From: Eledone cirrhosa
Lineage: Eukaryota
Reading direction: 5' to 3'
NCBI GenBank assembly: GCA_964016885.1
Contig: OZ024740.1
Location: 161,572,001 to 161,636,000, forward strand
DNA: 64,000 bases
How positions within the stretch are numbered: position 1 is the first letter of the stretch; each line of letters opens with the position of its first letter. The notes beneath the pieces are model-generated. The model saw only the letters and a program-made list of their open reading frames with translations, was not told the DNA's origin and searched no databases. The position numbers were made by a program, and so were the translations under genes. Below, piece after piece: positions 1-64,000 of the stretch.

Positions 1-105
1 CAAAATAATATTGTTAATTATCTAATTATATTGCCTATATCTCACTGTTTTTACAGTGCACTAAACTATACATTTCTTTCGGCAATATAAAAATTGAATT
101 GTTTA

Positions 106-181
<76 letters not shown>

Positions 182-232
182 GTGTGTGTGTGTGTGTATG
201 AGTGTGTGTTTATGCGTGTATATATATGTATG

Positions 233-265
<33 letters not shown>

Positions 266-270
266 ATATA

Positions 271-318
<48 letters not shown>

Positions 319-348
319 TATATATATATATGTATGTATATATATATG

Positions 349-383
<35 letters not shown>

Positions 384-406
384 ATATGTATGTGTGTATA
401 TATATA

Positions 407-459
<53 letters not shown>

Positions 460-482
460 ATGTGTGTGTGTGTATGTATGTA

Positions 483-548
<66 letters not shown>

Positions 549-553
549 GTATA

Positions 554-762
554 TATTAGAAAGTGAGGTTTTTTTTACAAAATGAAAAATAACCAAGGTG
601 TCCTACACGAGTGGAAGTATAAAGAAAAAGGGATGAAATCGAAAATGCAACTGAAGTCTTATTTTTTTTTTAAATATATATATTTATTTGGTTCCTTTAC
701 CGGTTTCGCAGTTCTTCTGCTTTTCAAAAGGTGAGTTGAGATGGAGGGTCTGTGGTTTTTCT
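554..762 (-). mobile_element. (TA)n-flanked short non-autonomous PLE/retrozyme-like element, family A
   Basis: Near-identical to 7228-7440 and similar to 37425-37535; (TA)n on both sides; carries an HHR motif. Confidence 0.7.
694..731 (-). ncRNA. Minimal type-I hammerhead ribozyme, U3-A8 core variant
   Basis: Minus strand reads CCTT-TTGAAAA-GCAG-aagaa-CTGC-GAAA-CCGG-TA-AAGG: helix I CCTT/AAGG, helix II GCAG/CTGC, palindromic helix III ACCGGT, GUA site. Confidence 0.75.
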
Positions 763-870
763 ATATATATATACATTGTTTTCTACGCCTACTACCCTTA
801 TCTCATGCATCTCTCTCTCTCTCTCTCTCTTCTATTTCCTCAATCATTGGGGGACACATACACACACATA

Positions 871-941
<71 letters not shown>

Positions 942-954
942 GTGTGTGTGTGTA

Positions 955-995
<41 letters not shown>

Positions 996-1219
996 GCATG
1001 TATGTATGTATACAGAGAGAGGGAGAAGGAGGTGAACTGAGCTGAGCCCATGGCATTACTGTACTGTTACTTTATTGATTGATCTTAAAAGAATGAAAGG
1101 TAAAACTGATCACTGATTTGAAATCACAGCGTAGAGAGCCGGAACGAATAGATCAATGCATTGAATCTGGCATTTCAACATTTATGCTACATACATACAT
1201 ACATACATACATACATACA

Positions 1220-1253
<34 letters not shown>

Positions 1254-1397
1254 CATACATACATACATACATACATACATACATACATACATACATACAT
1301 GCCTGCACACTTACAACACACATTAAGGGATTCATATATATATATATACACATATATACATATGTACGTCTATATATATATATATATATATACATAC

Positions 1398-1436
<39 letters not shown>

Positions 1437-1521
1437 ATATATATATATACATATATATATATGCATGTATATATATATATATACATATATATGTGTGTAT
1501 GTATGTATGCATGTGTGTGTA

Positions 1522-1559
<38 letters not shown>

Positions 1560-1566
1560 TAGATGC

Positions 1567-1607
<41 letters not shown>

Positions 1608-1628
1608 TATGTGTGTATGTATGTATGC

Positions 1629-1681
<53 letters not shown>

Positions 1682-2143
1682 TATGCATATATGCATACAC
1701 AAACACACACACACCTTTATATATCAAAGAGCTGGCGCAAAATAATGACGTTTTAAAATAAAATTTAACGTAGAGAAAAACAAAGTGACGGGAATTAACG
1801 AAATACCAATCAAATTGTTCCTTTACAGTTCATTTTATGTCAGTTGCCATCAATAAAATTATTATTATCGATATTGTTGTTGTTATTGTTGATGTCATTG
1901 TCGTCGTTGTCGTCGTCCTTGTTGTTGTTATGTCTGTTTGGCGGACCTCTTTGTTGCTGTAATCGTTCGACTCTATATATTTCCTTTAAAAATATCACTG
2001 TTTAAATTGCAGCATTAATTTGTTATTTGCTATCATTAAATACTTGATGTTATTGGCAGTTTGGCTATCTGTTATTTATGTTATTATGCTATTAAAAACT
2101 TTAGTAGGTAGCTTCACACGTTGATCTCAGCTAATAATGTACG

Positions 2144-2279
<136 letters not shown>

Positions 2280-2369
2280 TGTTTAATAAATGAAGAGAGA
2301 ACAAAAAGCAGAGAGGCAGTACAAATGATATTGTATTAGTTTCACGCTTGAGAGTGGGGGTGGGGGTGG

Positions 2370-2406
2370 GGGACGACGTTTCGGGCATAAGCCCTTCATC
2401 AGGAGA
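2370..2406 (-). ncRNA. Minimal hammerhead ribozyme motif (Penelope pLTR type)
   Basis: Minus strand CTGATGA-A-GGGC-ttat-GCCC-GAAA-CG-TC. Canonical core and helix II; helix I is weak. Confidence 0.7.
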
Positions 2407-2715
2407 ACTGTGGGTAGGAAGAGAGTTCCGAGGGTGTGTGGGGGAGTGGGGGAAAGACATTTTTAAAAAAGGGGGAGTCCGTGTGGAGTCCGGAGGCTGA
2501 GTGTGTGTATGTGGGGATACGCACGTGTGTGTTTGTGTTTATATGTGGTGTCGATGTAGGTGACGTGGTTCGAAAATAATGTAAGTGTTTGTTCGTGTGT
2601 ATGTTACTAAGGTATTTCCATGGAGTGTAAGACAAGATGTTGGAGATTTCACGTGTCGTAGAATGAACAGCTGGAACGATGACTGGTGGTGTGAAATATA
2701 TATATATATATATTA

Positions 2716-2772
<57 letters not shown>

Positions 2773-2809
2773 ATGAAATATAAGAATCAAAGAACTGTTC
2801 AAAACATTG

Positions 2810-2856
2810 TGCTTACAGCTGTTTCCTCCAAACCGAGGTTTGGATTCTTCGGAGCA
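2810..2856 (-). ncRNA. Hammerhead motif, C4 variant (mirror copy)
   Basis: Exact reverse complement of 3113-3159. Confidence 0.65.
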
Positions 2857-3112
2857 ATTTATTAATGAATGGACAGTTATATGACCTCCTTTTCAGCCAA
2901 GAGACATACCGATACATATGCAAATATTGTGGGTCAACATTCATTACAGAATTTAGAGTGGCAGTACACACTTCGAGATTATGAATGTAATCTCGAAGTG
3001 TGTACTGCCACTCTAAATTCTGTAATGAATGTTGACCCACAATATTTGCATATGTATCGGTATGTCTCTTGGCTGAAAAGGAGGTCATATAACTGTCCAT
3101 TCATTAATAAAT

Positions 3113-3159
3113 TGCTCCGAAGAATCCAAACCTCGGTTTGGAGGAAACAGCTGTAAGCA
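3113..3159 (+). ncRNA. Hammerhead motif, C4 variant (family B)
   Basis: TGCT-CCGAAGA-A-TCCAAAC-ctcg-GTTTGGA-G-GAAA-CAGCTG-TA-AGCA: helix I TGCT/AGCA, 7-bp helix II, palindromic helix III. Confidence 0.65.
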
Positions 3160-3371
3160 CAATAATGTTTTGAACAGTTCTTTGATTCTTATATTTCATA
3201 TAACTGCTCTGTAAATTATCTGATGTTTTTACATCGAGCTACTTAACTTACTGGTAATAAGGTAGTAATACATTACTGCCTACCACTATTTAGGGTTTGT
3301 ATAAAAAATACATATAACTGCATAAGGTTTCTGTATTTACATAACCATAAATAGTATAATTAATTAATTAA

Positions 3372-3445
<74 letters not shown>

Positions 3446-3550
3446 TTGCATATGGCAGTGAGTCGTTACAACAATGGTTAGACTTCTTAGCAGTATTCGT
3501 TTCATCACTCTTAGCACTGAGTGTTCAAATCTGCTGTATTTACCATTGTT

Positions 3551-3627
<77 letters not shown>

Positions 3628-6600
3628 TCTCTCTCTCTCTTTCTCGGACACACATATACACACATATAGGTTGTGTCCAGACACGGGGGAAGTTGGATTC
3701 TATCTGTCTTTTAAAATGCTCAAAGCATGTCCTGCGTTATGACTGCGCCCTTGTAATTCAATATGAACGCGTACGTACATGAATATATATATTATTGGAA
3801 CAGTAATGAACTGCTCAATTCTAAATAATAGTCAACTGGATGCACGTATCTAATCTGATTCGTACCTATTTTTTTTAATGATAATTATACTCACCCAAAT
3901 ATTACTGGTATCTCTTTTTCTATATGTAAAACATAGGCTTAATATGCTACTGAGGTCCAGTAATGCTCAAACAATTCCATAGCTGTCCCTTGTCGGAATA
4001 ACAGATCAGGTTTCACTTTAAGCAGATTTGAGAGATTAATTTTTAGTTTCTTGACATTATCTTTCCGCTTTTTCTTTAGAGTTAATAACAATTGCCGTTA
4101 GGCTTTTGTTCATAATTCTCGAACTAAGAGGAAACGTTCAATTAACTGAGGATCATTTGCGTACATCATGTTTTAACTTATTATGAAACGGGAGGTCAGA
4201 TTATTTCAGTTATAGTATAGGTAGACTGTTAGACTCATTCTCTTTTATATACACATATATACACCAGGTCCGAACACAAAATAACCAAACTCCCACTGTT
4301 ACTACCTCTGTCTCCCGCCCTCCCATCTCTCACTATTGCGAGCAACGGGGGCCCCGCGACCTGAGCGGACAGAATAGTGAAGGCGTCTTCCCAAAGGATG
4401 GTGAGGGTGACGTGCTGGAAGAGCCATTCCAGCTCGTAAATAACTGTTTCTCGAAAAAATAACTTCGCCCCACCATGATCGGATAAAATTTGGTATATAG
4501 CATAGATTTTACACCCTATTATGAAGCCCACAGTCTCCCAAATTATAATTACGCCTTAACTTGAGAAACACTGTTCCACTGTAGTTATTTGCTTTAGTTC
4601 ATTTTATTTGTCTGTTTCTTAAAGTAGTTTCTTTATTTATATATTTATATTTCAGGCTAGAACTATTGAATGATTTCCATTTACTCACGACTACTGTATC
4701 TGTATTTTTATCATTATGGTCATGTAAATCCTGATGGATAATAAACAAATAGATTCGGGTTTCTTTTCTGAGAAGAATCCTCTTAGGTATTAAATCATTC
4801 CGTTTTCCAATTTTATATATATTTCATAAGAATTTATTGACCAAAGAATACAATAAGATTTGAAACAATCATTCCCAGTATTGGAAATGTTAGACTCAAA
4901 TAGTTAAGCCAGGTTAGCGACCCTTTATAGAAATAGAGTTACAGAGGGAGAGAGATAGAGACAGACAAAGTGGGGGAGAAGAAGAAATGGGAGAGAATTG
5001 ATTATGCATATTTCTGAGGAATTATTCCTTCTTTAAACACCATTCGTGTTGAGACTAAATACAGAAAGTTCCAATTATTCATTATTTCCCTCTGCTTCCA
5101 AATTGTCCATCTTTAGTAGAATTTATCGCAAATCTTTATTCATTTTCCCTGTTGAGGCCGTTTGTTTTGTTAAGTTATTTTCTACTTATTTCTTTTCCTT
5201 TTTCCATTTTATTTTCCTGCTACCAGGAGGAATAAATAACAAGGAGACATTCTTCCACTCGTTAACGTAGAATAAGAAAGCAGCTGTTATTACGGCCAAA
5301 AAATGTCCTTGATGTCTAATAGCGAAAACTATTCTATATTATTTTTGTATTCACGAAAAATTTCTTTGAAAATGTCCAATTCGCGAGACTAAGCTTGTCT
5401 CTGTCCACATTTAAACGATGAGATTTTATCGAGTTTATAGAATTTCAGTCTAGCACACACAAAAATAAACAAGGGTTATTGATAAATAAAAAACAAAATA
5501 AAAAATATTATTTTTGCTAATGCTCAGCTTGGTCTCTAGTGGGTAACATTCAAAGAGCTGGAATTGCACACATATTATCGACTGCAGTGAGTTTGAATGC
5601 ATTATATATTATCTGGTTAAACTATTTCGTTTAATAACCAGAACAGCAAAGATAAATCTAATCACAATTTTATGTTGTTATATATATATGTGTGTGTGTG
5701 GGTGGGGGGGGGGGGGGGTTGTGTGTGAGTATTATAGTGGTGGTATCTTGTAATAAGGTATTAACTAATCAATGTGGTAAAGTCCTGACCTACAAGTCAA
5801 AAGGTCTTCAGTTTCTGTCTTGTAACTGGCGCTAGTTTCGTAACCAAAATCATTATATTTTCATCGTAGAATTCAGTTCAAATCCCGTCGGGAGCAAATT
5901 TGTCTTCCATCTTTTCGTATTCGATAAAACAAACAGCGCAAGGTAGTGGATTGACGACGGAATTGTTAGACCTTCAAACGTTATGCCTTATAGATTTTGT
6001 ACCTGCTCGCTCTTTACGTTCTGATTTCAAATCCCGCTGTAGCCTACTTGAGTGGTAGACTTAATGCGTTCTTCGGTTTAATACCATCACCTGGCCTTTG
6101 GGGGCATTAACAGATTGGGAAGCTCTAGAAATAGCGGCGGACATTGATATTCCCGATCTCATTATCAGTAAAAAAATGGGGCTTGTTCACATAGATGTGG
6201 CAAAGAGGGGCTGGCCGAGTGTATATAATACTGAAATCCCTCCTCAAAAAACCATGAGTTCAAATCCATCGGGGTTTCTGGTCAGAAACATTTTTCTACA
6301 TTTCCTAAATCACCAAGCTGTTTAAAATTGATACAAAATAAAATAATCAAATGTCATTTCCTATAATGAACCAACGTCCGGCCAGGAAATAATTTATTGA
6401 CTGTATAAGGCCATGAAAGCAGAGCTAAGTCCATCACTAACATCTACATCTATTTAATTACACACACACAAACACTCACACATAAATATATATATATAAT
6501 ACTAAAACTCTGTGATTGTTTGCTTGTCTCTAATGCAATACAGCCAAAATAATAGGAAAATACTTTGAAAGAAAGTTGCCCCTGAAATGGGAGTACAAAT

Positions 6601-6778
6601 GAAATAAAACAAGTTTCGCGTAAATCGGCCCACGATTTCCCGAGATATGGGGTTTTGGGGGGCACCTTCATAAACAAAGAGAGAGAAAGATAGAGAGGAA
6701 GAGATAGTGGTTGAAAGAGAGATATAAAGAGAGGGAGAGGAGACAGAGAAGGAAAATGAAAGAGAGCTGCTGATGGTG

Positions 6779-6853
<75 letters not shown>

Positions 6854-6917
6854 AGTGTGTATGTATATATATGTGTGTGTATGTCTATCACGAGTGTATA
6901 TAGATCACAGACACCCA

Positions 6918-7015
<98 letters not shown>

Positions 7016-7085
7016 CAAGGTCTAGCAAATAGAGAAAAAGTTTTTAAATAAATTTTAGAAAATGCGCTGTACTTACTATATGTGC

Positions 7086-7161
7086 CTTTACCGCGGTTTC
7101 AAGTTCCAGAATAAACGGATAATCCAAGCGGACTTCCATTGAGAAGGGAACCATCTTCAAA

Positions 7162-7163
<2 letters not shown>
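7086..7163 (-). ncRNA. Hammerhead motif with long helix II insertion (family C)
   Basis: Minus strand CTT-TTGAAGA-tg-GTTCC...GGAAC-tt-GAAA-CCGCGG-TA-AAG, inside a (TA)n-flanked island 7012-7165; homologous to 31548-31700. Confidence 0.6.
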
Positions 7164-7235
<72 letters not shown>

Positions 7236-7371
7236 GTGAGGGTCTTTTTACAAATTGAAAAATAACCGAGGTGTCCTACACGAGTGAAAGTATAAAGAAA
7301 AAGAGATGAAATCGAAAATGCAACTGGAGTCTTATTTTTTTTTTTTTTTTAAATATATATTTATTTGGTTC

Positions 7372-7407
7372 CTTTACCGGTTTCGCAGTTCTTCTGCTTT
7401 TCAAAAG
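7372..7407 (-). ncRNA. Minimal hammerhead, U3-A8 variant
   Basis: Reverse complement of 7482-7517. Confidence 0.75.
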
Positions 7408-7481
7408 TAGAGTTGAGATGAAGGGTCTGTGGTTTTTCTCACAGATGTGAGAAAAACCACAGACCCTCCATCTCAACTCTA

Positions 7482-7517
7482 CTTTTGAAAAGCAGAAGAA
7501 CTGCGAAACCGGTAAAG
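7482..7517 (+). ncRNA. Minimal hammerhead, U3-A8 variant
   Basis: CTT-TTGAAAA(7485-7491)-GCAG-aagaa-CTGC-GAAA(7505-7508)-CCGG-TA-AAG. Confidence 0.75.
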
Positions 7518-7745
7518 GAACCAAATAAATATATATTTAAAAAAAAAAAAAAAATAAGACTCCAGTTGCATTTTCGATTTCATCTCTTTTTCTTTATATA
7601 TATATATATATATTTGTGTATAGTGGTCACTATGGTGCTTCCGTAGGCGGTATGCTAAAATTAGCACTCGATATTCATCAGAGTGTATATATTATAAAGA
7701 AAACGAAAAATCATAAGGGATAAAATTTGCTCCGGACATAACACC

Positions 7746-7836
7746 CGTGTCTGAAAGAACCCGCAGAAGTAGAATCAGCCAGATCCATACAAGGACCATG
7801 ACTCGAGCTACATGCCGGCGAAACATTTGTAACACG
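7746..7836 (+). ncRNA. Hammerhead-like motif with extended helix II, in the loop of a 27-bp inverted repeat (7687-7890)
   Basis: CGTGT-CTGAAAGA-...GCA..GTAG...CTAC.TGC...-GAAA-CATTTG-TA-ACACG. Perfect 5-bp helix I; one extra A in the core. Confidence 0.55.
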
Positions 7837-8059
7837 AAATAAACTAAGTCCAGATGCATCACTGATTTTTCGTTTTCTTTATAATATATATATATATATG
7901 TATGTATGTATATATACACGCACACATATGTACATACACACACGTATATATATGGCCCTTCCAGTTTCATTTCACATTATATTCATATCTGCGTGTATTT
8001 TAATTATTTAAAAATTATTTTGAAGTGAACATGATTTTTAACAAATATTTTGAAGTGAA

Positions 8060-8088
8060 CGTGACCCAATGGGTCACGGGTAACCTAG
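8060..8088 (+). mobile_element. Putative Helitron 3' terminus
   Basis: Hairpin CGTGACCC-aat-GGGTCACG followed 6 nt later by CTAG. Confidence 0.5.
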
Positions 8089-8526
8089 CATATATATATA
8101 TATATATATATTATGAAGAGAGAAGAAACATTTAGATATAATTAGTAATAAAATGCTCCTAGATTCCTCGACTACGTAGTTTCGTGGCATAAACAAAAAC
8201 AATACATCATAAAGATATAGAGTCCTTGCGAGGTCTGCCGACTTATCAAGAGGATACCTCATTTTACTAGCTTCAAGAACGCGTCTACACGACGTGAGAA
8301 AGAATCCCAAAAGGCGGAGGGGGAGATAGTCACGCGATATAACGGTCGAGAAACAGAGCTAAGCCTCTTATAACCCCGAAGAAAATACCACGGAGGCGGA
8401 GGGGGTATTTATATCGAAGCCGTAGAAGAGGTGGTGAAGGAGGCGAGAAGTATGAGTAATGGCAGCTTTCCAGCAGTCACCACACTTGAAAGATTACTCG
8501 ACCAGAGTGAGTTATGAACAATATAT

Positions 8527-8571
<45 letters not shown>

Positions 8572-9204
8572 TAGGCACGACCAGAAACTTCCTTGGCTGC
8601 AGTGGAAGGCCACGACGTCTGTAGGGCCTTGCCGTGCCCTAGCGCTCCACACCGCTTGCTGTCGCCGCCTTCGTGACCGTTGGGACGATGTTGTCCTCTT
8701 CCACTCACTCCGCCGGGTCCAGGTTTCGCATGCAGGGACAGGCATCGCCTATCTAACACACCGCGGGGTTTCACACTCGTCCGGCTACCCTCAACCTGGT
8801 TCGGCCCGCCAGCGAAGGCGGTTTGCCAGGGTGTGGCCAGTGTCGCATGCTACAGCTTCTTGGGGCCACTGGTGAGAGCTGAGTGTCAGGTGGCACCCAA
8901 TGTAGGACGAGCTGTCCTTACAGAGGTACATGCCCCTCCCTGACACCCCAGTCATATACACACGTATATACATACACATACATATGTACATGTGTATATA
9001 CATATTTACACATTTTTGGATGGCCGTTGTCTCTTATCAGTTCTTCCGCCCTTAGTCAGGTTTTGTTTTTTGTCCTGCAGGGTTTCCAAAATCACCCTCC
9101 TCACCAAGTAAACTTGGTGAGGCTGCCAGTTTAGACGCCGACGACCCGACCATGCGACGGGTTGTACTGGTTTACATGTTACCAGTAGCACTCAAGCGTG
9201 ACCT

Positions 9205-9260
<56 letters not shown>

Positions 9261-9456
9261 TTAGTTAAGCAAAACAAGGCCACAAATTTCATAAGGAAGA
9301 CATTATTAAAACTAATAAATATTTCCAGCTCTGCGCGCCTAACTTCTACATGAACCCAGCCACCTAGCTGGTTTCTACTGCATATTGCACTCTTTAAGAT
9401 TGGTTACTCTTGAACTGTGTACATATATATATATATATATATATAATTCCTTTTAC

Positions 9457-9590
<134 letters not shown>

Positions 9591-9600
9591 ATATATATAT

Positions 9601-10513
9601 ATAAATACATTATCGGAGAAAGCTAATAGCGATACTCCGACCAAATCCCAACTCACTCAACAAACATTAAGAAATAAGTGAGTATATTCCTAATTAAACG
9701 TCGTCGGGGTGCTAACTAATTGTATTGTGTGGAACATTGGCTGTATTATTTCATATGAGATATATCAAATATATCTCTTCCCAGACGGACGTCTCGTTTC
9801 ATTATAAGATTCCTACAAGTTAGGTGAAATTATACCAATTTATGTAGACGCTTGTATAAGATCAACAGATACTTATTCAAGTGGGCTCTTATAATTCTTC
9901 AGTGGGTGCCCAATAACATTAATATTGATTGTCAAATCAACATCAATATTTAGCGATAATCACCATCAGTACTTGGGGTAGCTGTTAGGTTGCTAGCCCA
10001 GCAGTTCTAAAGAAATTCTCATACTGTCTCAAAAAATGAGAAAGGAGAATTATCGCCAAAAAACAATACATGCGCAGGACAACGAATTCTAAAAGGAATT
10101 CAAGCCACGTGCTAGAACTCAATTGGAAATTGAAAAAATAACCATATGTATACATGATTTGATGACACACATATATATTTTCTCGGACAAAATAACAGAA
10201 TGAGATACAAGAAACAATCAATATTCATATATAAAAATAACAAAGAGAGTCAAACCTTATATCCGGAAGTTCATATCCGTTGCTCCAAGAGTAAATAAAT
10301 AAATACATTATCGGAGAAAGCTAATAGCGATACTCCGGCCAAATCCCAACTCACTCAACAAACATTAGGAAATAAATGAGTATATTCCTAATTAAACGTT
10401 CGAGGTGCTAACTAATTGTATTGTGTGGAAAATTGGTTGTATTATTTCATATGACATATCGAATATATCTCTTCCCAGACGGACGTCTCGTTTCATTATA
10501 AGATTCCTACAAG

Positions 10514-10515
<2 letters not shown>
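9601..10515. repeat. (TA)n-flanked element with about 215-bp terminal direct repeats (9601-9822 / 10299-10515)
   Basis: Both copies start ataaatacattatcggagaaagctaatagcgatactcc and end attataagattcctacaagtta; pLTR-like layout. Confidence 0.85.
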
Positions 10516-10566
<51 letters not shown>

Positions 10567-10589
10567 TATATATATATATATATATTTTT

Positions 10590-11200
10590 ATATATATACA
10601 CCCAAACAAACAACACTGATCTAAGAGAAGTATAAATAAATAAATAAATAAATAGATAAATAAATAAATAAATACATACACAAGCACAATAACAACAAAC
10701 ACATATAAACACACACTAGTAAAGATAGAATACATTAACCAATACACCGCCACCCAATCACGAACACACATCAAACAAAACACTATACACACACGCAAAC
10801 GCATGGGCAAAGAAGACAAAATAAAATAAACAAATAAATAAATATATAAACAGACTAAATAAAGATGGCGTAGAAAATACAATGCAACGGGAGGAAACAA
10901 TAGCACCACTGACGATGTTGCAGATGTGCAATGAAAGAACTTTGATAAACTATATATATATGTGTTTGTGTCTATATTGTATCTGTATTTTTGACCGTTG
11001 GTCAGTCAATGGCAACATTGAGGACCGAATAAATTAGATTACCGATATAAAAGACACAGAAGCGAAAAGCGAAAATCAACCAAACAGTGAGTGTGTTCTG
11101 TTATTAATTCTGGCAATATTACACAAATATGACCCTCCCCAAGTATAACAATATTTGTTTCGACACACGATTTCATATCAAAAACCTCGCAAAACTATAT
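10590..11200 (+). mobile_element. Solo Penelope-like pseudo-LTR related to 28170-28610
   Basis: Shares aagatggcgta, the HHR and atgaccctccccaagtataacaatat (ORF start MTLPKYNNI) with the PLE terminus at 28.2-28.6 kb. Confidence 0.7.
10905..10946 (+). ncRNA. Minimal hammerhead in pLTR
   Basis: ACCA-CTGACGA-T-GTTGCA-gatg-TGCAAT-GAAA-GAAC-TT-TGAT; homologous to 26142-26184. Confidence 0.65.
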
Positions 11201-11204
11201 ATAT

Positions 11205-12465
11205 ATTCTCGATTATTTATTTGTATTTATCTCCAGTCTTTAGCTATTGACCAGTTAATTTTATTGATTTTTTAGTTGATCTTATTGACTGATGAATAGC
11301 TCTTGTTAATTTTAACACGTCTGTTGAGAACTCTAATTCGATATGTGATATTTTGTATTTTTACAAAAATATACACATTACTGAATTCATTCGCCTAATA
11401 TAGGGGTTCCCTCCCTTGCTGGACTCCACGTGCGTTTAGTAACGAGTGCCTCTGTATTTTTGAACGAAATGCCTGCTGAGAAAGCAGTTTCCTCGTTCGT
11501 CTCTTTACCAGAAGTCAGATATATTTTTTATGTGGGCTGACGGTAATTGATTAAGGAACTGCAGAAACCCAAAAAGCTAGAATTTAACATCCTTCTAGCG
11601 GGTCCGGGTAAGATTTTACATTCATTTAATTTATTGATTTATTAATTTATTATTTGTATGACCCGAATTTTCCTGGTCGTTTTTTCGGCTGTGCGAATGA
11701 TTTTAAGCATTGTCTCTATGTGTTGGTATTTAAACGATAGTTATAGTTCTGGTTTATCCAAGCTATTGAGCCCTTTGCCATGCATTTCGAAGATTGTGTT
11801 TCGTTATTTCGTGGGCCGAGATTCCGATTCTCGATTATTTATTTGTATTTATCTCCAGTCTTTAGCTATTGACCAGTTAATTTTATTGATTTTTTAGTTG
11901 ATCTTATTGACTGATGAATAGCTCTTGTTAATTTTAACACGTCTGTAGAGAACTCTAATTCGATATGTGATATTTTGTATTTTTACAAAAATATACACAT
12001 TACTGAATTCATTCGCCTAATATAGGGTTTCCCTCCCTTGCTGGACTCCACGTGCGTTTAGTAACGGGTGCCTCTGTATTTTTGAACGAAATGCCTGCTG
12101 AGAAAGCAGTTTCCTCGTTCGTCTCATTACCAAAAGTCAGATATATTTTTTATGTGGGCTGACGGTAATTGATTAAGGAACTGCAGAAACCCAAAAAGCT
12201 AGAATTTAACATCCTTCTAGCGGGTCCGGGTAAGATTTTACATTCATTTAATTTATTGATTTATTAATTTATTAGTTGTGTGACCCGAATTTTCCTGGTC
12301 GTTTTTTCGGCTGTGCGAATGATTTTAAGCATTGTCTCTATGTGTTGGTATTTAAATGATAGTTATAGCTCTGGTTTATCCAAACTATTGAGCCCTTTGC
12401 CATGCATTTCGAAGATTGTGTTTCGTTATTTCGTGGGCCGAGATTCCGATTCTCGATTATTTATT

Positions 12466-12470
<5 letters not shown>
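11205..12470. repeat. Tandem duplication of a 622-bp unit (2 copies plus 22 bp) between (TA)n tracts
   Basis: Units start at 11205, 11827 and 12449 (attctcgattatttatttgtat); near-identical ORF translations offset by 622. Confidence 0.95.
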
Positions 12471-12500
<30 letters not shown>

Positions 12501-13329
12501 TATAAATTATGTCCATAGAATCATTTGATAAGATATATTCACCATTTCCTCTCCCAATTAGCATAATCAACCACACAAAAACCAATTAAATATATATATA
12601 TATATATATTTCACCTGTGCTTTTACAGGGTAAACTCCAGAGTAACAGGACTCATCAATTAGCCATAATAATAAAGATTATTTAAACTCTGATTCCGTAT
12701 TGAGTACTCATTCTCATATCTGTAACTACCACACACACACACATATATATATATATAATGATTAGTCCTTTCTGTGTGCAACAAGAAATGGTGTGTAAAT
12801 GATGACTATTCCATTAGGTTTTACTGCTGATTTGAATGTTCCTCAAAGTAAAACATCGAAGTGTTAATCATAAAAACCAAGGATATTTATACCGTATATA
12901 ATATTCATACAAAACCCAGAATATATTAAGAAATTCAATATGCATTTAGTGTAAATAAAATTACGGTGGTCTTAATTTATAAGTCTCACCGTGAAAACAG
13001 GAGCAAGTGTAAATGCAATTTGTTGTTCCTTTTGCACAACGAAAATCCTAAGCATTGTCCTTACATGTATCAAGGCTTATTAGCTGTTCATCAGAGGTAT
13101 AGAACGTTGATCTTTCCGTCTATGAAGATACATTATAGCAAATCACTTTATTTATACCTATATTAAATTTGAAATTTTTGGTATGCCTTCTGTTGTGCAT
13201 GAATATTTGTTAATTAATAAATGCACATTATACAAATTTAACTGCCCATGAGTTAGGTTCTTGTTTGTGTTTGAAATGAATAGCGATTTGCTCTAATTAT
13301 AGGCCTGTAAGGTTAACCTAGGACTTTAG

Positions 13330-13562
13330 AGCAACATCAAAGGAGAGAGCTTCTACAACATAACTCACGCTGCTAGAAACAGTAGCCAAATCTCTCTTGA
13401 ATATCTCCCCGACCATCTATAAAAAATAGAAAGATACGCTTGATAGTACAGTCTGGAGTACACTGTGTCTCCAGAAAAAGATAGGTGGTCATGGATGGAA
13501 CGCTTTTGTTCATATATCTACTCAATCAGTGCCTAACTAGAAGATAAACAACAATAACAATC
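13330..13562 (+). mobile_element. Interspersed repeat (SINE/LINE 3' tail family)
   Basis: Shared gctagaaa..agccaaatctc...ggtcatg.ctggaa.gc.ttt...caacaa motif, with diverged copies near 39070, 44990 and 60780-60990. Confidence 0.55.
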
Positions 13563-16204
13563 TATGGAACTTCTGCATATTAACTTGATCTGCTCCTAGT
13601 AGCAGTCAAATTTCTTCGTCCCATTCTCTCTCTCAGAAAACACCATCGCGCTGAAGATTGATTAACTACTTTCGATTGGAGCAAAACTATTGATCTATTG
13701 CTAAAGGGTTTGCATAATAACTCCCATTTAAAACATTCTAGACGAATTCTTCTGCTTTTCCAACAAACTTCATATTTCCTTCATTCTATGTTGTTCAGTA
13801 TGATAACATGTGCTGTCTTTTCTTCATTGCCTTTTAGTGTTTAGTCTTTTTCCCCCACTCAATTGTAATTCAGTGAAGAAAAAATGAATCAGTTTTGGTG
13901 GGATGTCTTTGTTTTGGGGTAGACAATAAAACATTTCGTTCAGCTATGATAAAAACAATACATTCTTTTTTTTTTTTTATTAGCACCAAAACATAGAAGA
14001 AAAGACCTCCTAAGAAATTAATATTCATTTTTATCATATCTCGAATGTAATGTAGATCGTAGTAAAAATCGCAGACAATTAAATTTCTTTTCAATTATTC
14101 TTTGGTTTCTGTTTTATCGTCTAGTTTATATATGTTAAACAGTTCACATGGGAAATAAAAGTAGATATTACTGAAATTGTGCAATGAGTACTTTTGCCAT
14201 CATTTTTAGCTCATTAAATAAAGAGCATTTTCCGCTGTCATTTATATCAATCAGGAAAGTAATAAAAAAGTAATTGGGTTGGGGTGTTGAGGGAAAGAGT
14301 AATAAAAGAGACACAGGAGTAGCAGCTTCATATTTGCTGATGAGAGATAGGGAGAGTTTGGGATAGATAGTAATAGGTTGTAAGGTAGAGAGAAGGATGT
14401 CAATAATGATAATATTTAGTTTGCAGATATGATGGCTTGGCCTGATGATGAAATAGATATTTCATTAAGCCAAAAATAGCAAATATCACATGCATCATGC
14501 AGCATTCATAAAATATCTCTTGAAGTTATTACACCGAAAATAAGAAAAATATATACGAACTTACACGTATTTCTTATACTTCAAAAGCTCTTAAGATTAA
14601 CGAAGCATATTAAGTATATAATTCAATATGTCGTTATGACGTACAATTTCTGTTCTGTGTTTCTATGTTGTATTATACAAAACTGGTTGATTGCTTCGTT
14701 AATAATTTTTGCTGATTCGGTGCTTTTATTAACGATGATTGTCTTAATATAAAGTATTATTTCCACATTTAAAAAATAAAACAATAAATGAGAAAAAGTG
14801 ATCGTCTACACCAGCAAGAATTGTACGGGGGTGTCGATGCTTTTAGATACGTATGCACGCTACAAGTAGTTTTCTTTTTTAATGTTGATTCAGAAAGTGA
14901 TGGAGCGCGCCCGTTACAATTTTTAGGGCCTCTAAGACTGGTGTGAGGGAGATTGGGCCTAGTCTGCTAAAGGCACCCAAGAACCAGACCTTGATGTTAA
15001 ACCGAGTGTTGGATTAAGTCTACCACCCACATATATACCAGCGATTGATTATGTCTACTACTCAAGTATATGCCTTAGTAGAAGCATTTACTATCAGCCG
15101 AATAAATATATTTATACTCTTCTCTTCATACAGATCACTTTTTTCTTATCATCAGCGTGTGTGTGCGTACACTCGGTTGACTTTTTCGCAATTTCTATCC
15201 ACCAATCACGTGGCGTAGTAACCCGAAGCTATCGAAGACACGCTCAAAGTACTGCAAAGAAGAACCAAACTCGGAAACGCATGGTAGTAAAGTGAGCGTC
15301 TTAACCTTATAGCCATGCCTGGTTTAAATCATTCGTTTCTCACCCAGGCTTCTTCCCCTATATCATTTAACACCAATAGGTTAATGTTTCCAGCGCCGTA
15401 TATCTTATAGACTGACCAAGATTTTTGTTCAAATCTGTCATTTTTTTTTCTGCGTCTATAGCGTTCTTTTAGAGACTGGACGGGGACTGGTGTTTCTTTC
15501 TCACAAATCATGCTGTCAGTATTTTTAAATTACTTGATTGATGATATTGTTGGCGTGTGTGAAATTGGTAACTGGATATGCATTTCTCTTGTTTGCAAAA
15601 TAACAAAGTATTCCGGTGTAACTTGTTATCTCAATCTTTTCTGTTGTCATTCTGTATTCTGAAGAGAAAAAAGAAAACACTCATATAATATATGATATAA
15701 GAATTATATTGACTAGACATTAGTAACACTATTTTTTGGAGTTTGTGATGTTTTGTTTTGTTTTTACTGTGTTAGTCAAGAGGGACGAGTGATGTATTTC
15801 TGGGCCTACGAAGCTGATAAATGGGGAGAGTACACGTTATCCTCAAATCGGAAATTTTATCGGAATGCGTTCAATGAAATTAACTCTGCTAAAGTTATCC
15901 AAGGTCGAAGCGGTTATGTTAAACCGGGTGACCGTTTAAGTTTATCCAAGTAGATCAAATACTGCAAAGCATCTCATCTGACGCTCTATGTATTCTGCCA
16001 ATCCACCGCCCAGGTGGATGAGAGACAAACATGACCTCGGCAGGATTTGAACACAGAATGCCGAAAATACTGTAAGGCATATTGTCGTTTCGTCATATGA
16101 ATTTGCCAATTCACTGCATACGGTGTGCACGTATTACTTCTACGGCTACTACAATGTTCTCTTCTTTTCTATTACATGCAATAAACTGGCTTCCCATCCA
16201 CCAG

Positions 16205-16263
<59 letters not shown>

Positions 16264-16266
16264 TAT

Positions 16267-16640
<374 letters not shown>

Positions 16641-16795
16641 ATATATATATATATATACAGAGAGAGAGGGAGATGTGTAAAATTCTGACCATGACTCCAA
16701 GCGAGCGAGATTTTACATATCTCTATACCCACTCTACATCTTCCCATGTATCGAGTACTCACATGATTAGTGGTCTCCTCGGTCTCAGCACTGCA

Positions 16796-17008
<213 letters not shown>

Positions 17009-18029
17009 TTCTCTGTTTTATCTTTATACAACGAAACTGGATCTAAATTTTGGCTTTTATGAGTATTTTTAAGCTCTCAACCTCATATTCAAGCCTTGCA
17101 TGGTATACTTATAGTCTCTCCTCCACTGTCTTTAAGTGACACGATATTCATTAAATTAAATACAAATTATATTGTTCCTGAGACATCTGAATGTTCTATG
17201 CAATATTCTTTCATAACCTGACATGTTAATATGCATTATTCTGTGATCGTCTTTTTTTCACTTCTGTCTTGGCTTTTTATCTTTTTTTTGTCCTATTCTT
17301 TTTCTAGTTCCCTCTTCATTTTCATTTGTACTGTTTTTTTTTTTTACTTCTTCTTTTTCTTCTTATACTTCTTATTCGATTGTCTCTTTCTCCTCCTTCA
17401 GCCTTCTTCTTTGGTCTTCTACAAATCTCATATATTATAATGAACCAACAAGAAAAATATTTGACGATATAAAGCGGTTGTGAATAGACAGAGGAGTAGG
17501 GAAGTAGTTATTTTATGCATCGGAATTTTATCGAAATTGAAAACGTCCCTACCATCATCCTACATTATCTATTTCTTGCAACAAACAGCCACCAATAATT
17601 GGTCAAGCTTTAGGCATTGCTATAAAATATCTCGGAACATACAAAGCCGATGTATGACGTCAGTAGAACATATACAGCCATTCACGTGAAAATGTGGTTG
17701 AAATAACTTCCACGTCTGATCAATAATTACTACGCATTTCCTCACCTAATTATTTCAAAGGTTTCACCTGAATTTTCAATACGATTCTGACACAAAAGCG
17801 GAAAAGCATTCTTTCTAATAATTTAACTAATAACATGGCGTTTCGAATTTTAAATATAAAGGGACGTTTTCGGGTGAAAGAATGGAATATTATGAAAGCT
17901 TCTTCAATTACTGAATAGAATTCTTTAATTAATTCCTCTGAATGGCAAGCGCTGTAAAAGCAAACTAAATCTTCGGTCGAGATTCAATTCACGGTTGAGT
18001 CACCTCACTTCTTTTAATAATAATAATAA

Positions 18030-18630
18030 TAATTGTTTTACTTTTGACACAAGGCCAGCAAATATCAGTGCATTACTGGTACTTTATTATATCGTCCCCG
18101 TAAGGATGAAAGGCAAAGTTAACCTCGGGGGGATATGAACTCAGAATGGCAAGGGCCGTAACTCTATGCGCCAAAGCACGGCGTAATAATAATCATGATT
18201 CTACTATAGCACAAGGCCAGTAATTGGGGGAGGGGAAAGTCGATTAAATCGACCCCAGTACGTTACTGGTGCTTTATTTTATAGACCCCGTAAGGATGAA
18301 AGGCAAAGTTAACATAGGCAGGATTTGAACTCAGACCTTAAAGGGACGTAACTCTATGCTGGAAAGCTTAGTATCCGACTCTCTACCGATACTGCCAAAC
18401 CATAATAATGATTTCTAGTATAGGCACAAGGCCAGCAATTTTGAGGGAAGGGAAAGTCGATTAAATCGACCCCAGTACGTTACTGGTGCTTTATTTTATC
18501 GACCCCGTAAGGATGAAAGACAAAGTTAATCTCGGCAGGATTTGAACTCAGACCGTAAAGGGACGTAACTCTGTGTTGCAAAGCTTGGTGTCCGACTCTC
18601 TACCGATAATGCCAATCCATAATAATAATA
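18030..18630 (-). mobile_element. Three tandem copies of a tRNA-derived SINE
   Basis: Repeated cacaaggccagcaa...cgaccccgtaaggatgaaaggcaaagttaacctcggc.ggatttgaactcag...ctctaccgatactgccaa. The minus strand has a B-box-like GAGTTCAAATCC; (AAT)n spacers. Confidence 0.85.
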
Positions 18631-18639
18631 ATGGTGTCA

Positions 18640-19260
18640 TTTATTGGCCACAAGGGCCGACATATAGGGACAATTCAATAGACGGAGACAATGGGGTTTT
18701 ACACAAAAGTCGAGTTAATAATAGGAAGACAATAACAATAAACAAGAAAAATACAACAATGAAAATTCCCCAATAGACGGATAATCACCCAGGGTTCACT
18801 GAGGTACCCCACCAATCCTGAACTACCCGACGCTTCGAGGGCGCCCGAGAATGGCATCCTTCTCCTCCTCAAATTCACTACCCTATGAGGCGCATGATCA
18901 GACTAGGCCCACTCATCCGAGCCATTCTCGCCACATTCACCCACCTTTCAGCAAATGTACTGGGGGGGTCAGCACTTCTCTCTCCACCATCATCTTCCTT
19001 TCCAAGTGAACCTTGAAAAAGTTGATGACGGATTGGCCGCAGAGAAAAGTGTTTGTCTTCAGTCCTTTCAACCTGGTCGACCAGACAACCTCTTTCGCTA
19101 CGACCAACAGGCAGAAGAATACTGCTTGCCCTGCACGGCCAACAGAAGGCGGTGGGGTGATCTTCACGATGGACTCAGTCGATATCCAGATCCGTCCGAT
19201 ACGCGATAGCAGCTGCTTGTCATAACTCCACAAGTCAATAATGCACGGACCCATCGAGCA
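18640..19260 (-). mobile_element. Tx1/L1-like LINE 3' end fragment
   Basis: Reverse complement is homologous to 34850-35330 at DNA and peptide level (e.g. QLLSRIGRI...VVAKEVVWSTRLKG). Confidence 0.8.
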
Positions 19261-19789
19261 GCTTTACTTCTTTACTAAAATCTATTGCCACTACTCTAAT
19301 TTCTCTCTTGAAAGAACCCCACCACCTGTTCTTGTGACCTCCGTCAACGTACACTTACCTAAAATGATGACCCGGTCTCTATAGGCTTTATGCTCCGGGA
19401 ATGCTGTTTAGCTTCCAGTGACCAGGTCCTACCCTACATGTTCTATCTAGGTCACCCATACAGATCATAAATTTGTGATCTAAATAGACGCCCGTTCTGA
19501 AATGTGGACAACATATACTATCCTTATCTGCTAACCTAACGAAAAACTTATCTATATAAGATCTAGATGATCCTATGTGTTTTGTTCGTGTCCAACTGGC
19601 ACATTCGGGAAATCTTGTCGGTACCTGTTAGCCAGTTGTATTAGGCTGATCAGGTACTTAAGGTTTTTGCACCCCTCCTCCTATCAGTTAATCCCACATA
19701 ATCCTAGCGTGCGTCTAAGATGCCATTCCAGTCTCCTTCTAGCGGTAAAGAGTGAGACATTCCCAGAAAGGACTCCAGGCGCCTAAAGA

Positions 19790-21130
19790 AATCCGGCCAC
19801 CAGTCAAAAGGCATCACCTTGGCAATTACTCATGTCCAGGACCACCAACTTACAATCCGAGTCCAAGAAGATCGTGCTTATCTCGAGATCCTGGCCTTTC
19901 CTAAACAGCACTCCCACCCCACCTCCCATTCCCGGCTGAATAGGAGATGCGAAGATCTGATAGTCGTCGGAAATATCGGTCTTGCTGACGGCAGTCACAT
20001 CCATATCTAGTAACTTCAAGCAGTTGGGAAAGTGACCCTACTTCCAGGACAACCCCCAGGCCACTAACATTTACGCAACCTACTCTTAAGATAGCCATGC
20101 TGGCTGGTTGAGCAAAAGATAAAAAAGGGATGCTACCTACCTTCCGGGCTCTTTTGGAAATAGAGTGGTTTGATCTCCATGTCTGGTGGGTGTTCCTGTG
20201 GGAAACCCGTTAAAGACCTGCTTGTCGCTTTTACATTAGGGGTTCCCACGTCTTTCGGGAAGCTCTCACTAATGTCTTTGTATGTTTGTGGTGCCATTCG
20301 CACTATCATTAGTGACTGTGACACTTTAAATGTGCTAGTGGCAAAAACCTCCCCTTTCTCAATTTCCTCACTTTGTGCTATAAGGGCCATCAGTTCTTGG
20401 TTGACTCTTCTTATTAGCACAACGTTTTATGTCTATGTCATTTTGTTGGTCTGGCTGTGCGAGATTTCGTTTGGATGTTTGTGCTGATGATGGTGGAGGT
20501 GTTTGGATTGTTGTAGATGTGTCTGTGTTTGTTGTGTTAGTGTGGTGTCTCCGTTTTCTGTTTTGTGTATGTGTGTGATGTTTGAGGGCTTTTAATTTTT
20601 CTTTTCTTTGTGCTTTTGCTTCTTTGCTCATTATGATAGTCCCTCGTCTTCGTTAGGAAAAGACGAGATCTATGTGTCATTTTCAGATGTGTGTGTGCGG
20701 CTGTTAATGTGTGTATTCGTTCGGGGGAGGAGGAGTGGGAATGCTTTCCTTATCTTTCTCTTGGGTTGATTCTGTCTTGGTTGTTGTTAGTGGTGGTTTA
20801 GCTGCTGCTGCTGCTGTTTCTTATACTATTACTGCTGTCAGTGCTGGCGTTGTTGCATGTGCGGTGGTTTGTCCCTGCACTGATGTTGGCAGCAATGGAG
20901 GTTTGCTGCCCCCTATCTTTTTCAGCTGAAGGCAATAGGTTCGCAGATGTGTGTTTTCACCACAAACAAAACAGTGCGGCCATTTTCCTTCAGTAATCAC
21001 CTGTATCTCGTACCCGTCCGGTAAGTTGACGTGGTCTAGAATGTCGTCTGGTTTGATTTGGAGAAGAATCTCGAAACCAGTCCCGGACCGTTTCTCCCCC
21101 TCTCTTTGTAAATTTCACATTGAAAAACAT
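19790..21130 (-). pseudogene. Tx1/L1-like LINE ORF1 (CCHC zinc knuckle) and ORF2 APE N-terminus, decayed
   Basis: Minus strand gives CFVCGENTHLRTYC (C-X2-C-X4-H-X4-C) near 20935-20980 and APE motifs LRVGCVNVSGL and GGGVGVLFRKG..KLVVLD. Confidence 0.75.
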
Positions 21131-21201
21131 TAAATTGAATATGCCTTTATTAACAACAATTCTGGAACATTTACAGTTGATTTTTAATCGGGTATTCTGC
21201 T

Positions 21202-21242
<41 letters not shown>

Positions 21243-21267
21243 GTATATATATATATTGACTAAATGT

Positions 21268-21317
<50 letters not shown>

Positions 21318-21339
21318 AACATTTAGTCAATATAGGCTA

Positions 21340-21900
21340 CAAACTGCAGAAAAACCACTTTCCTTGACTGATTTATTCTTCATGGGTGACTTAAAGATAG
21401 AGAAAGAGATCGGTTCACGTGTTATTAAAGTAAAGTTGCTGTGATATTGGAATGGGGTTTGCTGTATCAAAATGTTGCACATTAGGCATGAAAGAAGAGG
21501 ACAGAACCCATTTTAATGGAATAGTTTTACTGAAAGAAAAGCTTTTAGAACTTGTTGACCTATGAATACAGATAGCTCAGTATACTGCAACTCCATAACA
21601 TGATGCATAAGGAAATGAAGTAAAAAATGAAAACAACATATTAGAAAATATTAAATCTTTGTATTGAAATCCAGGTTTAGTTCAAGAAATTTGATCAACC
21701 CGTAAACTATTGCCTTCAACTGTTAGTGTTGAAATGGTTCATTGGATGAAAAGTGAAATAGATGCATTAGGCAGTAAAAAAAAAATTAGAAACACCCTAG
21801 CTATGTATAGAATACTTCATCCGAAGGCAAATGTCAGTCGTTTATAGATGTAAAGGAAACTTTACAAGGAGAGAGAGAGACCTTATTAATATATCCTACA
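21340..21900 (+). pseudogene. Decayed non-LTR RT fragment (R4/Dong-like)
   Basis: Remnant peptides LFFMGDLK, DIGMGFAVSKC and LHPKANVSRL, interrupted by stops. Confidence 0.55.
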
Positions 21901-23221
21901 GTACGAATGGAGAATAAAAGCCAGTAAACCATTACCCTGCAAAAATAGGATTAGAATTCACAAGCATTGAATTGTTCTCTTTGGTGGAATATGAATACCG
22001 AATATAAAGCAAAAACTAGAAGGAAATTTTCCAAAATGCTAATGGCGCTGCTAAGGCTGTTGGGAACACTTAATGGACAGTCACAAATAAACATTCCTTA
22101 CGTCCCCTAAAATATAGAGCATTTTTTTTTTCACGAAGGGTGGTAAATAGTAGAAATATTTAACCCAATTTCAATAAATGAACCTCCGATGGCTTCGCTG
22201 ATGTGAACGTGTACTCCTAGCGTAATTTGCGGGGAAACTCAACGTATTGTGACGTGTGACAAGGCTGGATCTATGAATTAAAGGTACAGACCATCTGACG
22301 AACTTCCAAACAGTTTCTGTCTACCTACTTTTACTCACTTGGTTTGGATCAACTCCGGGCTATGATAAATTGAATTGCCTACGTTATCACGCAATGGGAT
22401 CGAACCTGGACCGCCATGACTGTAAAATGAGTTTCCGCACCCCTCCAGCCGCATTCTATGTCAGTGTTCATGGTGTGAGAGTAGTGGCTATGGTATGGAA
22501 GGGCTTTTGATGATGTTTTTAGTGACATTATATTTTGGCGTCGTGGTTAACTTTGCCTTTCATCCTTACGGGGTCGATAAAATAAAGTACAAGTAATGTA
22601 CTGGGTAATTGCTGGCCTTGTGCCAAAAATAGAAACAATTATATTTTGGCCTCGTGGTTTCAATCGATTTCTCTCTCTCACTCATTCAATAGTGAATGGT
22701 TCGAGCTGTATTCAAAAGCTCGTCGGATCTCTGCTAAGTTCTACACCTTTTTACAGACTGGAAACTACGCATCGAGTGCTTACTCGGGTCAACCTACAGT
22801 AACTGTATGTTACATTCCCTTGGTATATATATGTAATGTGTATATATATATGTAATTAAACGCACATTGTATATATACTTATATATACATATATATATAT
22901 ATAATGTGTGTTTAATTCTCTTTGTATTATATATGTGTATGTGCGCACGATCTCTCTCTCCCTATCTCTCTCCGCCTTCTCCCTCTCTATAAAGAGCATC
23001 GAATTATCTACTATAGACTTATTTCTCAAGGTCTACACTATATCATCGGTTTTCATCTTCAATCACGAAATATAAAATCTTTCTTTAAAAGAAAATTAAA
23101 TGAAAGTAAAAAATTCTAATGAACCTTAACATATATCTTCTTGAGTAATTTTTTTTGTTAATCCAGTCGCTATCATCGTTGGATTGCTTTTTGTTATTGC
23201 TGTGGTTGTTGTTTGCAGCAA

Positions 23222-23315
<94 letters not shown>

Positions 23316-23320
23316 GGTGG
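23222..23320. repeat. (TAG)n/(TGG)n microsatellite
   Basis: Seen directly. Confidence 0.98.
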
Positions 23321-23442
23321 TATATAAGGATTATATAAAAACAGTGTGACGAAATTAGCTGTAGAACAAAGAATGAAATGCAAAACGCATTCAAAATACG
23401 AAAATTCGATTCAAATCTCCAACTGGGAAACATGTTCCAATA

Positions 23443-23501
<59 letters not shown>

Positions 23502-23949
23502 CGTGTGTGTGTGTGTGCGTGCGTGCGTGCGTGTGTGCGTGTGTGCGTGTGTGCGTGTGTGCGTGTGTGCGCGCGTGTGTGTGTGTGTGTGTGTGATATA
23601 TCCCTATTTTGTTTTGTTTCGTTGGGCCGGTGTCATGTTTTATTTATTTACGTACCTTTTTTTCTATTAGTCTCAGATTGAACGCTGAAAGTAGTAATTC
23701 TCTTGCTTGGTTGGAATGAAAGCAGCATCTGGTATGCAGTACGCTTCCTCTACCTCGTAGCACATGTACCGTCTCTAACCTTCAACGAAAGACTGCTCAT
23801 AGTCAATAATGGCAAAGAATAACTTCGAACATTTAGGTTCTGATACAGAATGAAATTTATCTAAGTATTAACGATAATGTAGTGTTGTATCAAACACTAG
23901 TCTCATCGCTTCCTTATTTCAGTTTAGGTGAAATAATTGTGCCGTAATG

Positions 23950-25020
23950 TTGTTATGAGATGCGTGATTGATTTTTGTTGTGTGTGGATAACACGGGTCC
24001 CAGCCTTGGGTGTACTTTAAAGATGATGCCAACATCATTTGGGCAATGCTGATGGAATAATTTCCACCTCATGCAGATAATGTAGCGCTCACGGCGGCGT
24101 TGGAGAGCGCAGAGTTTGAGCTTTTCTAGTCGTCCCCAATAGTCAAGGCTTGTCATGCCATCTATCTTTTTGTGATATTAAGGTGCTTCAGTTTTCGTAA
24201 TACTTTGTTTTGTTTAGGGAGATCACAGGGGAAGACAGTATTCAAGGTGAGGTCGGGAAAAAGAAGAGGAGAGAAGGATAATAGTGTGGCTATCTCTCAA
24301 CTGGAAAGTTCTGAGAATCCAGAAACACATTCTACGGGCCATGTCAACGTTGCTGCTTGTATGAGTGCCTATGTCTTTATCAACAATTACTCCCAAGTCT
24401 CTAATGTTGTTGGATGCCACGAGGGTTTCACCTGAAGGAAGGGAGTATGGAAGTTTCTTTTCCAAAGTGGTTTACTTCGAATTTATCCTCGTTCTGCAGC
24501 ATTTAGTTTTTTTCAACCAAATGGATAACAGCAAGAGATCTGATTGGAGGCATGTCCGGTCTTCCACCTCATTGATGACCTTCTGGAGCTGGGAATAATC
24601 TGGCAAAGATTCTTATGTTACTGTGATTAATGACACCGATAATGTCATTGGTATAGATAATTGTTTCGACTTTTTTGGCACAAGGCCAGCAAATTACCCA
24701 GTACATTACTGGTACTTTATTTTATCGACCCCGTAAGGATGAAAGGCAAAGTTAACCTCGGCGGGATTTGAACGCAGACCGTAAAGGGACGTAACTATGC
24801 TGGAAAGCATGGCGGCCGACTCTCTACTGATACTGCCAATCCACCGGCATTGGTATAGATAATGAAAAGAAGTGGGTCTAACACAGACCCTTGTTGAACA
24901 TCTCAACTGATTTTGGCTGGGTTTCATTGTATTCCTTCGATTTCAACAAGTTGGGCTGTTTGTCAGAAAGTATTTGATCCATTGCAGTAACTTTCCAGAG
25001 ACACCAATGTTGGATTGTTT
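23950..25020 (-). pseudogene. CR1/L2-group LINE RT fragment interrupted by a SINE
   Basis: Peptides GVSGKLLQWIKYFLTN, RDLGVIVD, RPHLEYC and RLEKLKLCALQRRRER. Confidence 0.8.
24662..24847 (-). mobile_element. SINE with 16-bp target-site duplication
   Basis: cattggtatagataat at 24646-24661 and 24848-24863; same family as 18030-18630. Confidence 0.9.
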
Positions 25021-25052
<32 letters not shown>

Positions 25053-25126
25053 AGTGTGTGTATGTGAGTGTGTACTTGTATGTATGTGTGTGTGTGTATT
25101 TGTGTGTGTCTGTATATATATATTTC

Positions 25127-25219
<93 letters not shown>

Positions 25220-25554
25220 AGTGTGTGTGTGTGTGTGTAGTGTATGTGTGTATGCTGGTGGATCAGTTCTGTCAATAATGATGGCAATAGAGTTGAGGGT
25301 ATTTTGGTATTTGCTTTTTGAAGTCCAGCATTGGTATACTTTATATACCAAGATTATCGGATGTATGAGCAAAGATAAATATTTACAAGAACAAATGAAA
25401 GGTTAAAATGCAGGATCTTATTAGAAAGCGAAATCTCAATGCATTTACTATCTCACTGAGATAGTAAATATATTACCTGTAGATATGTATGTATGTATGT
25501 GAGTATGTGTGTAAGTTTTTACAAATTTTAAAGAATTATAGGCATCAAAATATA

Positions 25555-25610
<56 letters not shown>

Positions 25611-26141
25611 TGTGTATATATATATATAAATAGAGAGAGAGAGGGGGAAGAGGGAGAGAAAGAGAGAGAGAGGTTCCCTATATCAACTGAGGGAATTGGA
25701 TAAAGCTGGCACCATTCATGGCATCGTAGACAAAAGCAGCTGTATTAATCGATGCAGAGATTTTATAGTTTAACGTAAAAACAATACTCAAGAGTCCGCT
25801 GCTACGGAAGTGTCTAATATCCTATTAGAAATACTGATATAAAAGATTATTTACCAACTGAATTTCAGATAAGTTCCAGTATATTAGGTAGCTTATACAC
25901 TAAGTTTCGAGTCCTGTCTGGTATACATTCTTTACTTTATTTATGGTTTTTATATATATATAGAGAGATATATATATATATAGATATATATATTGTTATA
26001 ATTTGGGAGGGTCATGTTGCCAATAAGAAACACACGCACCAGTTGCTTTCACTCCAATTTATTATAAATTAAATTATAAATTTTAAAAGTTTATAAATTT
26101 CCGGTTGGTTGGTTCCACAACCGGACAGTTGTTCATATATT

Positions 26142-26184
26142 GTCAAAGTTCTTTCGTCACACATTCTGTGACCTCATCAGTGAC
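26142..26184 (-). ncRNA. Minimal hammerhead in PLE pLTR
   Basis: Minus strand GTCA-CTGATGA-G-GTCACA-gaatg-TGTGAC-GAAA-GAAC-TT-TGAC. Confidence 0.75.
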
Positions 26185-27711
26185 CGGGGATTCTTTTCTT
26201 TGTTTTGTACCTCTCCTTTGTTCTGTCCTACGCCATCTTGTTTTTATGTGCGTTGTGTGCTTAGTTTGCGCATGTGTTTCATCCGGTGTCTGTGTGTGTT
26301 TTTATTTGTTTATTTATTTTTTTATTTACCTGTTACTAGTTGGTTGTTTGTTCTATGTGTGTGTGTTTTCAATTTGTCCTTAATTGGAAGTTGTGATGTT
26401 GCTATTCCATTCATGTTTTCTATTTAATTTTGGTTGGAGTTCATTTATGTTTATTGCCTCTGTGAGGTGTCTAAATATTGCGTATTTTCTGTGTGTAGAT
26501 TCTATTTTTATTTCTATGTTCTCTAATTTGCCCTTATGTTCTATTTTAGCATATTGGTGGAGTACTGATGAGTCTTTTCTTTCTTGAAGCTCTCGCCAGT
26601 GTTCTATGCTACGAGTTGTCTCACATGCTACGAGCTGTCTCACATATGTACATTATATTGGATGGATAATTCATCAGAGTCCACTGTAGTATTGTCGTAT
26701 ATATTTGTGCTGTTGTTGTTGAATTCGTCCGTTAATGATACATCAGCCATGTTTATACCATCAATCCTATCTGGATATTTATCTCTATTCTCTGAAGTTT
26801 CTTGGTTTAGTTTCATCTGTTTGAGCCACGTTAATTTCTTGTTAAAGTGTTTGTTGCATTCTTGGGTTATGTATTTTTCTTCTTCGTGTATAATGTTTAT
26901 GTATTCTAATTTTTCTTTTGGTGTGGTGATCTTAGTTATTTCTTGTATTAGGTTACGCTTATGTTTTTCTTGATGACTTAATTCTCTGTAAATCTTCTTT
27001 TTTTATGTTTAGAATTAGTGTTCCTTTTAGCCTATCTGCTTGTTTTTTTGGTAAGTTGTAATCTTCTTACATTGGTGTTGATGGTGTTGGTGTAAACTCG
27101 GGATGAGGCACATTCTTTTATGAAGTGTAGTTGTCGAGATGTTATTGTTTTCCTTAGACAACAGAACATGGTGGTTTTTAGTATCTTGTTAGCCTGGCTA
27201 AGGATTACGATATTTCGTTTCAGAATTTGTTTAGCAAGATTATTTATCTGAAAACGTGTGTTGAAACCGATATGGTTATACTTTGGGAGGGTCATGTTGC
27301 CAATAAGAAACACACGCTGTTTCGGATCACACCAAAATCAACATACTGATTGCGGATTTAGTACGAGTAATGAGGAACGTGTCCCGCATGTGCAACCCCA
27401 AAGAACTAGAGAGACACATACAACACTTCATCCACCGTATGTAGTTCTCTGGTTACAATCGGAGAGATAAAATCAGAGTAGATAGAGGAGCCAGAACCAA
27501 ATGGGAAAAAATGGTAAGTAATGATACAAATGGGACCTGCCCCTTGTATAGGAGCGAATTTGGGAGTAGAATAGAAAGAACTATGAATAAGGTTAATAGA
27601 ATAAACTCATGGTATGATAGCAATAAATACCCGAGTGTAATGTTCATCAATACAACCCCTAGAGGTGAACTAGCTTACAAATTTAGATAAATTAAACTAA
27701 ATATTAAGATA

Positions 27712-28044
27712 GTGGAAAGACCAGGTACCGCCATAAAAACACTTATTAGTAATATATACCCTTTTCAAAGACCTCCCTGTATAGATAAGAAATGCATAAT
27801 CTGTAAACTAAGCCCCCATATTAACTGCAAAACTAGAAACATAGTATATAGCAAAAGATGTACTGAGGGACAATGTAAAGATAAGAATATATTGTACATA
27901 GGTGAGACAGCTCGTAGCATAGGAGAACGATTAAATGAACACTGGCGAGAGCTTCAAGAAAGAAAAGACTCATCAGTACTCCACCATTATGCTAAAATAG
28001 AACATACGGGCAAATTAGAGAACATAGAAATAAAAATAACATAA
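27712..28044 (+). pseudogene. GIY-YIG endonuclease fragment of PLE
   Basis: NIVY...YIGET.RS..ER..EH motif, preceded by a Cys cluster. Confidence 0.85.
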
Positions 28045-28359
28045 TCTACACACAGAAAAGACGCAATGTTTAGACAAATCACAGAGGCAATAAACATAAA
28101 TGAACTCCAACCAAAATTAAATAGAAAACATGAATGGGATAGCAACATCACAACTTCCAATTAAGGACAAAATGAAAACACACACACATAGAACAAACAA
28201 CCAACTAGTAACATGTAAATAAACAAATAAATAAACAAATAAAAACACACACATGCACCCGGATGTAACACATGCGCAAACTAAGCACACAACACACACA
28301 ACACAAGATGGCGTATGACAGAACAAAGGAGAGGCACAAAACAAAGAAAAGAATCCCAC

Positions 28360-28402
28360 GTCACTGATGAGGCCACAGAATGTGTAACGAAAGAACTTTG
28401 AC
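28360..28402 (+). ncRNA. Minimal hammerhead in PLE pLTR (helix II mutated)
   Basis: GTCA-CTGATGA-GGCCACAgaatgTGTAAC-GAAA-GAAC-TT-TGAC. Confidence 0.65.
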
Positions 28403-29289
28403 AATATATGAACAACCATCCGGTTGTGGAACCAACCAACCGGAAATTTATATATTTTTTTAATTTATAATTTAATTTATAATAAATTGGAGTGAAAGCA
28501 ACTGGTGCGTGTGTTTCTTATTGGCAACATGACCCTCCCAAAGTATAACAATATCGGTTTCAACACACGTTTTCAGCTAAAGAATCTTGCTAAACAAATT
28601 CAGAAACAATATATATATATATAATGGAAACGCGTGGTAAGGGTGTTGGAATCGAACCCACAATCATAATATCGTGGGTTTGATTCCTGGGCTGGGTAGC
28701 GTGTTGTGTTCTGGAGCAAAACACTTCATTTGGCCTGGACATGTTATTAGCTTTGCATGGGCCTCAGTACAGGAATGCATCTTTTTGTTTGTTTGTTTTG
28801 TTTTGTTGTTTTGTTTGTGTGTTTTCTTCACTAGATCACGAATTTCTGTCTAACCCACCATATATCTATTATGTGTTTTATTGGCTCGAGTGTTAGGGTG
28901 GTTGATAAACAAATTTCCATCTAACACCTATCCGATTTGAACTCAGAGATGGATTTAAACTATGTAAAGTACTTCAAAGTACTTAGTCCGATGTTCAAAC
29001 GATTCTACGATGCTACTACCTCCTTGTAAATTCTATATCCGCAGCAAGAGGCTGACAAGAAATACTTTTTCAAAATTAAATCTGAATAGATTTCAAGCGG
29101 AATTCCTGCTGCTTGACATTCGTCTGTCAATTTGATTGACACTATAAAACAAAGTGATGGCTACTACGTCTTAAACATTGGACTTGTATCAAATAGCATT
29201 TTGGATAGGTTTATTATGACGTACCATCAATAAATATAAATGATAGGAGCACTTTTAAGATGCTACAGCCGTCAATATCTTATACGTCT

Positions 29290-29484
29290 GAAGAAGAAGA
29301 AGAAGAAGAAGAAGAAGAAGAAGAAGAAGAAGAAGAAGAAGAAGAAGAAGAAGAAGAAGAAGAAGAAGAAGAAGAAGAAGAAGAAGAAGAAGAAGAAGAA
29401 GAAGAAGAAGAAGAAGAAGAAGAAGAAGAAGAAGAAGAAGAAGAAGAAGAAGAAGAAGAAGAAGAAGAAGAAGAAGAAGAAGAA
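29290..29484. repeat. Uninterrupted (GAA)n, about 65 units
   Basis: Seen directly. Confidence 0.99.
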
Positions 29485-30229
29485 GGTGGTGGTGGTGGTG
29501 GTTTGTGGTTGTGGTGGTTCTGCTGCTGCTGCTACCCTCTCCACTACTTATACTATTATTAACTACGGTATTGGCGACGATAATGACCTCGATGACGACG
29601 ACCACGATGGTTGAGGCAACGCTGACGATGAAAACGATTAATACGAAAATAGAATAAGAGTATTGTTGCTTTAGGAAGTAAATAATGTTTTAAACAAATA
29701 TAAACTCATTATATTTGGAGATGAATATTAATACTTATGATAAAGATAAGAATATAACAAACTCTCATTTCCCTTGCCACGTAAAGCGATAATGATTCGT
29801 AAACCTGTGACTGGTTCCCTAATTGTATCCGTAATTACCGTACTTTACTCTAAAATATACCATACACTAAGCTGCAAATAGCAATCATAAATTGGTTTAG
29901 TTTTCCCTTGTGACTAAAATGTACACAAATATTATTTGCCTGAATGCTGAATTCAAATAATCCCATTGCTGAAACAAACACTTGTTCACTTCACCTCATC
30001 CACCGATCATATCTCTCAGAGGATAAATGGATCTTCGTCGGTTTTGACGGTGTGTATTTTACTTGTTCTGTCAAATGAATTGTCTATTCATTAAATTGGC
30101 GTTTAACAGGTTGAGCTCCTCACTGTTCCACGTAACCTTAATGCAGAATCAGTGTAACCGGATTTGTAACAAAGTTAGACCTTTGAATTACAGGTGCAAT
30201 CAATCCTATTCATAATCTACATGAAATAG

Positions 30230-30810
30230 GATTGCCATGTGCAGCATGGTTTGAAGTAGTATCAAGAATGGATCAGTCGGCTAACATTTGCAGGAATGAA
30301 AATCAGTGTTGTGACAACTGAGACGCCCTCTCAAGGAAGCCTGTGCAGTGCACTCTACATATATGTAGAGTTCCACTGACGCAGGTGGAGATGTTCAAGT
30401 ATCTCAGGGCTTCTTTCACATCTGATGGAAAGCAGGAGATTGAATTTAGTGCAAGAATTTTGCAGAGGCTGACGCAGTAATGTGCCAGCTTCAGTATTCG
30501 ATAATCAGAAGGAGGTAAGAGTAAAAGTCAAATTCGCTATCTTCAATTCGGTATTCGCGTCAACTCATACTTTGGTCATGGATCTTAGGTAATGACCGAA
30601 AGAGTGTGATCGCGAATATAAGCTGCCGAAATAGGGTCTTTGGGGTAACATAACACGATGCAGTGCGTAGCTCGGAGATCTGGCTGTCGCTCCAGATATT
30701 GTCGCTACTTCTACGAATTGAGAGATCACAGCTCTGATATTACGAACATGAGGTCAGAATGTCTCAGGAAAGAACCACTGAACAGGTTTTACGGGCAAAA
30801 CTAACCGGCA
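30230..30810 (+). pseudogene. Decayed RTE-like LINE RT C-terminal fragment
   Basis: QVEMFKYLRASFTSDGKQEIEF; DNA homologous to the reverse complement of 37575-37775. Confidence 0.7.
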
Positions 30811-31622
30811 TAGAGAGTATGTGTGTATTTTACCTATTTCTAAAGGAAAATGCCGATTACTGTACATTATATATAAAACACAATACATGTACGAGAGGAG
30901 CAAAGTCAAAGACTTGATTTTGCTCCGCTTGTACATGTATTTTCTTTTATATATAATGTAAAGTGATGGGTATTTTAGTTTAGAAATAGGCAAAATACAA
31001 AAATACTCACATTTTAAATATAAACTAATGTTTTTAGAGTTGTTGTCGTTGGTGTAGCTGTAGTCGCGGTTGTTTTTGTTGTTTTTCCAGTGAAACGAAA
31101 ACATCGCTTATATAACATATCCCAAGAATAAAGTGACGGCTTCATGGTGTAAGATAAGCAGCAGGTGGACGGTAAGTCTTGGAGTAAGATCAGCGAGATC
31201 TTTTTTCTTTCTTTTTTTGGTTTAATTTAAAACAGTCTGTTACTGATATTTTGTGACGTTTTGCAAACGCAATACAACCCTAAATGCAACACACACACAC
31301 ACACACACACACACAAATACACACGCACATATATATATGTGTGTGTGTGTGTGTGTATGTATGTGCGTGAGTGTGTATGTGTATGTTGTGCATTTAGGGT
31401 TGTATATATACATATATATACATATATATACATATATATACATATATAAATATATATATACATATATACATATATACATAATACAAGCATTATTGCTTGA
31501 TTGATATGTATTAAATATATACACACACACGCACACACACATATATATAAAATCAAGATCTAGCAAATAGAGAAAAAGTTTTAAAATAATTTTTTTAAAG
31601 TTCGCTGTACTTACTATATGTA

Positions 31623-31700
31623 CCTTTACCGCGCGGTTTCAAATCCCCAAACAAACGGATAATCCAAGTGGATTTCTATTGAGAAGGGGACTCTCGTCAG
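31623..31700 (-). ncRNA. Hammerhead motif, family C
   Basis: Minus strand CTGACGA-GAGTCCCC...GGGGATTT-GAAA-CCGCGCGG-TA-AAGG; the 5' strand of helix I is lost at a junction. Confidence 0.6.
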
Positions 31701-32113
31701 GCTCAGAGAATATAAAATTCCCGAGTTCAAATGACAAACTGACGCCATACAAAACTGATCCCAGATGAGAGTGAATGAGGAAAGAAACAATTTTGTCTAG
31801 TGCCGTGTGTAAAGACAGAAGGCAGGGCGGACAGGTCAATGTTCTGCCACTAGAAATAGCAGCAGTTCAAACGACCAAATGTTATCTCAACCTTAGGGAT
31901 GATTAATAATAATAAAGTATGTGTTCCTACGTGTAAAAAATACATATAGGGATACAAGTATTATCCAACCGTATGCCAATGTGGTTCTATGGCGGGTTAA
32001 TTAATTAACATGCCAGAACATATAAAATCAAGGTCTAGCAAATAGAGAACAAGTTTTAAAATAAATTTTAATAAGTTCGCTGTATATATGTATATATATA
32101 TATATATATATAA

Positions 32114-32189
<76 letters not shown>

Positions 32190-32372
32190 CACATCAATCA
32201 TGCGACTCCATCAGTAAAAACATCTTCCTTGAATATATATCTCTACGTGTGTTTGTGTTTGCATATATATATATGAGATCAATACGAGTGGTTATAAGAC
32301 TCATTCATTACCAGGTGCGTTAAAGCTCAATGTGTTAATCTCGTACGGAAAAAGGCAGAGCATAATATTTCT

Positions 32373-33320
32373 ATTTAGGTGAATAACTAAAGTTTTATAG
32401 TTCAAATCAATTTATTCATTTTTACGATCGTTTCGATTGAACGAAATGTAATTGTAAACATCAATAAAAATGTTCAGATTGATTAATTAAATCAACGAAT
32501 ATGGCAATTTTAGATTTGAGGAATAATAATTTCAAGTAACGATGTAGACATACAAAAATAAGTAAATTACAGAAATATAGTCACAAAGAGTTTCAAAGGC
32601 AAATGTAAGAGATGCACAAAAAAGGCAGCGAAGAGAGTTAATGTTTAGCATTATGTAATGTGATTTAAGTAACAAAGAAGTGTAATGTGTAGAGGATATA
32701 TAACCACATGCTGTAATTACTATTCATGTATACAAATACAAGTATAATATATTTACAGAATGGTAATACCCCATAGCACGTTCATTTGAATATGTACCGT
32801 GATTTTGCAAATAAAGTTTTACAAACTATATTAGACTAAAAACCGTTTATGGCTGTGCACGTTATTGTGGGTGGTGTATAAAAAGATGTCTAAATCTTCA
32901 ACATTCGATATTCAATCACAAACTCGATGCAGGTTTTCATACTGTGATTTAGATGGTGACCATAAATATCAGTGTTCACAAGGTCTGTGTATTTGATTGT
33001 AAAAACAACCCTGTGTAGATCTACAGCTTTGTTTATGTATCTCTTTACTTTCAAAACTTTCTCCGGAGTTATTGCTATGTAATTTGCTAATTATCGCATG
33101 CCTACCTGATAACTGGGACCATTATTTCCCAAATCTAAAGATTTATTTCCTGGGAAGATATTTGAAATGTAATAGTTATGTTTGTTGGTTTAATTAATTA
33201 ATCAATTAAGTAATCAGCAAATTGTTATTGACATTTACAATTGCATTTCGATCAATCGAAACGATTGTAAAAATGAATAAATTGATTTGAAATATAAAAT
33301 CTTTGGATATTCACCTAAAT
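32373..33320. mobile_element. Foldback/MITE-like element with long degenerate terminal inverted repeats
   Basis: atttaggtgaata...ttcaaatcaatttattcatttttac.atcgtttcgattga (from 32373) is mirrored in 33250-33320; similarity continues about 250 bp inward. Confidence 0.8.
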
Positions 33321-33439
33321 TGCGTGTATGTGTGAGTAGATTGGCAGTATCGGTAAAACGACGAAACAAGAGAACAAACGCTATTCGACGGGCCTGAGTG
33401 GCCGAGACGCAACGTAGCAACAAAACCACAATTTAGTCT

Positions 33440-35335
33440 TTGGTGGACTGAGACGTGCTTGTCGGTTCCAAATAGATGTATGCGGCTTTTTGTCAACATC
33501 TATCACGACTGTTCGGGGAGAGTGGGGCCCAGCGATGGTGGTGGACTTCAGTTCCTACTTCGTCGGACTGCCATAACTCTCAACGACTGATGCAGAGTGT
33601 TGCGAAAAACTTATAACAGCAGCCGAGATTCTGGAAACTCTGACCAACCGTACGAGACGCAATTTGACCGATTTGGATGGTCGTCCATGTGTGTTTTACG
33701 TAGATATGTCAAAATTGTTATGCAATCTCCTTGAAGTCGTCTACTGCATCTGGCAACAGAACTGTTGTATTCTCAGTTCTGTGAGTTAAGGTGTAGTAAG
33801 CTGACCAGGAAAGACGAGAACAAGAAAGTCATGACTGATAATTTTAGACCCATAGTTCTGCTAAACACAGAGTTTAAGATTTTGACCATGGTGCTAACAA
33901 CGAGGCTGGCGCTTGTCGTCGAGAGCCTTGTAGAGGAAGTTCAGACCGGCACAATCCCGACCAGGTCCATACACGACAACCTCCACCTCGTGCGATACAC
34001 CATAAAGAAGGTAATGAATAAACCTGGTTTAGATGGGGCTCTGATCAATTTGGATCAATTGAAAGCTTTCGATATGGTCGACCATCGATACCTAGACGCT
34101 GTCCTCAAGACAGCCAACTTCGATCCCGTCTTCAGAGGTTAGATCACTGCAATGTACAGCGACACCTGCTCTGTCACCAAATTCATCTGGCACCTATTGG
34201 AACCGTTCCAAGTCATGCGCTCATTCCGTCAAAGATGTCTCTCCTCCCTTCTGTACGTACTGACACTCCTAGCCTTTACTGTGGAAGCTGGATCTGTTGC
34301 AGGGCATCCCGCTCAAACCGGAACGTGGAAGGACTGTGTCGGCATAGGCGGACAACGTCATAGTGATGGTGTTGAACACCTCGGAAATTGTGGTGGTCGG
34401 CAACTTCTTAGAGGAATATGAAAGCTTGACAGAAGCAATGATCAATCCGGAAAAGCCGGTGAGTTTGCACCTCGGCACCTGGAGAGGCAAATCCATATCG
34501 TTCAACAGCGAAGTCAGACGCTGGACAGACGGATCTGTAAAGTTGCTCAAGGTTTGATTCGGACCAGACCTCCAGATGGATAAAAACTGAGACGAGGTTA
34601 CGATCAGGGTAACCACTCTCACCCAGAAATGTTCCGAGAGAAAGCTATCCCTGAGACGTCGGACGGAGGTGGCGAACGCGTACATCACATCCGTCGTCTA
34701 CTACCACCTGACCATCGTGCTTGTTCTCCGTTCGCGCCGCCTCGCCGTTTCGAGATAAACTCTACCGACACGGAAGTGCTGTCAGACGGACCTACACGAG
34801 ATGCGCGCAGAGCGACGAAACCGTTCTGCACGCACTCGCCCAGTGTCCGTGCATTACTGACTTGTGTACTTATGTAGAACAGCTGCTGTCGCGTGTAGAA
34901 TAGATCCGGCTATCGACCGAGTCCATAGTGAAGATCGCCCCACCGCTTTCTTTTGGTCGGGAAGGGCAGGCAGCTTTTCTCTGCCTGGTGGCGATAGCGA
35001 AAGAGGTTTTGTGGTGGACCAGGTTGAAAGGACTTTTCTCACACACTTTTCTCTTCGGCCAATCCCTCGTCGACTGTTTCAAGTTCATTTGAAATGGAAG
35101 TTGAGGCTTGAGAAATAAGTGTTGCCCCTAAGCACATGTGCTAAAAGGTGGGTGAATGTCGCGAGAATGGGTCTACTCTGAGCATGTGCCAGTCGGCTTG
35201 CTAATTTGAGGAGGAGAGGGGTGCCCTTTCCGGGTGCTCTCGAAGTGTCCGGTGGTTCAGGATTGGAAGGGTACATGAGACGCCCCTGGGTGGTTATCCC
35301 CCTATTGGGGAATTTTCATTGTTGTATTTGGTGGT
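33440..35335 (+). pseudogene. Tx1/L1-like LINE ORF2 (RT to C-terminal Cys/His motif), 5'-truncated and decayed
   Basis: DNFRPIVLLNTEFKIL...INLDQLKAFDMVDH and RCAQSDETVLHALAQC; ends at a (GGT)n(AGT)n tract. Confidence 0.9.
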
Positions 35336-35351
35336 GGTGGTGGTGGTGGTA

Positions 35352-35452
<101 letters not shown>

Positions 35453-35967
35453 CGAATAAGAGCATACGACTGGTTGCATCGTCATGGCGCATCACGAAAC
35501 ATCTCGCAGTATTTGTTCTTGATCTTTCTGAGTTCAAATCACTCCGGAGTCAACTTTACGTTTCATCTTTCCATAATCGATGAAAGAAAATGTCATTTAA
35601 ATACTGCGGTTGATTTGATCGACTAAACCCTCCCCATAAACACGATGGCTTGTGTCAGCGATAAAATTTGTTATTTGCTGGAAAGAGTGTACAAGTTACT
35701 CAGCAACCTAAAGTTTTCGTATCAGTGAACATTTCAAACGGTGATTCAAAAATTTATAGTTTTGTCATGGTAACCGATATAATATCATGAAAAACGTCAT
35801 TGATATCACGTTCTTAGAATACATAAACTTGAAAACAAGTATACACATACACACACGTACTAACGTGTGTGCATATACACACAATGACATAGACTCCCAC
35901 ACTCAGACAAGCTTATAATCATAGAGACGTTAATATTTACATATAGATACATACACACACACATACG

Positions 35968-36024
<57 letters not shown>

Positions 36025-36032
<8 letters not shown>

Positions 36033-36250
36033 ATAATAATAAATTTGAAGACTAAAATCCAAAGAGGGCTCGATAAGGATAAATATATATCAAATATATA
36101 TGAACCGTAGAGCAAATATTTATTAAAATAACAGATTAAAGAATCGCTGCTTTCATCCTTAACGGGATCTTCTGAAACATATTTCAGAAGATCCCGTTAA
36201 GGGTGAAAGCAGCGATTCCTTGCTTAAACTTTAATCTGTTATTTTAATAA
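36025..36250. repeat. (TA)n-flanked element ending in a foldback (36119-36250); second copy inverted at 42576-42750
   Basis: ttattaaaataacagattaaag...aacgggatcttctgaaa-cata-tttcagaagatcccgtt...ctttaatctgttattttaataa; identical ORF-track peptides at 36115(-) and 42660(+). Confidence 0.9.
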
Positions 36251-36276
<26 letters not shown>

Positions 36277-36281
<5 letters not shown>

Positions 36282-36700
36282 TATATTTGGCAATATACCG
36301 TATGTTTAATTAAAAATATTTTGAAGACCATACGCTATCGGTTTTAAAGTAGTGACTATGTCACTTACTTCGTTTCGGCGAAAGAAGGGAGAGAAGCTAA
36401 CAGTCTGTTTCACGCTGTTGGCGATCATCAGAGCCACGCACTCTCTGCTTTCGCCGAAAATTATAGGAGCTGGATTCTTATAGAATTCCAGTAATAATCA
36501 GGAGCTGATTATACCGAGCGATTGCCGGTCCAGCAAAAATTAGGTATTAGGATTGGTGCTCTGAAATAGCGATGTATACATGAATGTATATATAGTATAT
36601 TTGCCAAACTATCGTATGTTTAATTTAAAAGATTTTGAAGACCATACGCTATCGGTTTTAAAGTAGTGACTATGTTACTTACTTCTTTTCGGCGAAAAGA
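36277..36700 (-). mobile_element. Retrozyme-like element: about 314-bp unit, about 1.35 tandem copies, with HHR
   Basis: Direct repeats 36277-36385 and 36591-36700 flank a unique segment containing an HHR. Confidence 0.75.
36373..36459 (-). ncRNA. Type-I hammerhead with extended bulged helix I
   Basis: Minus strand GGCT-CTGATGA-T-CGC-caaca-GCG-T-GAAA-CA-gac-TG-TT-AGCT; distal helix TTTCGGCGAAAG/CTTTCGCCGAAA. Confidence 0.75.
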
Positions 36701-37204
36701 AGTTTATGGTTTAAACTTCATAGAAACTGCTTTTCATACCCATGCATCTCTGTCACCTTAATATGCTTTTATACCTGTATTGTATTATGTGATACCTTTG
36801 CCACATTGTGATATATATGCTTAGTACCATTGCTTGTTTCTTACCTGGTAATTCTGTACATGCCTAATACCTCTTTCTATACGTTTGCATATGTAACGCT
36901 AATGCCCTCATTTTGCGAGTAACTTTCTTCTTTAATTCCTCTGTAATTGTTGTATTATTCTTTTATAATCTTTGTCGCATCCACTGATACTGACCACATC
37001 ATCTTCACTCTTTAAATATGACACTGTTAATGACAACACTAATATCTACGTATCTTTACAATTGTTCTGTGGAATAGGAGGTTAATTATATGTCTAAACT
37101 TTGCTAGTGCTGCGATGATTACAAACGAAACTTTGGAAGAAACGATTGTCAGCAATAAAATGTTTTAAACATAGTTTTGACTATTCTGTAATTTCTATAT
37201 ATAT

Positions 37205-37311
<107 letters not shown>

Positions 37312-37479
37312 AATATATCTAACTATTCATCTATTGCTCTTGCTCGACGGGTCTGGGTGTCATCCTGATCACCGGATCCTGAGGCATCATCTTGCATACA
37401 TCCGACATTATAAATATATATATAAGGAAAAGAAATCGAAAATGCAACTGGAGTCTTTTTAAGAATATTTATTTATTTC

Positions 37480-37515
37480 CTTTACCGGTTTCACAGTTCT
37501 TATGCTTTTCAAAAG
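37480..37515 (-). ncRNA. Diverged family A hammerhead (U3-A8 retained)
   Basis: Minus strand CTT-TTGAAAA-GCATaagaaCTGT-GAAA-CCGG-TA-AAG. Confidence 0.55.
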
Positions 37516-37574
37516 TAAAATTGAGATGGAGATTTACTTTTTTGTGCTCCATAGACCTTTCGGAGGAACTCCAT

Positions 37575-37790
37575 TTAGGCCGCTAATATTCGCGATCTTA
37601 TTCTTTCGGTCATTACCCAAGATTGATGACCATAGGAAAGGGTTAGCATGAATGCTGAATTGAAGATAGCGAGTTTGACTTTTACACCTACTTCCCTTCT
37701 TCTGATTACGTAATGCTGAAGCTGGTGCATTGTGGCACCAGCTCCTGCAATTCTAGCAATTAATTCAGCCTCCATCACTCGGGAACTCGG
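37575..37790 (-). pseudogene. RTE-like RT C-terminal fragment
   Basis: ELIARIAGA...VKLAIFNSAFMLTLSYGHQSWVMTERIRSRI. Confidence 0.8.
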
Positions 37791-37794
37791 CCCT

Positions 37795-38460
37795 GAGATA
37801 CTTGAACAACACAACCCATACAGGTAAAGAGCAGGAACTAATGGAGGGGCCTAGATGCTATCGGCTAGATATAGTCGGGGTTTCTTCAACAAAATTCCAT
37901 GCCTGCACAAGTGGAAGTTGGAATATTCACAAGCTCCCAGTTGTCAGAATGTGTTATGGACTGGATCCCGTTGGGTGTGAGGATTTGCCTCTTGAAGCCT
38001 AGGTTGGAAAATAGGTCTCTGTTGGTGATGCTAGTCTATGCACCAAATAAGGAGACCGGATACAGATCCTTCCTTGATGGAGTCACTGCAGCGTTAGATG
38101 CTGTTATGACTGAGTCATATATCCTAATGAGAGACTTCAATGCACATGTTGGCACTGACCACCTGTCATAGAAAGGAGTGATTGAAAGGAACAGTGACCC
38201 CTATCTCAATACAAATAGAGAGGCCATATTAGATTTCTGTTCTAGCAATGGATTCTCTATTATGAACACCTTCTTTCAACGCCATAAATATACATGGTAT
38301 AAGGGGAATCAGGCACAGAGATCAATAATTGATTTTGTTATTGTCTCTGATCTCTTTGATTCTGTGCTGGATGTTCGTGTTAAAAGAGGGGCTGAGCTGT
38401 CAACTGATGACCATCTCGTTATCTGCAACTTGAGACCTTCCAGAGTTGATAAAATGAATA
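37795..38460 (+). pseudogene. RTE-like APE endonuclease fragment
   Basis: LDIVGVSST, VYAPN, MRDFNAHVG, IMNTFF, SIIDFVIVS and AELSTDDHLV. Confidence 0.9.
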
Positions 38461-40079
38461 CAATACGTGCTGACCTGGATTTAAATAATAACGATCTTTC
38501 CCTACACATTTTTAGTTATCTTCTATATTGGAACATATAACTTATGGCAACCAATGACTATATCCTCGTCCTAATAATTTGCGTGCTATTATGCTCTTGT
38601 AAGAAACTATTCTTTAATTGCTCTATTATAAAGGATCAGCAGCTTACAGGTCTTCTAGCCAAACTATATATGTGTATCTCGTCATTAGCGTTATGCTGTT
38701 TTCATGATGAAAGGGACATTCATTTTGATATGGCCCAGTACACATGACATAAGAAATAGTGTACTACAGTTCTCTTTAATAAGTGTCATTAGCTGTTTAT
38801 TACTATAGGGTGATTGGTGGCCTTTATGCAGGAAAATGAATTTCACCTGTTTGGCGATTTGCCTAGTTCCACTATATGAAGATAAATTCTTCCAGTGTTG
38901 TTTTGTTTTTTGTTGAATTTATGTTGTTGTTTTTATCTGAAGGTGAGGAGACACTGTGCTAATAAAACTCTCAGGCCATCCTAGATATGTCAGCTTGGTG
39001 TAGTTAATGTTCAGTTTTAATATCTACTTAGATATCTGTTTGGAAATTGAAGCTTCTATACAGTTGTTCGACCTATTAGAAGTAGCAACTAAATCTCCCT
39101 CATATCCGAAAGCAGAAAAGAAGAACAGATTAAATAATATAATCCTAGATGCACACTATATGTGAAAGAAAACAGGTAGGATGGTCACAGCTGGAATGCT
39201 TTTTGATCATATGTCTGCTCGATTTTTTTTTACATAGGTGTAATATAAATTGTGTTACCAATCTTTAAAAATCATATAATCAGTTAATAACTGTTTAATC
39301 GTTAGTTATGGTATTTAAAAGAAATGTGAATTTTTCCCTCGTTAATTTTTTCCGTATGCAAAACTGTAGCATATTTCCCCAGTGATTTTATTCCTGTTCA
39401 CTGGAATGTTTCATATCCCTTTATATCGTATTCCATATTAATGGATCACAAATGTTTATTTAAGATAGCACTGTGTAACGTTTATCGAAATCTTTCTCAG
39501 AATCATTATCAATTTAATTAAAAGCAATTAGTTTTAAGCGCGAAATAAAACTGCATGAGACTTAGTCATGTCTTCTGGAGCTGATCTCTTACTTTATGAT
39601 GCATATCAACTGTAAAACCTGGTTGCTACTTGTTTCAAGAGTCGTAACCTATAAATGGAACAAATTAATTGAGAAGAATTTAAATTTCGCAGACACTGAT
39701 ACATAATATATATAAGTAAAGTGTTTTTTAGAAAATAAACAAAATAGTAACTTATATCATTTACCCTCTTTATTAAAAGAAATATAGAGGAATGTCATCA
39801 TAAGTAATGTCTATCTCATAACAGAATGTGGAATAATGATGGTTCAAGTTGAGATGATCGTCTACATGCCAAATGACTCTGATATAATTTAGTAGTTCCA
39901 GTTTCTCTTAAAACTTCACCAGAATTTTAAATTAAGCATTTTCCTTCCCTTTTCGGCTCAAATGTATTGTTAGGATAATATTAAGGAGGTCAAGTGTTAT
40001 TTTATTTCTATGTTTATATTTTGTAATTCATAGCACTGAACACTCTTTTCATATCAGCATTTGAGCAGGGTAGTATTTT

Positions 40080-40484
40080 CATACCTGCCAACCTCTAAAT
40101 ACCCAAACGGGGAATACCATGAAAAAAGGTGCCCCAAAACGGGGAGAAATTAGACAAAATAGGGAGATCTTACATAATTGTTTCTACTTTTGGCACAAGG
40201 CCAGCAATTACTCAGTACATTACTAGTACTTTATTTTATCGACCATGTAAGGATTAAAGGCAAAGTTAACCTTGGCGGGATTTGAACTCAGACCATAAAG
40301 GGCCGTAACTCTTTGCTGCAAAGCATGGTGTCCGACCCTCTACCGATACTGCCAATTCACCGCCCTTTTTAGGGAGATTTTACATAATGAAAGCTATACC
40401 CATTTTCTTAAGAGAAGACATCTCTCCCCCACCCAAAAGTGGGTGGAAGATCTCCCCGTCGGACGGGAAGAGTTGACAGGTCTG
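40080..40484. mobile_element. hAT-like MITE containing a SINE
   Basis: TIRs CATACCTGCCAAC / GTTGACAGGTCTG (11 of 13 match). SINE 40179-40369 is flanked by a 19-bp TSD tagggagat(c/t)ttacataat. Confidence 0.75.
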
Positions 40485-42483
40485 TATTTAGTAGATATGG
40501 CACATTAAAAATATTTACAAAATAGATTGCTTCCTATTTCGTTCCAAAAAGTTTCAGTTTGTGTTGTGATTTTTGTCCAGTCAAGCAAATTTATTTTGTC
40601 TTCTGTCACATTATCAGGAGCATCTAAATATTTCATAACGTCACAATACTAAGGTATAGTCTTTACGGGTTAATGTTTATTCTTAAAAGAAATTGTGGCG
40701 TTTTTCTTTTAATTCGTTTAAATTTCAGGCAGTCTCTGCTTCAACTACATAAATAATAATTTCTAAATTAGGAACAAGGCCAGCAGTTTGTGGATCATAG
40801 TATTTTACTGGTACTTTATTTTATCGACTTTGAAAGGATGAGAGTCAAAGGGATTTGAACTCAAAACGTAAAAGATCATAATTAAATATCAAAAACATTT
40901 CGTCCGATACTATAGCTACTCTACCAACCAATCGCCCTTCAATGACAAAAATAATGATAGGAAAATATCTTAACGGCACTTACTTTAAATGTTTTCTTTG
41001 ATAAATTTTATTTTGCTAAATCATTAATAATTTCAATTTATGTTTAAGATACCGCTGAGGATTCAAAAAGTTCTCTATAATACAGGTGAACAAGTGGGCA
41101 ACGCAAATTTATTGTCAATTGATTTAAAATGTAATGAGGTTATCCAGTATTTTAACTTCAACAATATATTTAGACTTAAATCGATTGATTACGTAATTAA
41201 GATAAAGTGAGAAATGTTTTGTACTTCAATGAAGTAAAACGAGGAATGTCAATATTTTTTCATTAGAGTATATTTCAAATAATGCTTTAGCTATGTAACA
41301 CCTTTCACTAGGTCTTAGTGTGTTGTTATTTCCAGTCATTATTACACATTTCAACGGCTAATTGAATTGACAATCATTTGGTTTTGTAATCAGAAGGAAT
41401 TTTCAAAGGTGTTGAGCTATCATTCAATGTTTTACACAATATTTTCTGGCAGATGATTTTGAGAACCACTTATGTGTTTCCGCAATAAGAAATTATATAT
41501 TCCTCGATATATATTCAGAAATATGTGATCATACTAACTGTATAGAGCGACTCACACATTTTATCAAAATTAAAAATGGGACATCTTCGTAATTTGACAT
41601 AAACACCGTTGTTGAACACAATTATGAGTATCTATTGCAGCAACTTTATTCAAATCTAATTTCGTACATTCTAACAGTTTCTTAAGTCCTTTAACTATAT
41701 TTTCTGCATGACACTTATTCAATTGATCAAGACCTAGATATGTAAATACTACTTTGTTCGTATTATTATCTTATATTACAGTCACACCAAATACTTTCAA
41801 TACAGAAATATCATTGGACTTTTCAAGCAATAAGCTACATTTATTATTACTTATATCACCTGTTCAAAATGAGTACACATAATATTTCTTATAACATTTG
41901 TATATTTGGTATGAGATATTTTTATACCATTAACCAAATGATCGCCATTGGCAATTTATACAATAACAACTGAAAAACATAACTATTTATTCTTCCATTT
42001 TTGACGATTCATATTATTACTGACTTTGGAAATTGATGTTAACGGTGCAACATTTTACTCTGAGCATGTTGCTTTAAAACTTAATATTTTGCTTTCACGT
42101 CAAATTTGCAGTACTAACATTAAGTTTTATTATCGTCTCTTGGAAATGTTATTTCCTAGTTTTTAATCGTCTCAACATTTACCACTGTTTTCGAAATGTT
42201 TGATCATATTTTTTCAACGTTGACTTATAAAAGAATTGAATAAGTGAAATTAGTCCATATATGAAGTGTTAAGTATGAAATATAACAGGATGAATGAATG
42301 AAATGAACAAAAATGTAGATCTATAATAATAGGTATAAGAACTGCATCACACTGACACCAGCATTCCAAGTATGATCTCAACAATTAAACTTTTACAAAA
42401 CGTGTCACCTAAAGCGTCAGTTTGATCACACTCTATAGAGAATTACAGTCTGTGCCAGTAATAATATACTAACAATATATGTA

Positions 42484-42580
<97 letters not shown>

Positions 42581-42932
42581 TATTAAAATAACAGATTAAA
42601 GTTTAAGCAAAGAATCGCTGCTTTCACCCTTAACTTTAATCTGTTATTTTAATAAATATTTGCTCTACGGTTCTTATATATTTGATATATATTTATCCTT
42701 ATCGAGCCCTCTTTGGATTTTAGTCTTCAAATTTATTATTATTACTATATATATGATGGCTGCCCCCTCGTTATCGAGTATGGCCATTGCACGAGAGAAA
42801 AAAAACCATAATAATAACAATAATAATAATAACAACAATAATAATAACGACAACAACAACAACAATAATAATATACATATATATATACACACACGTGCAC
42901 ACATAAACATATCTACACACACACGATAGCAA

Positions 42933-43410
42933 TTAACAGCGCTGTGATCGAATGTGGCTTTTTAGCCCAACCAATGATCTAAAATGTCTTGTACAGAGTT
43001 GGCAACCAAAACATTCACTGGGAATAGCCGGCTGTGGTTGGAGTTCATGTACTTTTGCATGTCGTTTGAGCCCTCCTGCTGATTTACATTCTCTACCACA
43101 TGCTTGGCAAGCATGATGAGTAGCATCTCCAACAGCAGCCTGGTAGTCAACCACTAGTCTTACTTTATGACTGCGAAGATGACTTTCGAGTCCAGCTTTG
43201 CTTAGGCAGAGTCTCGCACAGACGCTGCATGTCAGCACCATAGGAGGACCTTCGCCGTCTGGAAATGCAACAGCAATGCCCTTCCTCACATCCCGCTTTA
43301 TTTTCTCGTATGCTATTCGAGATCCCTCAAAGGCAACTTTCCCCTCATATACAGTCTTTCTCCATTTATTACAATCAGCAGCAACATTTTCCCATGTATC
43401 AGCAGGGATG
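42933..43410 (-). pseudogene. RTE-like LINE C-terminus with three C2H2-type zinc fingers
   Basis: Upstream WENVAADCNKWRKTV, then CSVC..HLRSH, CQAC..HAKVH and CQLC..HIRSQ. Confidence 0.75.
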
Positions 43411-44090
43411 TTTTTTTTATTTATATATATATATATATATGGTGGCTGCCAACTCGTTTTCGAGTACGGCCACTACTTTATATCCATGTAGGAGAACCCC
43501 TACCGATGCGCTGAACGAGTGTGACATTTTAGTCCAGCCAGCGACTTGAAAACTCTAGTACAAACACTACACTTGTGACAATTATTGACACATAGTGCTG
43601 GGCCCATGGTACCATGTGACGACAAGTGCAGAGAGATCTCCAGATATAAAGCAATGCCTGTGCCGTGAAGCTTTTATAGTGAGAAAAGGCACTGCACAAA
43701 GCCAGTCCCACTCTCTTAACCAAGATGATATTTACCAAAGAGAAGAACAAGTCCACATCATTGGATACCATCAGGGTTGCAGGAGTTATATCAGAGTTTT
43801 CCTTCTCCTAGAATTCTGCCTTGATAAAGGCTAAGGGGTCATCTCTCCCGGTGATTTTGGATGGCCATTGACTCTTAAGAGCTCCTTTGCCCTTTGACAG
43901 GTTTTGTTTTTAGTCATGCAGGATGTCCAAAGTCACCCTCCTCACCAAGAAACCTATACATAAATACATACATCTATATATATATATACATATATATATA
44001 TATGCATATATACATACATACATACATACATATATATATACATATATATATATATGTGTATGTATGTATGTACGTATGTATGTATGTATG

Positions 44091-44205
<115 letters not shown>

Positions 44206-44239
44206 ATATATATATATGGATCCTTCGTCGATTCCGACA

Positions 44240-44560
44240 ATGAGTATTCAGTTTTTAGATTAAATGAATGTTCTAGATCAGGAGTTCAATCCTTGGTGAC
44301 ACGTGGTGTCCTTTAACTAGACATTTTATTTTACGTTGCTTCACTCCATTCAGCAGGCAAAAATGAGCTGTACAAGTAATTCAAAGCGCTAACTTTGTCA
44401 CTGTTACATGTTGAATCTTCCCCGTTAAGAGTACACATGTCTGTGGAATTCTCAGCCACGTGCATGTTAATTTCACGAGCAGGCTCTTCTGTTTGTCGTT
44501 CACCTGGAACACTCGTGATCGGAACCGACAAAGATCCAACAACATTCCACATACACAATG
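44240..44560 (+). mobile_element. tRNA-derived SINE, second family
   Basis: B-box-like ggagttcaatcc, gtgtcctt...aaaaatgag and gtggaattctcagccac; homologous to 58215-58860. Confidence 0.65.
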
Positions 44561-46372
44561 TAATTCATAAGCCGAATCAGGGAAGTACTGTATATGTCGT
44601 GGCTGGACATTTGAATTACACGCACAATCTGTCCAATGAATTTCTACATAATTTTCGACTGCCAGCTTAATTTTACTAACAAGGATTGACTCGATTCGAG
44701 GCTAAGATTCAAGTCACTTGTCTACGATATCACGTAGTGGAAGCGAAACCAAGACTTCGTGATTGTGAATTGAACTGAACCATTCAGCAACAATATTTTG
44801 TTTTTAAGTAATCTAACAAATACTCAAATCCCACCCCCAAAAATATGATTATATATCCATTATCTAAATGTTTAAAGCTTACATATATGCACAAGAAATC
44901 AATCTGAATCTGGATCAAAGAAAACATAGAGTGGCAATCAAGCCATTAAATAATGAGACAACGGAGTCACACTGTTGTCGCTTGGCATGCTAGAACTAAC
45001 AGCCAAATCTCCACAAAATCATACTCGACTATCGTAAAATAGATGGATACACTGGGCAATATTTTTGACTATGATGTACAAAAAAATGAAAGAAACCGAA
45101 CGGCGAAGACTAGAACAGATCAAGAATGGCCTGGTACAAATCAACAACAGTAACAACAATAATTATAATGTATTGATTTTTTAAGATAAGACAAATGCTC
45201 TCAAGTTGTAGCAAAGTGTAATGTCGATTTAATTATGCCCTATAATTCATGGTACTTAATTTACCTAACCACTGAAAGATAAAATACAAACTTGACTCTG
45301 GTGGGATTTGAACTCGGAACTGAAAAACAAAGGATGAGTGGGGAAAGTACTAAATATCGTAAATATTCGGTCGCCACAGACTGACAACTGTGCATATAAC
45401 TGTAATCTGTATTTCTTCCTTAGGTGACGTAAAGTCATAAGTTCAGTCATTCAAATTTTATTCCCACAGAAACATAGCTCTGTCCAGAAAAGGATCTTTA
45501 TTCATGAAGGAGTCGAAAGGGTGTTTGGGGCATTTATTTTTGTTGCTGTTGTTGTTCATTCAGGCTCTTTTAAACCTGGCTGCGCCCATCCATTCCCAGA
45601 CCGAATACAGCCGATTTTTTCCAGATAAAGTGAAAGAGGAGGAAAAAAGAGACATTTGTTGTGGACTGATACTTTATCAACTAAGAAAGGATGAACGGCA
45701 AAGTTTACCTCGGATGGATTTGAACGCAGAGCCCAGTGATCTGGAACATATACAAAGGCGTTAGGGTTAGGTAATCCGACGCCCTAGCGACTATTACTCT
45801 ATGCAATACGTTCGCTTTGTAAATATGTTAATTTAAAAGTGTGCAGAGCTAGTGTAGCTTTCCCTAATTAGCACTGAATGGTCTTTTGTGGCGTCCCCGT
45901 GTGTTCCAATGTCTGTTCGGCATGACACTCAGCGAACTCAAGACATGAAATATATGCACATTCAAGTTGAGCACCTAGCTTCTCTTAGTTCCAACACCGA
46001 CCTGCGTGGCCAAGAGCCAAATCCTACACGAGGTGACTCTGATATGGCTATCATGGGATAGTCTGCAAGAACAGGTCGGATCTAGAGGAGTAAGCTGCGA
46101 TAAAAACTCCTGTTTGTCTCATCGTAAGCAGTAACATATAAGGTGGCCATTAGTTTAATTAGATGACCTCGGCATCGAGAACACCAGTGGCTTCGCAGAT
46201 AATCAGCTATCAATTGGACAATGGGCTGGCACAACTGCTCGTATTAGTGGAGAAATCTATGAGCATGCAGATGTGGTGAGCGAACATATATTCTAGCCCT
46301 TAGAAAAAGAGAAATGCTTCACTTTCGATGGAAGGGTGACTCAAGATGGATATACATATGTATATATATATA

Positions 46373-46657
46373 TATCAATGATATTAATACATGGAAACTA
46401 TCTTTATAAAACCATATTTATTTTATTATATATATTTCAAGGGTACCAGAATTTTGGTCAGATAAAATACAAAAATTGTTTAATAAATATTTTTTGTATT
46501 TTATCTGATGAGAGCGTACCAAAATGTTGGTACTCTTTGGTGCCCCAGCATGGCCTCAGTCGGATGGCTGGAACAGGTAAAAGAGTAAAAGAGTATAAAA
46601 GAATAAAATAAATATGGTTTTATAAAGATAGTTTCCATGTATTAATATCATTGATAT
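46373..46657. repeat. Nested foldback containing two complementary half-damaged hammerheads
   Basis: Outer arms 46373-46427 / 46603-46657; inner arms tcagataaaatacaaaaa / tttttgtattttatctga. Confidence 0.85.
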
Positions 46658-46741
46658 TATACACCAGAAGAAATCTGTAGAGTGCTTCGAATCTGTTATA
46701 AATAAATTTGTTGAATAACCAACAAATTAAATATCTCTTTG

Positions 46742-46790
<49 letters not shown>

Positions 46791-46792
<2 letters not shown>

Positions 46793-46829
46793 TAGCAGAA
46801 AAACCTCCCTCGGGTGGTTTTCTGCTAGC
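46791..46829. mobile_element. CTAG-bounded hairpin, possible Helitron 3' end
   Basis: CTAGCAGAAAA-acc...ggt-TTTCTGCTAG directly after (TA)n; a similar cgggtattctgctagt occurs at 21189-21204. Confidence 0.4.
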
Positions 46830-46972
46830 ATATGTAGTGTGTATATTGATATTATATGCAAGTATATATACATGTAGCTATGATACGTCAAATAAAATCG
46901 TAATTGACAATATACACAGTCATACGCGCCAGGTGTAGAAAATCATTATCTCTCTATCTCTCTCATCACACA

Positions 46973-47004
<32 letters not shown>

Positions 47005-47454
47005 ATATATATGGTAGTTGAAGTAGTGGTGGTGGCGACGATATAACGGAAGTGCAACTTTGAAAAGAAGTCAATTTGAAATTATTTTAAAGTAATCCAA
47101 CTTAATAAGTAATCCAACTTATTTTACAAACGGGATAAAAAAAAACGTACACATAAAGTGCTTGTATTACCTGCCACACAATAATCATATATAAATGAGA
47201 CACACATAACTAACGCATACAATAACTACTACATCTGACTAACAAACTATCCTCTTGCATTATCTATGTTAACTGCCGAATGTATTTTAATTTTGTTTTA
47301 ATTTTGATATTGATCTTGACTTTGAATTTGAATTGCTATACGGAAGTAATATAATATAATATATGTCACTCCACTGTACATCAATATATACATATGTATA
47401 TGTATGTCTCTTGCGTTGGAAAGGAGGTCAATCATGTGTACAAACATTGAAAAA

Positions 47455-47501
47455 TGCTCCGAAGACTCCAAGCCTAGGTTTGGATGAAACAATTGTACGT
47501 T
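47455..47501 (+). ncRNA. Diverged family B hammerhead (C4 retained)
   Basis: TGCT-CCGAAGA-C-TCCAAGCC-ta-GGTTTGGA-T-GAAA-CAATTG-TA; flanks homologous to 3005-3200. Confidence 0.6.
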
Positions 47502-47589
47502 AATAAATGCTTTGAACATAGCTTTGATTCTTGTGAATTCTATATATATATATATATATACACATATATACACATACATATATATATAT

Positions 47590-48280
47590 ATATTATGAAT
47601 TACTGTCGGCTTCTTGCTCACATTAATTTCTCTATTTTCATTTATATTTATACTCGGAATTTTTCCTAGAGTGCTTAAAATTATTTGTGAGTAATCCCGT
47701 TTTTGTTTTTTTTAAACCGCGATAATATTGCTTTATGCTGAACTCCATATCTTTTGTTGAGTTTTTTTCGGAATGTTTTGACTGCTGTTTCTTGTAAACA
47801 GTCATTCGTTTCATTCTGACGTCACTAGCCCTGTTCTCCATGTGTGTTTATTATCTTAATTCCACACGAGGTGTAACTAGCCTGCTTTTAAGTTCCCTTT
47901 CTGGCATATTTTAGCAGTGCCTTTTGGTTATCCTGTTTCAGCTCTACTGATGAACGGTTCCAACCGTGACTAACCCCACTGAAAGGTTTCGTGAAATAGT
48001 CTTTTTAAGACGATATAGAGCATTTGTAGATTTTTCCAAATTGAAGGATAAGTATTTACCCTTAATTTTATTCTGAGTTAAGACTCTATTGCTTTTTTCC
48101 CTGGATTACACAAAATCTGTGGATAAAATTTCTGTCTTGATTTTTTTTAATTGAGATTGAATTATTTTCCCATATCTTACGTTAAATATTTTCCATCTTG
48201 ACGTAATAGTCACTTATATATTATGAATTACTGTTGGCTTCTTGTTCACATTAACTTCTCTATTTTCATTTATATATATA
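47590..48280 (+). mobile_element. (TA)n-flanked element, about 630-bp unit with about 60-bp terminal direct repeats and HHR
   Basis: tattatgaattactgt.ggcttcttg.tcacattaa.ttctctattttcatttata at about 47591 and 48219. Confidence 0.75.
47941..48021 (+). ncRNA. Type-I hammerhead with full helix III and branched helix II
   Basis: GCTCTA-CTGATGA-ACG...CGT-GAAA-TaGTCTT-ttt-AAGACgA-TA-TAGAGC; perfect 6-bp helix I. Confidence 0.8.
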
Positions 48281-48342
48281 TATCCCTACATACAAATACA
48301 CATAAACACACAAACACACACACACATATATATATATATATT

Positions 48343-48374
<32 letters not shown>

Positions 48375-48712
48375 TACACATATATATACACACACGTACA
48401 TACACACATACATACACACATATATACACGCATACATACGCATACACATATATAGATATATATACACACACCTACATACGCACACACACAATTAATTATA
48501 AGAACAAATAAAAAACAATGAACAAACATATAATGCAATAGGCCGTCACATAAAAATAAAAAATATACGACTTAAGAAAGTAAAAATTATTATAAAGTTG
48601 ACAGCGATACAGGAAAGGACACAAATAAATAAACAAACACACGTGGTAAGCAATACACACATCTACACATACATACATATAAATATATACACACACACAC
48701 ACATATACACAC

Positions 48713-48751
<39 letters not shown>

Positions 48752-49278
48752 AAAAAATGGGGAGAAGAATACTGCATGGTTGCACATGGATAACATGTTA
48801 TAAAATGAGTCCCTCATCAGTGATTTACCAACGGTCATAGGTATTTCATTGCATTAAAAATCATATACCTCACGTTGGCGCAATAATAACTAAAATAAGT
48901 TATTAGGATAATTAAAACGCGTAAAGCGAGTGAAACAAGTAAACAACACAGAGGAAAGCTAACCGAAGATAGGAAGAGACACAAGCTACATAGTTATTCT
49001 ATCAGAATAAGCTGGGTGAATATATGAGCGAGTAGAAAATAGACCTTTCGAGATGAATCCGATGTAAGAAAGAAGGAAAATCGTTAACGTCGCGAACGGG
49101 ATATACATATATATATATATCCAAAATTAAGATAAATTAAATTAATTTAATCTAAATCAAAATTATGGGTGTCATGCCAGAAAAGCATGCGCCATATCAC
49201 CCGGAAAATAAGCTCCAAGATTCTATCGAGTAGGTCCGAGCATTTTATAATAACTAGAAATTGATTAACATATATATA

Positions 49279-49487
49279 AACATGAATAATCACAGAAGAT
49301 AATTTTTACAAGTGTGTAACCACACATAGCTAGGTAGGTAACTAAATAAAGTTGACTAGAACTTCAAAAATAGATACCTTATAATATGGTATCTATTTTT
49401 GAAGTTCTAGTCAACTTTATTTAGTTACCTACCTAGCTATGTGTGGTTACACACTTGTAAAAATTATCTCCTGTGATTATTCATGTT
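49279..49487. repeat. Near-perfect palindrome, about 100-bp arms
   Basis: aacatgaataatcacag...aaaaatagatacc-ttataatat-ggtatctatttt...ctgtgattattcatgtt. Confidence 0.96.
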
Positions 49488-49559
49488 ATTATTCATATAA
49501 AATTATTCATGTTATTATTCATAATAAAATTATTCATGTTATTATTCATAATTTCTAGT

Positions 49560-49604
<45 letters not shown>

Positions 49605-49871
49605 AAAATACATAAATATTATATATATATATAAAAATAAAAATAAAAAGATGGAAGGGATAAACAAATAGTTGGGAATACGACAAATAATAAATAAATA
49701 AATAAATAGATAAAGGTATAAATGTTTATAGCGAGCTGATTTAGAGCACTCAACAAGTTCCTGGAGCAAATAATCAATGAAAATTAAATCACTCTGTATG
49801 TAATTATGCATATACAATTTTTCTTAAGATTTTTTTACTAGCTAGTTCTTAAGATTTGTTTACTAGGTAGT

Positions 49872-50824
49872 TCTTTAAAAATAGACAACCGGATTGAAAG
49901 CCTAACTAAACGTAAAGTATATATTACCCTTAAAGACCATAAATTAGACTTTACTAATCGACCTAGCTGTAGACTGATTAACCCGGCTAAATCCGAAGTT
50001 GGCTTTGCAAGTAAAAAAATCTTAAGAAAAATAATTCTCCAAATTAGAACTAAGACTGACTTATCACAATGGTTAAGTACATCCTCTGTTATTTCTTGGT
50101 TTAATAATATACAAGGTAAAAATAGGTGTAGATTTACCCAATTTGATATTGTTGATTTTTACCCCTCTGTTACTGTTTCCTTATTAACTAAAGCCTTAGA
50201 TTTTGCAACACCTTTCATTAATATTTCTAAATTAGAAGGCATTATCTTTCATGCTAGGAAAACTCTACTCTTTACTAATGAAAGTATTTGGGTTAAAAGG
50301 TCAAGCCCTGAAAACTCTTTTGATGTTGCAATGGGTTCATATGACAGTGCGGATGTGTGTGTGACTTAGTAGGATTATTCCTTCTCCACACCCTTAAAGA
50401 GAAATTTCCTTCCCATAATATCGGGTTATACCGTGACGACGGATTGGCAGTTTCTCATACCACCAACAGCCATAACCTTGATCAATTCCGTAAAGATTTA
50501 ATCAATCCTTTTGCTAACCTAAACCTTAAAATTACTATAGATACGAACCTTACCAATGCTAACTTTCTTGACATTAATCTTGATCTACTTACTGTCTCTT
50601 TTAAACCTTATCATAAACCTAACGAAAATCTAAGATATATACACAAAGAGTCTTGCCATCCCCCTATAGTTTTAAAAAATCTTATTCCCAATATTAGCCG
50701 TAGGATTTCTACCTTATCTTCGTCTCTAGGCATTTTTAACAGCGGCTTTACAGAACACATTAAATATTTACCTACTCCACCCCCTAAAACTAATCACAAT
50801 AATAGGAAAAGGAAAATTATTTGG

Positions 50825-50865
<41 letters not shown>

Positions 50866-51517
50866 CTTCTCTTTAACTGTCAAAACTAATGTAGGAAGGA
50901 AATTCCTTGACCTCTTAGACAAACATTTTCCTCCTAATCATAGATATTATAAGATATTTAATAGAAATGTAGTTAAAATCAGATACTCTTGCTGCCCATC
51001 AATGAAGTCTAAAATCACCAATTCTAATCGTACGAGAATAAATCCAGGATGCAGTTGCAGGAAGCCGGATGAATGCCCATTACAGGGCAAATGTAATACC
51101 AAATCCGTTGTATATGAGGCCAAAGTGACACCTTTGATTAACCAGCCAGCCAGGAGTGAACGATATGTTGGCATGACTCAGAACAGGTTCAAAACCAGGT
51201 TTTATGCACATGTCGCTTCTTTTAAACACTCTGATAAAAGAACAGCAACGGCTCTCGCAAATAAGGTGTGGGAATTCAAAGATAAAAACATCGTGTACTC
51301 TATCGATTGGTCTATTTTAGACCATTCGAAGGAATACCAAAGGGGCACAAAGAATTGTTCTTTGTGTACCACTGAAAACTTTAGAATTCTACAAAACTTG
51401 AAAGCCACTTCAACTTGCCTGAACTCCAAGACCGAGATCTTCAGATGTTGTCCTCACCTGAAATCACATCTGCTGTGTAACTGGATTGACATTCCTACGA
51501 TGACTCAACCACCTTGA
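49872..51517 (+). pseudogene. Penelope-like element RT plus GIY-YIG polyprotein (Naiad-type), 5'-truncated, one frameshift at about 50355
   Basis: RT: YITLKDHK..CRLINPAKSEVG, QFDIVDFYPS, FDVAMGSYDSADVCDLVG, GLYRDDGL. EN: CSCRKPDECPLQGKC, VVYEA..YVGMT..FKTRFYAH, CSLC..E, CPH. The clade is inferred from the CxCx5Cx5C linker. Confidence 0.92.
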
Positions 51518-51750
51518 ACTTCTTCTCTGCTCTTTACGCCTTATATCCACTACGATTTTTATTACTCTCTGAACTCACTTTCTGTACCCTTATATTCTTT
51601 TTCTCCCTTATCTCCCCTTATATTTAAACTTTTTCCTTTGTTATTTATTTTCCTTATTCCCCCCTACTTTCTACCTTACCCTTTACATACCCACCTTTTT
51701 ATTTATAGATATTTATTTCTGTGTGTATGTATGGGTTGTGTATATGTGTA

Positions 51751-51797
<47 letters not shown>

Positions 51798-51838
51798 ATA
51801 TGTGTATATAATTATATATATCTGTATGTATATGTATG

Positions 51839-51915
<77 letters not shown>

Positions 51916-52078
51916 TTATATGTGTGTGTGTACTTTTATTATCGTGGTGACATAACTTTTTGTATATATGTGTGTGTATATGTATATTTATATATATATA
52001 TATATATAATAGCCATCGAAACGGCTTGAGCTCTGCCGTCGGGGTCATACTTTTTCCTATATATATATATGTGTATGG

Positions 52079-52173
<95 letters not shown>

Positions 52174-52421
52174 TATGTATATGCATAAGTACATACAGAG
52201 TGATTTAATTTTCATTGATTATTTGCTCCAGGAACTTGTTGAGTCCTCTAAATCAGCTATAAATATTTATACCTTTATATATTTATTTATTTATTTATTA
52301 TTTGTCGTATTCCCAACTATTTGTTTACCCCTTCCACCTTTTTATTTTTATTTTTTTATATATATATATATATATATATAATATTTATGTATTTTCTTAT
52401 ATATATATATATGTGTGTGTG

Positions 52422-52469
<48 letters not shown>

Positions 52470-52484
52470 TATATATATACATAT

Positions 52485-52554
<70 letters not shown>

Positions 52555-52829
52555 AATAAAAATAAAAATAAAAGGTGGAAGGGGTAAACAAATAGTTGGG
52601 AATACGACAAATAATAAATAAATAAATAGATAAAGGTATATATATATATATAAATGTAAGTACGTATGTATACGTACATACATATATGTATACAGACGTA
52701 CAGTAGTATGTATATATATACATACATGCACACATATATATATGTACGTATGGGTTTACCGAACATTTAATATAATGCTCGGTTTGTTCGTTTGTAAACA
52801 AACAAACAGCCCGGATTATGCTGTACAGT

Positions 52830-53476
52830 GTTTACAAACGAACAAACCGAGCATTATAATAAATGTTCGGTAAACCCATACGTACATATATATATATATG
52901 TGCGCATGTATGTATATATATATATATACATACTACTGTGCGTCTGTATACATATATGTATGTACGTATACAAACATACTTACATTTAAGTATCAGCTTA
53001 CTAAAGGTGAGAAATGAAATTTCGTTTCATTCTTTTCCATTTATCGTTTTCGGTGCGCCCGGCCGACTAACTCACTCGATATGCAAATTATGCTGCTCAG
53101 CCGTTAATGTGCATAAGGAAAGTATATACTTTCAGACGTTCAACCATCTGGCAAGTAGGTATACGGTGCTGACGATAGCTAATAAGCTGGAAACTAGTAC
53201 ATCGTTCCTGTGTCAGTGTTGAACAAAAAGGGCGACGGTGGTTGCCTAAACACTGTACGGCATAATCCGGGCTGTTTGTTTGTTTACAAACGAACAAACC
53301 GAGCATTATAATAAATGTTCGGTAAACCCATACATACATATATATATGTGTTCATGTATGTATATATATACATACTACTGTACGTCTGTATAAATATATG
53401 TATGTACGTATACATACTTACATTTAAGTATCAGCCGGACTAAGAGTGATAAATGAAATTTCGTTTCATTCTTTTC
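52830..53476 (+). mobile_element. Retrozyme-like element: 452-bp unit, about 1.4 tandem copies, plus an upstream inverted partial copy (52655-52830)
   Basis: tttacaaacgaacaaaccgagcattataataaatgttcgg at 52831 and 53283; reverse complement at 52760-52800; HHR in the unique part. Confidence 0.8.
53163..53205 (+). ncRNA. Minimal type-I hammerhead ribozyme
   Basis: ACGGTG-CTGACGA-T-AGCT-aata-AGCT-G-GAAA-CTAG-TA-CATCGT: 6-bp helix I, palindromic helix III ACTAGT, GUA site. Confidence 0.85.
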
Positions 53477-53864
53477 TATATATAGAGAGAGAGAGAGAAA
53501 AGAATATATATATATATGTATATGTGTGTGTGTATGTATATATTTATATGTATGTATGTGTAGATGTGTGTATTGCTTACCACGTGTGTTTGTTTATTTA
53601 TTTGTGTCCTTCCCTGTATCGCAGTCAACTTTATAATAATTTTTTTATTTTCTTAAGTCGTATATTTTTTTTTATGTGACGGCCTATTGCATTATATGTT
53701 TGTTCATAGTTTTTTATTTTTTATTATAATTAATTGTGTGTGTGCGTATGTAGGTGTGTATATATATATATATCTATATATATATGATCGTATGTATGCG
53801 TGTATATATGTATGTATGTATGCATGTACGCGTGCGTGTATATATATGTGTATGTGTGTGTGTG

Positions 53865-53899
<35 letters not shown>

Positions 53900-53921
53900 T
53901 TATGTGTATATGTATATAGGG

Positions 53922-53965
<44 letters not shown>

Positions 53966-54121
53966 ATGTATATATGTGTGTGTGTGTGTGTGTGTGTGCA
54001 TGTGTGTTTATCCACTTTTATATTTATTCTTTTTCCTTTCCTTCTTCCTTTTCCAGCCTCACTTTCATATAGATTATATTTTTGTTTTTAAAATCCACTG
54101 TCAATAAATACACCAGGATTT

Positions 54122-54182
54122 TTTCATTCTGATGACTGAAAGCAAATTTTTCTTGCTTTCAAGAAACCATTGGTAAATGAAA
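54122..54182 (+). ncRNA. Type-I hammerhead ribozyme
   Basis: TTTCATT-CTGATGA-C-TGAAAGCAA-atttttc-TTGCTTTCA-A-GAAA-CC-att-GG-TA-AATGAAA: 7-bp helix I, 9-bp helix II, 3-bp helix III; cleavage predicted after 54175. Confidence 0.85.
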
Positions 54183-54230
54183 TAATTATTTTATGTTGTT
54201 TAATACATAACTATATATATATATATATGC

Positions 54231-54265
<35 letters not shown>

Positions 54266-54277
54266 TGTATATATATA

Positions 54278-54372
<95 letters not shown>

Positions 54373-54381
54373 CATACACGT

Positions 54382-54416
<35 letters not shown>

Positions 54417-54535
54417 CATACACGTATATATATATATAAATACATATATAGAGAGGGTGAGGAGAGATGTACACACGAATGAAGCGTATTTTCAATGTCA
54501 GATTTTAGCTCCGTTTTTCCAAACAACATATGAGT

Positions 54536-54600
<65 letters not shown>

Positions 54601-55193
54601 ATAAATATATATACATATATGAACAAACTTATTTTGTTTAGATACGTATTTTCTATGTCGGTTTTCAAGCTAGGTTTTCCATATAACCAACTCTAGGTAA
54701 GTTACAGAGAAAAATCAATAAGGATGAAATAGCTAATCCTTCAGGACTGAAACATTTGAAAACGGTGCATATTATTCTGAAGAGAGCATATAGAACATTC
54801 GATGGTTGCTGTGCGCGGGAGGACGTTGGCTTACTTATGCAAACCAAACCAATCACTCTCACCAAAGGATAAACGTCAAATACATAATGGCCAACAAAGA
54901 ACGTGGCTAATATATTAAATTCACAGAATCTCTGCTTTACCCATCGCAAGCTAAATACACAACCAAAGCTAGGTGTCGGTGGAGAAGTGAACTAGGAAAG
55001 AGAACGATATAAGCCAGCCGCATGTGTGTGTGTACGTGTGTGTTTGTGTGTGTGCGTGTGCGTGTGTTTGTGCGTGTGGGTGTGGGCGCGCGCGCGTATG
55101 TGTGTGTGTTTTTACGATAACAAAACATTAAAGTGTTTAGTACATGCTTTGGGAAGAAGTCAGTGGTCCATTACACACACACACACACACACA

Positions 55194-55242
<49 letters not shown>

Positions 55243-55356
55243 ATGTTTGTGTGTGTGTAGATGTAGATGTTTGTGTGTGTGGTTGTTGATAATGTGTGTA
55301 TATATATATATATATATATGTACATGACTGTGAATGTATAAATATAATATATATAT

Positions 55357-55395
<39 letters not shown>

Positions 55396-56365
55396 TGTGT
55401 GTGTGTGTGTATGCATGCATACACATATACATACATACTTATATGTTTATGTATGTCTATGTATGTCTATTGTGCTGAAATCGCAGTGATCTCCTGTCGA
55501 CACTTGATGAAAGGAATATGATGTAGTAGAAGCTGCACGTAAAATACAATATAATATATACATACGTATATATGTGGGAGTTGTATCATTATTACACTGG
55601 TTGTAGTAATGTCACTGCCATCAAGGGCTTTAGTCGATCATATCGACAGCTATAATTATTTCATTCTTCTACATATTTATCGATCTCTATCACATGGCTA
55701 GCTTCCATTTAGACAGAACATGGCGCAACTCTACACATTAGTTCGCTACGGTATTCACTGGCAAATCAACACACATCTATACACACGGATATAGATATCT
55801 GATCAAAATCAGATGTAGACTGATCGATTGAATATGGGTTAACGTGCGTTTGAATTGCAGAAAAGCGAAAAAAGTACTCAATACTGTTAGGTTGTGTAGA
55901 ATAAGCTATACATCTAAATGTGAGTAGGCATGGTTCTCTACTGGGCTTTTCTCGCTTCAGATTCAGTTGTTCATTTGATTCTCCAGAATTCGGTAAATAT
56001 TGACTGAATTTTCCCTGAGTCTGAATATCCTCTACTATATGAAATCCCTCTGATGAGGATGTGTTAGATTTGGGTAACTCTTGTCTAAAACCTTTGAAAT
56101 GTACCTAATAGTCGTAAGTTAAGAGATTGAACTATAGAAATGTAGAGCTGTGTCTTCATATTCATTAACATGCCAATACTCCATCGGGTACCTGTATACG
56201 TGATACCAGATCTTACTTAGACGGGTACAATCGACGTGGAGTGCATAACTCTGGTTACACCATAATTCCTTGATTGCTATGACAAGCAACTAACATCGAT
56301 ATTAAAACACGTGTGTGTACATATGTATATTTATTTGTATGTGTGTGTATATAATGTAATATATG

Positions 56366-56435
<70 letters not shown>

Positions 56436-56449
56436 TGTGGGTGTGTGGG

Positions 56450-56502
<53 letters not shown>

Positions 56503-56759
56503 TGTGTATGTACATGTATATATACGTGTGTGTGCATATATACAGCGTTTCCATAAATTATTTGAAAAATCAGAAAACATGAAGATAACTTTACAGGGTT
56601 TATCGGAAAAGAGAGGTAAACAAATATAGTTTTATCACAAACATCAGAACACTTCGATGTGAGATTCATTGGTTGTATGTAACACAGCTAGACGATGCTC
56701 AACTTATGACTATGTGGATTTTGTAAAGATAACATATGAATAACCTGTATATATGTATG

Positions 56760-56798
<39 letters not shown>

Positions 56799-56834
56799 TT
56801 GTGTTTGTGCCTGTGTCTGTGTGTTATATATATA

Positions 56835-57110
56835 GGGCGGGTAAAATTCCCGAGATCCATGGACGAGTTCTCTCCAGCGGTCTCTGTCCCTCATTATCGC
56901 TGCCATGTCCTGCGTCTCCAACAGACCAGTGTCTGTCCTTAGGGCATCAACATATGTTAACCTTGGTCTTTCTCTTTCAGTGTGTCCATGCAGGGGTTCC
57001 CACGGGAGCACTGAGTGCAGTGTCGAATCTGGATGTCGGTGAGCATGTCCAGCTAACCTCAGTCTCCTCTGTGTCACTTCTGAGCTGACTTTGGGAGGCT
57101 CCCATACAGC
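56835..57110 (-). pseudogene. RTE-like LINE 3' end
   Basis: QRRLRLAGHAHRH..VLPWEPLHG...RPRLTYVDAL...DRDRWRELV. Confidence 0.8.
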
Positions 57111-57135
57111 TCTGAGTTTTTCATCCTCAGTGTAT

Positions 57136-57248
<113 letters not shown>

Positions 57249-58214
57249 GGGGGGAGATTATAGAAAAGAAGAGAGAGGCGGTATCACGTAAACATCTTCA
57301 GTTTATTACATAGATATATGCTCATGTGCAATTCATTTTGTGCACCTATTTGTAACATGAACATACACACACACAAGCATATATCTGTGTGAATGTATGT
57401 ACATGTGTGAATATACATATATGAATAAACACGCATGAATATACACATAAATGAACGACTATTCTCTATATCGAGGATCGATGAAGAAGCTGTGTTGTCA
57501 TGTCCAGATGCGGTCTTTGAGGTTTACAATACATTTATGTTGATTGTGTAACATTATTCTTATTCTAATATTTAAAATGACACTAAAAGGTCAGTTTTTA
57601 GTGTCTTATTTCAATATTTATAATTACATTTTCACAATAAACGTAATTATATTTTCCGTATATTTAATAAAATAAAATTTTCTTTAATACGGCTTTGTAT
57701 GATTACATTTAATTCAATACGGTCGTCGTCTATAAAAAGGCTTCCCACCTTTGCTCTCCGCTAAGTATTAGATACAGATATAATATAATGTAATATATAA
57801 TGTAATATGATATAGGTGTCTCTGTATGTGTGTGTGGGGGGGAGTGTACAAGAGATCAAGAAACAGAAGTTCAGTTCAATACAATGAAAGAAAATACACT
57901 CAGACATCAGATCTCCCCTCATTGGCTGCCGTCTAGATTGTTATGGCTATTTCGACGTACTAACAGCAGGATCAGTACCTCTTCCCAATAGTATCAGTGG
58001 TTATAAATCTATATTATAAAAGAAAAGTTGTTTCTCCGTTTGTCTGACGTAGGAAGGAAAATGGTAGGAATGAAAAGGGAAGGCAACACCTTTTTAAAGT
58101 TGTCATGCTTATAGTTTATTGCAAAAGTTAGAGGTAATAAGGTAGAGATATGTAGGAGGGTATGAGCAGCCCATGGGGGGGGAATCTGGTTATACATGAA
58201 AAGTAACATATATA

Positions 58215-58860
58215 GTGAAGGCGCGTGGCTTAGTGGATAAGGTTTTCGAATCACGATTGTAAATCATGAGTTTGATACCTGGCGGCATGTTGTCCTTGAA
58301 AAGGGGATTTTATTTGGCGTGGCTCCAGACCAGTCATCTGGTAAAAATGAATTTCACTTGCAATTCAAAGAACCAAAGAGTCTTGTCACATCAAGTGTCA
58401 TACTCTCAGATCTTGAATAATCCCCACCCCCGCTTATTAATTTCTGGGATTACTCCCCCATCTACCCCTGCTTATTAAATTTTGCTAATCTATCTCCGGC
58501 GAAATGTTGTTGTAAGTGATTCATATTGATACAGCAGCTGGAGAATCAGATAATTATTTTATTTTACATTAAAAAAAACATATGGCAAAAGAAAGAACAT
58601 TACAAGAAATCCCTTATTCACGAACTTACACTATACAATTACCGACACCCTCCACCCCCACCCTACCCCCACTTATAAGAATTTAAGCAAATGTCCCCCA
58701 CCACCCTCGCTTATTCCAATCCTTGCCTATTATTTGGAACCCGGGAGTATATTACGTTTGTGGAATGTTCAGCCACTTTGGCGTTAATTTCAAGAGTAGG
58801 TTATTTCGATGTTCGAACTACTGAAACACTAGTCGTCTGAACAGATAGAGGTCCAACAAT
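58215..58860 (+). mobile_element. SINE (second family) interrupted by a Tc1/mariner-like MITE at 58401-58749
   Basis: tRNA-like head ggcgcgtggcttagtggataagg...gagtttgatacc. The insert has imperfect TIRs TACTCTCAGATCTTGAATAAT / ATTATTTGGAACCCGGGAGTA. Confidence 0.7.
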
Positions 58861-59085
58861 ATATATTTTGCCGGAAAGGTCGTTCTGTAGACTAAGGTAA
58901 TATATATATAAGCTTAGAATAAAATAGGTACTCTTAATACTTTTCCTTGAGGCTTTAGGTATTCTTTATATTACCTAGGTATACTATCCATACCCGAGTT
59001 TCACATAATGCCTATCATATGAGTGTGAGTGATTGATTGTGTGTGTCTGTATCGGTTGTATGTATGTGTGCGTGTGTGCGTGTGC

Positions 59086-59217
<132 letters not shown>

Positions 59218-59614
59218 CAATGTATAGATTACGAAACACATAAGAGAAAATTACATTTTTTATATGCGATTGATTCTAATTCACAATGTTTATCATTTGC
59301 AAGTCAGGCAGAACAGATACACAGACATTACATTACATGTCTATAGATGTGTGGGTGTGTGTTTGAGAGTTAGTTTCGCAATGTATATATCAATGTATAC
59401 AGTTGTATGGAAAGCGTAATCTACATTTTTGGCATATAAATAATACAAGCACATACATATTTGATTTGGCTGATTATTTAAAATAACATTTAATTTATTC
59501 ATTGCCATCATCAAATACAGAAAGAATATGTTATATATATATATTATATATTATATATTATATATATATTATATATTATATATATATTATATATTATATA
59601 TTATATATTATATA

Positions 59615-59697
<83 letters not shown>

Positions 59698-60217
59698 GCG
59701 TGCGTGTGTGTGTATGATTTATCGTACGTTTTCCATGCTAGCATGGGTTTGGTGGGTGGTCACATTCCGAGTCAATACATAAGCGGAGCTACAGGCCTCA
59801 CAGAAGGACTGGAGGCTGCCCCTCTCTTACTTACGTTCCCGCACTCTACCGAGTTGATGGGTGTGTAGGGGGCCCGCATAGGGGGCCATAAAATTCGCTG
59901 TTGATCATCAACATTTCCCTAAAGGCCACAGTTGTTCCACTTGGATCACGTTGTGCATCACTATACTAAACCTAAAAAGAATTAAAATACAAGCCTATTA
60001 ATTTCTTTTATTTATACTAAGAAAGATGAAAGCCAATGTCTACCCAAGGTTGAGTAGATATGAACTCCGGAGTTCGAACATTTCATGTCAATAACACTTA
60101 TATTGATTAATATAGTTCTAGATACATTGTCTGTAAATATGAGGGTCATTGATAAAATGCTTTTATCATAGATCTGCTTGTTCAAAGCTTATCTAAATAG
60201 CATCAACGGCACATTAT

Positions 60218-60720
60218 TTGGCAGTATCGGTAGAGGGTCGGACGTCATGCTTTGGCGCATAGAGTTACGGCCCTTGCCATTCTGAGTTCATATCCCGCCG
60301 AGGTTAACTTTGCCTATCATCCTTACGGGGTTGATAAAATAAAGTACCAGTAATTCACTGGTTAATTGCTGGCCTTGTGCCAAAAGTAGAAACAATTATA
60401 ATACAGTACCAGTAATTCACTGGTTAATTGCTGGCCTTGTGCCAAAAATAGAAACAATTATTATAACTCAGTGAAGGCAACTTTCTGCGTGGTCACTCAA
60501 CCCACTTATAATTGTTTCTAGTATAGCCACAAGGCCAGCAATTTGAAGGGAGGGAAAAGTCGGTTAAATCGACCCCAGTAGTTACCGGTGCTTTATTTTA
60601 TCGACCCCGTAAGGATGAAAGGCAAACCTAACCTCGGCCTGACTTGAACTCAGAACATAAAGGGCCGTAACTCTACGCCACGAAACATGTTGTCCGGCGC
60701 TCTACCAATACTGCCAATAT
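60218..60720. mobile_element. Two SINE copies tail-to-tail (60218-60400 plus with duplicated tail; 60510-60720 minus)
   Basis: Same family as 18030-18630; cacttataat is duplicated around the second copy. Confidence 0.85.
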
Positions 60721-61209
60721 GTTACCCATAACTCACTTATAATAGAAGCCAAATCTCTATCGCTGCTATCAAAGAACAAGTCTACTAACAAGCTAATTGG
60801 AGCCGCTCTACGCAATCGCTTGATCTGATGCAATTGACAATTATATAGCCTTCAAATTACACTCTACAGTCTTCAAAATAAAAAGTATTCAGTGCAGTCA
60901 TACAGACATGCTTAAAGAAAATCAAACAAGATGATCACCGTCGGTACGCCTTTAATCACAGGTCTGTTGAATCAGTTAAAAAACAAAAACAATAATTGGG
61001 TTTTCTGTTTTGCATTCCAATAAATAAATCTAAAGAAAAAATTGCACCTGAAGCCCGACAACTCTGTGTTCTACGGTTACGCTGCTCTGCCACCTTGAAG
61101 GGGCTTTATAAATCCCAATCGATTCGAGTAATTATTTTTTCTGGTACATAATTTATTGATCTCCTTCTGTCGAAATTCTAGGTTATCACACACACACACA
61201 CACAACGTG

Positions 61210-61490
61210 CTTTGCGTTGTGTCCTTCAGCAAGACACTTTATTTCATGTTGCTCCAGTTTACTCAGCTGTAGAAATGAGTTGCGACGTCACTGGTACCAA
61301 GCTATATCGGCCTTTGCCTTTCCCTTGGACAACATCAGTGGTGTGGAGAAGGAGACTAGTATGCATGGGTGACTGCTGGTGTTCCACAAACAACCTTGCC
61401 TCGGAAGGGAACTTTCAAGGTGCAAATCCCATGGCCATTCGTGAACGAAGGAGTCTTTACTTTTCACCCGAGCAGACACATCGCTAGCTT
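61210..61490 (+). mobile_element. SINE fragment
   Basis: gttgtgtcctt.agcaagacactttatttca.gttgctccag...aaatgag block shared with 28700, 44305 and 58290. Confidence 0.55.
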
Positions 61491-61967
61491 ATTGCTAGTG
61501 ATGTGTCTGACTCTGGAAGCTTTCGGAGAAATTTTATGCTCCATCTACGGACGAAATACCTGCTGATGTAATTCTGTATAGTCTGCAATTACATCATGAC
61601 AAAATTATTAGTTAGAAATTTTTATAAAATGTAATTAATAGTTTGGCAGAATATAAATCACGTGCTTCGGTTAAGTTAGCAATAATTTTAATGTTTTCAA
61701 AGTTTATTTTGTAGTTCACCCCTAGCATATTTTATTTGGGTACTATTTCTTCACTACTGTATCTAAATAAGAATGTGATCGCCTCTCTATGCACTCTCTA
61801 TCACCGTGCACAATCTGAGGAGACGGTAATAACTTTACCTTGAAACCTAAGGGGTTCGCTTTTTCTTCTGTTTATGAACAGAAATAAATAATATATCAGC
61901 TCTCACACTAGATCGAGCATGTTTTCCTTTTTTCACATCCACGAATAATTTTTATTACATGCACATA

Positions 61968-62040
<73 letters not shown>

Positions 62041-62047
<7 letters not shown>

Positions 62048-62304
62048 GGTAAACAGAAATAACAACACAATCGGTACAGTATATGGAAGGTATATATTAA
62101 GTTAACGCTTGATATAGCAGGAAGAGGGTCTTAACGTTTCAGACGCGACGTCTCCTTAATCTATTTTAGTTCTCATTCTTTCTTCTGATGAAGGACTAGT
62201 GTCCGAAACGTTAAGACCCTCTTATTGCTATATCAAGCGTTAACCTAATATATACCTTCCATATACTGTACCGATTGTGTTGTTATTTCTGTTTGCCTTT
62301 TACA
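62041..62304. repeat. Foldback with about 100-bp arms and an HHR at the loop/arm junction
   Basis: 62041-62144 is reverse-complementary to 62201-62304 with few mismatches; flanked by microsatellites. Confidence 0.93.
62181..62216 (+). ncRNA. Minimal type-I hammerhead ribozyme
   Basis: TCTT-CTGATGA-A-GGAC-tagt-GTCC-GAAA-CG-TT-AAGA; palindromic ACGT helix III. Confidence 0.8.
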
Positions 62305-62428
62305 TACATACATATATATATAGAGAGAGAGATAAATCTACCAAAAGTTTACGGTTTCTTTGTTTATTCATTATTTTATTAATTTATCTTGACTCTGTTT
62401 TCCGTTTATTTTTCACCGAAAGTAGTTT

Positions 62429-62498
<70 letters not shown>

Positions 62499-62503
<5 letters not shown>

Positions 62504-62934
62504 AATAATGAATCAAAACATATCAAATATGTTTAGAATTTTGTGTTTCTCAATAAGTAAGCTCAATAGACTTTATAACCAAATGAACAGATATATGATT
62601 ATATAAAGAGAGAAAAAGAGCCATGTATATTGTAAAAGAAACACGGTATATTGTATATACACCAAATGCATATTCTATAGAAGAATATTTACTCAGGTGG
62701 AATCGTAAGTGAAACCTTATAACGCTATTTCATACCTGGACAATATGGCTAAAAATGTATTTGGTGTATATACAATATAAAGTGTTTCTTCGACGATATA
62801 TGGCCCTTTCTCTCTATATATGAACATATATCTTTTCATTCGGTTATTATGGCTCTAGATAAAGTCTTTTGAGCTTACTTATTGAGAAACAAAATTCTAA
62901 ACATATTTGATATGTTTTCATTCATTATTTGTAT
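62499..62934. repeat. Older foldback (about 170-bp diverged arms); loop sequence re-occurs inverted at 63272-63380
   Basis: atacaaataatgaat.aaaacatatcaaatatgtttagaatttt is mirrored at 62890-62934; loop tattctatagaagaat...ggctaaaaa is mirrored at 63272-63356. Confidence 0.85.
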
Positions 62935-63561
62935 TTAACGGCCCCAAACCTCTTAACTTATTCAGCTTGGTGGCTATAATCACCGCTCCTATTTCTAGCA
63001 GAGTTATCGTCCACTTGTGGATATCTATTCACCCTGGGTTTAACGCTATTATACCATGTGCTTCTCAGCATGAAGGAGGAGTTGGACTTAGCTGTAGATA
63101 TTCACAGGTATATTGATTTATTTACTATCTTCATTCTATATTTCCCTGGAATGGTGAGACTAAACATCTGATAAGTACCTGAGTATCATGTGGTTCAATC
63201 ATAATTGATACTTTGTCTTCAATGAACGATTATATTAATTATTATTTTTGATGATCGATTACATAGATTGATTTTTAGCCACACTGTCCCGGTATGAAAT
63301 AACGTTATAAGGTGTCACTTACGATTCTACCTGCGAAGACATTCTTCTATAGAATATGTATTTGGTATATATACAATGCACCTCGTTCCACAAATTGTAA
63401 ACACAACGGCTAGGAAGGCCCTTTAGAAATTTATGTCAGTTATATTGCAGCATATCACAAAATCAGATTTTCATCTGAAGATACAGTTCTCATAAGAACA
63501 TCAAATGCATAAATTACATCATGAATTTATGTTACATCACCATCTTTCTTAATGTTATTCT

Positions 63562-63604
<43 letters not shown>

Positions 63605-63623
63605 TAATGTTATTCTTATATAA

Positions 63624-63659
<36 letters not shown>

Positions 63660-63684
63660 CTTTCTTAATGTTATTCTTATATAA

Positions 63685-63761
<77 letters not shown>

Positions 63762-64000
63762 TAGCTGTTTTGATAACACTGAGCATCTACATCCACACAG
63801 ATCACACACGCACGCACCCACACATACATACATACATACATACATACATACATACATACATACATACATACATACGAAGGAAGTGTGGTAAGGAACCAGG
63901 TGGACCATAACGCACCGAAAATGATCTGTACTACCCATACAGGAAACCTAACGACAACCTACACTACATCCACCGCCGCTCTAACCATCCTAGAAACATC

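What the first reader, a model, noticed from the sequence alone, without database searches (positions are those of the whole stretch)
47360..47545. Diverged family B copy shows C4 is ancestral and helix III covaries as a palindrome
Seen: compared with 3113-3159, this diverged copy keeps CCGAAGA (U4 to C), keeps helix II pairing (TCCAAGCC/GGTTTGGA) and changes helix III from CAGCTG to CAATTG, which is still self-complementary. Established: palindromic helix III in minimal HHRs allows cleavage as a double (dimeric) hammerhead. Inference: a naturally attenuated, dimer-dependent C4 hammerhead family.
Basis: partly seen in the sequence, partly recalled or inferred. Interest (0 to 1): 0.78.

Follow-up and report, generated by a model that had tools for sequence, protein, structure and literature searches.

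The report
Retrotransposon hammerheads with fixed core mutation
About 8,000 copies of a Penelope-like retrotransposon lineage in this animal genome carry a hammerhead ribozyme motif with C instead of the normally invariant U at core position 4 and a helix III that stays self-complementary through compensatory changes, so it is likely a slowed ribozyme that cuts only as a pair, although its activity is untested.

Summary
The motif is real. It is the minimal type I hammerhead at the 3' end of a 5'-truncated Hydra-clade Penelope-like element (47150-47540). It is not a decayed copy of 3113: it belongs to its own subfamily, whose best-scoring copies are 97-99% identical. Genome-wide, 7,885 intact copies have C4, 344 have U4 and 195 have G5A. 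All 13 core positions are invariant across 12 subfamilies, against 25 of 113 flank columns. C4 is ancestral to this clade but derived relative to a U4 sister family and to 26 of 26 published Hydra-clade rows. Helix III takes five subfamily states (AATT, GATT, GATC, AGTT, AGCT), all self-complementary, including a nested AATT>AGTT>AGCT walk through G-U in adjacent bases that can pair only between two copies. A natural U4C variant is known from a viroid; I found no C4 family in PLE literature, but could not read one key paper. Cleavage, attenuation and its benefit are inferred. Verdict: new variant of a known kind.

The parts
47150..47540 (+). 5'-truncated 3'-UTR/pseudo-LTR fragment of a Hydra-clade Penelope-like element (subfamily 'B'), ending 43 nt after the predicted cleavage site and followed by (TA)n
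   Evidence: BLASTN to L157 and L177, which carry the RT-EN ORF: 88-98% identity over 47150-47546
47455..47458 (+). helix I, 5' strand (TGCT)
   Evidence: partner AGCA in most subfamilies
47459..47465 (+). core box C3-C4-G5-A6-A7-G8-A9, with C at 47460 in place of the canonical U4
   Evidence: C4 in 90 of 98 family copies from a core-blind sample
47466..47485 (+). helix II: 7 bp plus CTAG loop, closed by a C10.1-U11.1 mismatch instead of G-C
   Evidence: MFE hairpin -8.4 kcal/mol; A-U to G-C double change at one pair in 5 of 16 distinct rows
47486..47497 (+). G12-A13-A14-A15.1, the 8-nt palindrome ACAATTGT (47489-47496) and A17; predicted cleavage after 47497
   Evidence: self-duplex -6.4 kcal/mol versus +2.4 for the 2-bp hairpin
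47498..47501 (+). helix I, 3' strand: CGTT here, AGTG or AGTT in the subfamily; the private A>C at 47498 breaks the first pair
   Evidence: 1 of 33 subfamily copies
47541..47593 (+). (TA)n tract at the 3' end, the insertion preference reported for the Hydra clade
   Evidence: PMC8557442 section 11
2978..3364 (+). copy of young subfamily 'A' with the C4 hammerhead at 3113-3159 (helix III ACAGCTGT, helix I TGCT/AGCA)
   Evidence: 97% to L031; 41 of 41 listed genomic matches 100% identical over 151 nt
2770..2981 (-). inverted, 5'-truncated arm of the same insertion, hammerhead at 2810-2856
   Evidence: 98.6% to the direct arm
37070..37205 (+). third, decayed insertion from an older U7/GATT subfamily (motif 37108-37154): C4 kept, C3>G, helix II damaged

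Best explanation
This is the minimal type I hammerhead motif at the 3' end of a Hydra-clade Penelope-like retrotransposon lineage in which core position 4 is fixed as C, and it likely works as a slow self-cleaver that needs two copies paired through the 8-nt helix III palindrome. Shown: the host element, the fixation of C4, the invariance of the other core bases and the compensatory changes in helices II and III. Inferred: in tandem elements (about 4.1 kb period, L031) or between two transcripts, two motifs swap helix III strands and form a double hammerhead, probably helped by the element's own protein. C4, with the lost G10.1-C11.1 pair and a 4-bp helix I, would lower the rate. Slow cutting would be tolerated or favoured because the element's 3' end lies about 43 nt beyond the scissile bond, so an RNA cut at its 3' motif would lose the end that genomic copies retain. 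My odds by step: host element 0.97; RNA fold under selection 0.9; pairing between copies 0.75; residual site-specific cleavage 0.65; slowing is itself selected 0.35. The copy at 47455 is likely inactive.
For: Host: L031 holds a 4,146-bp tandem with the motif upstream and downstream of an RT-EN ORF showing RWR, DKT, YRDD, CxCX5C, CxxC and CxH, the Hydra-clade marks of PMC8557442. Fixation: 7,885 C4, 344 U4, 195 G5A; C4 lies in a CpG, so reversion to U is one common transition, yet 12 of 12 subfamily majorities keep C while the flank majorities of subfamilies A and B are 49-89% identical to the others. Ribozyme-like pattern: 13 of 13 core positions invariant versus 25 of 113 flank columns; N7 varies (A/U), N17 is A or C and never G in 98 copies. 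Dimer: subfamily states AATT, GATT, AGTT, AGCT and GATC (55 of the first 100 of 138 copies with non-T at the fourth base) are all self-complementary; copies with non-G second and non-T third base total 78 and are scattered; the inner pair joins adjacent bases, impossible within one strand. Folding: the double hammerhead lies 0-2.6 kcal/mol above the best tandem fold with helix II hairpins held in 13 of 14 natural sequences (4.4 in one U4 copy). Literature: PLE hammerheads are weak and dimeric (PMC4209133); an anole PLE hammerhead cuts only with protein and uncut RNA is the main insertion substrate (PMC11167929); U4C lowers activity in vitro but supports viroid infectivity (PMC3088659).
Against: No activity was measured and no RNA data were available. 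In a pairwise mutational scan of a type III hammerhead, all single and double mutants in the CUGA turn were low except the C3-G8 swap (PMC9901934), so C4 on top of a 10.1-11.1 mismatch may leave almost no activity. Subfamily B spread (2,040 candidates) with a helix I of two Watson-Crick pairs plus wobbles, and its palindromic helix II gives an 18-bp self-duplex (-32.2 kcal/mol) that beats the double hammerhead (-20 to -21.6) when unconstrained. Most neighbouring copies are inverted (14 of 21 pairs within 10 kb diverge, 2 converge, 5 are direct), which puts the motifs on opposite strands. The outer-pair series GATC-GATT-AATT could partly reflect CpG decay and its direction is unresolved. Only four subfamily-level steps support covariation; my hand estimate of their all being compatible by chance is about 0.02-0.1. 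The invariance contrast ignores shared ancestry, and a conserved AT-rich block also lies just 3' of the motif (16 of 45 columns). Two same-locus pairs share G5A, so core-dead templates may be copied, or arms converted.
Confidence: 0.55

Rival explanations
1. C4 is compensated: with its unusual 10.1-11.1 junction, its long helix II and the element's protein, the motif cuts as well as or better than the U4 form, so it is a re-tuned core and not an attenuated one.
For: C4 and the loss of G10.1-C11.1 go together: the U4 sister families have G10.1 with C or U, the C4 clade has A-G 42, U-A 23, C-A 14, C-U 9 and rarer pairs among 99 matches. No U4 lineage has taken over although the reversion is a CpG transition. 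Protein assistance is documented for one PLE hammerhead.
Against: The 10.1-11.1 identity varies freely within the clade, unlike a specific compensating contact; published Hydra motifs often have U-U there with U4. No second-site rescue of CUGA-turn mutants was seen in a type III scan. In old U7 subfamilies U4 copies outnumber G5A about 3 to 1 (hand tallies; 12 vs 2 of the first 100), so U4 is tolerated.
Confidence: 0.2
2. The motif no longer cleaves; the hammerhead-like fold and palindrome are kept as a dimerisation or protein-binding element for reverse transcription.
For: Three departures from the consensus at once (C4, 10.1-11.1, weak helix I in subfamily B); catalytic mutants do not affect insertion in vitro for an anole PLE; genomic copies keep the uncut motif and tail; paired G5A copies exist.
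Against: G5, A6, G8, A9, G12, A13, A14, A15.1 and U16.1 are invariant in 12 of 12 subfamilies, and N17 avoids G: the pattern expected of catalysis. G5A is under-represented relative to U4 in old subfamilies.
Confidence: 0.15
3. C4 is held by an overlapping constraint unrelated to the ribozyme (for instance a promoter element in the pseudo-LTR DNA), or is a mildly harmful change that hitch-hiked with one successful ancestor.
For: C4 arose once on the RT tree (clade support 98/91); pseudo-LTRs typically hold promoters (PMC6765202); U4 copies are scattered through old lineages.
Against: Hitch-hiking does not explain persistence at a CpG across lineages whose flanks diverged to about 50-70% identity. 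G-T-tolerant intermediates in helices II and III point to RNA, not DNA, constraint, though this concerns the helices and not position 4.
Confidence: 0.1

Closest known systems
Minimal and short-helix-III type I hammerheads in pseudo-LTRs of Penelope-like elements (PMC4209133; Lunse et al., PMC5785218, title only)
   Same: Position in the pseudo-LTR, type I topology, 4-bp helix I, long (7-8 bp) helix II, palindromic helix III, mostly solo or inverted copies, presumed dimeric action.
   Different: Published consensus is CUGANGAH G...C GAAAN; 44 of 44 rows I saw in supplementary Fig. S3 have U4. The core variant described there is U3-A8. Here C4 is fixed and G10.1-C11.1 is lost.
Hydra clade of C-terminal EN+ Penelope-like elements (PMC8557442)
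   Same: RW(K/R), DKT, CxCX5C linker, CxxC and CxH in the endonuclease, (TA)n at the ends, hammerhead near the 3' end with palindromic helix III.
   Different: 26 of 26 Hydra-clade rows in File S2 begin ctga. Those elements are mostly under 3 kb; this one has a 4.1-kb period with a 3' UTR of about 1.4 kb and a low-complexity stretch between RT and endonuclease.
Natural U4C viroid hammerhead variant (cited in PMC3088659; original PMC147498 not held)
   Same: Same substitution; reported to reduce activity considerably in vitro while allowing infectivity.
   Different: A variant of a viroid hammerhead, where PMC3088659 suggests tertiary contacts offset core changes; here it is the fixed state of thousands of copies of a minimal motif in which I did not look for or find such contacts.
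Anole Poseidon PLE hammerhead (PMC11167929)
   Same: Reverse transcription starts downstream of the motif and uncut RNA is the main substrate; fits the 43-nt tail here.
   Different: Different PLE clade; activity there was measured and needs the protein, here it is not measured.

Membership tests
Hammerhead ribozyme (type I, minimal) | Core boxes CUGANGA and GAAA with NUH cleavage triplet | tested here: not met
   All met except U4, which is C in 7,885 of 8,229 intact C4 or U4 copies; the triplet is GUA, GUC or GUU. Filed as a variant.
Hammerhead ribozyme (type I, minimal) | C3-G8 pair and catalytic G8, G12 conserved | tested here: met
   Invariant in 12 of 12 subfamily majorities from a core-blind sample
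Hammerhead ribozyme (type I, minimal) | Three-way junction with helices I, II, III supported by covariation | tested here: met
   97.5% of 240 cells paired, 3 pairs with double changes, slid controls 25-40% (rows hand-picked, related, and partly selected by a pattern that fixes some paired bases). Helix I is broken in the 47455 copy.
Hammerhead ribozyme (type I, minimal) | G10.1-C11.1 closing pair | tested here: not met
   0 of 99 matches have G-C; A-G, U-A, C-A and C-U dominate
Hammerhead ribozyme (type I, minimal) | Rfam hammerhead model match | tested here: not met
   No hammerhead family among 5 hits at E<=10 for 47380-47540
Hammerhead ribozyme (type I, minimal) | Site-specific self-cleavage | not testable with these tools
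   No assay; no RNA holder listed
Dimeric (double) hammerhead | Self-complementary helix III too short to fold within one copy | tested here: met
   Five of five subfamily states are self-complementary; duplex -3.4 to -11.1 kcal/mol versus +2.4 for the hairpin
Dimeric (double) hammerhead | Cleavage depends on a second copy | not testable with these tools
   needs kinetics
Hydra-clade Penelope-like element | Single ORF, RT with C-terminal GIY-YIG-type endonuclease; RWK, DKT, CxCX5C, CxxC, CxH | tested here: met
   RWR, DKT, YRDD, CNCRANRTC, CNLC, CQH in L031; subfamily B ORF 77% identical over 619 aa (L177). Pfam gave no hit for the 649-aa frame.
Hydra-clade Penelope-like element | Partial tandem pseudo-LTR structure, inverted 5'-truncated arms, (TA)n targets | tested here: met
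   4,146-bp tandem; 14 of 21 close pairs are divergent inverted; a TA run lies within 110 nt downstream in 46 of 98 copies
Hydra-clade Penelope-like element | Phylogenetic placement among named Hydra families | not tested
   The tree used unnamed database proteins only
Non-LTR retrozyme | Short non-coding tandem repeats, each with a type I hammerhead | tested here: not met
   The motif flanks a coding RT-EN element and occurs as truncated solo or inverted copies

The most novel reading that the evidence does not exclude
An animal retrotransposon lineage has kept a substitution in the 'invariant' hammerhead uridine turn through at least a dozen successive subfamilies because a canonical, faster ribozyme would cut off the reverse-transcription start; the C4 motif is a selected, dimer-gated slow ribozyme, and such families are invisible to CUGANGA descriptors and to Rfam, so more may exist.
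Probability: 0.3. Interest if true: 0.75.

Novelty: new variant of a known kind. Interest (0 to 1): 0.52.

Why it matters
What hammerheads do for Penelope-like elements is unsettled: they are nearly universal in them, weak in vitro, and dispensable for insertion in the one reconstituted system. This clade supplies a natural series for that question: C4 masters, natural U4 revertants and G5A nulls in identical backgrounds, five helix III palindromes of different strength and subfamilies with strong or weak helix I. The AATT>AGTT>AGCT walk is evolutionary evidence for pairing between copies, which so far rests mainly on in vitro constructs in the papers I read. It also shows that standard descriptors miss a family of about 8,000-10,000 motifs in one genome. 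It is not a new ribozyme class, and without kinetics the attenuation story remains a hypothesis.

Tried and rejected
Anti-misfolding idea (C4 stops the core strand pairing with helix III or helix I): in 7 natural pairs differing only at position 4, U4 widened the gap to the competing fold in 1 (4.1 kcal/mol) and changed it by 0 to -0.3 in 6; rejected as a general cause. A separate U4 sub-lineage in the old subfamilies: U4 copies (deliberately oversampled, 20 extra regions) are interspersed with C4 copies, and the loop type that looked U4-specific is mostly C4; not supported. Rooting the pseudo-LTR tree with U4 sister flanks was unreliable, so the direction of the outer-pair changes is open. 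Expression and cleavage ends: no RNA holder listed; three runs of unknown type, all contigs, were laid and cannot show ends. Relatives in other species: 474 proteins at E<=1e-20, best 33-46% identical; the tool that returns DNA around such proteins was closed, and a metagenome scan found no relative, so whether C4 occurs in other species is open. One search used a badly designed pattern and is uninformative. Rfam: no hammerhead among the 150 of 341 hits listed for the window or the 5 for the locus. Earlier scan notes: none. Literature searches for a C4 family in PLEs showed none in their listings; Lunse et al. (PMC5785218) and Ambros and Flores (PMC147498) are not held, and file 1 of the PMC4209133 supplement could not be searched; these could bear on novelty.

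Full report
Observation. The window reads TGCT CCGAAGA C TCCAAGCC TA GGTTTGGA T GAAA CAATTG TA CGTT at 47455-47501 and TGCT CCGAAGA A TCCAAACC TC GGTTTGGA G GAAA CAGCTG TA AGCA at 3113-3159. A second copy of the latter lies on the minus strand at 2810-2856, in an inverted arm, and a decayed third insertion at 37070-37205. The topology is that of a type I hammerhead with C at position 4. Rfam does not detect it.

Two subfamilies, not a decayed copy. The window lies in a 3.0-Gb genome. The 3113 sequence has 1,078 candidates, and all 41 listed matches are 100% identical. The 47455 sequence has 2,040 candidates; the other 39 full-length matches listed are 97-99% identical. These are best-scoring matches, not random ones. 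The two sequences are 77.6% identical to each other. In 33 copies of the second subfamily the four bases after the cleavage site are AGTG 20, AGTT 12 and CGTT 1, the last being the window's copy: its helix I is broken by a private change, and the subfamily's helix I is weak.

Host element. L031 holds a 4,146-bp direct tandem, with the motif about 260 nt upstream of the reading frame and about 1.4 kb downstream of its stop. The protein has RWR, DKT, YRDD, CNCRANRTC, CNLC and CQH, matching the description of the Hydra clade of Penelope-like elements (PMC8557442, section 11). The finding's subfamily has its own ORF, 77% identical over 619 aa (L177). The window fragment covers 47150-47540, ends 43 nt after the predicted scissile bond and runs into (TA)n. 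Of 21 neighbouring copies within 10 kb, 14 are divergent inverted pairs, 2 convergent and 5 direct.

Is C4 the family state? A pattern that fixes only helix I and part of helix II gives 9,774 matches, control 10. I fetched 99 of the first 100; one is a chance match; of 98 family copies 90 have C4 and 8 U4. Genome-wide, with the rest of the core intact: C4 7,885, U4 344, G5A 195. I grouped 86 of the 98 copies into 12 subfamilies by a flank-only tree. All 13 core positions (C3, C4, G5, A6, G8, A9, G12, A13, A14, A15.1, C15.2, G16.2, U16.1) are invariant among the 12 majorities, against 25 of 113 flank columns; N7, N17, loop II and pair 10.1-11.1 vary. The subfamilies are related, so this is a contrast and not a probability. 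G10.1-C11.1 is absent from 99 of 99.

Ancestral or derived? On an RT tree the eight C4-clade rows form one group (98/91), sister to a U4 family of the same genome (95/98; L180, 59% identical). Other U4 families share the TGCT/AGCA helix I and have G10.1. All 26 Hydra-clade rows in File S2 of PMC8557442 and all 44 rows I saw in Fig. S3 of PMC4209133 have U4. So C4 is ancestral to this clade and derived within the wider family. C4-G5 is a CpG. In the A7 subfamilies U4 and G5A are about equally frequent (about 124 and 117, from hand tallies of N7 in the first 100 rows), as symmetrical decay predicts. In the U7 subfamilies, which look older, U4 exceeds G5A about threefold (about 220 and 64 of 1,933; 12 and 2 of the first 100). 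This suggests that U4 revertants were tolerated as templates and G5A less so, yet no U4 lineage took over.

Helix III. With A15.1 and U16.1 the segment is an 8-nt palindrome. In the 99 sampled matches it reads CAATTG 52, CAGCTG 17, CGATTG 13, CAGTTG 10 and others 7. Of 138 copies with a non-T fourth base, 55 of the first 100 are GATC, mostly sharing helix II loop types, 18 are AATC and scattered (hand tally). Copies with a non-G second and non-T third base number 78 genome-wide and are scattered over subfamilies. All five subfamily states are self-complementary when G-U is allowed. This inner pair joins adjacent bases and cannot form within one strand; G-U tolerance points to RNA rather than DNA. 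Self-duplex energies are -6.4 (AATT), -11.1 (AGCT), -5.8 (GATT), -3.4 (AGTT) and -10.0 (GATC) kcal/mol, against -1.0 to +0.3 for the rare non-complementary words and +2.4 for the 2-bp hairpin. A pair count on 18 hand-picked rows (16 distinct) gives 97.5% paired cells and three pairs with double changes, one in helix II and two in helix III. Caveats: only four steps; the outer series could be helped by CpG decay; its direction is unresolved.

Folding. With helix II hairpins held, the double hammerhead lies within 0-2.6 kcal/mol of the best tandem fold in 13 of 14 natural sequences and 4.4 above it in one U4 copy. Unconstrained, the finding's subfamily prefers an 18-bp duplex of its palindromic helix II (-32.2 versus -20 to -21.6). 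C4 does not generally protect against misfolding (1 of 7 pairs).

Mechanism. Published work shows that metazoan PLE hammerheads cut weakly and as multimers (PMC4209133; abstract, results and discussion read), that an anole PLE hammerhead cuts only with the element's protein while uncut RNA is the main insertion substrate (PMC11167929; passages), that U4C lowers activity in vitro but permits viroid infectivity (PMC3088659; passages and section 8), and that CUGA-turn mutants other than the C3-G8 swap are low in a type III hammerhead (PMC9901934; passages). I infer a slow, dimer-dependent, probably protein-assisted cleaver, whose slowness would spare the 43-nt 3' tail. The last step is the weakest: that slowness is selected, and not just tolerated, rests on the persistence of C4 at a CpG.

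Comparison and novelty. It works like, and sits where, the known PLE hammerheads do; it fails two consensus features (U4, G10.1-C11.1), so I file it as a variant. Nine literature searches listed no C4 family in PLEs. I saw only the titles of Lunse et al. and Ambros and Flores (reference lists); the former describes a large variant set and might include C4. Also seen: PMC8557442 passages, section 11 and supplement parts 1-2 of 59; PMC6765202 and PMC6155905 passages; bioRxiv 10.64898/2026.07.22.740005 part 1 of 5. Hammerhead numbering and the roles of G8 and G12 are established knowledge (G8 and G12 also). Subfamily labels A and B are mine.

Verdict. Activity is untested. Interest 0.52.

Noticed in passing
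window 53169 (+), 54129 (+), 62185 (+), 26180 (-) (position of C3): Four further hammerhead-like motifs of other families, all with U4 (helix III CTAG, CCATTGG, CG and GAAC); similar motifs recur in other loci, so these are repeat families.
   Followed up: partly
L039:487 (+), L060:1270 (+), L071:1076 (+): A repeat family with the U3-A8 core covariation (TTGAAAA) and a CCGG palindrome in helix III, the variant described from Schistosoma.
   Followed up: no
window 47495-47500; subfamily B loci L036-L064: In subfamily B the cleavage site reads GTAAGT, a consensus 5' splice-site hexamer (recalled), created by the change that weakens helix I; PLE pseudo-LTRs can hold introns. No RNA data to test it.
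   Followed up: no
window 47467-47484: Helix II of subfamily B is itself an 18-nt near-palindrome and can form a second, stronger duplex between copies.
   Followed up: partly
G000:C2:48747510/48748393 and C2:302329371/302332809: Both copies of a close pair share the G5A change, so core-dead RNA was copied or the arms were converted; several pairs likewise share U4.
   Followed up: no
L023:1993-2864, L048:1-393, L057:2-616, L068:2549-2968, L097:2711-3040: More distant relatives of the endonuclease (37-44% identical) show several other Hydra-like families in this genome; their hammerheads were not located.
   Followed up: no
L128:879 (+): One copy of an unrelated hammerhead family carries C4 where its relative in L029 has U4; single copy, probably private.
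   Followed up: no
window 16340-16567: Long inverted repeat around CT/TA/GA microsatellites; scores below threshold against miRNA models, probably a foldback repeat.
   Followed up: no
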